Shown: piece by piece, positions 1 through 64,000 of the stretch | Numbering within the stretch: position 1 is the stretch's first letter | Layout of the letters: the number at the start of each line of letters is the position of its first letter | Assembly (NCBI GenBank): GCA_035703635.1 | Contig: DASSXV010000007.1 | Span: 1 to 64,000 of the forward strand | Direction of reading: 5' to 3' | DNA length: 64,000 nt | From: Trueperaceae bacterium | GTDB taxonomy: Bacteria > Deinococcota > Deinococci > Deinococcales > Trueperaceae | Translations under genes and position numbers: made by a program | The notes under the pieces: generated by a model | Seen by the model: only the letters and a program-made list of their open reading frames with translations | What the model was told of the DNA's origin: nothing | The model's database searches: none

Positions 1-153
1 TCTTCTGGGGTGGAGATGGTGATGCCTGGGGATAATGTGGAGTTGGCTGTTGATTTGATTAAGCCGATTGCGATGGAGGAGGGGTTGCGGTTTGCGATTC
101 GTGAGGGTGGGCGTACGGTAGGCGCAGGCGTCGTCACGGCCGTGCTGAAGTAA
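1..153 (+). CDS. tuf: Elongation factor Tu, 3' end (partial)
   Basis: Frame 1 reads [50 protein letters not shown], the EF-Tu C-terminus; directly upstream of rpsJ. Confidence 0.97.
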
Positions 154-155
154 TC

Positions 156-476
156 ATGGCTACCCCTCGCATTCGCATCAAACTGAAGGCCTTCGATCAC
201 CGTAGCCTCGACTCGTCGGCTACCAAGATCGTCGAGACCGTGCGCCGCACCGGCGCCAAGGTAGCTGGCCCCGTGCCGCTGCCCACCCGCATCCGTCGCT
301 TCTGCGTGCTGCGCGGGCCGTTCACCGACAAGGACAGCCGCGAGCACTTCGAGATCCGGACCCATAACCGGCTCATCGATATCAAGTCGCCGACCAAGAG
401 CACCATCGACTCCCTCATGCACCTCGACCTCCCAACCGGGGTCGACATCGAGATCAAGACCGTCGGAGGCCGTTGA
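156..476 (+). CDS. rpsJ: 30S ribosomal protein S10
   Basis: [12 protein letters not shown]...GPVPLPT...[16 protein letters not shown]. Confidence 0.98.
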
Positions 477-1099
477 CAGTGAAAGGAATCCTCGGCACCA
501 AGGTGGGTATGACCCAGGTGTGGCAAGGCGACCGGCTGGTGCCGGTGACCGTCGTGCTCGCCGGGCCGTGCCCCGTGGTGCAACGCAAGACCCCCGCGAC
601 CGACGGTTACTCCGCGGTTCAGTTGGGGTGGGATGAGCTCCCGGCCAAGGCGGTGAACAAGCCGACCGCTGGTCACTTCAAGCGCGCCGGAACCGCCGCG
701 CGTCGTCACCTCGTCGAGTTCCGCGACTACGCACCAGAGACCGACGAGGTCACCGCCGACGTGTTCGGCGCTGGTGAAGTCGTGGACGTCACGGGCATCA
801 GCAAGGGCCGCGGCACTGCTGGGGTGATGAAGCGTTGGAACTTCAGCGGTCTCGGCGCCAGCCACGGTGTCAAGAAGAAGCACCGTTCCCCGGGCTCCAT
901 CGGCCAGCGCAAGTTCCCTGGCCGCGTCTACAAGGGCAAGCGCATGGCCGGACACTACGGTAGCGAGAAGGTCACCATCGTTGGCCTCACCGTCGTCGAG
1001 GTGCGCTTGGCCGACAACCTGCTGCTGATCAAGGGCTCCATCCCCGGACCGAACGGCAGCCTCGTGCAGGTACGGCAGTCGAAGAGGAAGGTGAGCTGA
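473..1099 (+). CDS. rplC: 50S ribosomal protein L3 (start TTG 473 or GTG 479)
   Basis: [30 protein letters not shown]; operon order. Confidence 0.97.
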
Positions 1100-1695
1100 T
1101 GTCGGTCACAGTCGACGTCATCGGCAGCGGTCGTAAGGTCACCCTTGACCTGCCGGAGCCCAAGGAGTCCGTGCTGCACGAGGTCGTCTTGTGGCAGCTC
1201 GCCAAGCGTCGCCGCGGCACCGCCGCTACCAAGACGCGTGGCATGCTCAGTGGCTCAACCGCCAAGATCTACCCGCAGAAGGGCACTGGCCGCGCACGCC
1301 ACGGCGACCGCAAGGCCCCCATCTTCGTTGGTGGCAGCAAGGCCTTCGGGCCGCAACCCCGTTCTTACGACTACACGCTCCCCAAGCGTGTCCGCCGCTT
1401 AGGCCTCCAGATGGCCATCGCGACGCGCGCCCAGGACGGTCGCCTCACGCTAGTCGACTCGTTCGGCGTGGGCGGTAAGACCCGCGAGTTCGTCGCCTGG
1501 GCCAAGACTCACGGCTTCGAAGGCAATGAGCGCGTCCTCCTCGTAACGGACGACGAGCTCGTGCGCCGCGCCGCGCGCAACGTGCCCTGGATCGACGTAC
1601 TCGCTACGGCAGGCCTTAACGTCTACGACGTTCTGCGCGCCGACCGCGTGATCGCCGACGCCAAGCTGTTCGACGGCGCCGAGGAGCAGGCATGA
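1099..1695 (+). CDS. rplD: 50S ribosomal protein L4
   Basis: [14 protein letters not shown]...APIFVGG...FGPQPR. Confidence 0.97.
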
Positions 1696-1979
1696 ACCCG
1701 CACGACGTCATCTTCGCGCCCGTACTGAGCGAGAAGGCCGTAAGCGCCATCGCAACGGGCAAGTACTCCTTCTACGTTCACCCGCACGCGAACCGCGTTC
1801 AGATCCGCGAGGCCATCGAGACGGTGTTCAAGGTCGACGTGACCAAGATCAACCTGATCAATGTCCAAGGCAAGGTCAAGCGCCTAGGTCGCTTCGCAGG
1901 CCGCCGCCCAGAGCGGAAGAAGGCCATCGTCACTCTCAAGGCCGGGCAGCGCATCGAGCAGCTCGAGGGCCTCTCTTAA
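1692..1979 (+). CDS. rplW: 50S ribosomal protein L23
   Basis: PVLSEKA, KKAIVTL; operon order. Confidence 0.97.
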   Translation: MNPHDVIFAPVLSEKAVSAIATGKYSFYVHPHANRVQIREAIETVFKVDVTKINLINVQGKVKRLGRFAGRRPERKKAIVTLKAGQRIEQLEGLS

Positions 1980-1996
1980 AGGAGGAGGGATAGGCT

Positions 1997-2830
1997 ATGT
2001 CTACCAAGAGTTACCGCCCATACACCCCCTCCCGTCGCACCATGACGACTTCGGACTTCGCGGAAGTCACGCGCGACACGCCGGAGAAGTCGCTGATCCG
2101 TCCGATCAAGAAGTCTGGTGGCCGCAACCACCACGGTCGCATCACCTCGCGCTTCCGCGGCGGTGGCCACAAGCGCCGCTACCGCTTGATCGACTTCAGG
2201 CGCCGCGATAAGGAAGGCGTACCCGCCAAGGTCGCCGCCATCGAGTACGACCCTAACCGGAGCTCGAATATCGCGTTGCTTCACTACCGCGACGGCGAGA
2301 AGCGCTACATCCTCGCCCCTGACAAGCTCACTGTCGGCAGCCTCGTCGTCAGCGGCGCAGAGTCGGAGCCCGTGCTCGGCAACGCCATGCCGCTGCGCTT
2401 CATCCCGATCGGCTCGGTCGTTCACGCCGTCGAGTTGCAGCCAGGCAAGGGTGCGCAGTTGGCCCGCTCGGCTGGCACGAGCATCCAGATCCAGGGCCGC
2501 GACGGCTCGTACGTCACGCTGCGTCTCCCATCTGGTGAGCTGCGCAAGGTGCACGGCGAGTGCTACGCCACCATGGGCGGCGTTGGCAACAGCGAGCACA
2601 AGAACATCATCATCGGTAAGGCAGGCCGCAGCCGCTGGCTCGGCCGCAAGCCACACCAGCGCGGTCGCGCCATGAACCCGGTCGACCACCCGCACGGTGG
2701 TGGCGAAGGACGTTCGACGAGCGGCCGCCCGCCGGTCAGCCCCTGGGGCCAACAGGCCAAGGGTCTCAGGACGCGCAACAAGCGCAAGGGTTCTAGCCGC
2801 TTCATCGTGCGGCGCCGGAAGGGGAGCTGA
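1997..2830 (+). CDS. rplB: 50S ribosomal protein L2
   Basis: [23 protein letters not shown]; strong SD AGGAGG. Confidence 0.98.
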
Positions 2831-2832
2831 TC

Positions 2833-3102
2833 ATGGCCCGCAGCCTTAAGAAGGGCCCGTTCGTCGACGGTCACCTGCTCGACAAGATCGACGCCGCCAA
2901 CGCCTCCGGTGACCGCCGCGTCATCAAGACGTGGAGCCGCCGCAGCACTGTCGTGCCTGAGATGGTCGGCCACACCATCGGCGTTTACAACGGGCGTCAG
3001 CACGTGCCCGTGTTCGTTCAGGAGACCATGGTCGGGCACAAGTTGGGCGAGTTCTCGCCGACGCGCTCGTACCGTGGCCACTCCGGCTCGCGGAAGGACT
3101 GA
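2833..3102 (+). CDS. rpsS: 30S ribosomal protein S19
   Basis: [23 protein letters not shown]. Confidence 0.98.
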
Positions 3103-3104
3103 CC

Positions 3105-3452
3105 ATGGCGCAACAAGCCAAGGCCTCCCTCCGTCAACTACGCGTCACCGCACGTAAGACGCGCCTCGTCGCCGACCTCATCCGTGGCAAGAACGTAAGC
3201 GCCGCCGAGGACATCCTGCGCTACACCGATAAGCGCTCCGCCCTACCCATGCTCAAGGTGCTGCAGAGTGCGAAGGCGAACGCCGTGAACAATCACGACA
3301 TGTTCGAGGACGGCCTCTTCGTCAAGGCCATCGAGGTCGATGAGGGTCCGACGCTCAAGCGCTTCCTGCCCCGCGCCCGCGGCCGCGCCGACCTGTTGCG
3401 CAAGCGCACCTGCAGCATCTCGATCACCCTGGAGGAACGCAGTGGGAAATAA
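3105..3452 (+). CDS. rplV: 50S ribosomal protein L22
   Basis: RKTRLVADLIRG, VDEGPTLKRFLPRARGRA. Confidence 0.98.
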   Translation: MAQQAKASLRQLRVTARKTRLVADLIRGKNVSAAEDILRYTDKRSALPMLKVLQSAKANAVNNHDMFEDGLFVKAIEVDEGPTLKRFLPRARGRADLLRKRTCSISITLEERSGK

Positions 3453-4224
3453 GATCAACCCCGTCGGCTTCCGGCTCGGCGTGAACAAGGACGCATCGGC
3501 GCACTGGTACGCCTCGCCTGCCGACTACCCACGCCTCCTGCAAGAAGACGAACTCATCCGCGCCACCGTCATGAAGGACGTCGGTCACTCCGGCGTGTCT
3601 CGCATCGACATCGAGCGCGCAGCTCACAACATCAACGTGACCATCCACACGGCCAAACCAGGCGTCGTCATCGGTCGCGGCGGCGAAGCCATCAAGGCAC
3701 TGCGTATCAAGCTCAGCGCCAAGATCCCAGGCACCATCGGCGTCAACGTGCAAGAGGTCTCGAACCCCAACACGAACGCCGCCCTCATCGCCCAGCGCAT
3801 CGCGGAGCAGCTCGAACGCCGCTTCGCCTTCCGCCGCGCCATGAAGCAAGCCGTTCAGCGCACCATGGAGTCCGGCGCCCGCGGCGTCAAGATCCGCTGC
3901 TCCGGTCGCCTCGGCGGCACCGAGCAGGCGCGCCCAGAGTGGTACGCGGACGGTCGCGTGCCGCTGCAGACCCTCCGCGCGGACATCGACTACGGCACCG
4001 CCCGCGCCAGCACGACTTACGGCGTCATCGGCGTCAAGGCGTGGGTCTTCCACGGCGAGATCGTTGGCGACAAGCAGCGCAAGGCCGCAGTGCTCCCGCG
4101 CCCCAAGGCAGACGACGACAAGAAGCGCCGTCGCCGCCCGGCCGGCCCACGCCGCCGCGATGGTGCACCAGGCGCAAAGCCCGGTGCCAAGGACACGCGT
4201 CCGCGTGCCCGGAAGGAGCGCTAA
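3442..4224 (+). CDS. rpsC: 30S ribosomal protein S3
   Basis: GTG start 3442: MGNKINPVGFRLG...GRVPLQTLRADIDY; basic C-terminal tail. Confidence 0.97.
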   Translation: MGNKINPVGFRLGVNKDASAHWYASPADYPRLLQEDELIRATVMKDVGHSGVSRIDIERAAHNINVTIHTAKPGVVIGRGGEAIKALRIKLSAKIPGTIGVNVQEVSNPNTNAALIAQRIAEQLERRFAFRRAMKQAVQRTMESGARGVKIRCSGRLGGTEQARPEWYADGRVPLQTLRADIDYGTARASTTYGVIGVKAWVFHGEIVGDKQRKAAVLPRPKADDDKKRRRRPAGPRRRDGAPGAKPGAKDTRPRARKER

Positions 4225-4227
4225 GCC

Positions 4228-4653
4228 ATGTTGCTACCGAAGCGCGTCAAGTACCGCAAGCAGATGCGCGGCCGCATGACTGGCGCTACCAAGGGCGGCG
4301 ACTACGTCGCCTTCGGGGACTACGGCCTCGTGGCCCTCGAGCCCGCCTGGATCAAGTCGAACCAGATCGAGGCAGTCCGCGTCACCATGAGCCGTTACTT
4401 CCGCCGTGGTGGTAAGATTTACGTTCGCATCTTCCCTGACAAGCCCGTCACCAAGAAGCCACAAGAAGTGCGAATGGGTAAGGGGAAGGGTGCGGTGGAG
4501 TACTGGGTAAGCGTGGTGAAGCCTGGCCGCATCCTGTTCGAGGTCGCCAACGTGACCGAGGAACAGGCTAAGGAAGCCTTCCGCCTCGCATCTCACAAGC
4601 TCCCCATCAAGGTCAAGATGGTCAAGCGGGAGATTTACGATGAAGCCCAATGA
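4228..4653 (+). CDS. rplP: 50S ribosomal protein L16
   Basis: [18 protein letters not shown]. Confidence 0.98.
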
Positions 4654-4837
4654 GGTAAGGAACATGAGCGGCGGCGAGATCGCTGCCGAGGTCGACAAGC
4701 GCCGCGAGGAGCTCTTCGACCTGCGCCTCCAATCGGCCGTGGGGCACACCAGCAACCCGCGCCGCGCCCGTATGGCTAAGCGTGAGATCGCTCGGCTCCT
4801 GACCATCGCCAAAGAGAAGGCCGAGGGAACACGGTGA
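4640..4837 (+). CDS. rpmC: 50S ribosomal protein L29
   Basis: ELFDLRLQ...KREIARLLT; operon order. Confidence 0.96.
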
Positions 4838-5085
4838 AGGTAACCAAGACTATGCAAGGCCGCGTCGTCAGCGACAAGGCCGACAAGACCGTGACGGTCA
4901 ACGTGGAGCGGCGCTTCAAGCACCCGCTTTACGGCAAGGTCGTCACTGTGTCGAAGCGCTACCTCGCGCACGATGAGGCCAACAGCTACCAGGTCGGCGA
5001 CCTGGTCGAGATCGCGTCCAGCCGCCCCATCAGCCGCCGCAAGCGCTTCGTGGTGTCGCGCTTGATCGAGAAGGCGCGCGCTTAA
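4834..5085 (+). CDS. rpsQ: 30S ribosomal protein S17
   Basis: [27 protein letters not shown]. Confidence 0.97.
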
Positions 5086-5104
5086 GCCGCGGGAGTGAGC
5101 TGAC

Positions 5105-5473
5105 ATGATTCAACAGGAAACTTTCCTAGACGTGGCCGACAACTCTGGCGCGCGCACCATCCAATGCATCCGCGTGCTCGGCACCGGTCAGCAGTGGGTC
5201 GGCTCCGTCGGTGACGTCATCGTCGCGGCCGTCAAGGACGCCATCCCGCACGCCGCCGTCAAGAAGGGCGACGTCGTGAAGGCGGTCATCGTGCGGACCA
5301 AGAAGGAAGTCAACCGCAAGGACGGCTCCTCGATCCGCTTCGACACCAACGCTGCCGTCATCCTCACGCCACAGAACGAACCGCGCGGCACGCGCGTGTT
5401 CGGACCAGTCGCCCGCGAGCTGCGCGAGAAGAAGTTCATGCGCATAGTGTCGCTGGCCCCGGAGGTGCTGTGA
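5105..5473 (+). CDS. rplN: 50S ribosomal protein L14
   Basis: [16 protein letters not shown]...[13 protein letters not shown]...SLAPEVL. Confidence 0.98.
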
Positions 5474-5802
5474 TGTCGCAGGTCAAGTCGCGCATCAAGA
5501 AGGGCGATAACGTCAAGGTCATCGCCGGCAAGCACAAGGGCTCACAGGGCGAGGTCATCGCGGTCAACCGCGAGAAGAGCCGAGTCGTCGTCAAGAACGT
5601 CAACATCATCAAGAAGGCGCAGCGCCCCACTCAGGAGAACCCCCGCGGGGGCTTCCTCGAGCAGGAAGCGGCCATTCACCTGAGCAACGTCCAGTTGCTT
5701 GACCCGAAGTCGGGCGAACCGACCCGCATCGCCTACCGCTTCCTCGACGACGGCCGCAAAGTCAGGGTCTCCGTCAAGAGCGGCACCCAGTTGGACGAGT
5801 GA
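5473..5802 (+). CDS. rplX: 50S ribosomal protein L24
   Basis: KOW motif [25 protein letters not shown]. Confidence 0.97.
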
Positions 5803-6356
5803 TGAGCATCCAGAAGATTGAACTCCCTATAAAGAAGCGTTACGCCGCCATCCAGCCACAACTCGCTGAGCGCCACGGTTACACGAACGTCATGGCCATC
5901 CCGCGCATCGAGAAGATCGTGGTGAACATGGGCGTCGGCGAGGCCCGCGACGACTCGAAGGTCATCGACAAGGCCTCGAAGGAGATCGCCAACATCACGC
6001 TGCAACGCCCTGCCGTGACTCGCGCCAAGAAGTCGGTCTCCAACTTCAAGCTGCGTGCTGGCATGCCCGTTGGCCTGCGCGTGACGCTGCGCGGTGTGCG
6101 CATGTGGTCGTTCCTCGATCGCCTCGTCAACATCGCCTTGCCGCGCGTGCGTGACTTCCGTGGGGTCCCAACCAACAGCTTCGACGGCCGTGGCAACTAC
6201 AGCCTAGGCATCCGCGAGCAGATGGTGTTCCCCGAGATCAGCTACGAGCAAGTCGACGCCACCCGCGGTTTCGACGTCACCATCGTCACGACGGCCAAGA
6301 CCGACGAGGAAGCGCGCTCGCTTCTCGAACTCCTCGGCATGCCGTTCAGGAAGTAA
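5802..6356 (+). CDS. rplE: 50S ribosomal protein L5
   Basis: [30 protein letters not shown]. Confidence 0.98.
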
Positions 6357-6370
6357 GGGAGGAGGGAAGA

Positions 6371-6556
6371 GTGGCAACGAAGGCTCATATTGCGAAGTCA
6401 AAGCGCACCCCTAAGTTCGCCGTGCGTTCAGGCAACCGCTGCTCGCGCTGCGGCCGGTCACGGGCGTACTTGCGCGACTTTGGCGTCTGCCGCATCTGCA
6501 TGCGCGAGATGGCGCACCTCGGGCACCTGCCCGGCGTCGTCAAAGCGAGCTGGTGA
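6371..6556 (+). CDS. rpsZ: 30S ribosomal protein S14, zinc-binding short (type Z) form
   Basis: 61 aa, RCSRCGR...[13 protein letters not shown]. Confidence 0.97.
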
Positions 6557-6669
6557 GGCGCTGAGGCGCTCCGGAACGCCGCATGGCGCTCCGCTACAAG
6601 CGAGACGAAGTAATGGCGGGGAAGAGGTCCGCGCGCACGCGCTGAAACCGCCCCCACGGAGGAAGGTAA

Positions 6670-7065
6670 ATGCAGACTGATCCAATCGCAGATATGCTCA
6701 CGCGCATACGCAACGCCGTGGCCAAGGCCGAGGCTAGCGTCGACATGCCGGCGAGCAAGTTCAAACTGGCCCTTGGCCAGGTCCTCGTAGCCGAGGGCTA
6801 CCTCAAGTCGATCGAAGCGGTCGACAAGGAGGGCAAGCCTTACCTGCGCATAGGCCTCAAGTACGGCCATAAGCGCAGCCCGGTCATCCACTCACTCAAG
6901 CGCGTCTCGACCCCTGGTCGCCGCGCATACGCCAAAGCGGAACACGTGCCCGTCGTACGCGGCGGTCTCGGCATCGCCGTGATCTCGACCTCGCGCGGCC
7001 TACTGGCCGACCGCGAGGCCCGCCGCGCCAACATCGGCGGGGAGATCGTCTGCGAGGTCTGGTGA
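6670..7065 (+). CDS. rpsH: 30S ribosomal protein S8
   Basis: TDPIADMLTRIRNA, GGEIVCEVW. Confidence 0.98.
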   Translation: MQTDPIADMLTRIRNAVAKAEASVDMPASKFKLALGQVLVAEGYLKSIEAVDKEGKPYLRIGLKYGHKRSPVIHSLKRVSTPGRRAYAKAEHVPVVRGGLGIAVISTSRGLLADREARRANIGGEIVCEVW

Positions 7066-7607
7066 TGTCGCGCATCGGTCGTTCACCCATCCAACTCCCC
7101 AAGGGCGTCGAGACGAAAGTCGTCGAGCCCGGCAAGGTTTCCGTCAAGGGGCCGAAGGGCAGCCTCGAGGTCGTTTTCAGCCCTCGCATGCAGCTGCAGC
7201 AGGAGGACGGCGCCCTCAAGGTGGCCCGCCCTACCGACCATAACCAGGACCGCGCCCAGCACGGTCTCGCGCGCACCCTCATCGCGAACGCCATCACTGG
7301 CGTAACCGAAGGCTACGAGAAGAAGCTAGAGATCCACGGCGTCGGTTTCCGTTGCGCCAACAAGGGCAGCACCCTCGAACTCACGCTCGGTTTCTCCCAC
7401 CCTGTCGTCGTCGATCCGCCGGCTGGAATCACCGTTCAGGCGACGGAGCCGACGCGCATCACGGTTAGTGGCATCGACAAGCAGCTCGTCGGTCAAGTGG
7501 CCGCCAATATCCGGGCATTGCGCCCACCCGACTCGTACCACGGCAAGGGTGTCAGGTACGTAGGAGAAACCGTCCGCCTCAAGCCCGGCAAGTCCGCGGC
7601 GCGTTAA
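7065..7607 (+). CDS. rplF: 50S ribosomal protein L6
   Basis: [22 protein letters not shown]. Confidence 0.98.
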
Positions 7608-7624
7608 GCGAGACAGGTCAAGGA

Positions 7625-7978
7625 ATGAGCATGAAAGCTACCGTACGCAAGGAACGTCGCGCCAACCGCACTCGCCGGCGTCTACGCCGCCCCGTAGAGA
7701 CGAATCGCTTGCGCCTCTCCGTGTTCCGCAGCGCCAAGCACATCTACGCCCAGGTCATCGACGACGACCACGGTCGCACCGTCGCAGAAGCCAACAGCAA
7801 GACGCTCGCCCCCAAGGGCAACAAGACCGACCAGGCCAAGGAAGTCGGTAAGCTCCTCGCCGAGCGCGCCGTCGCGGCTGGCGTCACGAGCGTCGTCTTC
7901 GACCGCGGTTCGTTCCGCTACCACGGTCGCGTCAAGGCCCTCGCCGAAGGTGCCCGTGAAGGAGGCCTCGAGTTCTGA
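7625..7978 (+). CDS. rplR: 50S ribosomal protein L18
   Basis: [30 protein letters not shown]. Confidence 0.98.
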
Positions 7979-8451
7979 TGGCTGATACTGACTTCGAAGA
8001 TAAGGTCATCTTCATCCGCCGCACCGCCAAGACCTACAAGGGCGGTCGCCGCTTCCGCTTCGGCGCCATGGTCGTCATCGGCGATCGCAATGGTCGCGTC
8101 GGCGTCGGCCTCGGCAAGGCACGCGAAGTGCCTGTCGCCGTACAGAAGGGCCAGTACGTCGCCCGCCGCAACGTAATCGACGTGCCCATCGAAGAGGGCG
8201 GCACCATCCCTCACGAGGTGCTTGGCGAGCACGGCACCAGCCGCGTGATGCTCAAGCCAGCGGGCGCAGGCACCGGCGTCATCGCGGGTAGCGTGCCGCG
8301 CGCCATCGTCGAACTTGCCGGCTACAGCAACCTCCTCACGAAGGAGCTCGGTAGCCGCAACCAGACCAACGTGGCGTACGCGGTCATCGACGGCCTCAAG
8401 CAACTCCGCACGTACAGCGAGGCCAAGCGCCTCAGGGAGACTGCGGAATGA
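7978..8451 (+). CDS. rpsE: 30S ribosomal protein S5
   Basis: [27 protein letters not shown]. Confidence 0.98.
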
Positions 8452-8627
8452 AGCTCAAGCTCGTCCGCAGCCTAATCGGCACCACCAAGACGCAGCGCGG
8501 CACCGTCAACGCCCTCGGTCTCAAGAAGATCGGAGACGTGCGCGAGGTGGTAGACAACGAGTCGACTCGTGGGATGGTCGAGAAGGTCAAGCACCTCCTC
8601 GTCATCGAAGGGAACGAGAAGCGGTGA
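8448..8627 (+). CDS. rpmD: 50S ribosomal protein L30 (59 aa, absent from the ORF track)
   Basis: Translated by hand: [59 protein letters not shown]; lies between rpsE and rplO. Confidence 0.96.
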
Positions 8628-9085
8628 AGTTGAACGAACTCAGCCCGGCACCGGGCGCGAAGAAGTCCCGCAAGCGCGTGGGCAGGGGTCTCGGTAGCGG
8701 TCGCGGTAAGACCGCTGGTCGGGGCCAGAAGGGCCAGAGAAGTCGCGCCGGCTTTAGTCAGGGCGCAGGCTGGGAAGGCGGGCGTTCGCGCCTGATCATG
8801 CGCCTCCCGAAGCGCGGTTTCACCCGCGTCAAGGACCCACTGCAGCTAGTCAACCTGCGCGACCTCAACGGCTTTGCGGCCAATGAAGAGATCGCAGCAG
8901 AGAAGCTCGTGGCGGCCGGCCTCATCCGCCGCGTCGATCACCCCGTCAAGCTGCTCGCCGATGGCGAACTCGAGGTCAAGGGCCTAGTCATCACGGTCGA
9001 CGCCGCCTCCAAGGGCGCCCTCGCAGCCGTCGCCGCCGCCGGTGGCAAGGTAGTGCTTCCAGCCGCACCGGCTGAGGGAGCTTAA
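8624..9085 (+). CDS. rplO: 50S ribosomal protein L15
   Basis: GTG 8624: [11 protein letters not shown]...[21 protein letters not shown]...RLPKRGF. Confidence 0.97.
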
Positions 9086-9087
9086 GC

Positions 9088-10404
9088 ATGCTGAAGGCCT
9101 TTCGCAATGCTCTGGTCATCCCGGACTTGCGGGCCAAACTGCTCGTCACCATCGGACTCCTAGCCGCCTACCGCCTTATGGTTCACATCCCCACTCCGGG
9201 GGTCGACATCCAGGCGCTCAAAGCGGGCGGGTTCGGTGGCGGCGTGTTCTCGCTGCTGAACTTCATCTCGGGCGGTAACTTCGAGGTCTTCTCGATCGCG
9301 GCGCTCGGGGTGATCCCATACATCACGGCCAGCATCATCATCCAGCTGCTCACGAGCACGTACCCACCCCTCGAGAAGCTCTCCAAGGAGGGCGAGGAGG
9401 GGCGGCGCAAGATCACGCAGTACACGCGCTGGGGCGCTACGGCCCTCGGCGCCATCCAGGCGTTGTTCTTGGCCATCGCCCTCATCGGGCCATCCGGCGC
9501 TCTCAAAGTCGGTTGGGCTAACGGGCCCTTCTTCTGGTTCGTCGTGCTCGTAACGCAGGTTGCCGGCATCACGGTAGTGATGTGGCTCGGTGAGAAGATC
9601 ACGGAGTACGGCATAGGTAACGGCATCTCGTTGATCATCTATGCCGGTATCGTCGCCGCCTTCCCTGGCGCCCTCGGGCAGCAGTTCGCCCTCATCGGGG
9701 CGGGGGAGGCCAACATCTTCGGCCTGCTCTTCTACATCGTGCTGCTGGTGGTAGCCATCGCCGGCATGGTTCTCGTGCAGCAAGCCGAGCGGCGCATTCC
9801 CGTGCAGTACGCGCGCAAGGTAGTCGGCCGCAAGGTGATGGGCGGCCAGACGACCTACATCCCGCTGCGCCTCAACGCTGCCGGGGTCATCCCCATCATC
9901 TTCGCGGTCGCGATCCTGGTCCTCCCGCAAACCCTCATCGGTGCGTTCCCCGAGATCAACTGGCTTCAGGGCTTGGGCGCCTGGTTCAACCCCTCTCAGT
10001 GGCAGGGCTTGCTCCTAAGCACCCTTCTCATCGTCGGGTTCACCTACTTCTACACCCAGATCTCGTTCGATCCGCGCCGCATCAGTGAGAACCTCCGTGA
10101 GTACGGCGGCTTCGTGCCTGGGGTGCGCCCCGGTCAGCAAACGACCGAGCACTTAACGCGCATAACGAACCGCATCACCCTCTGGGGCGCGCTGTTCCTC
10201 GGCCTGGTGAACGCGCTGCCGCAGACGTTCTCCTGGCTCACCGGTCAACAGCAGCTTTCGCTCGTCTTCTCCGGCACCGGCCTGCTGATCATGGTCGGGG
10301 TAGCGCTCGACACGCTGCGCCAGCTGGAATCTCAGCTCATGATGCGTCACTACGAAGGCTTCGTGTCAAAAGGCCGCATCCGCGGCCGCGGGAGGCGCTT
10401 CTAG
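9088..10404 (+). CDS. secY: Preprotein translocase subunit SecY
   Basis: SIAALGVIPYITASII, GIGNGISLII, PGVRPG; multiple TM segments. Confidence 0.98.
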   Translation: MLKAFRNALVIPDLRAKLLVTIGLLAAYRLMVHIPTPGVDIQALKAGGFGGGVFSLLNFISGGNFEVFSIAALGVIPYITASIIIQLLTSTYPPLEKLSKEGEEGRRKITQYTRWGATALGAIQALFLAIALIGPSGALKVGWANGPFFWFVVLVTQVAGITVVMWLGEKITEYGIGNGISLIIYAGIVAAFPGALGQQFALIGAGEANIFGLLFYIVLLVVAIAGMVLVQQAERRIPVQYARKVVGRKVMGGQTTYIPLRLNAAGVIPIIFAVAILVLPQTLIGAFPEINWLQGLGAWFNPSQWQGLLLSTLLIVGFTYFYTQISFDPRRISENLREYGGFVPGVRPGQQTTEHLTRITNRITLWGALFLGLVNALPQTFSWLTGQQQLSLVFSGTGLLIMVGVALDTLRQLESQLMMRHYEGFVSKGRIRGRGRRF

Positions 10405-10992
10405 GTGAGCGCGGAAACTCCTGAGGTCGTACTACTCATGGGCCCGCCCGGGGCCGGCAAGGGCACGCAGGCCAACCTGCTCGCCGCCAGCCGCCACCTG
10501 CAGAAGCTCTCTACCGGGGACATGCTTCGCGCGCACGTCCGTGACGGCACCGAACTTGGCCACAAGGCCAAGGCCGTCATGGACGAGGGCGCCCTCGTGA
10601 CTGACGAGATCATCATCGCCATGGTCAAGGCCGAGCTCGACAAGATGAACCCCATCCGCGTTCTGCTCGACGGCTTCCCACGCACCACCGGGCAGGCCGA
10701 GGCGCTCGACGAGCTGCTTGCCAGCTACGGCGTTGGCATCACGGCGGCACTCGAGTTGGTCGTCGACGAGGCCGAGCTCGTACGGCGCCTGGTCGGTCGG
10801 GCCGAGCAAGAAGGCCGCTCGGACGATAACGAGGCCACCATCTTGCGCCGCATGGCGGTTTACCGCGAGCAGACCGCGCCACTTATCGATTACTACCAGC
10901 AGCACGGCCAACACCGCAGCGTAGACGGGATGGGTTCTACCCAGGCCGTCGAGGCGCGCATCGCGAATGCGCTGGAAAGCGAGTTGGCATGA
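10405..10992 (+). CDS. adk: Adenylate kinase (short-LID type)
   Basis: GPPGAGKGTQA, LSTGDMLR, LDGFPRT, GRSDD. Confidence 0.97.
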   Translation: MSAETPEVVLLMGPPGAGKGTQANLLAASRHLQKLSTGDMLRAHVRDGTELGHKAKAVMDEGALVTDEIIIAMVKAELDKMNPIRVLLDGFPRTTGQAEALDELLASYGVGITAALELVVDEAELVRRLVGRAEQEGRSDDNEATILRRMAVYREQTAPLIDYYQQHGQHRSVDGMGSTQAVEARIANALESELA

Positions 10993-11789
10993 TAATCAAG
11001 CGCCGCAGCGAGCTAGAGATCATGGCGGAGGCAGCGGTCATCAACCGCGAGGCCCTCGCGGTGGTCGAGGCTGCCGTGGCGCCCGGTGTTACGACCAGCG
11101 AGTTGAACGCGCTGGCCGAAGATGCTATCCTCTCACGCGGCGGGAAGCCCGCTTTCAAAGGCTATAACGGCTTTCCTGCCACGATTTGCGCCAGCCCTAA
11201 CGAGGTCGTCGTTCACGGTTTCCCGAACGACCGCCACTTGAGGGAAGGCGATGTAATCTCGATCGACATCGGAACCTTCTACCGCGGGTACGCGGCCGAT
11301 ATGGCGCGCACCTATGCGGTTGGCAAGGTTTCCGTCGATGCCAGCAGGCTCCTCGAGGTCACCGAGCGCTCTTTGTACGCCGGTATCGAGAGGGCCCAAG
11401 CGGGCAACCGTTTAGGCGATGTTTCCGCGGCCATTCAGGACGTCGTCGAAGCGGCCGGTTACTGGGTAGTCCGAGAGTTCGTGGGTCACGGCATCGGTCG
11501 TGAGTTCCACGAGGGACCGGAAGTGCCCAACTTTGGTCGTGCCGGTACAGGACCTGTTCTCCGTCCTGGCCTCGTTCTGGCGATCGAGCCCATGGTGGCT
11601 CAGCGGCGCTCACGCGTCGTCATCGCCGACGACGGCTGGACGGCATCCACTGAGAACGGGAGCCTAGCGGCACATTTCGAGCACACCGTAGCCATCACTG
11701 AAGATGGTCCTTGGGTGCTGACAGCAAGCGGCGGTACGGGAGTCAAGAACGCCAACCCGACTGCCCCAGGAGGTGTGCATGGCGCGTAA
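10989..11789 (+). CDS. map: Type I methionine aminopeptidase
   Basis: [30 protein letters not shown]. Confidence 0.97.
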
Positions 11790-12048
11790 GAGATCGGGTC
11801 CTCCCAGAAAACCACGTGTAGAGCGGCAGGAAGAAACGACGCAAGATACTATCCGCACCGAAGGCGTGGTACTAGAAGCGCGCCCCAATACGACCTTCTT
11901 GGTCCAGTTGGACGCAGGACCTGAGATTCTTGCCCACGTTGGAGGCAAGATGCGCCGTCACTACATCCGCATTCTGCCGGGCGACCGCGTCGTCCTGGAG
12001 ATCAGCACCTACGACCCCGAGAAGGGTCGCATCGTCTACCGTAAGTAG
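11779..12048 (+). CDS. infA: Translation initiation factor IF-1 with basic N-terminal extension
   Basis: [21 protein letters not shown]...KGRIVYR; SD GGAGG before ATG 11779. Confidence 0.96.
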
Positions 12049-12064
12049 GAGTAGGAGTTGGAGC

Positions 12065-12181
12065 ATGAAAGTAAGGGCTTCAGTGAAACCAATGTGTGAT
12101 AAGTGCAAAGTCGTTCGCCGCCACGGTCGCGTATACGTGATCTGCCCAGTGAACCCGACGCATAAGCAAAGGCAGGGCTGA
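12065..12181 (+). CDS. rpmJ: 50S ribosomal protein L36 (zinc-ribbon form)
   Basis: [38 protein letters not shown]. Confidence 0.97.
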
Positions 12182-12183
12182 GA

Positions 12184-12564
12184 GTGGCGCGTATCGCAGG
12201 CGTTGACTTGCCGCGCGACAAGCGCATCGAGGCCGCGCTGCCGTACATCTACGGCATCGGCTGGAGCCGCTCTGTCGAGATCCTGGCCAAGGCCGAGGTC
12301 GATGCCAGCACGCGCGTCAAGGACCTCACCGAGTCAGAAGTCACGCGCTTGCGTGAAGTCGTCGACCGCGACTACAAGGTCGAGGGCGACTTGCGCCGCG
12401 AGGTGCAGCTCAACATCAAGCGCTTGATGGACATCGGCTGCTACCGCGGCTTGCGCCATCGGCGTGGCTTGCCCGTCCGCGGGCAGTCTACGAAAACCAA
12501 CGCACGCACCCGCAAGGGCCCGCGTCGCACCGTCGCAGGCAAGAAGAAGGCCGCGCGGAAGTAA
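12184..12564 (+). CDS. rpsM: 30S ribosomal protein S13
   Basis: [36 protein letters not shown]. Confidence 0.98.
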
Positions 12565-12577
12565 GGGACGCTGACCT

Positions 12578-12967
12578 ATGGCCAAGACGAACAAGAACAC
12601 GAAGAAGCGGGTCAAGCGCTCCCTCTCAGAGGGCAAGGCGTTCATCCACGCTTCGTACAACAACACCATCGTCACGATCACGGACATGGATGGCAACACC
12701 GTGGCGTGGTCGTCGTCCGGCTCGATCGGCTACAAGGGCTCCAAGAAGGGCACTCCGTACGCCGCCCAGCTGGCCGCAGCAGACGCGACCCGTAAGGCTC
12801 AGAACATGGGCGTTTCGCAGGTCGACATCGTCATCCGTGGAACGGGCTCTGGCCGCGAGCAGGCCATTCGCTCCATTCAGGCTACGGGCGTCAACGTCCG
12901 CACCATCATCGATGACACCCCCACCCCCCACAACGGCTGCCGCCCGCGGAAGCGGAAGCGCCCCTAA
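12578..12967 (+). CDS. rpsK: 30S ribosomal protein S11
   Basis: [25 protein letters not shown]. Confidence 0.98.
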
Positions 12968-13005
12968 GTTAGGGCGCGGCCCCATGATGGGGGCCTAGGA
13001 GAAAC

Positions 13006-13623
13006 ATGGGTCGATACACAGGACCGATAGTCAAGATTTGCAGGCGAGAAGGCGCGAACCTGGCGGAGACGCCGAAGGTTCAGCGTTACATGGAGCGCCA
13101 CCCGTACCCACCGGGCCAGCACGGTCAGCGCCGCAGGCGTAAGCCGAGTGACTACGGGGTTCGTCTCCGCGAGAAGCAGAAGCTGCGCTTCTACTACAAC
13201 ATGAGCGAGAAGCAGTTCCGCAACCTCTTCGAGGAAGCTGAACGCGCCGAGGGTTCGACGGGCACCGTCTTCCTTCAACTGCTCGAGTCGCGACTAGACA
13301 ACGTGGTTTACCGCCTCGGCATCGGCTACACCCGCCGCCAGGCGCGGCAGTTCGTGGCTCACGGGCATATCGCGGTCAACGGCAAGCGCCTCGACATCCC
13401 CTCGTACCGCGTGCGGCCAGGCGACGTCATCGAGGTCACGGCCAGCGCCAAGAAGAACCCCGTGATCCAAGCCAACATCGAGGACCGGAAGCGGGGCAAG
13501 TTGAACCCGTGGCTCGAGTTCGATGCCGAGGCCATGAAGGGTCGCTTCTTGCACCGCCCTTCCCGCGAGGACATCATGGTGCCCGTCAACGAACTTCAGG
13601 TCATCGAGTACTACTCGCGCTAA
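13006..13623 (+). CDS. rpsD: 30S ribosomal protein S4
   Basis: [31 protein letters not shown]. Confidence 0.98.
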
Positions 13624-13664
13624 GCGGCGAGCACACGATTTAAGTCGCTACCGAGGAGGTACCG

Positions 13665-14603
13665 GTGCACATCATCCCAGATTTCAAAGCCAAGGTCTCG
13701 GGCAGTTACGGCGAGTTCGTCGTTGAGCCGCTACCGCGCGGCTACGGCGTTACTCTCGGCAACCCGCTGCGGCGCATCCTGCTGTCGTCGGTTCCAGGCA
13801 CTGCCGTGACGAGCGTTTACATCGAGGACGTCTTGCACGAGTTCTCGACCATCGATGGGGTGAAGGAGGATGTCATGCAGATCATCCTCAACCTCAAGGA
13901 CTTAGTCGTGAAGATGCACGACGAGGACCCCGTCACCCTTACGCTCCGCGTCGACCAGCCTGGCAACGTCACAGCCAAGGACTTCGATGTTCCTTCGAAC
14001 GCCGAGGTAGTGAACCCCGACCTGCACATCGCCACCATCTCGAAGGGCGGCAGGTTGGTAATGGAAGTGCGCGTCGAGCGCGGCGTCGGCTACGTTCCGG
14101 CTGAGGTGCACGGCACCAAGGACCGCATCAACTCGATCCCCGTCGACGCCATCTATACGCCGGTGCGGCGCGTCGCCTACCGCGTGGAAGACACGCGCGT
14201 CGGGCAGCGCACTGACCTTGACCGCCTCACCTTGCGCGTGTGGACGGACGGCAGCGTCGATCCGCGTGACGCGCTTGATACCGCTGTCGATACGCTGCGC
14301 AGCCAGTTGAACGTCTTCAACGGCGAGGGCTTCGTTGAGGAGGAGACTCCTCCCGCCATCGTCTTGTCACCGACGAAGGCTGCCGCGGAGGAAGAAGCGG
14401 TAGAGGAAGTCACGTTGAGCCTCGAGAGCCTCGACCTTTCGAGCCGCGTCCTGCACTCGTTGCAGGAGGAGGGCATCGACTCCGTCAATGCCTTGCTGGC
14501 GCTGTCGGAACGCGACCTCAAGAAGGTCGGCGGAGTGGGCGAGAAGTCGCTCGACGAGATCAAAGAGCGCCTCGCGGCGCGCGGCTTCAGCCTTAAGGAG
14601 TAA
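13665..14603 (+). CDS. rpoA: RNA polymerase subunit alpha
   Basis: [40 protein letters not shown]. Confidence 0.98.
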
Positions 14604-14606
14604 TTG

Positions 14607-14963
14607 ATGCGCCATATGATCCGCGGCCGCAAACTGAACCGCTCCAGCAGTCACCGTTCCGCCTTGGCGCGTAGCCAGGCGACGGCGCTGCTGCGGCACG
14701 GCCGCATTAAGACGACCCTCACGAAGGCCAAGAGCCTCCAGCCTTTCGTAGAGAAGCTCATCACGACAGCTCGTGGTGGCGACCTTCACTCGCGCCGCTT
14801 GGTCGCGCGTGAGATTCAGGACCTCGCCGTTCAACGCAAGTTGATGGATGAGATCGCTCCGCGCTACGCGGCGCGCCCGGGCGGCTACACCCGCATCTAC
14901 CGCCTCACCACTCGCCGTGGTGACGGGGTGCAGGAAGCCCTGATCGAACTCGTCAACGACTGA
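14607..14963 (+). CDS. rplQ: 50S ribosomal protein L17
   Basis: [30 protein letters not shown]. Confidence 0.98.
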
Positions 14964-15008
14964 CGAACTGCTCGGAGCCCGTTTGGGCTGGCTAGACCCT
15001 AGTTTGTG

Positions 15009-15049
15009 ACCGGCGTCCGTCCTCGAGTGAGGCGGGCGCCGGTTCCTTT
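15009..15049 (+). terminator. Intrinsic terminator-like hairpin closing the ribosomal superoperon
   Basis: ACCGGCGTCCGTCCTC-GAGT-GAGGCGGGCGCCGGT followed by TCCTTT; lies between convergent rplQ and deoB. Confidence 0.7.
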
Positions 15050-15068
15050 GTAAGCGCTTGCCCCGCGC

Positions 15069-16214
15069 CTACTGAGCGAAGCTGGTGCCTTCGCCGCTCC
15101 AGTCGACTCCTAGCAAGTGGGCCACGGTGGCGCCGACGTCCGCGAAGGTGGCTCTAGTGCCTAGGCTGCGCGGCGCTTTGCCTGGTTGGTAGAAGGCGAG
15201 GAGCCCATACTCTCGCGTGTGGTCCGTTCCTTGCCAGGTTGGGTCGTTGCCGTGGTCACTGACGATGATCAACGCGTCGTCTGGGCCGATGGCGGCCAGC
15301 AGCTGAGGTAGGTAGTCGTCGAACGCCTTGAGGGCGGCGGCGTAGCCGTGCGCATCGCGGCGGTGGCCGTACAGGGAGTCGAACTCGACGAGGTTGGTGA
15401 ACACTAGCCCGTCGGGCCGTGCCTTGGCGAGTTCAAGCGTGCGTTCCATGCCGAGGGTGTTCGTTCCCGCCGCCACCTCGCGCGTGAAGCCGCGGTGAGC
15501 GTAGATGTCCGGGATCTTGCCGACGCCGATCACCTCCTTGCCTGCGGCATGAAGGGCGTCCAGCACGTTGGGTGGCGGCGCGACGGAGTAGTCGTGCCGC
15601 TTGTCGCCCAATCGCTCGAACGCGCCAGGGACGCCCTTGAACGGCCTGGCGATGACGCGCGCTACCTTGTTGTCGCCTTGCAGGATGCCGCGCGCCGCTA
15701 TGCACCAGGCATAGAGCGTGTCGAGCGGGACGACGTCTACGTGGGCGGCCACTTGAAAGACGCTGTCGGCGCTGGTGTAGACGATGGGGTAGCCGGTGCG
15801 CAGGTGCTCTGCACCGAGTTCGTCGAGGATCGTCGTTCCTGAGGCGGGGTAGTTGCCGAGGTGACCGCGGCCGGTGGCCGCGTCGAAGCGTCGCATGACG
15901 TCGTCCGGGAACCGCTCGAAAGTGCGGAACGGCTGGTCTACGATCACGCCCATGAACTCCCAATGGCCGGTGGTCGTGTCCTTGCCAACGGACCTCTCGG
16001 CGAGGCGACCGTAGCTGGCGTGGGGCGCGGCATTTGACGGCAGGCTCGTGACGCCTTCGATGGCGCCCACGCCCAGACTCGTGAGGTTGGGGAGTTGCAC
16101 GCCGGTGGCGCGCACCGTGTGGTCGATGGTGTGGGAGCCGGCGTCGCCGAAAGCCGCGGCGTCAGGTAAGGCCCCTACTCCAACCGAGTCGAGTACCACG
16201 AGGGTGACGGTCAT
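15069..16214 (-). CDS. deoB: Phosphopentomutase
   Basis: [42 protein letters not shown]...TDHTRE; start moved to ATG 16214. Confidence 0.96.
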
Positions 16215-16226
16215 GGCGTGAGTATA
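16215..16226 (-). promoter_or_regulatory. -10 box of leaderless deoB
   Basis: TATACT-CACGCC-ATG on the minus strand; no SD. Confidence 0.7.
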
Positions 16227-16305
16227 TGAGTCGCTGGTCTGCTCATGCGCTGCTAGTCGGTCATAATGCCCCTGTGAACGTGCTGCGGAGCTGTGGCGGG
16301 GTCCT

Positions 16306-18063
16306 GTGAGGACCGATTCTAGTCTGGCGCTGCGCTTCGCCTCCTCACTCGACCGCTTGGCCGAGACGGACGCGCTAGTAGTCGCCGCCACATCTGGCGG
16401 TGCCGATTCTGTTGCCGCAGCGCGGTTACTAGCGGAGACTGGTCGGCCGTTCCTTGTGGCGCACTTCGACCACCGCTTGCGGGAGAACTCGGCGGCGGAT
16501 GCAGCGTTCGTCGAGGAGCTAAGCGCCAAGCTCGGCGCCCCGTTCATGAGAACGTCTGTCGACGTTTCCGCCGTGGCTAGGGAGAAGGGTTGGAACTTGG
16601 AAGACGCCGCCCGCCGGTTGCGTTACGCGTTCCTTCACCGCGTTCTGCGTGGCGCAGGTCGACCGGGCGTCATCCTCGTGGCGCACACGCTGGACGATCA
16701 GGCAGAGACTTTTCTGCTGCAACTCATGCGTGGAGCGGCGTACCCGTCCGGGATGGCGGCAAGGCGAGGGGCGGTGGTCAGGCCGTTGCTTGAGGAGCGC
16801 CGCGAGGAGCTGCGCGCCTACTTGCGCTCCGAGGCACAAACGTGGAGGGAGGACGCCAGCAACCTGGACGTGACGCGTAACCGTGCTTGGCTGCGCCACG
16901 AGGTGCTCCCTAGTCTCGAGTCTCGTTATCGCGGAGTGACCGCGCGCTTGGCGCGCACGGCAGCCGAACTGGCGGGCGCCAAGGACGCCTTGGAGGAACT
17001 CGCCACCGCGCGCTTCGGTAGTTGGCCGCTGGCAACGAAGGCGCTGGCCGGGGCTCCTCCTGCCTTGCGCCGAACCGCCATCGCGTCCGCGCTGCGGGGG
17101 GTGTCCGTGCCGCCCAGCGCCGAGCTCGTCGACGCGCTCGAGTCCGCAGTGCTGCACTCCGCCGCCCTCGGTTCGCGAGCGGCCCCGTGGCAACGCGACG
17201 TGGGCCGCAACGTGCGCGCTTCTGTGGCGTACGGGCAGGTGGCGTTGGCTACTGTGCCAGCTGACGCTGGGAACGATCCTGGCGCTAGGGCGGTGACGAC
17301 TGCGGCCGACTTGCCGGCTGGCGTCGACCCCGCTGTGCTCGAGGGTCGCCCCGCCCTCGTGTTGCGCCACAGGCAGCCAGGCGATCGCATCCGTTTGGCC
17401 GGTGGCTCGAAGTTGGTGAGCGACTTGTTGATAGACCGCAAGGTTCCGCGCGCCGAGCGCGACACCCTCGCGGTGCTGGCCGACGGCGCCGAAGTGCTGT
17501 GGGTGGAGGGCGTAGCGGCCGCAGTGAACTGCGTGCATGACGACGCTACCGCCGACACGCGCTTCATGCGCCTCGCCCTCGAGGAGGCACGCCTCGGGGC
17601 CGCGGAGGGCGAGGTACCCGTTGGCGCCGTCGTGGTGGTCGATGGGGAAGTCGTCGCCACTGCCCATAACCTCACGGAAGCTAGCGGTGACCCTACGGCA
17701 CATGCCGAACTGCTGGCATTGCGGGCGGCGGCGCTCGCCGCTGGCGACTGGCGTTTGCATGACGCCACGCTGTACGTGACGCTCGAACCGTGCGCCATGT
17801 GCCTCGGCGCGGCGCTGCAGGCGCAACTCGGCCGCCTGGTCTTCGGGGCAACCAACGTGCGCGAAGGGGCCCTTGGCGGGGTGGTCGACTTGGCGGCGGC
17901 GCGGTGGAAGCGAGTACCGGAAGTCGTGGGGGGAGTGGAGGCCGCCGCGGCCTCGAAACTGCTGTCGGAGACTTTCAGTGCACGTCGGGTCGCTCCGCGT
18001 GCGGCTCGAGGCGAGGCGGCCGTACCAGCCGCCGATGACGCCCTTCGGGACGGCACGAGTTAA
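16306..18063 (+). CDS. tilS: tRNA(Ile)-lysidine synthase TilS fused to a C-terminal TadA-like tRNA adenosine deaminase
   Basis: PP-loop [31 protein letters not shown]-terminal [21 protein letters not shown]. Confidence 0.93.
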
Positions 18064-18078
18064 TGTCGACCGGTGCGT

Positions 18079-18090
18079 TACACTTGCCCG
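18079..18090 (+). promoter_or_regulatory. -10 box of leaderless lepA
   Basis: TACACT-TGCCCG-GTG. Confidence 0.7.
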
Positions 18091-19878
18091 GTGGAGATTC
18101 GTAACTTCTCGATCATCGCCCATGTTGACCACGGCAAGTCGACTTTGGCGGATCGTATCCTTGAACTCACCCAGAGCATCTCGCTGCGCGAACGCCGCGA
18201 TCAGGTGCTCGACTCGCTTGAGTTGGAGCGCGAACGCGGGATAACCATCAAGGCAACACCTATGCGGCTGCTTTATCAGGCAGACAACGGTAAGAGTTAC
18301 CAGTTCAACCTCATCGACACGCCTGGGCACGTTGACTTCAACTACGAGGTCTCGCGTGCGCTGCGGGCGTGCGAGGGGGTGCTGCTGGTGATCGATGCCG
18401 CTCAGGGCGTGGAGGCGCAGACCATCCAGAACGCCTACCTCGCGTCTGAGAACGGACTCGAGATCCTTCCCGTGATCAACAAGATCGACTTGCCAGCTGC
18501 CGACGTGCCGGGGGCCATCACGGAGCTCGAGGACATCATCGGCGTTCCCGGCGATCACGCAGTGCCCGTCTCCGCTAAGACAGGCGAGAACGTGCGTGCC
18601 GTCCTGGAGGGTATCGTCGCGCACTTGCCGGCGCCGACGGGAGACCCTAACGGCCCGCTGCGCGCCTTCATCTTCGATGCCGTTTACGACGCCTACCAAG
18701 GCGTCATCGCCTTCATTAGGGTGTTCGACGGAACGCTCAAGGCCAAAGACCGCGTGCGTATCTTCTCCACCGGCAAGGTCGTCGAGGTGGAGCGCGTTGG
18801 GTTCTTCAGGCCGGAGCCTACGGTTAGCGGACAGCTCAGTGTCGGCGAGGTCGGGTGGTTCACGGCGGGCATCAAAGAGATCTCCGACACGCAGATCGGC
18901 GACACCATCACGGGCGCTGACAACCCGACTGACAGGCCGATTCCTGGGTTCAAGCCGGCCATGCCCGTGGTCTTCTCGGGCCTGTACCCGACTGACACGG
19001 AAGACTACCCGCGCCTGCGCGAGGCCCTTGAGAAGCTGCGGTTGAACGACGCCGCATTCTCGTTCGAACCTGAGACTTCCGAAGCGCTCGGGTTCGGGTT
19101 CCGCTGCGGCTTCCTTGGGTTGCTGCATGCCGACATCGTGCAGGCGCGGCTCGAGCGTGAGTTCGACCTGTCCCTCATCGCCACTGCGCCTGGGGTGGTC
19201 TACAAGATCGTTACGACCGACGGTGAAGCGTTCGATGTTCAGAACCCCAGCGAGCTGCCGACGCCTGACCGCCTCGAGTCGATCTCTGAACCGTTCGTTG
19301 CGTTGTCGGTCTTCTTGCCTGAGGAGTACGTCGGCGCGGCCATGGGCTTGCTGCAGGAGAAGCGCGGCGAGATGAAGGACATGGTGTATCACGGCCACCG
19401 CGTTGAACTTCGTTATGAAGTTCCGTTCGGCGAGATCCTCTACGACTTCCACGACCGCCTCAAGTCTCTGTCGCGGGGTTATGCCTCCATGGACTATCAG
19501 TTCCTTGGGTACCGCGATGGCGACCTGGTGAAGATCGACGTGCTCGTCAACGACGAGAAGGTCGATGCGCTCTCGATAATCGCGCACCGCGAGAAGGCAT
19601 ACGAAGTCGGCAGGCGCATGGTTGACCGCATGGCCGAGGTCATTCCGCGGCAGATGTTCGCCATACCGATCCAAGCGGCGATCGGCGGCAAGATTCTCGC
19701 GCGCGCGACTGTCAAGGCCTTCCGTAAGGACGTGCTGGCGAAGTGCTACGGTGGCGACATCACGCGTAAGAAGAAGCTGCTCGAGAAGCAGAAGAAGGGC
19801 AAAGCCCGCATGAAGCAGATCGGTACCGTCGAGGTGCCGCAAGAAGCGTTCCTGGCGGTGCTGAGCACGGAGGAGTGA
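18091..19878 (+). CDS. lepA: Translation elongation factor 4 (LepA)
   Basis: [46 protein letters not shown]. Confidence 0.98.
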
Positions 19879-19881
19879 GGT

Positions 19882-20967
19882 GTGGCAACCGGCGCGATCG
19901 GCCGTGACAGGCAAGGGGAGGTAGCGGCGAGGCGGGGGAGTCCACTCAAGCTGCGTACCCAGGTCGCTCTTGTCATCGCGTTCCTGTCTGCGTTGCCGAA
20001 CATCATCCTGGTTGTAACGGCGCTGTTGCCCGTTTACCGCGCGGCTGACGGTAACGCTGGCGGCATCTTGGGTTGGCCGGTCGCCCTGTGGTTGCTCGGC
20101 GTAGTCGCGCTCTCCGCGCTCGTTGGGTACTTCCTCTCCGGCCAGCTCCTCGCGCCCCTCATGCGAGCCGAGCGCGAGGTCGAGGGCCTGCCGCGCACGG
20201 TTTCGCGCCTCGCCGCCGCACGCGTTCCGGTTAGGGCAGACGATCCGCCGGAAGTAGCGGCACTGAAGGGCTCTTTCAACGCCTTGCTCGCTCAGGTCGA
20301 GGTGCAGGAGTCGCGCCGTAATGCGTTCACGGCCGCCCTCATGCACGACCTCAAGACGCCGCTCATAGCAGCTAACAACCTCCTCAACGTGGTGCGCGAC
20401 GACGATGCGCTCGACCGCGCCAGCCGCGTTGACCTCGTCAAGCGTTTGGGCTCCGAGATGGAAGCCCTCATCGACCTCGTGCAGAAGATGGTCGACGCAC
20501 ACCGCCTCGAACGCTCCGACGTGCCGTTGACGAGGCGCGACGTCAACCTGCTCGAGGTCGTTGACCGAGTGATCCGACGCCTCCAACCGCTGCTGGACGA
20601 GCGCGAGATAGCCGTGTCCATCACCGGCACCGGCCGCGCGCTCGTTGACGAGCGCGAAGCAGAACGCGCCCTCTACAACCTCATCAGCAACGCCGTCAGG
20701 TACGCGAAGAGGCAGATCAGTTTGGAGGTGTTCAACGGCATGGTGCGCCTGCAGGACGACGGCCCTGGCCTGCCTGCGCCGCTCGAGCAACTCGCGATGC
20801 CCTTCGTTGGGCGCACGGTAGAGATCGCGGGCAAGGAGTACGCGGGCGGCACGGGCGGGCTCGGCCTCTTCATCGCAAGGCGCGTGCTCGAGGCCCACGG
20901 TGGTCAGCTCGTTTGTGAAGCTACTGGCCCGAACGGCACGGTCTTCCTGGCCTACTTCGGCCGCTGA
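19882..20967 (+). CDS. Membrane sensor histidine kinase (2 TM, HAMP-like linker, HisKA, HATPase)
   Basis: H-box LMHDLKTPL, N-box NLISNAVRYA, DDGPG, GGLGLFIAR. Confidence 0.92.
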   Translation: MATGAIGRDRQGEVAARRGSPLKLRTQVALVIAFLSALPNIILVVTALLPVYRAADGNAGGILGWPVALWLLGVVALSALVGYFLSGQLLAPLMRAEREVEGLPRTVSRLAAARVPVRADDPPEVAALKGSFNALLAQVEVQESRRNAFTAALMHDLKTPLIAANNLLNVVRDDDALDRASRVDLVKRLGSEMEALIDLVQKMVDAHRLERSDVPLTRRDVNLLEVVDRVIRRLQPLLDEREIAVSITGTGRALVDEREAERALYNLISNAVRYAKRQISLEVFNGMVRLQDDGPGLPAPLEQLAMPFVGRTVEIAGKEYAGGTGGLGLFIARRVLEAHGGQLVCEATGPNGTVFLAYFGR

Positions 20968-20982
20968 GCGAGAGGGATCCAC

Positions 20983-21618
20983 ATGACCGAAGCCAACCGC
21001 CAACCCGCCGACCAAGGCACGGCCGCGCCGCTGCGGGTGCTGATCGCGGATGATCACCCACTCTTCCGGATGGGCTTGGCGCTCGCATTGCGGGCGGAGG
21101 GCCACGAGGTAGTAGCCGAGGCGGAGAACGGTAGGCAGGCCGTCGAGAGGGCGCGCCACGCGGAGGTCGACGTCGTGCTCCTCGACGTGCGCATGCCGGA
21201 ACTCGATGGCATCAGCGCCTGCCGTGACATAACGACTGGTGCCAATCCTCCAACGGTGGTCATGCTCACGACCTTCGATGAACCCGCCGTGATTCAGGCG
21301 GCGCGGGATGCTGGAGCGAGCGCCTACCTCTCGAAGGAGACGGCGCCACGCGAGTTGGCGCGCATGCTGCGTAACATTCTGGCCGCGCCCGAGCGAGACT
21401 GGATGCCCGAGGTGGCGTTGCCGGAGCTGACGCCACGCGAGGCGCAGGCACTGGCTGCGATGGCGCGCGGCCTGAGCAACAAGGCCATCGCTGCAGAGCT
21501 GGGCATAAGCCCGGACACGGTCAAGGACTACCTCGAGAACGTTTACCGCAAGCTTGACGTACGCGACCGCGTGAGCGCCGTGCGCCGGGCGGCGGAGCTG
21601 GGTTTGGTTACGCACTGA
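20983..21618 (+). CDS. NarL/LuxR-family response regulator
   Basis: LIADDHPLFR, LLDVRMP, LTPREAQAL...GLSNKAIA...TVKDY. Confidence 0.95.
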   Translation: MTEANRQPADQGTAAPLRVLIADDHPLFRMGLALALRAEGHEVVAEAENGRQAVERARHAEVDVVLLDVRMPELDGISACRDITTGANPPTVVMLTTFDEPAVIQAARDAGASAYLSKETAPRELARMLRNILAAPERDWMPEVALPELTPREAQALAAMARGLSNKAIAAELGISPDTVKDYLENVYRKLDVRDRVSAVRRAAELGLVTH

Positions 21619-21757
21619 CCTTGGCGGTTGCAGCATGCGCCTAGGTTAGGCACGCTTGATCAGGGACGGTGCCTTGCTCTTGGCCCAAGCCTAGTCCAGC
21701 TAGGCTCATGCCGAGGAGGGCGAACTCGCCTGAGCTGCTTCGCGCAAGCTAGTACGC

Positions 21758-22282
21758 ATGCGCCCCCGAACCTTCACCCTCACTCGCAGCAAGCCGCCCG
21801 CTTGGCGCGCCCGTCGAAGACGAGCCACCGGCCTCGCGCTCCTCGAACTTATCGTCGTGCTCGCGTTACTCGCTCTACTGGTGTCGTTCGCGTTCGCCCT
21901 CGGCCGGCCGAGCCACGCTCGGCGTGCCGCCAGCGCCATGCGCACTGCCATCCTGTGGGCCCGCACTGAGGCCATGTGGGGCGGCGTTGCGGTCAGCGTT
22001 ACCGAAGCCACGAGCGGGCAAGGGGTCGTGGTGAGAACGGCAACCGACCCAGCGAACCCGTGCACCGCCGGCACGGTCCTTACCAGGGTGCTGCTCGCTG
22101 AGTTCCCCGGCGTACGGCTCGAGGCCGGCTTGCCGCGCGGGTTGGTCTGGCTACCTAGCGGCTCGGGGAGGAGCTGCGCTGGCGGCGGCGTGATCTCGGG
22201 GACGATGGTCCTGGCAGACGGTCGCGCGTCAGTCCGACTGATCATCTCCGCGTTAGGCCGCGTACGGCTTGAGGCGCCATGA
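21758..22282 (+). CDS. Type IV minor pilin, FimT/GspH-like
   Basis: Basic leader then G|LALLELIVVLALLALL (class III signal, E5); A..WARTEA; C-terminal ISALGRVR. Confidence 0.82.
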   Translation: MRPRTFTLTRSKPPAWRARRRRATGLALLELIVVLALLALLVSFAFALGRPSHARRAASAMRTAILWARTEAMWGGVAVSVTEATSGQGVVVRTATDPANPCTAGTVLTRVLLAEFPGVRLEAGLPRGLVWLPSGSGRSCAGGGVISGTMVLADGRASVRLIISALGRVRLEAP

Positions 22283-22647
22283 GAGCCGGAGTCACGTTGA
22301 TCGAGACGCTGGTAGCCTTGGCAGTTCTAGCCATCGTCGGCGCCGCCCTCGTCGGCTTGCAAGTAGCTAGCTTGCGCGCGCAGCGCACCGCCAGCGCCGT
22401 GCATGCCCATGCGGCGATCCTGAGGGACGAGCTGGTGTTGCAGCGCGTCGTCCCAACTGCCGCTAGCGGCCCATGCCTAGCCCAGAAGCTGGCACCAGAT
22501 GTGAGTTGCGAGGTCGAGAGAACGTGCGTTGCAACGCCTCTTGGGCCGTGCGCCGTCGTTGGAGTCGCCATACGAGTTTCGACGGTCGGTGGCCCGGAAC
22601 TAGTTGGTCGCTCGGCCGTAACGATGTGGTTGGAGGGTCAACCGTGA
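22279..22647 (+). CDS. Type IV minor pilin, PilV/GspI-like
   Basis: MRAG|VTLIETLVALAVL; four Cys in the head domain; ATGA overlap. Confidence 0.82.
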   Translation: MRAGVTLIETLVALAVLAIVGAALVGLQVASLRAQRTASAVHAHAAILRDELVLQRVVPTAASGPCLAQKLAPDVSCEVERTCVATPLGPCAVVGVAIRVSTVGGPELVGRSAVTMWLEGQP

Positions 22648-23264
22648 GAGGTCGGGCCGGGTTCACGCTCATCGAGGTACTCGTGACCATGGCGCTCGGC
22701 GCCGTCATCATCGGTGTGCTTGGCGCCCTCACGGCGGGTGGCCGGCGCAACGCTGCAACGGTGGAGCAGCGGGCCGACACGGCCGCTGCCCTGCGGCTAG
22801 CGGCTGAGTTGCTGCAAGAGGAGGTGCGCCTCGCCGGGGCCGTGCCTTGGCCCACTCCTGGCGCTGACCTGGAAGTTGCGGACCTGGACGCGTGGCTAAC
22901 CCCGGCCTTGACCATCACGGAGCTCTCCGTTGGTCACGCCGTCGCCATGCGCGGCGTCGATCACCGTCTCGCGGAAGGCGCGGTGGCACGAGAAGTCGCC
23001 TTTGACGTAGGTACCGACGCGCGAGGGGAAGCGCAACTCTACCGTCGGCCAGCCGGATCGACGAGGCAACCGCTTGTTTCCGATATCGAAGAGCTAGTGG
23101 TCGAATGGGTTATCACGGCTTCAGGTGAGCGCATCGAACCGGCGGCGGCCGATGGACTGAACTTGGCCGCGCTAGGTGTTGAGGTCGCCAGCGCAGGCGA
23201 ACGCTTGCAGTTCGTGCTCGAACTACCGGCGCGACCCGTTGCCAGAGTGAGGGGAAGGCCATGA
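22644..23264 (+). CDS. Type IV minor pilin, PilW/GspJ-like
   Basis: GTG 22644: MRGRAG|FTLIEVLVTMALG; LYRR...QPLVSDIE. Confidence 0.82.
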   Translation: MRGRAGFTLIEVLVTMALGAVIIGVLGALTAGGRRNAATVEQRADTAAALRLAAELLQEEVRLAGAVPWPTPGADLEVADLDAWLTPALTITELSVGHAVAMRGVDHRLAEGAVAREVAFDVGTDARGEAQLYRRPAGSTRQPLVSDIEELVVEWVITASGERIEPAAADGLNLAALGVEVASAGERLQFVLELPARPVARVRGRP

Positions 23265-23698
23265 AGCGGCGAGCAGCGCCAGGCCGTGTGCCCCGAGTGC
23301 GCCGGCACGTGGTTGCCCGCAAGACGGACGCCCAACGTGGCGCCGTCCTGGTAACCGTCCTTGGAGGCGTGCTCCTGGTGGCGGCCATCTTGTTCGCGGC
23401 GATCTTCGCGGTCACCCTCGAGACCATGGGCGCGAGAAGCGCCGCCCGCGCCGCGCTGAACGACGCGGCCCAACAGGGTGCCCTCAGTCTGGCCGTGGCA
23501 GAACTCGTAGCTGGCAGTGTGGAGGCGCCGGCCGTGCTCGGTCCGTGGCCCGACCTCGGGATAAGGGCACAAGTGCTGATCAGGGTGGTGGCGCCAGACG
23601 TAGTTGCGTTAGAGACGCGCCTCGAGCAGGCTAACGCCGCTCCTGCGCGCCTGACCCTCGCGCTTGGACCCGAGCCGCACGTATTGTGGCGGCCGTGA
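23261..23698 (+). CDS. Type IV minor pilin, PilX/GspK-like
   Basis: QRG|AVLVTVLGGVLLVAAIL lacking E5 (typical of PilX/GspK); last gene of the pilin quartet. Confidence 0.7.
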   Translation: MKRRAAPGRVPRVRRHVVARKTDAQRGAVLVTVLGGVLLVAAILFAAIFAVTLETMGARSAARAALNDAAQQGALSLAVAELVAGSVEAPAVLGPWPDLGIRAQVLIRVVAPDVVALETRLEQANAAPARLTLALGPEPHVLWRP

Positions 23699-23755
23699 AC
23701 CGCCGCTCCGCGGCCATCAGCTTGACACTTAGGTGGGAGGCTGAAACGATACGGC

Positions 23756-24298
23756 GTGACCGGCTCCTCGAACCCGACCCGCGCGCTACTCTGCGCCGCG
23801 CTCCTCGCGAGCGCAACGCCCGTTACGGCCCGCGAGCTCAAGACGCTCCTAGGAGTGAGCGAGGACGCCCTCGAACGCGAAGTGAACGCCCTACGCACCG
23901 CGCTGGCGGAAGCAGGCCTTGGCATCGTGGTCGAGAACGTCGCTGGTGGGTACAGACTGGTGGTCGATCCAGCGCTGGTGCCCGCGCTCGCCTCGCTGCT
24001 CTCGCCGCCGCCACTACCGCAGCTAAGTCAAGCGGCGCTCGAAACGCTAGCGTTGGTGGCCTACCACCAACCGGTCACGCGCGGCGAGGTAGAGGCCGCG
24101 CGCGGCGCGTCGTGCAGCTCGACCCTGGAAACGCTGCAAGAACGCGAGTTGGTGAAGGTCGTCGGCCAGAAGGAAGTTGTGGGTCGACCGCTCCTGTACG
24201 CCACCACCGAGAGGTTCCTGCTCGAGTTCGGCCTTGCGTCGCTAGCGGACCTGCCGCCGATGCAAGACGATCAACCAGGCAACTTCCTGCGCGGCTAG
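23756..24298 (+). CDS. scpB: SMC-Scp complex subunit ScpB
   Basis: VAGGYRL, LSQAALETLALVAYHQPVTR, GRPLLYATTERFL..FGL.SL.DLP. Confidence 0.95.
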   Translation: MTGSSNPTRALLCAALLASATPVTARELKTLLGVSEDALEREVNALRTALAEAGLGIVVENVAGGYRLVVDPALVPALASLLSPPPLPQLSQAALETLALVAYHQPVTRGEVEAARGASCSSTLETLQERELVKVVGQKEVVGRPLLYATTERFLLEFGLASLADLPPMQDDQPGNFLRG

Positions 24299-24304
24299 CA
24301 GCCG

Positions 24305-24745
24305 CTAGACGGCCGCTGCACCCAACTCCGCCAAGTAGCGGATGGCGAAGCGGTAACCAGAGGCCCCAAGCCCGACGATGCTACCTGCACACACCGCTGC
24401 CACCAGGCTGCGGTGGCGGAACTCCTCGCGGGCCGCCGTGTTACTGAGGTGCACTTCAACGACGGGCAGGGTGATGGCGGCGATTGCGTCCCGCAGGGCC
24501 ACACTCGTGTGCGTGTACCCGCCAGGGTTCAGAACGACCCCGTGAGCGCCCTCCGCGCTGGCGCCATGCAGCCAATCGATCAGTTGGCCCTCGTGGTTGC
24601 TCTGACGGCAGCTCGCGCGATAACCCAACTCGGCTGCCGTGGCGGTGCACATGGCCTCGATGTCCTGCAGCGAGAAATGCCCATAGACCTCAGGCTCGCG
24701 TTGGCCAAGTAGGTTGAGGTTGGGTCCGTTCAGCACCATGATCAT
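24305..24745 (-). CDS. aroQ: Type II 3-dehydroquinate dehydratase
   Basis: VLNGPNLNLLGQREPEVYG, QSNHEG, NPGGYTHTS, EVHLSN...REEFRH. Confidence 0.97.
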   Translation of the reverse strand: MIMVLNGPNLNLLGQREPEVYGHFSLQDIEAMCTATAAELGYRASCRQSNHEGQLIDWLHGASAEGAHGVVLNPGGYTHTSVALRDAIAAITLPVVEVHLSNTAAREEFRHRSLVAAVCAGSIVGLGASGYRFAIRYLAELGAAAV

Positions 24746-25830
24746 GCGGTTTCCTCCAGCTCGGCCCACGCGGCCTCCAACTCGTCACTCGTCAAGTTGG
24801 CAACCACCACCGGTTTGCCAACGTCCTCGAGGAGCACCATGCGCAAGCGGCCCGCCGCCACCTTCTTGTCGCGCCCCATGAACTCGAGCAGGGTCGCGAA
24901 GTCAGCGCGAGGCAACGGCCTCGGCGCCACCCAGCGCAGAAACTCGCGGGTGCGGCTCACCAGGTCTACGTAACCACGGCGGCGCCCCACGATGGCCGCG
25001 TAAACGAGGCCATAAGCCACCGCGTCCCCGTGCGCCAGCGAGTGGCCGCTAGCCGCCTCCAACGCGTGCGCCAAAGTATGGCCGAGGTTCAAGTGGGTGC
25101 GCACGCCAGACTCGCGCTCATCGGCAGCCACGACGCCAGCCTTGATGGCCACGTTGCGCGCGACGACGGCCGTCAGGCGCTCGGCAGGCGCGTCAAGCGC
25201 CCAACCTGCTCCTAGCGCCGTCAACAGGTCACCATCAGCCAACAGGCCATGTTTGAACGCCTCGACGGTGCCTTGCCTGAACTCGTGCGGTGGGAGGGTG
25301 CGAAGGGCATTCACGTCGGCGACAACGGCCCGGGGCTGCCAGAATGCGCCAACCAGGTTCTTGCCATGCGGTAGGTCGAGACCCGTCTTGCCTCCAACGC
25401 TGGCATCGACCATGGCGAGCAGGGAAGTGGGCGCCTGGTAGAACGCGATGCCCCGAAGGTAACTGGCCGCTACGAAACCAGCGAGGTCGCCAACGACGCC
25501 GCCCCCAAGCGCCACCACAGCGGCGTCGCGCGGCAGGCTAGCCTCCGCCAGGGCCTCCAGGAGCGCTCCGTAGCGCTCCAGCGACTTGCTCGCCTCACCA
25601 GGCGGCACGACCAACGGCAGCACGCTCTTACCAGCCGCCGTAAGCGCCTCGACGACACCTTCGCCGTGCGCCGCCATGACCGTCTCGTCGCTGATCAACG
25701 CGACCCGGTCCTGTGACACGACAGCGGGCAGGAGAGTGCGCAACAGGCCAGGCCCAACGCTGACGTCGTACGCCTGCTCGACCGCTACTCGCACTACTTT
25801 GACATCGCTGGCTGCACTGCTCGCGCTCAC
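24742..25830 (-). CDS. aroB: 3-dehydroquinate synthase
   Basis: GEASKS, LGGGVVGDLAGF, PTSLLAMVDASVGGKTG, LNLGHTLAHALE. Confidence 0.97.
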   Translation of the reverse strand: MSASSAASDVKVVRVAVEQAYDVSVGPGLLRTLLPAVVSQDRVALISDETVMAAHGEGVVEALTAAGKSVLPLVVPPGEASKSLERYGALLEALAEASLPRDAAVVALGGGVVGDLAGFVAASYLRGIAFYQAPTSLLAMVDASVGGKTGLDLPHGKNLVGAFWQPRAVVADVNALRTLPPHEFRQGTVEAFKHGLLADGDLLTALGAGWALDAPAERLTAVVARNVAIKAGVVAADERESGVRTHLNLGHTLAHALEAASGHSLAHGDAVAYGLVYAAIVGRRRGYVDLVSRTREFLRWVAPRPLPRADFATLLEFMGRDKKVAAGRLRMVLLEDVGKPVVVANLTSDELEAAWAELEETA

Positions 25831-26438
25831 GCGTCGCCGTCCTCGTGCAGCTTGGTGGGAGCGTCGGCCGCGAGTCGGGCGTCCTGCTCGCGCTTCCAGT
25901 CCTGCAACCGCTCCACGATCTCCTCCACGACCTCAGCCGAAGGCCGACCGTCCGTCGACACCTTGAACGAAGCGACTTCGTCGTATGCCTGCGCACGAGC
26001 AGCCATCAACTCGCCGATGCGCTTGAGGGGGTCGGCGTGCTCGAGCAGCGGCCGCTTGTTACGGCGGGTGCGCCGGAAGATCGTCTCAGGGCTGGCGGTG
26101 AGCACCACGACGGGGCCGCGGGCACGGAGTACGGCGCGGTTCTCAGGGCGCACGACGGTGCCGCCGCCCGTGGAGATGACGACCTCGTCGAGGCGCACGG
26201 AGCGCCTCACGACTTCGGCCTCGTAATCGCGGAACACACCCTCGCCGTAGAGTTCGAACAGGTCGGGGATGCGCATGCAGCTAACGCGCTCGATGACGCG
26301 GTCCGTATCGATGAACGTCAGTTGCAGGCGCCGCGACAGCTCCCAGCCGATCCGGCTCTTACCCGTACCCATGAAGCCAGCCATGGCCAACCACGTGACC
26401 ACGCGCTCGGGGGCGAAGTGCCTGTGACCGCCGGTCAT
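25827..26438 (-). CDS. aroK: Shikimate kinase
   Basis: GFMGTGKS, GEGVFRDYE, STGGG, RPLL. Confidence 0.96.
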   Translation of the reverse strand: MTGGHRHFAPERVVTWLAMAGFMGTGKSRIGWELSRRLQLTFIDTDRVIERVSCMRIPDLFELYGEGVFRDYEAEVVRRSVRLDEVVISTGGGTVVRPENRAVLRARGPVVVLTASPETIFRRTRRNKRPLLEHADPLKRIGELMAARAQAYDEVASFKVSTDGRPSAEVVEEIVERLQDWKREQDARLAADAPTKLHEDGDA

Positions 26439-26453
26439 GCCGCCGTGATCCCG

Positions 26454-27608
26454 TCAGTATGTCGCCGTGTAGGCGCGGTGGGCGTCGAGGCGTTGGCGCA
26501 TCTCGTGCACGGTGTCGGAGCCGAACTTGTCGCCGAGTGACCGCGCCAGCGTCAGGGCGGTCATGGCCAGCACCACGATCGAGGCTGCGGGCACGGCCGT
26601 CACGTCGGAGCGCTCGCGAGAAGCGTCGGCTGGCGCGTGAGTGACCACGTCGACGGTTGGCAGCGGCCGCATCAAGGTGGCTATCGGCTTCATGGCCGCC
26701 CTCACCACTAGCTCCTCCCCGTTCGTCATGCCGCCCTCGAGCCCGCCCGAGCGGTTGCTGGCGCGCGAATAGCGCTCAACGCCACCGACGATGGGGTCGT
26801 GCACCTCGCTGCCAGGCAGGCTGGCCGCGCGCCAACCGTCGCCGATCTCGACGCCCTTGATGGCGGGGATGCTCATGACGGCCTGCGCGAGCTGACCGTC
26901 GAGTTTGCGGTCCCACTGCACGAAGCTACCGAGGCCAACTGGCACGCCCTTGAAGCGCGCCTCGACGACTCCGCCGAGGGTGTCTCCCCGCTCCTTGGCG
27001 GCGTCGATGAGGTCGATGATCTGCTCCTCTGCCGACTGGTCGAACGAGCGCAGTGGGCTAGCGTCGAGCACCTCGAGGCGTTCCCAGTCCATGCCGCCGT
27101 CACAATCGACGCCAGCGAGACTGATGACCCGCGCGCTGGCGGAGATGCCGAGCTCGTCGAGCAAGCGCAGCGCGACGGCACCGGCCGCAACGCGGGAGGC
27201 GGTCTCGCGGGCCGAGGCGCGCTCCAGCACGTCACGCAGGTCCTTGTGGCCGTACTTGACGCCGCCGGCTAGGTCCGCGTGACCGGGCCGCGGTTGGGTG
27301 AGGGCGCGCTTGCGCGGCTCGTTGCCGGGCTCGGCGGCCATGACGTCCTGCCAGTTGGCCCAGTCCCGGTTGACGATCTCGATGGCGAGTGGCGCCCCAG
27401 TGGTGCGGCCGGCACGCACGCCTCCCTTGAAGGTGGCGCGGTCCTGCTCTATGACCATGCGTTGCCCGCGACCGTAACCGCCTTGGCGCCTACGTAGCCA
27501 CGGGTCGATGTGCTCGGCTGCGGTTAGCGAGAGGCCGGCTGGAACTCCGTCGAGGATGACTGTTAGGGCGGGGCCGTGCGACTCACCGGCGCTGAGGTAC
27601 CTGAGCAT
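26454..27608 (-). CDS. aroC: Chorismate synthase
   Basis: MLRYLSAGESHG, PRPGHADL, ERASARET, GGLEGGMTNG, MKPIATL. Confidence 0.97.
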   Translation of the reverse strand: MLRYLSAGESHGPALTVILDGVPAGLSLTAAEHIDPWLRRRQGGYGRGQRMVIEQDRATFKGGVRAGRTTGAPLAIEIVNRDWANWQDVMAAEPGNEPRKRALTQPRPGHADLAGGVKYGHKDLRDVLERASARETASRVAAGAVALRLLDELGISASARVISLAGVDCDGGMDWERLEVLDASPLRSFDQSAEEQIIDLIDAAKERGDTLGGVVEARFKGVPVGLGSFVQWDRKLDGQLAQAVMSIPAIKGVEIGDGWRAASLPGSEVHDPIVGGVERYSRASNRSGGLEGGMTNGEELVVRAAMKPIATLMRPLPTVDVVTHAPADASRERSDVTAVPAASIVVLAMTALTLARSLGDKFGSDTVHEMRQRLDAHRAYTATY

Positions 27609-27620
27609 CGGGCTAGCGTA
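27609..27620 (-). promoter_or_regulatory. -10 box of leaderless aroC
   Basis: TACGCT-AGCCCG-ATG on the minus strand. Confidence 0.65.
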
Positions 27621-27661
27621 GCACGCGCCCAAGTGCGTGCCGGTGGGAGGAAACCCCCGCC

Positions 27662-27698
27662 AAAAGGAAAGGCGCCAGGTCCGTGAGGGCCTGACGCC
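27662..27698 (-). terminator. Intrinsic terminator after pilQ
   Basis: Minus strand GGCGTCAGGCCC-TCAC-GGACCTGGCGCC followed by TTTCCTTTT. Confidence 0.75.
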
Positions 27699-27725
27699 GA
27701 GGCGGTGAGCGGTGACTAGCTTAGG

Positions 27726-29192
27726 TCAGTCGACAACCTGTGCGGTGACGATGAGGAGGAGGTCAGTCGTCTCGTCCTCAGAGGTCGTCGAACCGAAGAG
27801 CTCGCCGATGATAGGGATGTACCCGAGCACCGGCACGCGCTTCTTCGTCAGTTGGAACTGGTTCTGCATGAGGCCGCCGAGGAGCGCGGTCTGGCCGGGC
27901 TGCAGGCTCACGGTGGAGGAGACGGAGCGGTTCGAGAGGTTCAAGAAGCTCGGGTCGTTCGTGGTCGACAACACGTCCTCGACCTTGGCGGTGATCTCGA
28001 GCGTGACGCTGCCGTCGTTAGCGATGCGGGGCGTGACTTGGAGCTGCACGCCGTAAGGGATCTCGCGCTCGATGTTCTCGCTTGCGCCCGGGATGCTGAT
28101 GAAGATGGTGCCGCCGGACTGGATGTAGCCGGTCTGGTTGTCGAGGACGGTGAGGTTGCCGTCGTCGACGCGGCGGGAGAGCCCCTGCGTCTCGAGCGCG
28201 TCAAGCACGGCGCCGATGTTGAAGGAGGAGACGGCGGCGGCCGTGTCGAAGATGAAGCGCAAGCCCGTGTCGAGGATGCTAGCCGACAGCTGCCCGAAAC
28301 CGCCCGTGAGGTCGAGCCCGAGGTCGTAAGTGATGCTGTGCGCGACTTCCTGAATGCGCACCTGCACGTTCACTTGCTGCCTGCGCTCGTCCAATTGCGG
28401 GATGAGTTCGGCGAAGCGCGCCTGCACGGCGGCGGAGCCCGTGACGATCAGGGCGTTGGCGCGCGGCTCGGCGACGACGGTGAAGTCGGCGAGGGTGGTG
28501 GTCGCGCCTTCTGCGTCCGTAGTGACGACGCCCGTCGCCTGCAGCACGGTCGCGAGGTCAGCCGCGACGGCGTTGCTGAGGAAGTAGGTGCGCTGCTCTA
28601 GCTGCACTTGCTCAGCGGCGGTGTCGAACTGCGCGAGGAGGCGGCTGACGCGGTCGTGCTCGGCCTCGGTCGCGACGACCATGATGCTGTTGACGCCAGG
28701 CAGCGCCTGAGCGTCTAGCCCCGGCATGGCGCGCTGGAGGATATCGACCACTTCTGCTGGGTTGGAGTTGACGCGGTAGAAGCGCTGATCAACGGGTGCG
28801 CTGGCGGGGGCCTCTGCGGCCGCCGGCGCGGCAGGGGTGCGCAAGCGGTTGACGGACGCCGTCGGCCCGACGACGACGATGTCGTTCTCGAGCAGCACGT
28901 AATCGAGGTCGTTGAGGGTGAGGACGAGGTTCCACACTTGCCTGAACGGCTTGGCCTCGCCGATGTCGTAAACGATGACCTGGTTGGGTACGTCGTCGGT
29001 TACGGCCGTGAGACCGATGGCGCGCGCGAGCGCCGTCAGCATGACGGGGAGCTGCTCGCCGGCCGTGCCGGTGCTGAACTCGACGGGCGCGTCGTAACGC
29101 GCGTCTGAGGGAAGGGGGGCGAGTGCCCCCTGGGCGAACGCGACCGCCAGTGTCGCGATGAACGTCAAGATGAGGTTTCGCTTCATGATCAC
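27726..29192 (-). CDS. pilQ: Type IV pilus/competence secretin
   Basis: Signal peptide, N domains (RANALIVTG), QVNVQVRIQEV, YGVQLQVTPRI, VPVLGYIPIIGELF; start may be ATG 29186. Confidence 0.92.
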   Translation of the reverse strand: MIMKRNLILTFIATLAVAFAQGALAPLPSDARYDAPVEFSTGTAGEQLPVMLTALARAIGLTAVTDDVPNQVIVYDIGEAKPFRQVWNLVLTLNDLDYVLLENDIVVVGPTASVNRLRTPAAPAAAEAPASAPVDQRFYRVNSNPAEVVDILQRAMPGLDAQALPGVNSIMVVATEAEHDRVSRLLAQFDTAAEQVQLEQRTYFLSNAVAADLATVLQATGVVTTDAEGATTTLADFTVVAEPRANALIVTGSAAVQARFAELIPQLDERRQQVNVQVRIQEVAHSITYDLGLDLTGGFGQLSASILDTGLRFIFDTAAAVSSFNIGAVLDALETQGLSRRVDDGNLTVLDNQTGYIQSGGTIFISIPGASENIEREIPYGVQLQVTPRIANDGSVTLEITAKVEDVLSTTNDPSFLNLSNRSVSSTVSLQPGQTALLGGLMQNQFQLTKKRVPVLGYIPIIGELFGSTTSEDETTDLLLIVTAQVVD

Positions 29193-30364
29193 CGCCTGAT
29201 ATCCAAGGAGAGCACCTGGGTGTTGTCGCCCAGCGAGAACTTAGCTTCGTATCCGCGCAGGTCCGCCAGCACGATTTCGGTATCCGGCAGGGTCTGACCT
29301 AGGGTGAGGACCATCGGTTGGTCGAACTGCTTGGCGCGGAACACGCCTACGCTGAGGGGACCGAGCGCCGTGCCGGTGAAGCGCACGTCGTTGTCGCGGA
29401 GGTAGCGGCTCAGCTGGTCGGCGCCGACGACGAGTGGCAGGCCTGAGGAGCCGGAAGCCTTGACGGATTCGGCGGTCGGTTGCCCCGGCCCGAGCACGCC
29501 AAGACCAGCTGGACTGGTAACGGCGGTTTGTGGCTGAACGGCAGGTAGGGCCGACGCAGCGCTAGTTTCTGGCACCTTGACGGCGGCAACCTCGGCGAGG
29601 CTCTGTGGGCCGCTTGGGGTGCTTGCGACGGTGCGTGCGTCACGCAGGATGTCGGGCGTGACTGGCAGTGTGCCGCCAGGCAGCGGCCGTGGCAGGTCAG
29701 AAGCGCGCGTTGGTGCTGGGGCGACGGCGCGCGGTGCTGGCGCCTGAACTGGCGCGCCAACCGCGGAGGCGCTCGTGCCGGCAGCGCCCGCGGTGGTCGA
29801 GCCGGCGGCGGTGGGCTGCCCATTCGAGTTGACGATCACGACGTCGGGTTCGCTGCTTGGCTCGGCGGCCGCTAGTACGGGTGCGGGTTCGGCTGGTGGC
29901 GCCTGCACGATGACGGGCGAGAAGGGGTTGATGTTGCCCCTCAGGCCCGCAACGGCGCGCCCGGCCTCGGTGGCGGCCTCGCCTTCCGCGGCCGCCTCAG
30001 GTGCGGGCGGCGTGGTTACGAGGAACGGCAGGTCGTCGACCACTAAGTCGCGCAACACCACGGTCGGCGGCGTGACGACGGCTGGCGCGGCGGCGGAAGG
30101 TAGCCCGCCCTGCGCGGCGGCGTCGGCTGCGGCGGCGGGCGCCTCGCCCTCCAGGGGAGTGCCTTCCGCCGCGGCGCCGCCGCTAAGGGCGTTCACGGTC
30201 GGCGCGGTGGTAGTGGCGTCAGCCGCGGCCGCACCTGGGATGGTCGTTGGCTGAGCTAGGGGCGCGACTGAGTCGGGTTGGTTGAAGAAGTTCACCCAGA
30301 AGAACGCGGCCGCGGCCACGAGCAGGAGCGCGATCAGGATTCGAGCGGTTCTAGACAAGGTCAT
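29189..30364 (-). CDS. Membrane-anchored Ala/Pro/Thr-rich pilus assembly protein (PilW-like slot of Thermus-type pilMNOWQ)
   Basis: N-terminal TM, low-complexity linker, NPFSP motif, position between pilO and pilQ. Confidence 0.65.
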   Translation of the reverse strand: MTLSRTARILIALLLVAAAAFFWVNFFNQPDSVAPLAQPTTIPGAAAADATTTAPTVNALSGGAAAEGTPLEGEAPAAAADAAAQGGLPSAAAPAVVTPPTVVLRDLVVDDLPFLVTTPPAPEAAAEGEAATEAGRAVAGLRGNINPFSPVIVQAPPAEPAPVLAAAEPSSEPDVVIVNSNGQPTAAGSTTAGAAGTSASAVGAPVQAPAPRAVAPAPTRASDLPRPLPGGTLPVTPDILRDARTVASTPSGPQSLAEVAAVKVPETSAASALPAVQPQTAVTSPAGLGVLGPGQPTAESVKASGSSGLPLVVGADQLSRYLRDNDVRFTGTALGPLSVGVFRAKQFDQPMVLTLGQTLPDTEIVLADLRGYEAKFSLGDNTQVLSLDIRR

Positions 30365-30367
30365 GGC

Positions 30368-30952
30368 CTACTGCTCCCCTGGGTCGCTACCGGTGTAAAC
30401 GTAGACGGTGAACGAGAAGGCGGCGTTTAGGAGCGGGTCGGTTGACGTGTTCTCGTCGAGGTCAAGCGACACCTGGCCGATCTTGGCGAAGCGCTGCATG
30501 CCCTCGAGGCGGCCAAGGTAGCTCATGGTCTGAGCGTAACTGCCCTGCGTGGAGATGTTGAACCCGATGGGCCTCACGTCTTGGATCTGACCTTGCGCGG
30601 AGCCCTGACTGAACGACTGGAGGGTCACGTCCGAAGCTTGCGCACTGGCGCGCACCGAGTCGATCAACCCGGCGATGTCGCTCTCGCGCGGGAGTTGCGC
30701 GAGGAAGTCGCGGCGGTCGGCCTCGAGCTCGATGACGGCGAGGCGCAGGTCAGGCAAGTTGCGCCGCGCGTCCTCTCCGCGCCGGATGTCGGCGTCTAGA
30801 CGCGTGATGTCCGACTCCAGTTGGCTGATGCGCTCGAGGGTGGGGGAGTACATGTAGAAGTACCAGAGCACGCCCGCCACGAGCGAGAGCACGATGAACA
30901 AGATGGCCCAGTCGCGCTGCCGCAGGCGTTTGAGGCTGAATGTCCGGGTCAT
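30368..30952 (-). CDS. pilO: Type IV pilus assembly protein PilO
   Basis: TM, coiled coil, QLPRESDIAGL, GSYAQTMSYL..LEGMQR. Confidence 0.88.
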   Translation of the reverse strand: MTRTFSLKRLRQRDWAILFIVLSLVAGVLWYFYMYSPTLERISQLESDITRLDADIRRGEDARRNLPDLRLAVIELEADRRDFLAQLPRESDIAGLIDSVRASAQASDVTLQSFSQGSAQGQIQDVRPIGFNISTQGSYAQTMSYLGRLEGMQRFAKIGQVSLDLDENTSTDPLLNAAFSFTVYVYTGSDPGEQ

Positions 30953-31557
30953 GGGTTGCCAACCTGTAGCGCACCGACGGTGAGCGAGTACTGGTAGAGA
31001 CCCTCTTCGCTGTCTCGTTGCGCGTTCTGGAACGACACGCCGTACGCGGAGTTGGTCTCGAGCGCCCTGATGAAGTCCGCGAGCACCTCTGGGCTGACCA
31101 CCGTGCCTGAAACCGACATCTCAGCCATGATCGGACGACCCTCGTAACGCTGAGGGTCTGACCGCGCCGGCACGACGCTCTGCATCGAGAGCGAGCGGAA
31201 GTCGATGTTCGGGCGCGTGCCGCCACCGACTGGCAGCGTCTCGAGCAGCCCGGCGATCTCGCTCGTCCACACGACGGTGTTCTCGCGCACGCTGCGCGCG
31301 ACGGCGATCAGTTGGTTGAGCTGCTGTTGCCTCGCGAGGAGGTCGCGCTGTTCACGGAGGAACGGTTGCAGCAGGGCCAACTGGTCCTCGCGAGCGAGCT
31401 TCTCGCGCTGCAGGTTGCTGGCGGTGGAGTTGGCGGAGAACTGCATGATGCCAGCCACGAGCAAGACGAGGAGCGGGAAGGCCACGGCCAGGAGGCGCCA
31501 GTAACCTGGTTCGCGGACGCGACGCAGGTTCCTCGGCAGGAGGTTGATGTTAATCAA
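30949..31557 (-). CDS. pilN: Type IV pilus assembly protein PilN
   Basis: N-terminal INLLP PilM-binding motif, TM, coiled coil. Confidence 0.9.
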   Translation of the reverse strand: MININLLPRNLRRVREPGYWRLLAVAFPLLVLLVAGIMQFSANSTASNLQREKLAREDQLALLQPFLREQRDLLARQQQLNQLIAVARSVRENTVVWTSEIAGLLETLPVGGGTRPNIDFRSLSMQSVVPARSDPQRYEGRPIMAEMSVSGTVVSPEVLADFIRALETNSAYGVSFQNAQRDSEEGLYQYSLTVGALQVGNP

Positions 31558-32737
31558 CGCCGGCCACCCCCCTCAACGCCAGACCGAGCGGCACCGCGAA
31601 CTCAGCCGCTACGTTCCGCAGGTAGTGCGTGTCGAAGCGGTTCTCGTCGACGGCGACGCTTAGCCACGGATCGCCGAGCTCGACCTTGATGCCGAGCGCG
31701 TCGCCGATGGCCTCAGGTAAACCGCGGAGCTTGGCGCCGCCACCCGCGACGAGCATGCGGCTGATGGTGGCGTCACCTGACTGCACGCGGAAGAACTCGA
31801 GCGAGCGGCGGATCTCGGTGGTCAACTCGACCAGCACCGGCCGCAGGGCGTCGTACACGCGCGAAGGGGAGAACTGTTCGCGTTTCGCGTCGAAGTTGAG
31901 GAGGTCCTCCTCGTCCTCGGTCGGGATGGTGGCCGTGCCGTACTCGATCTTCACGTCCTCGGCGCTGTCGAAGTCGAGTCCGAAGGCGCGCTGGACCGCG
32001 GTCGTGAAGTCGTCGCCGCTCACGTTGATGTTGCGGTTCATGAGGACGCGCTGGCCGCGCACGAGGGTGACCGTCGAAGTGCTTGCCGCGATCTCGAGCA
32101 CGACGCCGATCTCGTTCGCCTCGGTGAAGTTCTCGCTCGAGAGCGTCTGCTTCGTGAGGTGCTCGCCGTGCAGCGAACCGCGTAGGGCGCGCAGGAGCGA
32201 GAACGGCTTGACGTCGATGACGTGAGGCTCGAGCCCGGCCTGCTTGAGGTACTCGACCTGCTGCGACACCTCGTCGAGGCGTGCGGCCGCGATCACCACT
32301 TCGAGCTGGCCGCCCTCTTCGACGTCCTCCGGGTTATCGAGGACGAAGTAGTCGAGAACGACCTCGTCGATGGGGAATGGGATGTACCGCTCAGCTTCCC
32401 AGCGGATGGCTTCGTCGAGTTCGGCTACCGTCATGCGCGGAACGTGGATGTTACGCGTGATGGCTTGCCGGTTGCTGACAGCCGTGACCGTGTAGCGCCT
32501 TTGAATCCCGGCTTCGTGGAAGAGCGCCTTGATCTCTTCAGCTAAGCCTTGTGGATCGGTGACTTCGTCCTCAGTGATGAGGCCTGGAGGCATCGGTCGC
32601 ACGGCCATGGCCCCCAGCGTTGGGGGGTTACCGGCGCGAAGCTCCACCACCTTAAGCGCGCTGGTCCCGACTTCGAGCCCGACTGCCTCGATCTTGGGAC
32701 TGAGCAAGCGAGACATCCGCTCGCGCAATGAGACCAT
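31550..32737 (-). CDS. pilM: Type IV pilus assembly protein PilM
   Basis: VGLEVGTSALKVVEL, WEAERYIPFPIDEVVLD, EIRRSLEFF, GGGAKLRGL, GLALRG. Confidence 0.95.
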   Translation of the reverse strand: MVSLRERMSRLLSPKIEAVGLEVGTSALKVVELRAGNPPTLGAMAVRPMPPGLITEDEVTDPQGLAEEIKALFHEAGIQRRYTVTAVSNRQAITRNIHVPRMTVAELDEAIRWEAERYIPFPIDEVVLDYFVLDNPEDVEEGGQLEVVIAAARLDEVSQQVEYLKQAGLEPHVIDVKPFSLLRALRGSLHGEHLTKQTLSSENFTEANEIGVVLEIAASTSTVTLVRGQRVLMNRNINVSGDDFTTAVQRAFGLDFDSAEDVKIEYGTATIPTEDEEDLLNFDAKREQFSPSRVYDALRPVLVELTTEIRRSLEFFRVQSGDATISRMLVAGGGAKLRGLPEAIGDALGIKVELGDPWLSVAVDENRFDTHYLRNVAAEFAVPLGLALRGVAGVD

Positions 32738-32764
32738 ACCGTCTCCTCCTCGTAAATCTGGGGG

Positions 32765-32773
32765 AGTCTATCA
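32765..32773 (-). promoter_or_regulatory. Extended -10 promoter candidate for the pilM operon
   Basis: TGATAGACT (TGn-TAnnnT) upstream of SD AGGAGGAG. Confidence 0.5.
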
Positions 32774-32935
32774 TGCGGTCTTCGCGCCACCACGTGAAAA
32801 ATGCCTTCTCAGGGTGACGGCGCGGCCGGGCAGCTGTTAGCAGTTTTGCGTGCAGCACAGCAACCGAGCATGAAAGGCGCGTGAGCGGAAGATGTGCGGT
32901 TTCTTGCATAACTCACGCTAAGCGCGCAGCGGAGC

Positions 32936-34267
32936 TTAGTGAGAGGTCTTGGCCAAGTCGTTGAAGCGCACGTGCGCGTTGTGGAACTGCAACTCGAGGC
33001 TGCCGGTCGGGCCGTTGCGCTGCTTGCCGATGATGATCTCCGCGATGCCGTGCTTCTCACTATGCGGGTCGTAGTACTCGTCGCGGTAGATGAACATGAC
33101 GAGGTCGGCGTCCTGCTCGATGGCGCCAGACTCGCGCAAGTCCGAGAGCATGGGCCGCTTGTTGGGGCGCGCCTCGACGGCGCGCGACAGTTGAGACAAG
33201 ACGAGGACTGGCACGTCGAGCTCACGCGCGAGGCCCTTTAGTCCCCGTGAGATGGTCGAGATCTCCTGCTGGCGGTTCTCGCCGATGCTCCGCGAGCTGC
33301 CAGACATGAGCTGCAGGTAGTCGATTATCAACAGGTCGAGTCCGTGTTCAGCCTGCAGGCGCCTGGCGCGTGAGCGGAGCTCCATGACCGTCATGTCGGC
33401 GTGGTCGTCGATGAAGACCTTGGCTTCCGACATGCGGCCAGCCGCGTCCGCTAGCCGCTGGAAGTCGCGGTCGGTGAGCTGACCGGAGCGCACGCGCGTC
33501 ATGTCTACCCGCGCCTCCGCGCACAACATGCGCTGCACGAGCTGCACGGCGGACATCTCGAGGGAGAAGATGCCGACGGAAGCGCTCTCCTTAAGTGCGG
33601 CGTTCAGGCCGATGGTGAGGGCAAGAGCGGTCTTGCCCATCGATGGCCTGGCGGCGAGGACGTTGAGGCTGGCCGGTTGCAGCCCGCCAGTCATGCCGTC
33701 TAGGTCGCGGAAACCGGCAGGCAACCCCGACACGGGGTTGGGGTCGGCGAAGCGCTCGTTGATCTCCTGGAACGTCTCCGTCACGAGGGTGCGCATGCCC
33801 TCGAAGTTCGTGCGGCGCTTGCGGGTGGTGAGGTCGAAGATGGCCTTCTCGGCTGTGTCGAGGACCTCCTCGAGTGGGCCTGACTGATCGAACGCTGCCT
33901 GCATGATGCGCCCGCCAGCACCGATCAGGTCGCGCAGCGTGGCCTTCTCGAGCACGATGCGCGCGTAGCTCTCGGCGTACGCGGCGGTCGGGACGGAGTC
34001 GACGAGGCCGACTAGGTAGGCGACGCTGCCAACACCCTCGAGGTCGCCGGTCTGGCGGAGTTCCTCCGTGAGGGTGACGAGGTCCATCGGTTCGCCGCGG
34101 CGGTGCAGGCGCTCCATGGCCCTGAAGAGCTTGCGGTGGGCCTCCTTGTAGAACTGGTCGGCCGTGAGGGTGCCCTCTAGGTGGCCATAGACCTCGTTAT
34201 CCAGCAAGATGCTGCCGAGAACGCTCTGCTCGGCCTCGAGGTTGTGCGGCGGTGTGCGGCTTTCCAC
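32936..34267 (-). CDS. dnaB: Replicative DNA helicase
   Basis: PPHNLEAEQSVLG, AARPSMGKT, IDYLQLM, LSQLSR, SDLRESGAIEQDAD, KQRNGP; no intein. Confidence 0.98.
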   Translation of the reverse strand: MESRTPPHNLEAEQSVLGSILLDNEVYGHLEGTLTADQFYKEAHRKLFRAMERLHRRGEPMDLVTLTEELRQTGDLEGVGSVAYLVGLVDSVPTAAYAESYARIVLEKATLRDLIGAGGRIMQAAFDQSGPLEEVLDTAEKAIFDLTTRKRRTNFEGMRTLVTETFQEINERFADPNPVSGLPAGFRDLDGMTGGLQPASLNVLAARPSMGKTALALTIGLNAALKESASVGIFSLEMSAVQLVQRMLCAEARVDMTRVRSGQLTDRDFQRLADAAGRMSEAKVFIDDHADMTVMELRSRARRLQAEHGLDLLIIDYLQLMSGSSRSIGENRQQEISTISRGLKGLARELDVPVLVLSQLSRAVEARPNKRPMLSDLRESGAIEQDADLVMFIYRDEYYDPHSEKHGIAEIIIGKQRNGPTGSLELQFHNAHVRFNDLAKTSH

Positions 34268-34279
34268 GCGGGCATCTTA
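34268..34279 (-). promoter_or_regulatory. -10 box of leaderless dnaB
   Basis: TAAGAT-GCCCGC-GTG on the minus strand. Confidence 0.7.
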
Positions 34280-34352
34280 CCCACAGTGCGCCTCGCGCCG
34301 CCGCCGCCCACGAGGCCGCCGCAACACGTGTGACAGGTAGAATGGTCGCCTG

Positions 34353-36218
34353 ATGGAACTCTTGACGACCTGGGTCCTGCCCCTCCTCGTTGCCTACGCG
34401 ATCGGCTCGCTGCCGCTCGGTGCGTGGCTCGTTCAGGCGGCCTCTGGCTTCGACCCGCGTGATGTCAACCCGCACCTGCTTGGCGTCGAGAACGTCTACA
34501 AGCTCGTTGGTCCATGGGTGGCCGTCAGCTCCTTCGTCCTCGACGTGCTGAAGGGCGCCCTCGGCGTCATGAGCGGAGCGCTAGTGATGGTGGCCGCTAG
34601 CGGCGCAACTAGCTTGATGCTCGACCCGCTGCTCGGCCTCCGCGTCGTAACTCCGTGGTCGCTCTCTGGCCTCGCTGACTTCACGAGCCCGATGGCCGTC
34701 GCGCCAGGCGACCTGGCCGCCACGGCAGGCGCCGCCTTCTTCGGTGTGCTCTTCGGTCACTTGCACCCACTACCTCTCAAGCGTTTGGCGTCCGTGCCCC
34801 GTGGGCGCGGGAACGGTGTCATCGTCGGCGCGCTCGCCGCACTGTTCGGCCTGGGCGTGCTGCCGTTCTGGCTGCCGACGGTCGCCGTGGTCGTGTACTC
34901 CTTGGTGTTGGCACGCAGCGGGTACGTGGCCCTCGCCAGCCTCGCGGGGCTCGCGGCCCTCGCCGTTGGAGGGCTCGTCGGTGCGGGCTTCGGACTCGTA
35001 GGTTGGGCGCCCGCCCTCGCTATCACCGCCACCACGCTCCTCCTCGCGTGGCGCCACAGGCAGGCCATCAACCGCATCAACGACGGCACGGAGGCGCGTC
35101 TCGGCGCGCCGCCCCCAGTGCGCGGCCTCGACCCGAACACCGTGCTGTGCGCCTTCATGGTGCATCCACTTACCTACGACGACGTCTGGCAGCCCCGCTC
35201 GAGCCGTTGGTTGCGGTGGGTGGTAGTGACGCTGGTGCGTCCTGGCATCTTGCCTGAGCGGTGGCTCAAGCGCCTCTTCCTCAACATCCGTCCCCAGTTC
35301 CATGGGGTCATCGAAGGCATAGAGCTATCAGACGGGCGCAAGCTGCGGGTGCTGCTCATCTCGGCGCCGCTGATGCCGGACCAGTTCCGCACCAACCCCG
35401 ATGACGCGCTGCGCATCGCCATCCAGGGAGCCCGCTTCGCGCACCGCCTCGGCGCCGAGGTCGTTGGTCTTGGGGCCTTCTGGTCGACGGTCGGCGAGAA
35501 GGGCGCGGCCGTGCAGGAGGCGGTTCCGGAGATCGTCGTCACCAATGGCGGCGCGTACACGGCAGCTACGGTCAAGGCCGCGGTGCCCGGACTCCTCAAG
35601 CGCTTCAAGGCCCAGGGCGGCAACCTCAAGACCTCTAGTGCCGCGGTGGTGGGAGCCAACGGCGTGGTGGCGTTCGGCGTCGCGCGTCTCATCGCTTCAG
35701 AGGTGGCGGAGGTCGTGCTCATCGGCCGCGACCGCGAGCGCCTCAACCGTTCGGCGGACAGTCTGCGCAAGAAGTACCCGCACACGAACATCGTAGCCAC
35801 CACCGACATAGACGCCGTGGCTGGCTCCGACCTCATCTTCACGGCAACGTCCGACCCCAACCCCGTGATCTTCGCGCACCACGTCAAACCAGGGGCGTGG
35901 ATCTACGACCTCGGTAGGCCGGTGGACGTCGACGAGAGCGTGAGGGACGTGCCTGGCGTCGAACTCGTCCCCGGCGGCGTCGTCAGGCCACCAGGGAGCA
36001 TGCGCAGCCGCATCGACCTGCGCTTCGGCGACGGCAACGTGCCGGCCTGCCTGGCCGAGACCATGATCCTGACGGCTACTGGCGATTACGCGCGCCGCAG
36101 CATCGGCAACGGCACGCGCTCGGCGGACATCGAGTTCTACCTCCTCGAAGGCGAACGCCTAGGCTTCGAGATCGTCACGCGCGACGGCCGCTTGGCGCCA
36201 GCCAAGGTCACCGCTTGA
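34353..36218 (+). CDS. PlsY-like membrane acyltransferase domain fused to an acyl-ACP-reductase-like (Rossmann) domain
   Basis: N-terminal AYAIGSLP, LDVLKG, GHLHP, RHRQAINRINDGTE; C-terminal AFMVHP, GLGAFWS, TNGGAYTA, VVGANG, GGVV, ACLAETMIL. Confidence 0.8.
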   Translation: MELLTTWVLPLLVAYAIGSLPLGAWLVQAASGFDPRDVNPHLLGVENVYKLVGPWVAVSSFVLDVLKGALGVMSGALVMVAASGATSLMLDPLLGLRVVTPWSLSGLADFTSPMAVAPGDLAATAGAAFFGVLFGHLHPLPLKRLASVPRGRGNGVIVGALAALFGLGVLPFWLPTVAVVVYSLVLARSGYVALASLAGLAALAVGGLVGAGFGLVGWAPALAITATTLLLAWRHRQAINRINDGTEARLGAPPPVRGLDPNTVLCAFMVHPLTYDDVWQPRSSRWLRWVVVTLVRPGILPERWLKRLFLNIRPQFHGVIEGIELSDGRKLRVLLISAPLMPDQFRTNPDDALRIAIQGARFAHRLGAEVVGLGAFWSTVGEKGAAVQEAVPEIVVTNGGAYTAATVKAAVPGLLKRFKAQGGNLKTSSAAVVGANGVVAFGVARLIASEVAEVVLIGRDRERLNRSADSLRKKYPHTNIVATTDIDAVAGSDLIFTATSDPNPVIFAHHVKPGAWIYDLGRPVDVDESVRDVPGVELVPGGVVRPPGSMRSRIDLRFGDGNVPACLAETMILTATGDYARRSIGNGTRSADIEFYLLEGERLGFEIVTRDGRLAPAKVTA

Positions 36219-37006
36219 GGGCCTTCAAGATCGCCGGACTGACGGGCGAGTCGCCCGAGTTGGCGGCGCTCTGGGACTTGGGCTGCCTCGGCGTTCAAGA
36301 GGACGACGACATCGATGGCGTTTCCGTCATCGCGTACTTCGATACCCAACGCGAGCTGCCAGTGGCGGGAACGTGGCTGGAACTGCCAGACACCGATTAC
36401 GTCGCGCAGTACCAGCAGACGCTGGCGCCCATCAGGTTCGGGCAGTTGGTGGTGGCGCCGACCCACGCGAAAGTCGAGTTGGCCGCAGGTGAGGTGGTGC
36501 TGTGGCTCGACCCAGGTGCGGCCTTCGGGAGCGGCCATCACGAGACCACGGGCATGGCGTTAGCTGCGCTGACCCGCCTCGACCTGAGCGGCCGCACGGT
36601 GCTAGACGTCGGCGCTGGCAGCGGGTTGTTGGCGCTAGCGGCCGACCGACTCGGAGCGGAGCACACGTACGGCGTTGATATCGACGCCGCCACCGTGGCA
36701 GTCGCGCGCGAGAACGGCCGCCTCAACCGCTCGCGGGCGCGCTTCGCGGCAGGTACCTTGGAGGTGGCCGGTGCGCCTGGACACGTCGACGTGCTCGTAT
36801 CCAACCTCTACGCCGAGTTGCACCAGAGCCTCTTCGCTGATTACGTGAAGCGCGTGCTAGTCGGCGGTCGCATCATCCTCACCGGCATCCTCGCCGCCAG
36901 ACGCCACTTGGTGATCGAGGCCGCCCCGTCTAGCGCGAGGCTGGTGGGGGAGGCGACGGCGGGCGAGTGGCTCCTCCTCGAGTTCGAGGTAACGAGGGCG
37001 CCTTGA
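36215..37006 (+). CDS. prmA: Ribosomal protein L11 methyltransferase
   Basis: LDPGAAFGSGHHETT, VLDVGAGSGLL, GVDID; TTGA overlap. Confidence 0.93.
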   Translation: MRAFKIAGLTGESPELAALWDLGCLGVQEDDDIDGVSVIAYFDTQRELPVAGTWLELPDTDYVAQYQQTLAPIRFGQLVVAPTHAKVELAAGEVVLWLDPGAAFGSGHHETTGMALAALTRLDLSGRTVLDVGAGSGLLALAADRLGAEHTYGVDIDAATVAVARENGRLNRSRARFAAGTLEVAGAPGHVDVLVSNLYAELHQSLFADYVKRVLVGGRIILTGILAARRHLVIEAAPSSARLVGEATAGEWLLLEFEVTRAP

Positions 37007-37701
37007 GGGTCAACCGCGTGCTCGTACCCGAGCTAGGCGCCGACGAGGTCGTGCTGCGCGGCCCAGAAGCGCACCACTTGCGTGACGTCCTGCGCCTCAA
37101 GGCGGGCGCGCTAGTCGAAGCGTTCGACGGCAACGGCAACGTCGCGGCGGGCAGCGTCGCTGCCGCTGACCAAGGCGGCGTGGTACTGACCTTGGGTCAA
37201 CCACAGCCGAGCGAGGCAGAGGCGCAGCTGGACGTGACCGTGGCCGTCGCCCTCCTGAAGGGCGACAAGTTGGCGGACGTAGTGCGCCAATGCACGGAGC
37301 TGGGCGTCATGCGCTTCGTGCTGCTCGTAACGCGCCACGCGGACGTAACCGACATGTCTCACGCGAAACTGCTGCGCCTGCAGCGCGTGGCCGAGGAGGC
37401 GACGCGGCAGAGCGGCAGGGCGCGCGTGCCGCAGGTCGCGCCGCCCACGCCACTTGCCGCCTTGTCCTGGAGCGGCGCTGCGCTAGTAGCCGACCCACGG
37501 GCGACGGGCACGCTGACCGGTGCGGCGACCGCAGGGCGCTTGACGCTCGTCACCGGTCCAGAGGGAGGCCTGGCGACGAGCGAGGTCGAGGCGCTGGTGG
37601 CGCGTGGCGCCCGCGCCGTGACCCTCGGCCCGCGCATCTTGCGGGCCGAGACCGCACCGCTTGCCCTGGCCGCGCTTGCACTGTTGGGCGGCGGCCAGTG
37701 A
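37003..37701 (+). CDS. rsmE: 16S rRNA m3U1498 methyltransferase
   Basis: HHLRDVLRL, QCTELGV, EATRQSGR, GPEGGL, LGPRILRAETA. Confidence 0.95.
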   Translation: MRVNRVLVPELGADEVVLRGPEAHHLRDVLRLKAGALVEAFDGNGNVAAGSVAAADQGGVVLTLGQPQPSEAEAQLDVTVAVALLKGDKLADVVRQCTELGVMRFVLLVTRHADVTDMSHAKLLRLQRVAEEATRQSGRARVPQVAPPTPLAALSWSGAALVADPRATGTLTGAATAGRLTLVTGPEGGLATSEVEALVARGARAVTLGPRILRAETAPLALAALALLGGGQ

Positions 37702-38129
37702 GGGGCCGCGTTAGGTCGGTGGCGCTAGTGCTAGGCGCGACGCTGGTGTTGACGACCACGCTAATTACGGCCTGTCAGCCGCTCTACATCCCGCTCGTGC
37801 CGGCCGACGGCCTGCCAGAACCTCGCCCCACGCGTCTCACGGGAGCCAGCGCCCTCACGGTTGGCGAGGCGGGCAGGCCGCAGTTGGACGTCACCGTGCT
37901 CGACTTACCCGGCGCCGGGTGGCTGGCCGTGCAGTGGGTGGGCCCAGATGGCCGCGAGGCGGCTTCCGAGAGCGCATGGCTGGAGCTGGACGCGAACGGG
38001 TCTGCATTCACCTTCGAGGTGCCCGCAGACGTGCCGCTGCGGCCGGGCGAATGGCGCGCGGTCGTGTCGTTCGAGGGTGAGTTCCTCAGGCTGTACTCGC
38101 TGAACGTCCCCGACCTGAACACCAAGTAG
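37698..38129 (+). CDS. Putative lipoprotein with beta-rich (Ig-like) domain
   Basis: GTG 37698; basic N-terminus, hydrophobic core and lipobox LITA|C; WLAVQW...PGEWRAVVSF. Confidence 0.7.
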   Translation: MRGRVRSVALVLGATLVLTTTLITACQPLYIPLVPADGLPEPRPTRLTGASALTVGEAGRPQLDVTVLDLPGAGWLAVQWVGPDGREAASESAWLELDANGSAFTFEVPADVPLRPGEWRAVVSFEGEFLRLYSLNVPDLNTK

Positions 38130-38131
38130 AA

Positions 38132-38164
38132 CTGCGGGCGCAACCATCGAGGTTGCGCCCGCAG
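38132..38164. terminator. Perfect 14-bp hairpin between convergent genes (probable bidirectional terminator)
   Basis: CTGCGGGCGCAACC-ATCGA-GGTTGCGCCCGCAG. Confidence 0.7.
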
Positions 38165-38186
38165 ACTGGACGGTGCCGGCTGGCTT

Positions 38187-40403
38187 TTAGGCCTTGGCTG
38201 TGCGCTTGCCGCGGCTGGTGCCGCGGTTGTTCTCGATGCGCTTCTGCTGCCACTCGCGTACCCACACGATGGTCGGGGCGAGCAGGAAGATGCTCGAGAA
38301 CGTCCCGATGACGATACCGACGAGCAGCGTGACGCTGAAGCCGCGCAGCACGCTGCCGCCGAAGACGAGCAGCGCAAGTACGGGCAGGAGGGTGGTTCCC
38401 GACGTCGCAACGGTGCGCGTGAGAGTCTGGTTGACGGCCAGGTTGACGAGCTCGCGGTAGGGCTTGTCGCGGATGACGCGAACGTTCTCCCTGATGCGGT
38501 CGGCGATGATGATCGAGTCGTTCAGCGAGTAGCCGATCACGAAGAGGAGCGCGGCGAGCACTGGGATAGAGAACTCGATGCCGAGCAGCGCCTGCACCCC
38601 GAGCGTGATGGCGACGTCGTGAGCGCTTGCCAACACGACGGCGAGGGCCACCACCCAGTTCGGCCAGAAGCGGAACGCGAGGTAGACGAGCACGAGCAAG
38701 AGCGCCACGACGACCGCCAGGATCGCACCGCGGCGCAGGTCTGCGCCGACCGATGGGCCTACGAAGTCGGACGATAGCTTGGTGCCACCAACGGCAGCCG
38801 CCAAGTCGCTTGCGAACTCGTCTGTTGCCTCCTGCGCCGAGTCGCCGAGGCCGACGCGCACCGAAACTTGACGCGTCAGCGCCGTGCCACCCTCGCTCGA
38901 CTCGACGACCGTCGCGCCGTCACCGGTTACGCCTGGGATGCCCAGATCGTCGATGGCAGCGCGAACCTGGCTCGTCGTCACGCTCGTTGGCACGTCGAGG
39001 ATGGCGTTGGAGCCGCCCGTGAAGTCGGTGGAGAGGCTGAGGCCAGTGATCGACACGTAGATGATGGCGGCCACGGCGAGCGCACCAGTGGTGAAGACGA
39101 ACGGCCTGGCGCGCTCGACGAGGCGCAGGCCCCTGACTTCCCAGCCCGACCACATGTAAGTGCGCTGGTTCTTGTCGGTCAACAGCCCGAGGACGTAGGG
39201 CACCACCACGATGTTCACGAACACGGACGCCACGACGCCGACGGCGAGGGTGATGGCGAAGCCGCGCACTGGGCCAGTCGTGTACTGGTAGAGGGCCAGC
39301 GCGGCAAGCAAGGTCGTGATGTTCGCGTCGATGATGGCCGAGAGAGAGTTCGAGAAGCCGCGCTTCATGGCGGACTTGAGCCCGCGCCCCTCACGAAGCT
39401 CTTCCCTGATGCGCTCGAACGAGATCACGTTGCCGTCGACCGCGGCGCCGATCGTAAGCACGAGGCCAGCGAGGCCAGGCAGCGTGAGGGCGGCGCCGAG
39501 CGCGGCTAGCACCCCGAAGATGAACAGCATGGCGAGGATGACGCCGAACGACAGCACCCCGCCGAAGAGGGGACCGTAGTACATGAGCACGGCGAGGATG
39601 ACAAGGATGCTGCCGACGATGGCGGCGGTGGCGCCCTTGTTGATCGAGTCCCGACCGAGCGTCGGCCCGATGGAGCGGACTTCGTCGACCTTGAGGCTGA
39701 TCGGCAAGCTACCGCTGCGGAGTACGACGGCGATGTCGGTGGCCTCGTCGAGGGTGCCGACGCCCGTGATCTGGCCGGAGTCGGAGATGCGCGACTGCAG
39801 CGTTGGCGCCGTGATGATGCGGTCGTCTAGCACGATGGCCATGCGGCGGCCGACGTTGCTTGCGGTGAAGTTGCCGAACGCTTGGGCGTCGCCCGGCCTG
39901 ATCTCGAACGTCACCACTGGGCCGCTGGGCGTTCCTGGCGACTGCTGGAACTGCGCGCTGGCCGTCTGGACGATCTCGCCGGTGAAGGCAACAGGGTCGA
40001 GGTCGTCGAGGGTGAGGGCCTCGGTCGGCAGGGCGTTGAACTCCGACTTGACGATGCGGAACTCGAGCACGGCCTGCTGACCGATGAGGTCAAGCGCGCG
40101 CTCCTGGTCGGCTGAAGTCAAGCCAGGCAGCTCGACGACTACCTTGTCGTTGCCTGCCGTGGCGACGAGGGCCTCTGAGACGCCGAACTGGTTGACGCGG
40201 TTCTCTACGATGTTGCGGGCCGTCGCCAGGTCTTCAGGCGACGGGTTGGGCGTGTCGGAAACGAGCGTTACGCGCAGGCCGCCCTGCAAGTCGAGACCGA
40301 GCTTGAGGGACGGCTCTGATGGGTTCCAGGGTTTCCAAAGAAACAAGATCGACGCGACGATCAGGGCGATCAGCGCTAGACCGGTGACTAGACGGTTGGA
40401 CAT
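38187..40403 (-). CDS. secDF: Fused protein translocase subunit SecDF
   Basis: LKLGLDLQGG, IGPTLG, AVDGNVISFERIREE, DFTGG, GYSLNDSIIIADRIRE. Confidence 0.97.
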   Translation of the reverse strand: MSNRLVTGLALIALIVASILFLWKPWNPSEPSLKLGLDLQGGLRVTLVSDTPNPSPEDLATARNIVENRVNQFGVSEALVATAGNDKVVVELPGLTSADQERALDLIGQQAVLEFRIVKSEFNALPTEALTLDDLDPVAFTGEIVQTASAQFQQSPGTPSGPVVTFEIRPGDAQAFGNFTASNVGRRMAIVLDDRIITAPTLQSRISDSGQITGVGTLDEATDIAVVLRSGSLPISLKVDEVRSIGPTLGRDSINKGATAAIVGSILVILAVLMYYGPLFGGVLSFGVILAMLFIFGVLAALGAALTLPGLAGLVLTIGAAVDGNVISFERIREELREGRGLKSAMKRGFSNSLSAIIDANITTLLAALALYQYTTGPVRGFAITLAVGVVASVFVNIVVVPYVLGLLTDKNQRTYMWSGWEVRGLRLVERARPFVFTTGALAVAAIIYVSITGLSLSTDFTGGSNAILDVPTSVTTSQVRAAIDDLGIPGVTGDGATVVESSEGGTALTRQVSVRVGLGDSAQEATDEFASDLAAAVGGTKLSSDFVGPSVGADLRRGAILAVVVALLLVLVYLAFRFWPNWVVALAVVLASAHDVAITLGVQALLGIEFSIPVLAALLFVIGYSLNDSIIIADRIRENVRVIRDKPYRELVNLAVNQTLTRTVATSGTTLLPVLALLVFGGSVLRGFSVTLLVGIVIGTFSSIFLLAPTIVWVREWQQKRIENNRGTSRGKRTAKA

Positions 40404-40467
40404 CGGACTCCAAAGGGTGTTGCGAGACTAAGGACGTAGTTGGGAACGGACGAGGGCGAGGGACTCG

Positions 40468-40833
40468 TCAACCGCCCTCGAGCGTCAAGCGTCCTAGCTC
40501 GACTAGCCGCGTGCGTCTCGGCGTGGTGGCAGTGGGTGGCGCAGCGCGGCGCGGCCCGCGCAGGTGCGCGCGGCGCGTAGACACAGGTACCGGGGGTAGC
40601 AGGAGCAGTAGGCCGAGCGCTGGCGCCGGTAACCTGGCGCCGCTCTCGACCATGATGAGCACGCGGCCGCCCATGGCGCCCTCCGCGCCGGCCGGGTGAG
40701 CGGCGACGCGTGGCGGCTGGGCGTGCAAGGGGAGGAGAGTGAGCGCGAGCGCTAGCGCGAGCGGCCACCGGCGTGGTCCTCGCCCCTCGCCGGTGCGCGC
40801 GCGCAAGAAGGCCCCCTTGCCCCGCCGTGACAT
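40468..40833 (-). CDS. 121-aa secDF upstream ORF with signal peptide; candidate translocon-monitoring arrest peptide
   Basis: ATG overlaps the infB stop (TGATG); RRWPLALALALTLLPLHA|Q signal; Pro/Arg-rich tail ending ELGRLTLEGG*; fills most of the infB-secDF gap. Confidence 0.7.
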   Translation of the reverse strand: MSRRGKGAFLRARTGEGRGPRRWPLALALALTLLPLHAQPPRVAAHPAGAEGAMGGRVLIMVESGARLPAPALGLLLLLPPVPVSTRRAHLRGPRRAAPPTATTPRRTRLVELGRLTLEGG

Positions 40834-42662
40834 CAGACTGCCGGGACCTCGACCATCTCGTACGCCTCGATGATGTCGCCCTCTTGGACGTTGTCGTAGT
40901 TCTGGAGGCTGATACCGCACTCGTAACCCGTGCCGACCTCGCGGACGTCGTCCTTGAAGCGCCGCAGGCCGGAGATGCTGCCCTTGTAGACTTCCTTGCC
41001 AGCGCGCGTGATGCGCGCCTTGGCTCCACGACGCATGCTGCCGTCCGTGACGTACGAACCGGCGATGTTGCCGCTGCGCGGCACGCGGATGACCTGGCGG
41101 ACCTCTGCGTGGCCGAGGATGCGCTCCTCGAACTCTGGTTCGATCTGGCCGCGCACCATGCGCTCCACGTCCTCGACGAGTTCGTAGATGATCTTGTAGC
41201 TCTTTACGGGGATCCCGAGGCGCTCGGCGGCCTTGAGGACGCTCGCTGGGGCCGTGACACCGAACGAGAGCACGGACGCGTTGGCGGTGCTGGCGAGAAG
41301 CAGGTCGGAGTCGGTTGGAGCGCCGACTTCGGCGAGCATGATCTCGATATCTACTTCCTCTGTCGCCTCTGACTCCTTCTGCAGCACGCCCTTCAGCGCC
41401 TCGAGGGTGCCTTGGGTGTCTGCGCGCAGGAGGATGTTGATGGTCTTCTTGGTCGGCTTGCCGAAGAGGTCGGCAAGCGTGATGCCCTTGCGGCCGATCG
41501 ACTCGCGCTCGTGGTCGAGGCGCGCTTCCTTGCGTTCGGCCGTGAGGGCCTTCGCGGCGACTTCGTTGGTCACTACCTCGACTGTGTCACCGGCGTGCGG
41601 TTGCTCGGAGAAGCCAAGGAGCTGCACCGGCGTGGCAGGGAGGGCGTGTGCGATGGTGGCGCCCGTGTAATCGGTCAAGCGGCGGACCTTGGCCCACTGC
41701 TCGCCGGAGACGACGTAATCGGTGACCTTGAGGTCGCCTTCCTGCACGAGGACCGTGACGAGCACGCCCGCGCGCTTGTCGAGCACGGACTCGATGATGA
41801 CGCCCGTTGCTGGCCCCGTGTCGCGGGCGCGCAGGTCCTCGACCTCTGCGACGAGGGAGAGCATCTCTAGCAGGTCGTCGATGCCTTGGCCGGTGCGGGC
41901 ACTTAGTTCGACCATGATGGTGTCGCCGCCGTATTCCTCGGCGATCAAGCCGGACTGCATGAGGTCCTGTTTGACCTTGTCCGGGTTGGCTTGGGCGAGG
42001 TCGATCTTGTTGATCGCCACCACGATCGGCACGCCTGCCGCCTTGGCGTGGGCGATGGCCTCACGCGTCTGGGGCATGACGGAGTCGTCGGCCGCCACGA
42101 CGATGACCGCGATGTCAGTCGCGTTCGCGCCGCGCTGGCGGATGGTCGTGAAGGCCTCGTGGCCCGGAGTGTCGAGGAACGTGACGACGCCGCTCGGCGT
42201 TTGGGCCTGATAGGCGCCGATGTGCTGCGTGATGCCGCCGGCCTCGCGCTCGGCCACGCGCGACTTGCGGATGGCGTCCAGCAGGGAGGTCTTGCCGTGG
42301 TCGACGTGGCCCATGACGGTGACGACGGGCGCGCGGCGGGGGAGGGGCTCGGCGCTAGCCGCAGCGGCCGTGGGCGCTGCCTTCGTGGTCTTGCCGCTCG
42401 TCTTGGCGAGGGCGGCCTTTTCGTCTGCGCTCAGCTTGGCGGCAGCGGGCGCGGCGGCTTCGGTTGGCGCCTCGGCTGCGGCGGGGGCCGCCGTGTCGCC
42501 GCTAGCGCTCACGAGCTGGCGGACGGTCTCCGCGGTTTCTGCGTCTAGGGTGCTGGAGTGCGACTTGTACTCCACCCCGATCTCGTCCAGGACGGCGAGG
42601 AGATCCTTGTTCTCCACGCCGAGGTCCCTGGCTAGTTGATAGATCCTTACTTTCTCAGACAT
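40833..42662 (-). CDS. infB: Translation initiation factor IF-2 (short form)
   Basis: [57 protein letters not shown]. Confidence 0.98.
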
Positions 42663-42971
42663 TCAAGCCTCCGAGGCGGGGTTCCCCGCTGCGCCTTGGG
42701 CGGCTGGGGAAGCGTGGGCGAGCGCCGCGTCAAGCTGCGCTCTCACCTCTTGCGCGTGGCCTTTGAAGGCTTGGCGCAAGCGTTTCTCGTTAGGGTTGGC
42801 TGCGCAACTGGCGCATAGCCAGGTGCCGCGGCCACCCAACTTACGTGCGAGGTCGAGGCGGTAACCGTCAGGTAGCTGCGCAAAGCGCACGAGTTGCGCC
42901 TGCGGCATGGCCGTGCGACAGCTGGCGCAGCGGCGCAGTGGAACGTGACGGGTACGCGTCTCGGCCGTCAT
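42663..42971 (-). CDS. YlxR/DUF448-family RNA-binding protein
   Basis: HVPLRRCASCR...LVRF...GRGTWLC..C; between nusA and infB. Confidence 0.9.
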   Translation of the reverse strand: MTAETRTRHVPLRRCASCRTAMPQAQLVRFAQLPDGYRLDLARKLGGRGTWLCASCAANPNEKRLRQAFKGHAQEVRAQLDAALAHASPAAQGAAGNPASEA

Positions 42972-42979
42972 CGGAAGGC

Positions 42980-44185
42980 TTAGTCCTCGCCTTCTTCGGT
43001 TTTAGTCTCGTCGCTAGCCGCGGCGCTATCCGGCTCGCTAGGCGCGGTTGCCTGCTCCGAGAAGAGGGCGTCGAAGGCGGAGTGCGTGCGTTCAGGTTGC
43101 AGTTGATCGCCAACGCGAGAGGCGGCGGCCTGGAAGGCGGCGTCGAAGTCGGACACGGACTCGGTGCCCTGCAAGTCGATCTTGTAGCCCGTCAACTTGG
43201 CGGCCAGGCGGACGTTCTGCCCCGACTTGCCGATGGCGAGCGAGAGCTGGTCGGAGCCGACCGTTACCTTAGCCGACTTGGCCTCGGTATCCAGCTCGAT
43301 GTTGCCGACCTTGGCTGGCGAGAGCGCGTTGCGGATGAACTCGCGCGGGTTGCTGTCCCACTGGATGATGTCGACGCGTTCGCGCTGCAGTTCGGCGGTC
43401 ACGGCCTGGATGCGGCTGCCGCGGTGACCGATGCAGGCGCCGATCGGGTCGACGTTCGGGTTATTCGAGCTAACGGCCACCTTGGAGCGCTGGCCTGCCT
43501 CACGAGCGATGGCCTTCAACTCGACGGTGCCATCCGCGACCTCAGGAATCTCTTGGCGCATGAGGTACTCGAGCAGCTCGGGGGCGGCTCGCGAGACGTG
43601 GATGGACGGGCCGCGCGGGCTGAGCTCCACGTTCTGTACGTAGACCTTGAGGCGCATGCCGACCATGTAGCGCTCGCCTTGGATCTGCTCCTTGGCTGGC
43701 ATGATGGCCTCGCCGCGGCCCAAGTCGACGAACACGTTGCGCTTGTTGTCCGTGCGCGCAACGACGCCGGTCATTATGTCGCCGGCCCTGTCCTTGTACT
43801 CCTCGTACACGTACTCGCGTTCAGCTTCGCGGATCTTCTGCGTGATGACCTGCTTGGTCGTCTGCACCGCGATGCGCGTGAACTTCTCTGGGTCGACGGG
43901 GAACTCCATCTCCATCCCCACCTCGACCTCGTCATCCAAGTCGAGAGCGTCCGCTAAGGCGATCTCCTTGGCGGCGTCCTCGATGGTCTCGACCACGCGG
44001 CGGATGATCATGATGTCCATCTCGCCAGACTCTGGGTCCAGGTCGACTTCGATCTGATGCCCCGGCATCACGTTGCGTTCGAACGCTTGGCTGAGCGCAT
44101 CTTCAAGGCTATTGAGCAACTGCTCCTTGTCGAGGTTGCGTTCTGCTGCCAAGAGGTTTAGCGCGTCGACGAACTCTTTGTTCAT
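42980..44185 (-). CDS. nusA: Transcription factor NusA
   Basis: RIAVQTTKQVITQKIREAER, AREAGQRSK, DPIGACIG, LSLAIGKSGQNVRLA. Confidence 0.98.
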   Translation of the reverse strand: MNKEFVDALNLLAAERNLDKEQLLNSLEDALSQAFERNVMPGHQIEVDLDPESGEMDIMIIRRVVETIEDAAKEIALADALDLDDEVEVGMEMEFPVDPEKFTRIAVQTTKQVITQKIREAEREYVYEEYKDRAGDIMTGVVARTDNKRNVFVDLGRGEAIMPAKEQIQGERYMVGMRLKVYVQNVELSPRGPSIHVSRAAPELLEYLMRQEIPEVADGTVELKAIAREAGQRSKVAVSSNNPNVDPIGACIGHRGSRIQAVTAELQRERVDIIQWDSNPREFIRNALSPAKVGNIELDTEAKSAKVTVGSDQLSLAIGKSGQNVRLAAKLTGYKIDLQGTESVSDFDAAFQAAASRVGDQLQPERTHSAFDALFSEQATAPSEPDSAAASDETKTEEGED

Positions 44186-44302
44186 CTGTCCTTCTCCTTA
44201 ACTATTCGGTTGTGGCCGCGCGGCTTAGTGCCACGCAGCGGGCCCGCGCACTGAAGCGCGGGTTAAGACGCCGTTGTACCGCGATACCGATCCGCGGCTG
44301 GC

Positions 44303-44746
44303 TCAGCGCGGCGTATCAGGCCATTCGGCCAGTCGCGCCAGCTCCATCTGAGCCACGTTCACTACGCGCTCGGTGCCGCCAACGTCGATGGTGACCTCGT
44401 CACCGTTGACGCGCTTGATGCGGCCCTTGAACGTCTCGCCCGCCACCCGAAACTTGGCCTGGAGGTCGTGGAAGCGCTCGAAGTGGCGCGGTGTCAGCAG
44501 GGGTCTTTCTGCCCCTGGCGACTCGACGTCTAGGCGGTAACCGGTGGGAAAGGGGTCTATGCGGTCGAGTTCGAGGCCGAAGACCGTTGAGGCCTTGGCG
44601 ACGTCGTCGATGCCGACGATGCCCTCGTCGAGGCGGTCGATGCGCAGCAAGATTCGACGCGAGCGCCCGGAAGTGCTTACAGTGACTTCGAGCACTTCGA
44701 ACCCGAGGGGGCTCAGCACCTCGGTGGCTGCCTGCGTCAAGTCCAT
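44303..44746 (-). CDS. rimP: Ribosome maturation factor RimP
   Basis: LRIDR, YRLDVESPGAERPL...HFERF; SD GGAGGT before ATG 44746. Confidence 0.94.
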   Translation of the reverse strand: MDLTQAATEVLSPLGFEVLEVTVSTSGRSRRILLRIDRLDEGIVGIDDVAKASTVFGLELDRIDPFPTGYRLDVESPGAERPLLTPRHFERFHDLQAKFRVAGETFKGRIKRVNGDEVTIDVGGTERVVNVAQMELARLAEWPDTPR

Positions 44747-44776
44747 GCTACCTCCCGCGTAGCGACGAGCCCAACG

Positions 44777-44836
44777 AAAAGGCGGTGGGCCAGAACCCAT
44801 CCGCCGGTCCCGCCGGGTTGTCCACCCACAATCTTA
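44777..44836 (-). promoter_or_regulatory. rimP promoter (-10 TAAGAT) and leader hairpin with a short U-tract
   Basis: TAAGAT at 44831-44836; GGCGGATGGG-TTCTGG-CCCACCGCC-TTTT at 44777-44805. Confidence 0.6.
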
Positions 44837-44995
44837 CCGCTCCAGTGGGGGTTGCCGCAACCAGCGAGCGGGTCGGCGGCACCCACCACGCCGGCTGCAG
44901 CGGTGACGGCGCCCAGCATCGTGGGCCGTTAGCACCGCGGGGCGGAACGCCCGGCCGTTACTGCCAGCTACGCGCGATGTCAGTACAATCTGCCC

Positions 44996-45502
44996 GTGAC
45001 CAGCAAGCGCCACTCACCTCTCCCTGAGCCGAACGCACTAGAGCCAACCTCGGGCGGTTTCACCGAGGCGCTGCGCGCCAGCCCCGCCCTCGCCGACCTG
45101 GCTGCTCAACTGCTAAGCGCGCTCTTCCCTGACAAGCGCTTCGCGACGGCGCACGAGGGCAGGTGGCTAGTGTTCAGTGCGCGCCCAGCGCTGGCGCTCG
45201 CCGAATCGCGGCGGCTCCTCGGGCACCTGCACGACCTCGTCGACCTGCCGCAGTGGCGCAGAGAGTACGCCGTGGCGCGCGAAGTGACCGACGTGAAGGG
45301 GCGCCGGCTCGAAGTGCAGGTACCTTTGACGCCGCAGGCGTACGACGGTGGCGAGGCCCTCGTCGGGCCGTTCCCTGACCAGGCCGCGGCGCAAGAGTGG
45401 TACGGGAGCGTGCAACAGCGCGGGCTCGCTGCCGACACCGTCCAGGTGGCGGACGCTTGGCTTTGCGACCTCTTCGTGCTCGGTGAGCTGCTTGACGACT
45501 GA
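44996..45502 (+). CDS. Hypothetical protein (leaderless)
   Basis: 168-aa ORF with globular composition; TACAAT lies 6 nt before the GTG. Confidence 0.75.
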   Translation: MTSKRHSPLPEPNALEPTSGGFTEALRASPALADLAAQLLSALFPDKRFATAHEGRWLVFSARPALALAESRRLLGHLHDLVDLPQWRREYAVAREVTDVKGRRLEVQVPLTPQAYDGGEALVGPFPDQAAAQEWYGSVQQRGLAADTVQVADAWLCDLFVLGELLDD

Positions 45503-45508
45503 CGCGCG

Positions 45509-45538
45509 TTGACATGCCTCGCGTGAGCAACTTACACT
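45509..45538 (+). promoter_or_regulatory. Sigma70-type promoter of the pheST leader
   Basis: TTGACA-18 nt-TACACT. Confidence 0.75.
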
Positions 45539-45545
45539 CGCACCC

Positions 45546-45584
45546 ATGAGAAGCCCGCTGGCTTCGCAACCGTTTACTCGTTGA
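45546..45584 (+). CDS. Putative pheST leader peptide MRSPLASQPFTR
   Basis: ATG 7 nt after the -10 box; one Phe (TTT) codon; followed by alternative stems and a terminator. Confidence 0.5.
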   Translation: MRSPLASQPFTR

Positions 45585-45616
45585 GCGCGGCGCCGGAGCG
45601 GGCCTGCGCAGTTCAT

Positions 45617-45645
45617 CCACTGCCCGGACCGGGTGGTGGTTTTTT
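45617..45645 (+). terminator. Attenuator terminator in the pheST leader
   Basis: CCACTGCCCG-GAC-CGGGTGGTGG followed by TTTTTT, between the promoter and the pheS start. Confidence 0.75.
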
Positions 45646-45693
45646 CGTTGAGGCTGGCAGTTGGCAGGGCAGTAGAGAGGGTGAGTTGGCACC

Positions 45694-46737
45694 ATGACAG
45701 AGTTAGGCGGCGAACGTTCAAGCGACCCGCGAGTCGACGAGATCACGACCGAGGTCGAGGCGTGGCTGGAGAGCATCACCGGGGTAGGGTCGTTCACCTC
45801 GCTGCAGGACCTGCGTGTGCGCCTACTCGGCAAGAAGGGCGAGATCACCCAGCGCCTCAAGGCGCTCGCGTCACTTGAACCAGAGGAACGCCGCGCGGTG
45901 GGCGGACGCTGGAACGAAGTGAAGGCGCGCCTCACGGAGGCCATCGATGCCCGCAAGGCCGCACTCGAGCAGCAGGCGCTAGCCGCGCAGCTGGCGGTAG
46001 AGCAGGTCGACGTCACGCTGCCTGGCACGCGTCCGCCGCAGGGTGGCCTGCACATCCTCACCCTCGTCACCAACCGCCTGCTCGACGTGTTCAAGGGCCT
46101 CGGTTACGAAGTCGTCACCGGCCCGGAGCTCGAGACCGACCACTACAACTTCGCTGCCCTCAACTTCCCGCCCGACCACCCGGCGCGCGACACGCAAGAC
46201 ACGTTCTGGACGACCGACGGCCGCCTGCTGCGCACGCACACGAGCCCCATGCAAGTCAGGTACATGGAGACGCACAAGCCGCCGTTCAAGGTCGTGGTGC
46301 CAGGCAAGGTGTTCCGCAACGAAGCGCAAGACGTCACGCACGAAGCGCAGTTCCACCAGCTAGAAGCCCTGGTGGTCGGCGAACGCGTGACCATGGCCGA
46401 TCTGCGCGGCGCCATCAACGAGATGGCAGAAGCCCTGATCGGGCCGGGAACACGCACGCGCTTGCAGCCAAGCTACTTCCCGTTCGTCGAGCCCGGCGCG
46501 GAGTTCGCCATCTGGTGGACAAACCCGCGCAGCGGGCGCGAAGAGTGGCTCGAGCTAGGCGGTTGCGGCATGGTGCACCCCAAGGTCTTCGAGGCGGCAG
46601 GCTACTCGGGCGTTACGGGCTTCGCGTTCGGCTTCGGCATCGAGCGCCTTGCGCTCGTGCCTTACGCCATTCCCGACATCCGTTACATGTACCAAGGCGA
46701 CCTGCGCATCCTCGAGCAGTTCAGGGGCACCCTGTGA
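45694..46737 (+). CDS. pheS: Phenylalanine-tRNA ligase alpha subunit
   Basis: HPARDTQDTF, LRTHTSPMQ, FHQLE, YFPFVEP, GCGMVHP, FGFGIER. Confidence 0.98.
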   Translation: MTELGGERSSDPRVDEITTEVEAWLESITGVGSFTSLQDLRVRLLGKKGEITQRLKALASLEPEERRAVGGRWNEVKARLTEAIDARKAALEQQALAAQLAVEQVDVTLPGTRPPQGGLHILTLVTNRLLDVFKGLGYEVVTGPELETDHYNFAALNFPPDHPARDTQDTFWTTDGRLLRTHTSPMQVRYMETHKPPFKVVVPGKVFRNEAQDVTHEAQFHQLEALVVGERVTMADLRGAINEMAEALIGPGTRTRLQPSYFPFVEPGAEFAIWWTNPRSGREEWLELGGCGMVHPKVFEAAGYSGVTGFAFGFGIERLALVPYAIPDIRYMYQGDLRILEQFRGTL

Positions 46738-49079
46738 AGGTCCCGTACTCGTGGCTGCAGTCGTTCTTCGACCGCCAACTGCCTGACGTCGAGCGCCTCG
46801 TCGAACTACTCGACGGACTGGGCCTCGCGGTGGAGGACGTGGCGGAGGCGCCGGCGGCGCCGCGAGACGTCGTGGTCGTCGACGTCATCAAGGTGGAGCC
46901 GGTGCCTGGCGCCACGAGCGCGCTCTCTCAGACCATCGTGTCTGACGGCACGCGCGAGCACCTGGTCGTGTGCGGCGACCCGAACATCAGGCAAGGCATG
47001 CGCACGGCGCTGGCGTTGCCTGGCGCTTACCTCCCCGCGGTCGACCTGCAGGTGAAGGCGCGCGAGCTCGTCGGGGTGCAGAGCAACGGCATGCTCGCGA
47101 GCGCGAAGGAGCTCGGACTTTACGAGCACGGAGCGGGCGTGATCGCCCTCGGGCGCGACGCTGCTCTCGGCGCGGAGCTAGCCTCACTGTGGCCCTCGGA
47201 GTCCGTCATCGAGGTGGAGCTGACGCCGAACCGCGCGGACGCCTTCAGCATCCTGGGCGTGGCGCGCGACGTCGGCGCCAAGCTGGGCTACTCGTACCGC
47301 CACCCCGCCAGCGGCCTGCCTGCAGGCGACCCGGACCTCGACGACGGCCTCACCCTCGACGTGCAGGACCTAGGGGCGGCGCCGCGCTTCACGCTGAGGC
47401 GCGTCGACGGCGTTGCGGTGGCTCCGAGCCCTGTGTGGCTGCAGCGCCGCCTAGGCCAGTTGGGCCTGCGCCCGCGCAACAACATCGTCGACGCCACTAA
47501 CTACGTGACCTTCGAGCTCGGGCAGCCGACGCACGCTTACGACTTCGGCGCAATTCCTCAAGGTCACGTGATCGTCAGGTGGGCCCACGCGGGTGAGCGC
47601 CTCAAGGTCCTGAACGACGAGACCATCGAGATGACCGCCAGTGACCTCGTCATCGCCACGACGGCGAACGGCGTGGACGTGCCGCTCGGGCTCGCGGGCG
47701 TGATGGGCGGCGCCAACGGCGGCGTGACGAGCGCCACTACCGCGGTCGCCCTGGAGACGGCGTGCTTCGAGCACGTCACGGTGCGGCGCTCCGGTCAACG
47801 CCATAAGCTCGTGACCGACGCACGCACACGCTTCGAGCGCGGTGTCGACCCGAACTTGCAGGAACTCGCATCGGCGCGGCTTACTGCGTTAGTCGTCGAG
47901 GTCGCTGGCGGCTCGCCGCATGCTGGGCTAACGGCGGTGGGGAAGAGCAGCGTGCGCCAGCCTGTCGATTACCGGCCGACGCGCGTGCACTACCTGATGG
48001 ACTTCGACGTGCCGCGCTCCGTGCAGCGCGGCTACCTAGGGGCGCTCGGCTGCAAGGTCGTCGAACGCGAGCTCGACGACTGGCGAGTCACGCCGCCGAG
48101 CTGGCGCTACGACATCAACATCGAAGAGGACGTGATCGAGGAAGTAGCGCGCCTGCACGGTTACGAGCACATCGGCCTGACCGACCCGGACATGCGCTTC
48201 GTGCCGCCGGAGTCCGACCCGACCCACCGCAAGCTCCGTGAGCGCCTCGCGGCCCTCGGGCTGCAAGAGGCGATGACCTACGTGTTCACCGGCGCCAGCG
48301 AGTTGGCGCGCGCGGGGGCGCCAGCGCCGGTGGTGGAGCTGAGCGCGCCACAGGGTGTGGAGAAGGGCGTGCTGCGCACGGCCATCTACCCCGGACTGCT
48401 GGCCGCTGCGGCCGCTAACCGCCAGGCCGAGGCGCTGGCGTTCTTCGAGATCGGCCACGTGTTCGGGCAGGAGGAAGAGGAGCGCGTTGCGCTGCTACTA
48501 CGAGGTCAACGCGAACTCGGCAAGTGGCGCCCAGGGTTGCCCGGGGACTTCTTCACCCTCAAGGGCATCCTCGAGAGCCTCGCGGGGTTGGAGGGCGCCA
48601 AGCTCGAGACCCTGCCAGCGCGGCAGCCGTACCTCCACCCTGGTGTCTCAGCCAAGGTCGTGTGGAACGGCGAGGACGTTGGGTTCGCTGGTCAACTGCA
48701 CCCCGAGGTGGCCGCCGCGTTCGGACTGCCGGACACGTTCGTCGCAGAGCTCAACCTGCCGCTAGTCGGCACGCGCATCGCCTTCAAGGACATCGTGCGC
48801 CAACCGTACGCCGAGAGAGACCTTGCCATCGTGGCGCCGATCGCCGTTACTTTCGCCGACCTCGCCGGCCTGTTGAGCGCCGCCGCTGGCGAGAAGCTCT
48901 TCACGCTCTCACCGTTCGACGAGTACCGCGGCGACAAGCTGCCTGCCGGCACGCGCTCTTTGGCGCTCAGGTTCCGCTTCCGCGACGCTAACCGCGCCCT
49001 CACTGACGAGGCGGTAGATGAGCTTATGGAGAATGTCATCCGGGCCGTAAGGGGTGCGGGCTACGATATCCGAACATGA
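46734..49079 (+). CDS. pheT: Phenylalanine-tRNA ligase beta subunit
   Basis: GTG 46734: MKVPYSWL, LTPNRADAFS, RFERGVD, EEVARLHGY, ERDLAI. Confidence 0.97.
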   Translation: MKVPYSWLQSFFDRQLPDVERLVELLDGLGLAVEDVAEAPAAPRDVVVVDVIKVEPVPGATSALSQTIVSDGTREHLVVCGDPNIRQGMRTALALPGAYLPAVDLQVKARELVGVQSNGMLASAKELGLYEHGAGVIALGRDAALGAELASLWPSESVIEVELTPNRADAFSILGVARDVGAKLGYSYRHPASGLPAGDPDLDDGLTLDVQDLGAAPRFTLRRVDGVAVAPSPVWLQRRLGQLGLRPRNNIVDATNYVTFELGQPTHAYDFGAIPQGHVIVRWAHAGERLKVLNDETIEMTASDLVIATTANGVDVPLGLAGVMGGANGGVTSATTAVALETACFEHVTVRRSGQRHKLVTDARTRFERGVDPNLQELASARLTALVVEVAGGSPHAGLTAVGKSSVRQPVDYRPTRVHYLMDFDVPRSVQRGYLGALGCKVVERELDDWRVTPPSWRYDINIEEDVIEEVARLHGYEHIGLTDPDMRFVPPESDPTHRKLRERLAALGLQEAMTYVFTGASELARAGAPAPVVELSAPQGVEKGVLRTAIYPGLLAAAAANRQAEALAFFEIGHVFGQEEEERVALLLRGQRELGKWRPGLPGDFFTLKGILESLAGLEGAKLETLPARQPYLHPGVSAKVVWNGEDVGFAGQLHPEVAAAFGLPDTFVAELNLPLVGTRIAFKDIVRQPYAERDLAIVAPIAVTFADLAGLLSAAAGEKLFTLSPFDEYRGDKLPAGTRSLALRFRFRDANRALTDEAVDELMENVIRAVRGAGYDIRT

Positions 49080-49630
49080 CCCCAGTCACTTGGTTGGACG
49101 CCCTGTTGGTGCTGATGGTCGCCATCCTGACGGCCCTCGGCGCCTCCAGGCGCCTCGTTGGCTTCACCGTCGGTATCGGGGCCGCGCTGCTGTTACGGCC
49201 GCTGCTCGTCGTCGGGTCGCGTGACCTGTGGGTGGCCATCGTTGCCGCGGTGCTCGGTGCCTTCCTCCTCGCCGTCATAGGTCAGCGGCTCGTGCCTGCC
49301 AGCCACCGGCAGGGCCGCGTGACTCAAGTTTTGGGCGGTCTCGGTGGTGCGACTTTGGGCATCCTGCTGCTACTCGCCCTCGTCACCGCCCTACCTATCC
49401 AACGCAACCCCGCTAACGAGAACGAGGTCTTCTACCCGCCGCGCACGGCGCCTGGCACGCTGGCCGTCACGCTCAACCGGTCACCGCTGGTTGCCGTCGG
49501 TCGCGCTATCCTGCTTCATCCGTTACTACCTGCCCCAACCCCAGCCGAAAAGCAAGCCACTAACCTCTGGCGCACTTACGGCGCGTTGCACGGCTGGTTG
49601 GTGGTCGGTGAGCCGTGGAGTGAGAGGTGA
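49076..49630 (+). CDS. Membrane protein, CvpA-like
   Basis: WLDALLV..., LGGLGGATLG; about four TM segments; ATGA overlap with pheT. Confidence 0.6.
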   Translation: MTPVTWLDALLVLMVAILTALGASRRLVGFTVGIGAALLLRPLLVVGSRDLWVAIVAAVLGAFLLAVIGQRLVPASHRQGRVTQVLGGLGGATLGILLLLALVTALPIQRNPANENEVFYPPRTAPGTLAVTLNRSPLVAVGRAILLHPLLPAPTPAEKQATNLWRTYGALHGWLVVGEPWSER

Positions 49631-49660
49631 TGCCAGGGAACGTTGTTTAGGACGCCGAGG

Positions 49661-49806
49661 TAGCGCAAGCCCAGCCTGAAGCAGGCTGGTGACGAGGTGG
49701 AGGGCCTCCGCGGCCGAGAACGGCAGGCGGAGGGCAGGCTAGGAGTTCACGCGAACCCAGCCGAAAACGCGAGCGGTGACCGACGACGGTCACGCAAGTC
49801 TGCGGG
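49661..49806 (+). ncRNA. glmS riboswitch-ribozyme-like element (divergent)
   Basis: AGCGC 5' motif, P1-like stem CCAGCCTG/CAGGCTGG, then TGACGAGG-TGGAGG; downstream GGCT..CAGCCG and a GTGACCG/CGGTCAC stem; upstream of glmS. Confidence 0.55.
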
Positions 49807-49976
49807 CCCCTCCTGAGCAAGTCCCCTCACTCGAGCCCGTCCGGGACGCACAGCACGAGTTGCACGGCCACCAACTTGGCCTCCCCGGCCCGCTTGGCGG
49901 CCAGCGGAAACCGCGGCGCACGCGCACGTTCACGCGTGGGGCGCCCTCCCTCTCGTAGCTCTGAAAGGAGCGGCAG

Positions 49977-51809
49977 ATGTGTGGCATCGTTGGGTATGTG
50001 GGCGGCCGTGAAGCCGCAGGAGTGATCATCGACGGACTGGCGCGCCTCGAGTACCGCGGGTACGACTCAGCAGGCTTGGCGGTAAAGGGGCATGGCGGTC
50101 CTGCACCGCTGCAGGCGGTCAAGCGTGCTGGCAAGCTGAGCGTGCTGCGCGAGGCGCTAGGCGCAAGCATGCCGACCGGCAGCCTTGGCGTTGGGCACAC
50201 GCGCTGGGCCACGCACGGGCGCCCTAACGACGTCAACGCCCACCCGCACCTCTCTGAAGACGGCCGGCTGGCGGTCATCCATAACGGCATCATCGAGAAC
50301 TACGTGGCCCTGAGGGCGGAGCTGGCGGAGCGCGGCCACGTGTTCGCGTCGGAGACGGACACGGAGGTGCTCGTGCACCTCATTGAGGAAGCTTACGCGA
50401 CGTCGAACGGTAACTTAGGCGACGCCGTGCGAGCGGCGCTAGGCCGCGTGCGCGGCGCTTACGCACTGGTTGTCGCGCACTCGGACCACGACGTGCTCGT
50501 TGCCGCCCGCAACACCAGCCCCCTCGTCATCGGACTCGGCGCCGACGAGACCTACCTCGCTTCGGACGTGCCTGCCCTGCTGCCGTACACGCGCGACGTC
50601 ATCTACCTCTTCGACGGCGACGTTGCCGAGCTGAGCCGCAGCGGCGTGAGCATCACGGACCTGGCGGGCAACGCCGTGAGCCGCGAGGTCAGCCGCGTCG
50701 AGTGGGACGCGGAGGCCGCCGAGAAGGGCGGCTTCGAGCACTACATGCTCAAGGAGATCTACGAGCAGCCCACCGTGCTGCAGAACACGCTCTTCGGGCG
50801 CTTCAAGGGCAACGACGCCGACGTCGACCTCGACCTCGGCCTGGACCCAACCGCCATCGACCGCGTCGTCATCACGGCCGCTGGCACCGCCTCGTTCGCT
50901 GGCGAGGTCGGCGCCACCCTCATGCGGCGCCTAGCGCGTATCGACGCCAGGGTCGAGGTGGCATCCGAGTTCCGCTACTCAGAGCCCGTCGTGAACGGCC
51001 GCACGCTGTGCGTCGTCGTCTCGCAGTCTGGTGAGACCATCGACACCCTCGAGGCCATGCGCGAGGCGAAACGCCGCGGTGCGCACACCCTCGCCATCCT
51101 CAACGTCAAGGGCTCGAGCATCAGCCGCGAAGCGGACGACGTGCTATACATCCACGCCGGGCCGGAGATCGGCGTGGCGAGCACGAAGGCGTTCCTCGGC
51201 ATGGTGGCGGCCTTCGCGCTTCTCGCACTGTGGCTTGGGCGGGCGCGACAACAAGTCGACGACGAGAGCGCCCGCGAGTTCGTGCACGCATTGCGCGCCC
51301 TGCCTGGGCAGGTCGAGCACGTCCTGGGCGAGCGCGACGTCGTGCGCGCCATGACCGAACAGGTCGTCGGCGCCCGCAGCGCCCTTTACCTCGGCCGCGG
51401 CGTGAACGTGGCCACCGCCATGGAGGGCGCCCTCAAACTGAAGGAGATCTCGTACATTCACGCTGAGGCCTACCCGACGGGCGAGATGAAGCACGGCCCG
51501 ATCGCCTTGGTCGACGAGAACCTGCCGGTAGTGGCGATAGCTACGCACTCAGCGCTGTACGACAAGACGGTTTCGAACCTGCAGGAAGTGAAGGCGCGCG
51601 ACGGGCGCCTCATCGTGGTGGCGGACGAGGACGACGAGCTGATCGGCCAGCACACGCCGCACGTGCTGCGCGTGCCGCGCACGCTCGAGCTCCTCTCGCC
51701 CATCCTCAACTCCGTGCCGCTGCAGTTGCTGGCGTACGAGGTGGCGTGCAAGCTTGGCCGCGACGTCGATCAGCCGCGCAACCTAGCGAAGAGCGTCACC
51801 GTGGAGTAA
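49977..51809 (+). CDS. glmS: Glutamine-fructose-6-phosphate aminotransferase (isomerizing)
   Basis: MCGIVG, LEYRGYDSAG, GHTRWATHG, SQSGET, PRNLAKSVTVE. Confidence 0.98.
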   Translation: MCGIVGYVGGREAAGVIIDGLARLEYRGYDSAGLAVKGHGGPAPLQAVKRAGKLSVLREALGASMPTGSLGVGHTRWATHGRPNDVNAHPHLSEDGRLAVIHNGIIENYVALRAELAERGHVFASETDTEVLVHLIEEAYATSNGNLGDAVRAALGRVRGAYALVVAHSDHDVLVAARNTSPLVIGLGADETYLASDVPALLPYTRDVIYLFDGDVAELSRSGVSITDLAGNAVSREVSRVEWDAEAAEKGGFEHYMLKEIYEQPTVLQNTLFGRFKGNDADVDLDLGLDPTAIDRVVITAAGTASFAGEVGATLMRRLARIDARVEVASEFRYSEPVVNGRTLCVVVSQSGETIDTLEAMREAKRRGAHTLAILNVKGSSISREADDVLYIHAGPEIGVASTKAFLGMVAAFALLALWLGRARQQVDDESAREFVHALRALPGQVEHVLGERDVVRAMTEQVVGARSALYLGRGVNVATAMEGALKLKEISYIHAEAYPTGEMKHGPIALVDENLPVVAIATHSALYDKTVSNLQEVKARDGRLIVVADEDDELIGQHTPHVLRVPRTLELLSPILNSVPLQLLAYEVACKLGRDVDQPRNLAKSVTVE

Positions 51810-51896
51810 GCGGAACGCGGCGCGTCGATCGAGGTTGTGCGCTTGGCTCTTGGGTTCGCCTCGTGACCGAATATCATTGGACGCGAGGCGAAGCTT

Positions 51897-52073
51897 GTGA
51901 AGAACATCGAGGACATCCGTCACTCGGTAATGCGGCACGTGGACGAGTGCGACAACCCGACGTTGCTCGTTGAGATCGACCGCATGCTGGTAGGAGACGC
52001 GCAGGAGGAGTCGCTGCTCGTCTTAGACGACGAGGACATCCGCGCGCTGCTGCGCGAACTCCTCAACGAGTAG
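51897..52073 (+). CDS. Small acidic helical hypothetical protein (58 aa, absent from the ORF track)
   Basis: GTG start: MKNIEDIRHSVMRHVDECDNPTLLVEIDRMLVGDAQEESLLVLDDEDIRALLRELLNE*; TATCAT and GAGG upstream; host-like codon usage. Confidence 0.65.
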   Translation: MKNIEDIRHSVMRHVDECDNPTLLVEIDRMLVGDAQEESLLVLDDEDIRALLRELLNE

Positions 52074-52098
52074 CGCTCCCGGCGCCGCCTGCGCCGCG

Positions 52099-52884
52099 CT
52101 AGAGGTAGCCAGCTGCTCTCAGGATGAGGTAGACACCGACGGCGGCCGCGCCCCACAGGATGTACTTCAGGAACTTTCCGCCAGACTGACCGGTCCATTT
52201 GCCTAGGCTCTCGCGCGCCATGCTCGCCTCTTGCTTCTGTTGCGTGCGTTGCGCGCGCCGCAGCGACTTGACGCTGCGGTTGAGGTGCCCCTTGCGGCGA
52301 TAAGCCACGCCGAGGTTGTGGTGGGCGTTGGAGAACTCCTCGTTGAGCTTGAGCGCCGCTTGGTAGTTCTCGATGGCGTCGTCAACGCGGCCCTGCTCCA
52401 ACGCCACGTTGCCAAGGTTGGTGAGCGCGCGGTAGTGCTTCGGGTCGATGGCGACCGCCGCCTCGAAGTTGGCCTTGGCGGCGTCTAGGTTCGAGTCGTA
52501 GATCTGCACCGTGCCCAACTGCGTGAGGTGCTCGGCGGGGAACCAGTTGGTCTCTGGCAGGCCCTTCAGGACTGCCGCGGCCGCGTCTGGGTCGCGCTTG
52601 TCGAGCTGGGCCGCGCTTGCCTGCAGCACCTTGAGCTGCTCCTCGAGTTCTGCCCACGGCACCAAGTCGACCGGGTTCTCGAGGCGTGTCAGGCGGTCTA
52701 TCGCCTTCGCGAACGAGCGCTCGTGCACGAGCTCCTCGACGTCTGCCAGGGCGGCGAGCGCCGCTTTCGTGCCTTGCTCGTCTCCGCCGGTGATCAGGAA
52801 CGCCTGGCGGGCGGCCACGAAGCGCCGCTGCTGCAACAACTCGCGCCAATCTGGCGCGGACGGGGGTTGGGTGTCGGCTGTCAC
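52099..52884 (-). CDS. Tetratricopeptide-repeat protein with C-terminal membrane anchor
   Basis: ALTNLGNVALEQG..DDAIENYQAALKL...AHHNLGVAYRRKG; GTGA overlap with the glgA stop; hydrophobic C-terminus. Confidence 0.85.
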   Translation of the reverse strand: MTADTQPPSAPDWRELLQQRRFVAARQAFLITGGDEQGTKAALAALADVEELVHERSFAKAIDRLTRLENPVDLVPWAELEEQLKVLQASAAQLDKRDPDAAAAVLKGLPETNWFPAEHLTQLGTVQIYDSNLDAAKANFEAAVAIDPKHYRALTNLGNVALEQGRVDDAIENYQAALKLNEEFSNAHHNLGVAYRRKGHLNRSVKSLRRAQRTQQKQEASMARESLGKWTGQSGGKFLKYILWGAAAVGVYLILRAAGYL

Positions 52885-54281
52885 GTCAAAGACCGTAGCA
52901 CGCTGTCGTACAGCTCGGAATAGGCCGTCGCGGACGCGTGCCAGGAGTGGTCGGCCGCCATGCCTGCAGCCTGCATGGCGCGCCACCGGGCCGTGCCGAA
53001 CGTCGCCAACGCTTGCGCGGCCGCGCCGAGCAGGTCTGGCGTGGTCGGGCGCTCGAAGGTGAAGCCCGTCTTGCCATGCTGCACGGTGTCCTTCAACCCA
53101 CCGGTGGCGTGGACTAGCGGCAAGGTGCCGTAGCGCATGGCGATCATCTGCGCCAGGCCGCACGGCTCGAAGCGGCTAGGGACGGCGAGGGCGTCGGCGC
53201 CAGCGTAGATGAGGTGAGCGAGGGCCTCGTCGTACGCCAGCGTGGCGCCAACTCTTCCAGGGTGCTCGCTCGCGAGGCGCGCCACCTCACGCTCCAGGGA
53301 CGCTTCGCCCGCGCCGAGCACGACGAGCGACCAGCCGTTGGCCAGCAGCTCCGGCGCGCCAGCTATGAGGAGGTCGATGCCCTTCTGCTCTGCCAGGCGG
53401 GAAACCACCGCCAGTAGTGGGCGCTCATGCGTAAGGCCGTAGCGCGCTAACAAAGCAGCACGGGAAGCGGCCTTACCGGCGAGGTCGGCAGCCGAGTATG
53501 GGGCAGGAAGCGCGGGGTCGGTTGCGGGGTCCCAGACCGTGGTGTCGATGCCGTTCAGGATGCCGGTGAGCTTGTGCGTCAACGCACGGAAAGTGCCGTC
53601 GAGCGTGAAGCCGTACTCCGGCGTCTGCAGCTCCTTGGCGTACGTCGGGCTCACGGTGGTCACCTGCGTAGCGAAGCCGACGCCCGCCTGCATGGCGTTG
53701 GCCCTGCCGAAGTGATCGAGGAACGAGCCCGTGAGGTCGGTGCCGATGCGCAGCCAGTCGACGGTCTCACCAAGGTCGGACTCGCCCTGGTACTGCACGT
53801 TGTGCACGGTGAACACGCTGCGTAAGGCGGGGAAACCCTTCGGTAGGTGCCAACCGCGTTTGAGGATCATCGGCAGGTAGCCAGTGTGCCAGTCGTGAGC
53901 ATGCACGAGGTCGGGGGTGAAGCCAAGGCGCGCCGCCACTTGTGGCACCGCGCGGGAGAAGCGCGCGAAGCGCCGCGCGTCGTCCGGGTAGCCGTAGAGC
54001 TGCGGGCGGCGGTAGTCCTCATGCCCAACGAAGGCGTAACGCACGCCGTCCTGCTCTAAGGTGCCAACCCCCACGTCCTCGAAGCCGCCGCTGAAGGGCG
54101 CTGGCACGTCGCCAACCCAGTAGGGGGCTACGTTGCCGCCGAGCTTCGCGTACCAGGGTGTTACGACGAGCACCTCGTGGCCGAGGCGCGCTAACGCCTG
54201 CGGCAGCGCCCCAGCGACGTCGGCTAGCCCGCCGGTCTTACTGAACGGCACGACCTCCGCGGCAGGGAACAGGACTCTCAC
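52881..54281 (-). CDS. glgA: Glycogen synthase
   Basis: KTGGLADV, HAHDWHT, TVSPTYA, GILNGID, PSRFEPCGLAQMIAMRYG. Confidence 0.97.
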   Translation of the reverse strand: MRVLFPAAEVVPFSKTGGLADVAGALPQALARLGHEVLVVTPWYAKLGGNVAPYWVGDVPAPFSGGFEDVGVGTLEQDGVRYAFVGHEDYRRPQLYGYPDDARRFARFSRAVPQVAARLGFTPDLVHAHDWHTGYLPMILKRGWHLPKGFPALRSVFTVHNVQYQGESDLGETVDWLRIGTDLTGSFLDHFGRANAMQAGVGFATQVTTVSPTYAKELQTPEYGFTLDGTFRALTHKLTGILNGIDTTVWDPATDPALPAPYSAADLAGKAASRAALLARYGLTHERPLLAVVSRLAEQKGIDLLIAGAPELLANGWSLVVLGAGEASLEREVARLASEHPGRVGATLAYDEALAHLIYAGADALAVPSRFEPCGLAQMIAMRYGTLPLVHATGGLKDTVQHGKTGFTFERPTTPDLLGAAAQALATFGTARWRAMQAAGMAADHSWHASATAYSELYDSVLRSLT

Positions 54282-54293
54282 CAGCCCAGCTTA
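54282..54293 (-). promoter_or_regulatory. -10 box of leaderless glgA
   Basis: TAAGCT-GGGCTG-GTG on the minus strand. Confidence 0.65.
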
Positions 54294-54401
54294 GCCGCCG
54301 CTGGCCCGAGGTGAAAGCCAGCCCGATGTAACGCGCGCTTTGGCTCTCATGAAGCGTACGTATACTCTAGGACGCATGCTTGATTGCTCAACGGAGGCTT
54401 C

Positions 54402-55742
54402 ATGAAGCGCAGATGGTACATCGCCGGTCTGGTGGCCCTGGTCGCTGGCACAATGTTCGTCAACGCCCAGCTCTCACGAGACTACGCTGGCGAGTTCTTA
54501 AACAACCCAACCGGACGCGCGCTGATCCAGGCGTTCGGTGCTCTAAAGAGCGGCTATCTGACCGACGTGGACGACGACAAGCTCATCGAGGGTGCGATCA
54601 CGGGCATGCTCGCTTCGCTGGACGACCCGTACACGAGCTACCTGCTGCCAACCGAGGCGGCGCGCGACAACCAGGACCTAACTGGTTCGTTCGAGGGCAT
54701 CGGGGCGGTGCTAACTCCGCACGACCGCCAGTCAGGCAAGGGCGTCGAGATCCTCACCGTCTACGCTGGCGGTCCGGCGTCCAAGGCTGGCCTGCAGCGC
54801 GGTGACATCTTCGTGAGCGTCGACGGCACGGACGTCGCAGCCATGACGACCTCGGAAGTCGCCGACCTGGTGAGGGGTCCGAAAGGCACGACCGTCAACC
54901 TGGTTATGAACCGCCCTGGTCAGGCCGAGCCGGTCACCTTCGCCATCCAGCGCGGCACCATTCAGATCATCGACGTGTCGAGCGCCATGTTGCCGAACGA
55001 CGTCGGCTACTTGGCTCTCACGTCGTTCAACAACCAGCGCCTCCACGACCAGATGGTCGAGCACCTCGACAAGCTCATCCAGCAGGGCGCCACCTCGCTT
55101 GTCCTCGACTTGCGCGACAACTCCGGCGGCTTGCTCAACCAGGCCATCCTCATCGCAGACGACTTCCTCAGCGGCGGCGACATCGTGTTCCAACGCTCGC
55201 GCGGCGTCACGCAGCGCATCGCGTCAGCGGACCCGAAGGCCTACGACCTGCCGATGGTCGTTCTAGTCAACGAGAACTCCGCTTCGGCTTCCGAGATCGT
55301 GGCTGGCGCTCTCCAGGAGAACCACCGCGCGCTCGTCGTAGGCGAGCAGACCTTCGGCAAGGGCGTCGCGCAGTCGGTGCTGTCGCTCTCCGACGGCGGC
55401 CAGCTGCGCTACGTGTCGTTCGAGTGGCTGACGCCCGATCGCCGCTCCATCGCCGAGAAGGGCATCACGCCGGACGTCAAGGCGCCGGACACGCGCTTCC
55501 CGCGCACCATCGCGGCAGAAGGCCAGGGCCTGCGCGAGGGGCAGACCGTCGCACTCATGGTCGACGGCGAGGTCATCGGTCAAGCCGTAGCTGGTGAGGA
55601 CGGCAAGTTCAACATCCTCGCCCTTGGGGGCCAGCGCGAGATCAGCGAAGTACAGGGCGAGGCCATCGTCCACCTCGATACAGACACGGCACTGCAGACC
55701 GCCGTCGCCACGCTCGAGGAGTCGCTGAAGACCGCCAACTAA
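54402..55742 (+). CDS. ctpA: Carboxyl-terminal processing protease (S41A, PDZ)
   Basis: LDDPYTSY, FEGIGA, LDLRDNSGG, SASASEIVAGALQ, TFGKG; TATACT at 54361 and SD GGAGG. Confidence 0.93.
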   Translation: MKRRWYIAGLVALVAGTMFVNAQLSRDYAGEFLNNPTGRALIQAFGALKSGYLTDVDDDKLIEGAITGMLASLDDPYTSYLLPTEAARDNQDLTGSFEGIGAVLTPHDRQSGKGVEILTVYAGGPASKAGLQRGDIFVSVDGTDVAAMTTSEVADLVRGPKGTTVNLVMNRPGQAEPVTFAIQRGTIQIIDVSSAMLPNDVGYLALTSFNNQRLHDQMVEHLDKLIQQGATSLVLDLRDNSGGLLNQAILIADDFLSGGDIVFQRSRGVTQRIASADPKAYDLPMVVLVNENSASASEIVAGALQENHRALVVGEQTFGKGVAQSVLSLSDGGQLRYVSFEWLTPDRRSIAEKGITPDVKAPDTRFPRTIAAEGQGLREGQTVALMVDGEVIGQAVAGEDGKFNILALGGQREISEVQGEAIVHLDTDTALQTAVATLEESLKTAN

Positions 55743-55764
55743 CTTCCGCAAGTTGTTGAAGCCA

Positions 55765-55792
55765 GTGGGCCGCGGTTCGTTACGCGGCCCAC
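55765..55792. terminator. Hairpin between convergent ctpA and pckA
   Basis: GTGGGCCGCG-8 nt-CGCGGCCCAC (10-bp perfect stem). Confidence 0.65.
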
Positions 55793-55798
55793 GTTCTG

Positions 55799-57406
<1,608 letters not shown>

Positions 57407-57504
57407 GGCGTAGCCACCTCCGCGGTTGTCGTCGGCACTGGATTCTTATACCAGCCGCGCCGACCAACTCACCGGCCGTCGGCACTCCGTCCGTACACCT
57501 TCCG

Positions 57505-60500
57505 TTACCAGCGCAACGTTACGCCCACTTGGAAGGCGCTGCGGTCCGTGCTTAGCGTCACGCCAGTGTCGAGCCCGAAGGTGGGTCCGAACGAGTAGGA
57601 GAGGGACACGCCCAACTCTGGCCGCGGCGCGTCTGGGACGCCGGCGGCGGGGAAGTCGATGCGGCCGGTGAGGTCGAGGTCGAGCGGACCGAGGCCGTAT
57701 GAGAGGAGGACCTCGTTCGTGACGGAGTAAGTGCGATCAGGCCCGTCGTAAGTGCCGATGCGGTAGCTGGCGAAGAGATCGGGGTTGAGGTAACCGCCTA
57801 GGCGCAACGACACGCCGAACGGTTGCTCGCTGGCGTCGATGAGGCTGGAGAGTGCAGACGTGCGGATCTCGACGACGTCCAGCCCGAGCGCCTCCCTGAT
57901 GGCGTTCGCCAGCTCGCTGACGACTAGTAGGTCGACGGCCGTATCGAGGGCGCCCTGCGCGACGGCCTGGCCCAACCCGCCAGTGCCGATCAGCCCAGCG
58001 TTCAGCTCGAAGCGCCCGAGCGTGATGAGACTGACGAGTTCGGCCTCGGTGAACGAGCGCACGCCGCTGCCAGTGCCGTCACCCTCGACCTCGATGCGTG
58101 CGTCTGACGACACGCGCGGTTGGAGGTCGAAGCGGAAACCTCCCTCGTTAGCTGGCGCCGCTACCATCTGCCCGGTGAAGGCCAGGTTCACGACGAACGT
58201 CTGCCCCTCGCGCGGCACGACGAAGCTAACCCGGTTGTCCGCCGCCACGACGCGCGACTTGTCGAACTCGGCGTGCGCCGCCACGTCGAGGGCGGGGTAG
58301 AGACCGGTGCCTGCTCCCCAGGTGGCTAGGGCGTGGTCGATCGTGTAGTCGCGGCCGGAGAAGCGCAGGTTGCCGCGCAGCGTGCTGGCGGAGCCGACGA
58401 GGCGGGGGGCGGCGGCCGTGCCGCTTAGGACGAGGTCGAGTGCCGCCTCGGCAGAGGCTAGGTTGATGGTGAGCAGCACGCGCTGCGGCGCGCGGATGGC
58501 GAGGTCGGCGAAGCGCACGCCAGCTAGGGCGTTCGTGCCGGGTTCGAGAGCGCTGCTCGCCGCTGGCGCCGGGGCGGCAGGCGGGCGGACGCTTGGGTCG
58601 ACGATGACTTCGCTCGCCGTCAGTGACCCGCCAAGCGCGACGCCGCCGGGTTCCTCGACGAGGGTCAGGTCCGCGTCCACGAGCGCGTTGGCGACCAGCA
58701 ACGGCGTGAACGCCACCGTGAGCCCCTTGCCGCGCGCTTGGAGGTCAAGGGGGAGGAGGCTGCCCGTCACGGTGAGGTCGCCGCTGCCCAGCCGCCCGTT
58801 GGCTGTTAGCGCGAGGTCCCTCGTGCCGTCCTTCGTGATCGCCCCAGTTAGGCCTTCGATGACGCCGACACCCGCCACGTCGGCGCTGCCGTCGAAGTTC
58901 ACTTGTACGCCGTTCAAGCTCACCGGCGCGAGCGAGAGGCGCGCGCCGCCAGAGACGTCGAGCCGCCCGGCGAGGGGCGAGACGCCTCTTACTTGGGCCG
59001 CGACGGTCAGGGCAGTGCCCTCGAGGGTCACCTCGGTCTGCTCGAGCCGGTAGCGGCTGCCCGCCACCTCGAAATCAAGGCCGGGGCTGGAGACGGTGGC
59101 ACTGGGTTGCGCCAAGTCGCCACCGATGTCGATGGTGAGTGAACCGCTGGCCCCAACGCCGAGGCGCGCCAGGGACGGGAAGAGCCCTAGGAGCGGCGTG
59201 AAGTCAGCTTCGGCCGCCTCGAGACGGAAGTCGAGGTCCTCCTCCCGCAACTGCCCCTGCGCCTCCCAACTGCCCAAGCCGACGAACTCGGCGTGCTCGA
59301 CCACGAGGGCGCGGTCGTCGAACGTCAGTGAGAGGTTGCCGACGGTCGGCACCCCGGCGCGCTCCAGGCGCACCTCCTCCGTGGCGAGGCGCAAGTAGCC
59401 TGACCAGACGTCGGTGAGGGGCAGGTCGAAGCGCAGCACGCCCGTCACGTCCGCCGTCACGTCTGAAGGCCCGACCACGGCCTGGGCGACGAACTGCGCG
59501 GGGAAGCGCTCGAATCGCCCTGAGCCGCTGAGGCGGGCGCCTGAGAGGTTGGCGGTGAACGTGCCTCCCTTGACGCGCAAGGTGGCGTCGAGCGATGAGA
59601 GGCTGCCGCTAACGGCCAGTTCCGCGCTCGAGCTTGCGCCACCAGCGGTAACTTCTAGGCTCACCAACTGCCCGAACACGAGCTCGTCACGTAGTTGCAG
59701 TACGCCGGTGATGGAGCCCGATAAGAACGGCGCACGCTCGTGCACGGCGGGGATGAGCGAGACTTCGAGGTTCCTGAGGCGCGCCTCGATGCGCCCACCG
59801 CTAGGCGCGCCGACCGTGAAGGCGGCGGGCAGCAGCCCAGCCAAGCCCCAACTGCCGCTCAGGGTCAGGCGTCCCGCCTCCGAGTCGAGGGTGGCGCTGC
59901 CACCCACCAGACCATCCGCGATGCTCCCCTCGGCGTTGACTTCGATAGCCCCCACTCCTTGAGGTACGAGCCTCAAGCCGTCGACGTGGAGGTTGCCCGT
60001 CAGTTGACCAGCGCGGTGGTCAAGCTCGGCGCGCACTACGCCGCCGCTTAGGTTGAGGTTCACGTCGAGAGAAACGGCGTCTGGCGCCGTTACTGGTTCG
60101 TACTTGCCGAGAACCGTCCCGAGCTCACCTGCGTATGCCAGGCGCCAGACGCCGGCGTCGGCCACCAGCGTCCACGGGAGGGTGTACTCGGTCACTGGGG
60201 AGCTCGCCGCGCCGAGGTCGCCGTTGGCGAGGGGCAGGTCGGTGGCCAAGACCACCTCTCCGGCCAAGTCCGCCGCGTCGAGGCCGACGGTGCCACTCGC
60301 GCGTACGTCGATGCCAGCCAGCGTTGCCCCGAAGTCGTCGAGGGTGACGGTCGGCGCCGGTGCCAGCGTGACGACGCCGCCACCGCGCACCGCGTCTGCG
60401 CCTTCGAAGCGTAAGCCGTTCGTGACCACGTCACTGACCAGCGCCACGAGGTCGGGCGCCGTGAGGGTCGCCACGGCCCTTAGCTGAGGCAGGCCCGTGA

Positions 60501-63500
60501 CCTGCGCCGTCAGTTGCGGGGCGGAGTCCTGGCCGCCAAGGGCCAGGCGCGCGGGGCCGAGGTCTAGCCGCATGGTGCCGGAGGCGCGCAGTCCTTGACC
60601 GGCTACCGTCCGCAACCGCACCTGCGACGTCACGGGGAGGTCGATGCCCTGCCTGACGGCTGGCGTTTCGGCGAGGGTGGCGACGTTCAGGTCGGTGGTC
60701 GGCCACAGGCGTCCCTGCACGCGCAGCGATTGGCTGAGGGGCGCGCCGCTGACGATCTGGTCGAGGGTCACTCCCGTCGTCGAGATGGTGGCGCGGCCGA
60801 CGGCGGTGATGCCGGAGTCGACGCTGTTCTCGACGTTGGTGCTGAGCACGAGTTGCGGCAGGGCGCCCTCGCCGATCACGGTGCCGGTCGCACCGAACGC
60901 CATGCCGGCTAGTTCTGCGCCCGCCAAGTAGGCGGTGCCCGTCCACGAACCGCTCGCGCCAGCCGTGCCGCGCTCGGCGCTTAGGGCGACGGTGCCGCCG
61001 TAAGCGCTGCCGTTCAGCGCAACCGTCATGGGGGAACCGTCGGCCGCCGCCAGGTCGAGGGCGAGGTCAAGATCGGGGCCAGCCGCGCTGCCTTGGAAAC
61101 GCACGCTCGACAAGCTGCCGGAACCTGCCGCGTTCACGGTCATGCCTGCCCCGACCTCGAGTGCCGTTAGGGCAGCGTTCCACTCGCCTGTCGTGGTCGT
61201 GAACGCTCCCGTTAGGTGCTCGCTGGTGAGGGTGTAACTCCCGAGCGCCGCCGGGGCCGTCAAGTGGATGTCGCCGAGGTCGATGCCGCCCGCGCTTGCG
61301 TTGTAGACGCTCGCCTGCAACCACGGTCCGTCAGCGTTAGCGTCGAGTGTGACGCTCACCTTGCCAGCCAGGCTGGAGCTGACGGCGCTCAGGTCGCCTG
61401 CCAGGCTCGCCGATCCCAGGTCGGCGGCCACGTCGGCGCTGAAGCCTGCCAGGCGGCCCGCGCCCGTAAGCACCACCGTCGGGCCGTCGCCGTTCTCGCC
61501 GCCAGCGAAGAGGAGCACGGCCTCGCCGTAACGGGCGCTTCCTGCCGCGCTGGCGACGCCCGCTCGCAGGCTGGCCCGCAGGTCGGTGGCGAACTGCCCG
61601 ACTGCCAAGTCGCTGGTGAGGTTGAGCTCGCCGCCCGCCGGGCGACCACTAGCCGCCAGTGTGCCGGTCACGCGCCCGTCGCCCACGAGGTTGGCCGTGA
61701 TGCTCGGGTCGGCGACCGTGCCGCCAACCGACAGGCCGCCGCTGACGCTGCCGTCGAACCCCACCACGCCGAGGCCGCTGGCGTTGAGCGAGCCCGCGAT
61801 CACGGCGCTGCCGAGGTCGTTGAGGTCGAGCGCCGTTAGGGAGAGCGGGCCACGCAAGGTGCCAACGAGGGGAGCGTCCGTGAGGTTCACGTCCGCCAGG
61901 TTCAGTTGGGCGCTAAGCGCGAAGTCCGCACTGGCGGCTGCGCCGAGCGTGAAGCCGCCTTTGCCCGTCACCCGCGAGTTGGGGGCGGTCAGCACGAGTT
62001 CGTCTATCAAGACGCCGGCAGAGGAGACGGCCGCCGTCAGGTTCAGGCGCGGCGCTGTTACCTGCGGGACCCACGGCGCGAGGTCGAAGTCGGTCGCGCG
62101 CAATCTGCCTTGCCAAGCCAATTGCCCACCGTTCGGCTGATTAGCTTCGAAGGTGGCCGTTACGTTCGGGCCCTTGAGGTCGGCGCTGGCCGCGGCTCCT
62201 GCATAGGCGACCGGCCCAGTGGCGGAGACGGCGCCCGTAAGAGTGGCCGTGCCGTGCAGCTCCGGGCTGGTGAGGGTGCCGCCGACCGTTAGGTGAGCAG
62301 CTAGCGCGGTCGGCGCGGCGGAGGCGGCGGCGAGCAACTGTTCGAGCGCCATCGTCAACTCGACGTGGCCGCTGATGCTGGGGTCGGCGACTGGGTCGGC
62401 CGCCAGCCTTATCGCGGCGTGGGCCGCTGGCGGCGCGTTGGCCGCGGTGTCCTCACCCGTTAGCCAGGCGCCCGCGTCGAGCAGCAGCTGCCCGTCTCCT
62501 AGGGCGTTCACGCTTAGGTGTAGCGGCTCCGCCAGCGCGCCAACGCTGCTAGACGCCGTGGCGTGCAGTCTGCCAGAGAAGCCGCCTGAACGCGACCAAC
62601 TGAGGTCGCTGGCAGGCACGGCGGCCTGAACGTCCGCCAACGCGGCCGGCAAGTCCGGCAGCAGAGCGATGATGGCAGCGACGTCAACCTCGCTAGCGCT
62701 GCCCTGCAACGCGAAGGTGGCAAGGCTCGGCGTGGTGCGCAACTGCAGGTCGCGCCACGAGAGCGTCAAGTCGCTGGCGACGAGGGCCATGGCGGCGGCG
62801 TCCGGCAGCGCGGGCGTCGTGAGGCTGCCCCTGAGGTCCAGCGCCGGGGTAACGGCGCCTGTTGCCTGCAACGTCACGGCCTCAGGTAGGAGGCCAGTGA
62901 TGCTGGCGTTCAAGGTGTTGACGCTCAGGTCGTTGCCCTGCAACGTCAACTCGGCGTCGGCCACTACCCCGTACGCAAGAACGCTGTCTGGCGGCGCTTG
63001 CAGCCGCACCGCGATGCCGCGGCCTGCCCCCGCCTCGTTGGGTCCCACGGTGGCGCTGAGGTCGGCCGCGCCGTAACGCACGCTGAGGTTGCCTCCGCCA
63101 GCCGGCGTTGCGCCCACGAGCGCCGACACGGTGGTGTTGCCGAACGTGCCTTCCAGGCGGGCTTGCGGCGGCGCGCCCGCTGCGGCGGTCCAGGCGAGGA
63201 GACCGTTCAGTTCGCCCGCCGGGCCGCTGAGGCTGAGGTGGAGGTCGTTCGGCGCGGTGCCGTGAACGCGCACTTCGTTGCCGCCCGAGCGCCCCTGCAG
63301 ATCAAGCGTTAAGCCGACGGCCAGCGGCTGGGTAGCGAGGGTGAGCGAGCCCGTGCCGTCGACTTGCAGGTCGGTGCCGAACGCTTCGCCGATGGCCGTC
63401 CAGTTGACGGCGCCAAGGTCGAGCGCCGCGCGTAGGTCGGCGCCGCTACCGGTCACGTCGGCGGTGGCGAGGGCGGCGCCGTCCCTCTGCACGAGCACCG

Positions 63501-64000
63501 CGCCGGAGTAGTCGAGCAAGTCGCCTCGCAGGTCCGCGCGGACGACCGTTGAGGTCGCACCGCTTTCGACCGCCGTGAGCGCAGTCGCCGTCCAGGCGCC
63601 GCTAGTCGCTAGCGCCGCGTCGAGGGTGAGCGGCTCGGTCAGCAAGCTGGCCACGGCCTCGAGGGCAGGCACGGCGGCAAGCACGCTGGCAGCTGGCACG
63701 CTGAGCGCCGCCTCGGCCCCGGCCGCCGCCGAGGCCGTCAGAGAGCCGACGACAGCGCCGCTAAGCTGCGCGACTACTTCGGCGTCTGCCAGCGAACCGC
63801 GCACGGCGGCCTCGACGTCGACGGTGCCTGCCGCCGTGGCGAGGGGCACGGTCAGTGCGCCACTCAGCTGGCCGTTCTCAAGCCGCCATCCACCGGCGTT
63901 CGCTCCTTGTGTCAGCCCTATGGAGCCCGTCGCGGGGTCGTAGTCAAGGGCGAGCTCCAGTGGTGGCACGCTGGCTAGGCCCTCGAGGTCGAGTGGCCTG
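57505..64000 (-). CDS. Very large TamB/AsmA-like beta-taco envelope protein (5'-truncated by the window edge)
   Basis: More than 2150 codons of alternating G/A/L/V/T beta pattern; DUF490-like C-terminus (LVLSGTAAAPRLVG, PALDVAA, ELVSLITLG, terminal W); frame is open to the window end. Confidence 0.8.
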   Translation of the reverse strand, partial: RPLDLEGLASVPPLELALDYDPATGSIGLTQGANAGGWRLENGQLSGALTVPLATAAGTVDVEAAVRGSLADAEVVAQLSGAVVGSLTASAAAGAEAALSVPAASVLAAVPALEAVASLLTEPLTLDAALATSGAWTATALTAVESGATSTVVRADLRGDLLDYSGAVLVQRDGAALATADVTGSGADLRAALDLGAVNWTAIGEAFGTDLQVDGTGSLTLATQPLAVGLTLDLQGRSGGNEVRVHGTAPNDLHLSLSGPAGELNGLLAWTAAAGAPPQARLEGTFGNTTVSALVGATPAGGGNLSVRYGAADLSATVGPNEAGAGRGIAVRLQAPPDSVLAYGVVADAELTLQGNDLSVNTLNASITGLLPEAVTLQATGAVTPALDLRGSLTTPALPDAAAMALVASDLTLSWRDLQLRTTPSLATFALQGSASEVDVAAIIALLPDLPAALADVQAAVPASDLSWSRSGGFSGRLHATASSSVGALAEPLHLSVNALGDGQLLLDAGAWLTGEDTAANAPPAAHAAIRLAADPVADPSISGHVELTMALEQLLAAASAAPTALAAHLTVGGTLTSPELHGTATLTGAVSATGPVAYAGAAASADLKGPNVTATFEANQPNGGQLAWQGRLRATDFDLAPWVPQVTAPRLNLTAAVSSAGVLIDELVLTAPNSRVTGKGGFTLGAAASADFALSAQLNLADVNLTDAPLVGTLRGPLSLTALDLNDLGSAVIAGSLNASGLGVVGFDGSVSGGLSVGGTVADPSITANLVGDGRVTGTLAASGRPAGGELNLTSDLAVGQFATDLRASLRAGVASAAGSARYGEAVLLFAGGENGDGPTVVLTGAGRLAGFSADVAADLGSASLAGDLSAVSSSLAGKVSVTLDANADGPWLQASVYNASAGGIDLGDIHLTAPAALGSYTLTSEHLTGAFTTTTGEWNAALTALEVGAGMTVNAAGSGSLSSVRFQGSAAGPDLDLALDLAAADGSPMTVALNGSAYGGTVALSAERGTAGASGSWTGTAYLAGAELAGMAFGATGTVIGEGALPQLVLSTNVENSVDSGITAVGRATISTTGVTLDQIVSGAPLSQSLRVQGRLWPTTDLNVATLAETPAVRQGIDLPVTSQVRLRTVAGQGLRASGTMRLDLGPARLALGGQDSAPQLTAQVTGLPQLRAVATLTAPDLVALVSDVVTNGLRFEGADAVRGGGVVTLAPAPTVTLDDFGATLAGIDVRASGTVGLDAADLAGEVVLATDLPLANGDLGAASSPVTEYTLPWTLVADAGVWRLAYAGELGTVLGKYEPVTAPDAVSLDVNLNLSGGVVRAELDHRAGQLTGNLHVDGLRLVPQGVGAIEVNAEGSIADGLVGGSATLDSEAGRLTLSGSWGLAGLLPAAFTVGAPSGGRIEARLRNLEVSLIPAVHERAPFLSGSITGVLQLRDELVFGQLVSLEVTAGGASSSAELAVSGSLSSLDATLRVKGGTFTANLSGARLSGSGRFERFPAQFVAQAVVGPSDVTADVTGVLRFDLPLTDVWSGYLRLATEEVRLERAGVPTVGNLSLTFDDRALVVEHAEFVGLGSWEAQGQLREEDLDFRLEAAEADFTPLLGLFPSLARLGVGASGSLTIDIGGDLAQPSATVSSPGLDFEVAGSRYRLEQTEVTLEGTALTVAAQVRGVSPLAGRLDVSGGARLSLAPVSLNGVQVNFDGSADVAGVGVIEGLTGAITKDGTRDLALTANGRLGSGDLTVTGSLLPLDLQARGKGLTVAFTPLLVANALVDADLTLVEEPGGVALGGSLTASEVIVDPSVRPPAAPAPAASSALEPGTNALAGVRFADLAIRAPQRVLLTINLASAEAALDLVLSGTAAAPRLVGSASTLRGNLRFSGRDYTIDHALATWGAGTGLYPALDVAAHAEFDKSRVVAADNRVSFVVPREGQTFVVNLAFTGQMVAAPANEGGFRFDLQPRVSSDARIEVEGDGTGSGVRSFTEAELVSLITLGRFELNAGLIGTGGLGQAVAQGALDTAVDLLVVSELANAIREALGLDVVEIRTSALSSLIDASEQPFGVSLRLGGYLNPDLFASYRIGTYDGPDRTYSVTNEVLLSYGLGPLDLDLTGRIDFPAAGVPDAPRPELGVSLSYSFGPTFGLDTGVTLSTDRSAFQVGVTLRW

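What the first reader, a model, noticed from the sequence alone, without database searches (positions are those of the whole stretch)
40404..40833. Signal-peptide uORF between infB and secDF: candidate new secretion-monitoring arrest peptide
Seen: a 121-aa ORF (40468-40833, minus strand) whose ATG overlaps the infB stop (TGATG) and whose stop lies 64 nt before secDF. It has a basic n-region, a hydrophobic h-region and a signal-peptidase-I-like site (RRWPLALALALTLLPLHA|Q). A second hydrophobic patch follows, then a Pro/Arg-rich linker containing RGPRRAAPP, then the C-terminus RLVELGRLTLEGG*. Known: SecM (secA), MifM (yidC2), VemP (Vibrio secDF2) and ApdA/ApdP (secDF, RAPP-type motifs) share this architecture of N-terminal targeting signal, spacer and C-terminal stall motif immediately upstream of a translocation gene. 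Inference: this is a Deinococcota force-sensing leader that tunes SecDF synthesis. It would stall either at the RAAPP variant or, more interestingly, at a new LGRxxLEGG-stop motif. It also sits where rbfA usually follows infB, so secDF may be read from the rimP-nusA-infB transcript.
Basis: partly seen in the sequence, partly recalled or inferred. Interest (0 to 1): 0.85.

Follow-up and report, generated by a model that had tools for sequence, protein, structure and literature searches.

The report
Conserved secDF leader peptide ending EGG-stop
A small secreted-type leader gene sits just upstream of the protein-export gene secDF across the Deinococcus-Thermus group; it always ends in Glu/Asp-Gly-Gly-stop and is probably a new kind of ribosome-stalling export sensor, though stalling has not been shown.

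Summary
A 121-codon ORF (40833-40468, minus strand) starts on the infB stop (TGATG) and ends 64 nt before secDF.

It is a real gene. Differences between species fall mostly at third codon positions, and the conserved C-terminal residues use many synonymous codons.

It is not confined to this genome. An ORF of the same build lies directly upstream of secDF in Trueperaceae, in Thermus-like and Deinococcus-like genomes, and in two further families of the order. The build is:
- an N-terminal signal-like segment;
- a central G-M..P..L-E motif;
- a linker that varies in sequence but not in length;
- the C-terminus G-R-L-Q-L-[E/D]-G-G-stop.

The ORF tracks secDF, not infB. It has no Pfam or NCBIfam family and no source name. 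My searches found no paper that mentions it.

It meets all four published in-silico criteria for Sec-monitoring arrest peptides. The motif abuts the stop codon, as in the published NAP-stop and DGMK-stop classes.

No conserved stem hides the secDF ribosome-binding site in this genus. Instead the spacer is unstructured and unusually C-rich, like a Rho loading site.

Stalling and regulation remain untested.

The parts
40833..42662 (-). infB (IF-2). Its TGA stop overlaps the leader's ATG (TGATG).
   Evidence: Pfam PF11987, PF00009, PF04760; sequence
40468..40833 (-). Leader ORF of secDF: 121 codons plus a TGA stop (protein P0001).
   Evidence: Coding signature. Orthologues in the same position.
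40720..40767 (-). Signal-peptide-like hydrophobic segment, residues 23-38 (WPLALALALTLLPLHA), after a basic n-region (residues 1-22).
   Evidence: Kyte-Doolittle peak 2.35 with 8 K/R before it. Predicted helix 23-33. P35 and L36 are invariant in 27 sequences. SignalP was not available.
40621..40674 (-). Central conserved motif, residues 54-71 (MGGRVLIMVESGARLPAP), with a near-invariant Met and Glu.
   Evidence: Alignments. Met lies 66-72 residues from the C-terminus in 66 of 70 sequences scored. Motif Glu/Asp to C-terminus: 57-66 residues in f1, 58-61 in f2, 54 in Thermus-like genomes.
40510..40620 (-). Pro/Arg/Ala-rich linker, residues 72-108. The sequence varies but the length is kept. It contains the non-conserved RGPRRAAPP.
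   Evidence: pLDDT below 50-56.
40471..40509 (-). Conserved C-terminal motif, residues 109-121 (RLVELGRLTLEGG). Family consensus: [LR]-L-x-[LV]-[LY]-G-R-[LR]-Q-L-[ED]-G-G.
   Evidence: 82 of 82 tabulated family members end [ED]GG. Conserved residues use synonymous codons. Predicted helix 106-118.
40468..40470 (-). TGA stop codon directly after Gly-Gly; the proposed stall site.
   Evidence: Stop codon usage across the family.
40404..40467 (-). 64-nt leader-secDF spacer: C-rich and G-poor (C 42%, G 19%), with no conserved structure. Candidate Rho loading site.
40408..40411 (-). GGAG Shine-Dalgarno sequence of secDF, 4 nt before the ATG.
   Evidence: GGAG is present before secDF in all 27 loci listed.
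38187..40403 (-). secDF (fused SecD-SecF, 738 aa); the presumed regulated gene.
   Evidence: Pfam PF02355, PF22599, PF21760, PF07549

Best explanation
The ORF encodes a conserved leader peptide of secDF that most likely works as a Sec/SecDF-monitoring translation-arrest peptide.

**Shown**
- It is a translated-type gene under selection on its amino-acid sequence.
- It is fixed immediately upstream of secDF across the order.
- Its build is a signal-like N-terminus, a central G-M..P..L-E motif, a linker of fixed length and a C-terminal G-R-L-Q-L-[E/D]-G-G followed directly by the stop codon.

**Inferred mechanism**
1. The signal segment brings the ribosome-nascent-chain complex to SecYEG.
2. The ribosome stalls with Gly-Gly at the peptidyl-transferase centre and the stop codon in the A site. 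This is a termination-type arrest, as in the published NAP-stop and DGMK-stop leaders.
3. At that moment the central motif lies about 54-62 residues from the C-terminus. It should then have just emerged on the periplasmic side, where SecDF can pull on it. Pulling would release the stall.
4. When export or SecDF activity is low, the stall persists and secDF expression rises.

**How the stall might reach secDF.** In this genus it is probably not an RNA stem that hides the secDF ribosome-binding site. More likely the stalled ribosome shields the C-rich, unstructured spacer from Rho, as in the TnaC system. That last step is the weakest.
For: **Coding**
- Third-position excess: variable sites 68/55/90 over 101 codon columns. 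Pairwise examples: 15/11/34 (L001-L002) and 11/4/18 (L005-L007, the same places as L010 and L011). All.
- The excess holds on both sides of the central Met: 829/726/1273 before it and 1543/1266/2532 after it.
- Conserved residues use many synonymous codons in 27 loci:
  - Gly at -8: GGA 8, GGG 5, GGT 2, GGC 11
  - Arg at -7: CGC 5, CGG 8, AGG 12
  - Gly at -1: GGT 7, GGC 10, GGA 3, GGG 7

**Position**
- 27 of 27 true profile hits lie between infB and secDF.
- 26 of 27 further hit loci have an ORF ending [ED]GG-stop before secDF.

**Direct inspection upstream of secDF**
- Thermus-like genus g11: 16 of 16.
- f3: 5 of 5.
- Deinococcus-like f2: 27 of 30, plus 2 variant endings.

**Family size.** 43 clusters among 1.84 billion representative proteins match, and all 43 end in [ED]GG.

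**Published criteria i-iv** (PMC10987492, section 6) are all met:
- no annotated function;
- an N-terminal hydrophobic peak in 62 of 68 sequences;
- a conserved C-terminus;
- a signal-to-C-terminus spacer of about 85 residues.

**Fixed distances despite an unalignable linker**.

**No folded domain.** AlphaFold2 gives mean pLDDT 59, with only the signal helix and a C-terminal helix at 106-118.

**Precedents**
- Termination-type arrest leaders before secDF are published (PMC10987492, section 8; LudP preprint passages).
- Peptides ending in Gly are released slowest (passages of PMC10802582).

**Rarity.** 0 of 1538 gene-like ORFs in this genome end in [ED]GG.

**Spacer and Rho**
- The spacer's C-over-G skew is 0.385. 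That is higher than all 284 co-directional spacers of this genome.
- C/G is about 1.6 across f1 and f2.
- A rho gene is present.
Against: - There is no direct evidence of stalling, of export dependence or of any effect on secDF.
- No conserved stem hides the secDF ribosome-binding site in this genus. The consensus fold is only -3.69 kcal/mol and does not touch that site. Modelling a ribosome at the stop codon changes the predicted accessibility of the site inconsistently: little in most of the loci printed, up in some and down in others (output partly cut).
- The leader has been lost in several Trueperaceae genera and in one congener, where infB abuts or nearly abuts secDF. It is therefore dispensable.
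- The ending is not absolute. LEGC-stop and LEGC with a read-on occur in genus g57. GGG-stop and EGA-stop occur in genus g46.
- The stop codon differs by family: TGA in f1 and f2, only TAG or TAA in f3 and f4. A single release-factor-specific mechanism is therefore unlikely.
- A conserved central motif and a C-terminal helix would also suit a mature peptide that acts in trans.
- The C-rich spacer is absent in Thermus-like genomes (C/G 0.97).
Confidence: 0.55

Rival explanations
1. The ORF encodes a small exported or membrane-anchored protein that acts in trans, for example as an accessory partner of SecDF in the way YajC accompanies SecDF elsewhere. The central motif and the C-terminal helix ending in GG would then be binding surfaces, not a stall signal.
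For: - Two separate conserved peptide blocks are under amino-acid-level selection.
- The gene is tightly linked to secDF across the order.
- No YajC (PF02699) match over the cut-off was found in G000, G003, G338, G336, G348 or G146. A YajC-like role could therefore be vacant.
- The length, about 105-120 aa, is similar to my recollection of YajC.
Against: - 0 of 48 members match PF02699, even at E = 1.
- No fold is predicted apart from two helices.
- The linker varies freely in sequence while its length is fixed. That fits a geometric ruler on a nascent chain better than a folded subunit.
- The conserved block ends exactly at the stop codon in every family.
- The gene has been lost repeatedly, each time together with the whole spacer.
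Confidence: 0.22
2. The ORF is a leader whose translation matters only in cis, with no programmed arrest. Ribosomes crossing it could couple secDF to infB or to a leaderless promoter, or keep Rho off the transcript. The C-terminal conservation would then serve some other end, such as peptide turnover.
For: - The start overlaps the infB stop (TGATG) in 8 of 8 close congeners.
- In other genera a TAGAAT-like hexamer lies 7 nt before the GTG start, which suggests a leaderless transcript.
- The spacer is C-rich and a rho gene is present.
- RNA-library contigs bridge infB-leader and leader-secDF.
Against: - This does not explain selection on an export signal, on a fixed motif-to-end distance, or on six of the last eight residues.
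- A coupling-only leader would not need about 110 codons.
Confidence: 0.12
3. The frame is a chance open frame in G+C-rich spacer DNA, and the conservation reflects an RNA element rather than a peptide.
For: - The region is 76-77% G+C and other frames are open.
- In the window an 8-bp inverted repeat spans the LEGG-stop codons (sequence; seen in the fold).
Against: - Third-position excess and synonymous codon turnover at conserved residues.
- The frame, start and stop are kept across five families.
- No conserved RNA structure was found.
- No Rfam match reached a gathering score.
Confidence: 0.02

Closest known systems
uDF_NAP-stop, uDF_DGMK-stop and uA_NSP-stop termination-arrest leaders (Fujiwara et al. 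2024, PMC10987492; sections 6, 8 and 14 read)
   Same: - A small ORF of unknown function directly upstream of secDF.
- An N-terminal localisation signal and a long spacer.
- A conserved motif that ends exactly at the stop codon.
- In the published cases the residues at -1 to -5 and the stop codon itself are needed for arrest.
   Different: - The motif is [E/D]-G-G, not N-A-P, D-G-M-K or N-S-P.
- There is no Pro or Lys at -1.
- The phylum is Deinococcota, not Bacteroidota or Bacillota.
- There is an extra conserved central motif at a fixed distance from the end.
- Arrest has not been shown here.
LudP (bioRxiv 10.64898/2026.10.26.761930; abstract and passages read)
   Same: - It lies upstream of secDF.
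- An acidic residue followed by Gly near the C-terminus (D-G-E-K) is essential.
- It can also arrest at a stop codon.
   Different: - The register and residues differ: D-G-x-K against [E/D]-G-G.
- LudP is mainly an elongation arrest.
- No sequence relationship was tested or seen.
VemP of Vibrio (papers seen in the listing; mechanism recalled)
   Same: - A secreted leader upstream of secDF.
- Arrest cancellation depends on export and SecDF.
- The nascent chain forms helices in the ribosomal tunnel. Here a C-terminal helix is predicted.
   Different: - VemP controls a second secDF paralogue through a stem that hides the ribosome-binding site. Here there is one secDF per genome in most genomes, and no such stem was found.
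- VemP stalls a few codons before its stop codon (recalled).
ApdA/ApdP and the RQH family (RAPP-like motifs; PMC7897499, PMC10987492)
   Same: They occupy the same place before secDF and have the same overall build.
   Different: The defining R-A-P-P-like C-terminal motif is absent from the family. RAAPP occurs in the linker of only 2 of 8 congeners.
TnaC-tnaA attenuation in E. coli (recalled, no paper read)
   Same: - A stall at the leader's stop codon.
- A C-rich Rho loading site starting right after that stop codon.
- A rho gene is present.
   Different: - TnaC senses tryptophan, not export, and has no signal peptide.
- Rho dependence here is only suggested by base composition.
YajC (Pfam PF02699)
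   Same: A small single-helix protein encoded next to secDF in many bacteria.
   Different: 0 of 48 members match PF02699, and no folded C-terminal domain is predicted.

Membership tests
Sec/YidC monitoring-substrate arrest peptides (criteria of Fujiwara et al. 2024) | (i) A small upstream ORF of secA, secDF or yidC with no annotated function | tested here: met
   The ORF ends 64 nt before secDF. No Pfam family, no NCBIfam family and no source name.
Sec/YidC monitoring-substrate arrest peptides (criteria of Fujiwara et al. 2024) | (ii) An N-terminal secretion signal or transmembrane segment | tested here: met
   Hydropathy heuristic only. 62 of 68 sequences have their top 11-residue Kyte-Doolittle window of 2.0 or more in the N-terminal part, and 63 of 68 have K/R before it. 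Predicted helix 23-33. SignalP was not available, so cleavage is not assessed.
Sec/YidC monitoring-substrate arrest peptides (criteria of Fujiwara et al. 2024) | [quoted passage not shown] | tested here: met
   G-R-L-Q-L-[ED]-G-G. 82 of 82 tabulated sequences end [ED]GG, as do 43 of 43 database clusters.
Sec/YidC monitoring-substrate arrest peptides (criteria of Fujiwara et al. 2024) | (iv) A spacer of more than 30 residues between the signal and the conserved end | tested here: met
   The hydrophobic segment ends about 18-22 residues before the central Met in most sequences (range 2-25), and the Met lies 66-72 residues from the C-terminus.
Sec/YidC monitoring-substrate arrest peptides (criteria of Fujiwara et al. 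2024) | The ribosome actually stalls (peptidyl-tRNA accumulates, toeprint at the arrest site) | not testable with these tools
   Needs in vitro translation, toeprinting or ribosome profiling.
Sec/YidC monitoring-substrate arrest peptides (criteria of Fujiwara et al. 2024) | Export releases the stall, and the stall induces the downstream gene | not testable with these tools
   Needs reporter genetics. The RNA-library contigs show only that the region is contiguous.
Termination-arrest ('-stop') classes (uDF_NAP-stop, uDF_DGMK-stop) | The conserved motif lies immediately before the stop codon | tested here: met
   Exceptions: one read-on (L099) and three variant endings.
Termination-arrest ('-stop') classes (uDF_NAP-stop, uDF_DGMK-stop) | The motif is N-A-P or D-G-M-K | tested here: not met
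   The motif is [ED]-G-G. It works like these classes but belongs to neither.
RAPP / RQH family (ApdA, ApdP, SecM-like) | A conserved R-A-P-P-like motif at the arrest site near the C-terminus | tested here: not met
   RAAPP / CAAPP occur in L001 and L002 only, 2 of 8, and lie in the variable linker.
SecM/MifM/VemP-type RNA switch | A stem that hides the downstream ribosome-binding site and is opened by the stalled ribosome | tested here: inconclusive
   - In this genus no conserved stem involves the site, and modelling a ribosome at the stop codon changes its predicted accessibility inconsistently.
- A conserved hairpin followed by an anti-Shine-Dalgarno-like CTTCCCC exists in a Thermus-like subgroup.
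TnaC-type Rho-dependent attenuation | A C-rich, unstructured Rho loading site directly after the leader's stop codon, in a genome that has rho | tested here: met
   - The spacer's C-over-G skew of 0.385 exceeds all 284 co-directional spacers of this genome.
- C/G is 1.59 in f1 and 1.56 in f2, but 0.97 in f4.
- A rho gene is present.
- Actual Rho dependence is not testable here.
YajC (PF02699) | A match to the YajC profile | tested here: not met
   0 of 48 members at E up to 1.

The most novel reading that the evidence does not exclude
This would be a new, order-wide class of secretion-monitoring arrest peptide, 'uDF_[E/D]GG-stop', present in Trueperaceae and in Thermus-like and Deinococcus-like genomes.

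- It stalls the ribosome at termination, using a Gly-Gly end preceded by an acidic residue and a tunnel helix (L-x-x-L-G-R-L-Q-L).
- It carries a second conserved element, G-M..P..L-E, held 54-62 residues from the stall site. That element serves as the handle that SecDF pulls to release the stall.
- In the C-rich-spacer lineages it couples the stall to secDF through Rho, as TnaC does, rather than through a stem that hides the ribosome-binding site.

Because close relatives of Thermus thermophilus carry it, the stall could be studied on the best-characterised bacterial ribosome.
Probability: 0.35. Interest if true: 0.85.

Novelty: new variant of a known kind. Interest (0 to 1): 0.72.

Why it matters
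- Arrest peptides before sec and yidC genes are known from many phyla. None is described for Deinococcota in what I could search, and none has an [E/D]-G-G-stop motif.
- If it stalls, it adds a Pro-free termination-arrest sequence.
- It would offer a natural arrest substrate for Thermus ribosomes, the structural workhorse. It would also apply to the two organisms whose SecDF has been crystallised: the SecDF of G338 and G146 is closest to PDB chains 3aqp and 5xam.
- The central motif at a fixed distance gives a concrete, testable idea of where SecDF grips a translocating chain.
- The C-rich spacer raises the possibility that an export sensor is read out through Rho.
- If it does not stall, it is still an unannotated, order-wide small exported protein tied to SecDF.

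Tried and rejected
- **RAPP-type stalling at RAAPP.** Rejected: the motif is not conserved.
- **Rfam scan of 39900-41300.** Only a chance-level hit, H19_2, at 15.8 bits against a gathering score of 50.
- **Promoter and terminator scan of 40200-41100.** No promoter-like site was found. The one terminator-like site lies inside secDF, and shuffled sequence gives 0.5 such sites. Uninformative.
- **A stem hiding the secDF ribosome-binding site.**
  - Single-sequence folds, with and without a ribosome modelled at the stop codon, gave inconsistent changes in predicted accessibility (output partly cut).
  - The alignment fold of 8 congeners gave -3.69 kcal/mol and no pair at the site.
- **The search for related loci with the 27-sequence alignment.** Failed for lack of a conserved 7-10 column stretch. 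It worked with the 8-sequence alignment, returning 4 loci whose titles gave the lineage.
- **Complex prediction** of SecDF residues 1-470 with leader residues 39-121: no answer, score 0.00, controls not run. This is not evidence either way.
- **ESM Atlas look-alikes.** Best feature scores were 0.91-0.92 with 133-141 shared features, to unrelated clusters ("copper resistance protein", "suppressor protein"). These fall in the range of chance hits, and no structure search was possible.
- **An internal start at the invariant Met.** Some gene callers do start there (68-aa and 66-aa entries). However, a Shine-Dalgarno-like sequence precedes it in only some loci, and the upstream part shows its own coding signature. 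I keep the long form.
- **Tat signal.** RR pairs occur in the n-region of some members but not in the MIRLL-type members. Not conserved.
- **Ubiquitin-like, Pup-like or double-glycine-leader readings of the GG end.** Considered from memory and set aside. The protein has an export signal, no predicted beta-grasp fold, nothing after the GG, and a fixed place before secDF.
- **Earlier notes of this scan.** Nothing at this place, for this sequence, or for Deinococcus/Thermus.
- **RNA-library contigs.** They show contiguity only, and DNA carry-over cannot be excluded.
Full report
**Observation.** On the minus strand the window reads rimP (44800-44303), nusA (44185-42980), ylxR (42971-42663), infB (42662-40833), a 430-nt gap, then a fused secDF (40403-38187). 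Pfam confirms each gene. Within the gap an ATG at 40833 overlaps the infB stop as TGATG and opens a 121-codon frame. The frame ends in TGA at 40470-40468, 64 nt before the secDF ATG. The gap is 76-77% G+C against about 65% in the flanks, and several other frames are open. The open frame by itself therefore proves nothing.

**Is it a gene?** Yes.
- A six-frame search of 41 related genomes found the same frame, without internal stops, in 8 genomes of the window's genus, G000 among them.
- In all 8 the ATG sits on the infB stop and the frame ends ..GRLxL[E/D]GG-stop.
- Over 101 ungapped codon columns, variable sites by codon position are 68/55/90. Close pairs differ mostly at third positions: 15/11/34 for L001-L002 and 11/4/18 for L005-L007, the same places as L010 and L011. 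GC3 is 0.81-0.93 against GC2 0.58-0.65, like the neighbouring genes.
- The third-position excess holds both before the central Met (829/726/1273) and after it (1543/1266/2532).
- In 27 loci the conserved C-terminal residues are spelled with many synonymous codons. Gly at -8 and Gly at -1 each use all four Gly codons. Arg at -7 uses CGC, CGG and AGG. The Leu residues use TTG, CTC, CTG, CTA and TTA.
- Selection therefore acts on the peptide, not on an RNA. An alignment fold of the 8 congeners finds no conserved structure (-3.69 kcal/mol).

**How widespread is it?**
- A profile of the 8 sequences hit 28 of 128 genomes of the family. One hit (L032) is false. The other 27 all lie between infB and secDF.
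- A profile of those 27, searched against 1.84 billion representative proteins, found 43 clusters at E up to 0.001. All 43 end in [E/D]GG.
- A wider profile hit 57 of 127 other genomes of the family. That tally includes one genome flagged unpublished, G107, on which nothing else rests. Outside the family it hit only 1 of 125, 0 of 23, 2 of 68 and 1 of 19 genomes.
- The weak outside hits in f4 and f5 turned out to be true, with the same position and the same ending. So I stopped relying on the profile and looked directly upstream of secDF.
- An ORF with a hydrophobic N-terminus that ends [E/D]GG-stop is present in:
  - 16 of 16 genomes of genus g11;
  - 1 of 1 in g56 and 1 of 1 in g59;
  - 5 of 5 in family f3;
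  - 27 of 30 in family f2, with two more ending GGG-stop and EGA-stop, and one locus with none.
- In g57 the two genomes sampled end LEGC-stop and LEGC followed by a 26-residue read-on.
- I also sampled 15 loci from genomes of the window's own family, 14 of them without a hit to either profile and one (G092) with only the false hit L032. Five hold divergent versions (..RRNLEGG..QKYQLEGG..WERLQLEGG). Ten have lost the ORF, with the infB stop abutting or nearly abutting secDF. One of those ten is a congener, G004.

**Naming the lineages.** Record titles place the window in Deinococcota / Trueperaceae. The g11 SecDF of G338 is about 93% identical to PDB chain 3aqp, and the f2 SecDF of G146 is roughly four-fifths identical to 5xam. 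From memory, those entries are the Thermus thermophilus and Deinococcus radiodurans SecDF. That is my basis for calling g11 Thermus-like and f2 Deinococcus-like.

**Linkage.** In f2 an infB end is seen upstream in only 17 of 30 loci, 99-1341 nt before secDF. The conserved linkage is therefore to secDF.

**Anatomy.** Five elements recur.
1. A variable, usually basic n-region.
2. A hydrophobic segment, often ..LLPLPL. The top Kyte-Doolittle window is 2.0 or more and N-terminal in 62 of 68 sequences.
3. A motif G-M-x-x-x-x-P-x-x-L-E-x-G-x-R, usually 18-22 residues further on, with a near-invariant Met. Thermus-like genomes have G-L..K-G-P..L-K-E at this place, and Deinococcus-like genomes have ..P-A-L-P-E-L-R.
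4. A Pro/Arg/Ala-rich linker that cannot be aligned between genera.
5. The end [LR]-L-x-[LV]-[LY]-G-R-[LR]-Q-L-[ED]-G-G, followed at once by the stop codon.

- Total length ranges from 96 to 148 residues among full-length entries, but the Met is always 66-72 residues from the C-terminus. This holds in all 66 of the 70 sequences that could be scored; the 27 loci and the 43 clusters overlap in part.
- The motif's acidic residue lies 57-66 residues from the end in the window's family (45 of 54 scored). It lies 58-61 residues from the end in f2 (26 of 27 scored). In f4 it lies 54 residues from the end in 15 of the 16 sequences scored, out of 20.
- AlphaFold2 with the 27-row alignment gives mean pLDDT 59 and no fold beyond the signal helix (23-33) and a C-terminal helix (106-118).
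- There is no Pfam hit (0 of 48 members match YajC), no NCBIfam hit and no name in any source.
- In this genome 0 of 1538 gene-like ORFs end in [ED]GG and 19 end in GG.

**Most likely function.** The family satisfies all four in-silico criteria that Fujiwara et al. used to find Sec/YidC-monitoring arrest peptides (PMC10987492, section 6).
[quoted passage not shown] For those classes they showed that arrest needs the last residues and the stop codon (section 8).
- The LudP preprint shows that an acidic residue followed by Gly near the end can remodel the A site and block release factors as well (passages).
- A C-terminal Gly gives the slowest peptide release in both the prokaryotic and the eukaryotic data discussed in PMC10802582 (passages).
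- I therefore read the [E/D]-G-G-stop end, preceded by a helix-prone L-x-x-L-G-R-L-Q-L stretch, as a termination-type arrest signal.
- The fixed 54-62-residue distance to the central motif fits a nascent chain that spans the ribosomal tunnel and SecYEG at the moment of the stall. The motif would then be just outside the channel, where SecDF acts. This geometry is inference from general knowledge of tunnel and channel lengths.
- Everything beyond 'conserved exported-type leader of secDF' is inferred. I put the arrest-sensor reading at about 0.55.

**How a stall would reach secDF.** This step is open.
- In the window's genus I found no stem that hides the GGAG of secDF.
- The 64-nt spacer is C 42% and G 19%. 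Its skew of 0.385 exceeds every one of 284 co-directional spacers of the genome (99th percentile 0.28) and 99.4% of all 64-nt windows.
- The C excess holds across the window's family (C/G 1.59, 32 loci) and f2 (1.56, 27 loci), but not f4 (0.97) or f3 (1.04).
- The genome has a rho gene.
- A ribosome parked on the stop codon, shielding a Rho loading site as in TnaC (recalled), is the best fit here.
- In a Thermus-like subgroup the spacer instead holds a conserved hairpin with loop GGGAAGG, in which 4 of 12 pairs show compensatory changes. An invariant, anti-Shine-Dalgarno-like CTTCCCCGGC follows it. That would suit an RNA switch.

**Transcription.**
- In the window's genus the leader is coupled to infB by the overlapping stop and start.
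- No promoter-like site was found in 40200-41100.
- Contigs from RNA libraries of three studies bridge infB-leader (40583-40925, 40763-41165) and leader-secDF (40309-40650, 40111-40608). DNA carry-over cannot be excluded.
- In other genera a TAGAAT-like hexamer lies 7 nt before a GTG start, which suggests a leaderless leader-secDF transcript.

**What speaks against the arrest reading.**
- There is no experimental evidence.
- The leader has been lost repeatedly.
- The end shows rare variants: LEGC, GGG and EGA.
- The stop codon is TGA in 31 of 32 loci of the window's family and 21 of 27 f2 loci, but never TGA in 18 f4 and 5 f3 loci. Both release factors would have to be blocked.
- A conserved central motif could equally mark a mature peptide that acts in trans. 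I keep that rival at about 0.22, noting that no YajC match over the cut-off was found in six genomes checked.

**Novelty.**
- 'Deinococ', 'Thermus' and 'Truepera' have no occurrence in the main texts of PMC10987492, PMC7897499 and the LudP preprint, nor 'LEGG' in the first two. 'Deinococ' and 'Thermus' have none in PMC12992588.
- Library searches found nothing relevant for 'arrest peptide' + 'Deinococcota', 'monitoring substrate' + 'Thermus', 'translation arrest' + 'secDF' + 'Deinococcus', a recalled Thermus locus tag, or 'GG-stop' + 'arrest'.
- On what I could see, this is a new variant of a known kind: the known idea of a secDF-monitoring leader, with a new motif, in a new phylum, with a second conserved element and possibly a different read-out.

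Noticed in passing
L023-L030 (loci of genera g36, g23 and g21); no counterpart in the window: A TAGAAT-like hexamer (TAGAAT, TAAGAT, TATCAT) lies exactly 7 nt before the GTG start of the leader ORF. This suggests a leaderless leader-secDF mRNA with its own promoter in these genera. In the window's genus the leader start overlaps the infB stop instead.
   Followed up: partly
L082-L088, L092, L096 (Thermus-like genomes), between the leader's stop codon and secDF: A conserved hairpin with loop GGGAAGG, in which 4 of 12 pairs show compensatory changes. An invariant CTTCCCCGGC follows it; that sequence is complementary both to the loop and to Shine-Dalgarno-like sequences. It could be an RNA switch or a pseudoknot.
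   Followed up: partly
L098, L099 (family f4, genus g57): The leader ends LEGC-stop in one genome. In the other the stop codon is gone and the frame reads on for 26 residues after LEGC. These are natural variants of the otherwise invariant Gly-Gly-stop.
   Followed up: no
All family loci tabulated: The leader's stop codon differs by family: TGA in 31 of 32 Trueperaceae loci and 21 of 27 Deinococcus-like loci, but only TAG (16) or TAA (7) in the 23 loci of f4 and f3. In this genome 63% of gene-like ORFs end in TGA. Relatives are not independent, so I draw no statistical conclusion.
   Followed up: no
L107-L112, L115, L117, L118, L120: In several Trueperaceae genera (g22, g6, one genome of g33, g17, g31, g40) and in one congener (G004) the leader and its spacer are absent. 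There infB ends at or within about 360 nt of the secDF start.
   Followed up: partly
Whole genome G000: No match to RbfA (PF02033) or YajC (PF02699) at E up to 0.01 in this 97.65%-complete genome. YajC is also not found over the cut-off in five related genomes.
   Followed up: partly
Window 40471-40500 and 40440-40467, minus strand: An 8-bp inverted repeat (CGAGGGCG / CGCCCTCG) spans the LEGG-stop codons and the start of the spacer in the window. Judged by the alignment fold, it is not conserved among congeners.
   Followed up: yes
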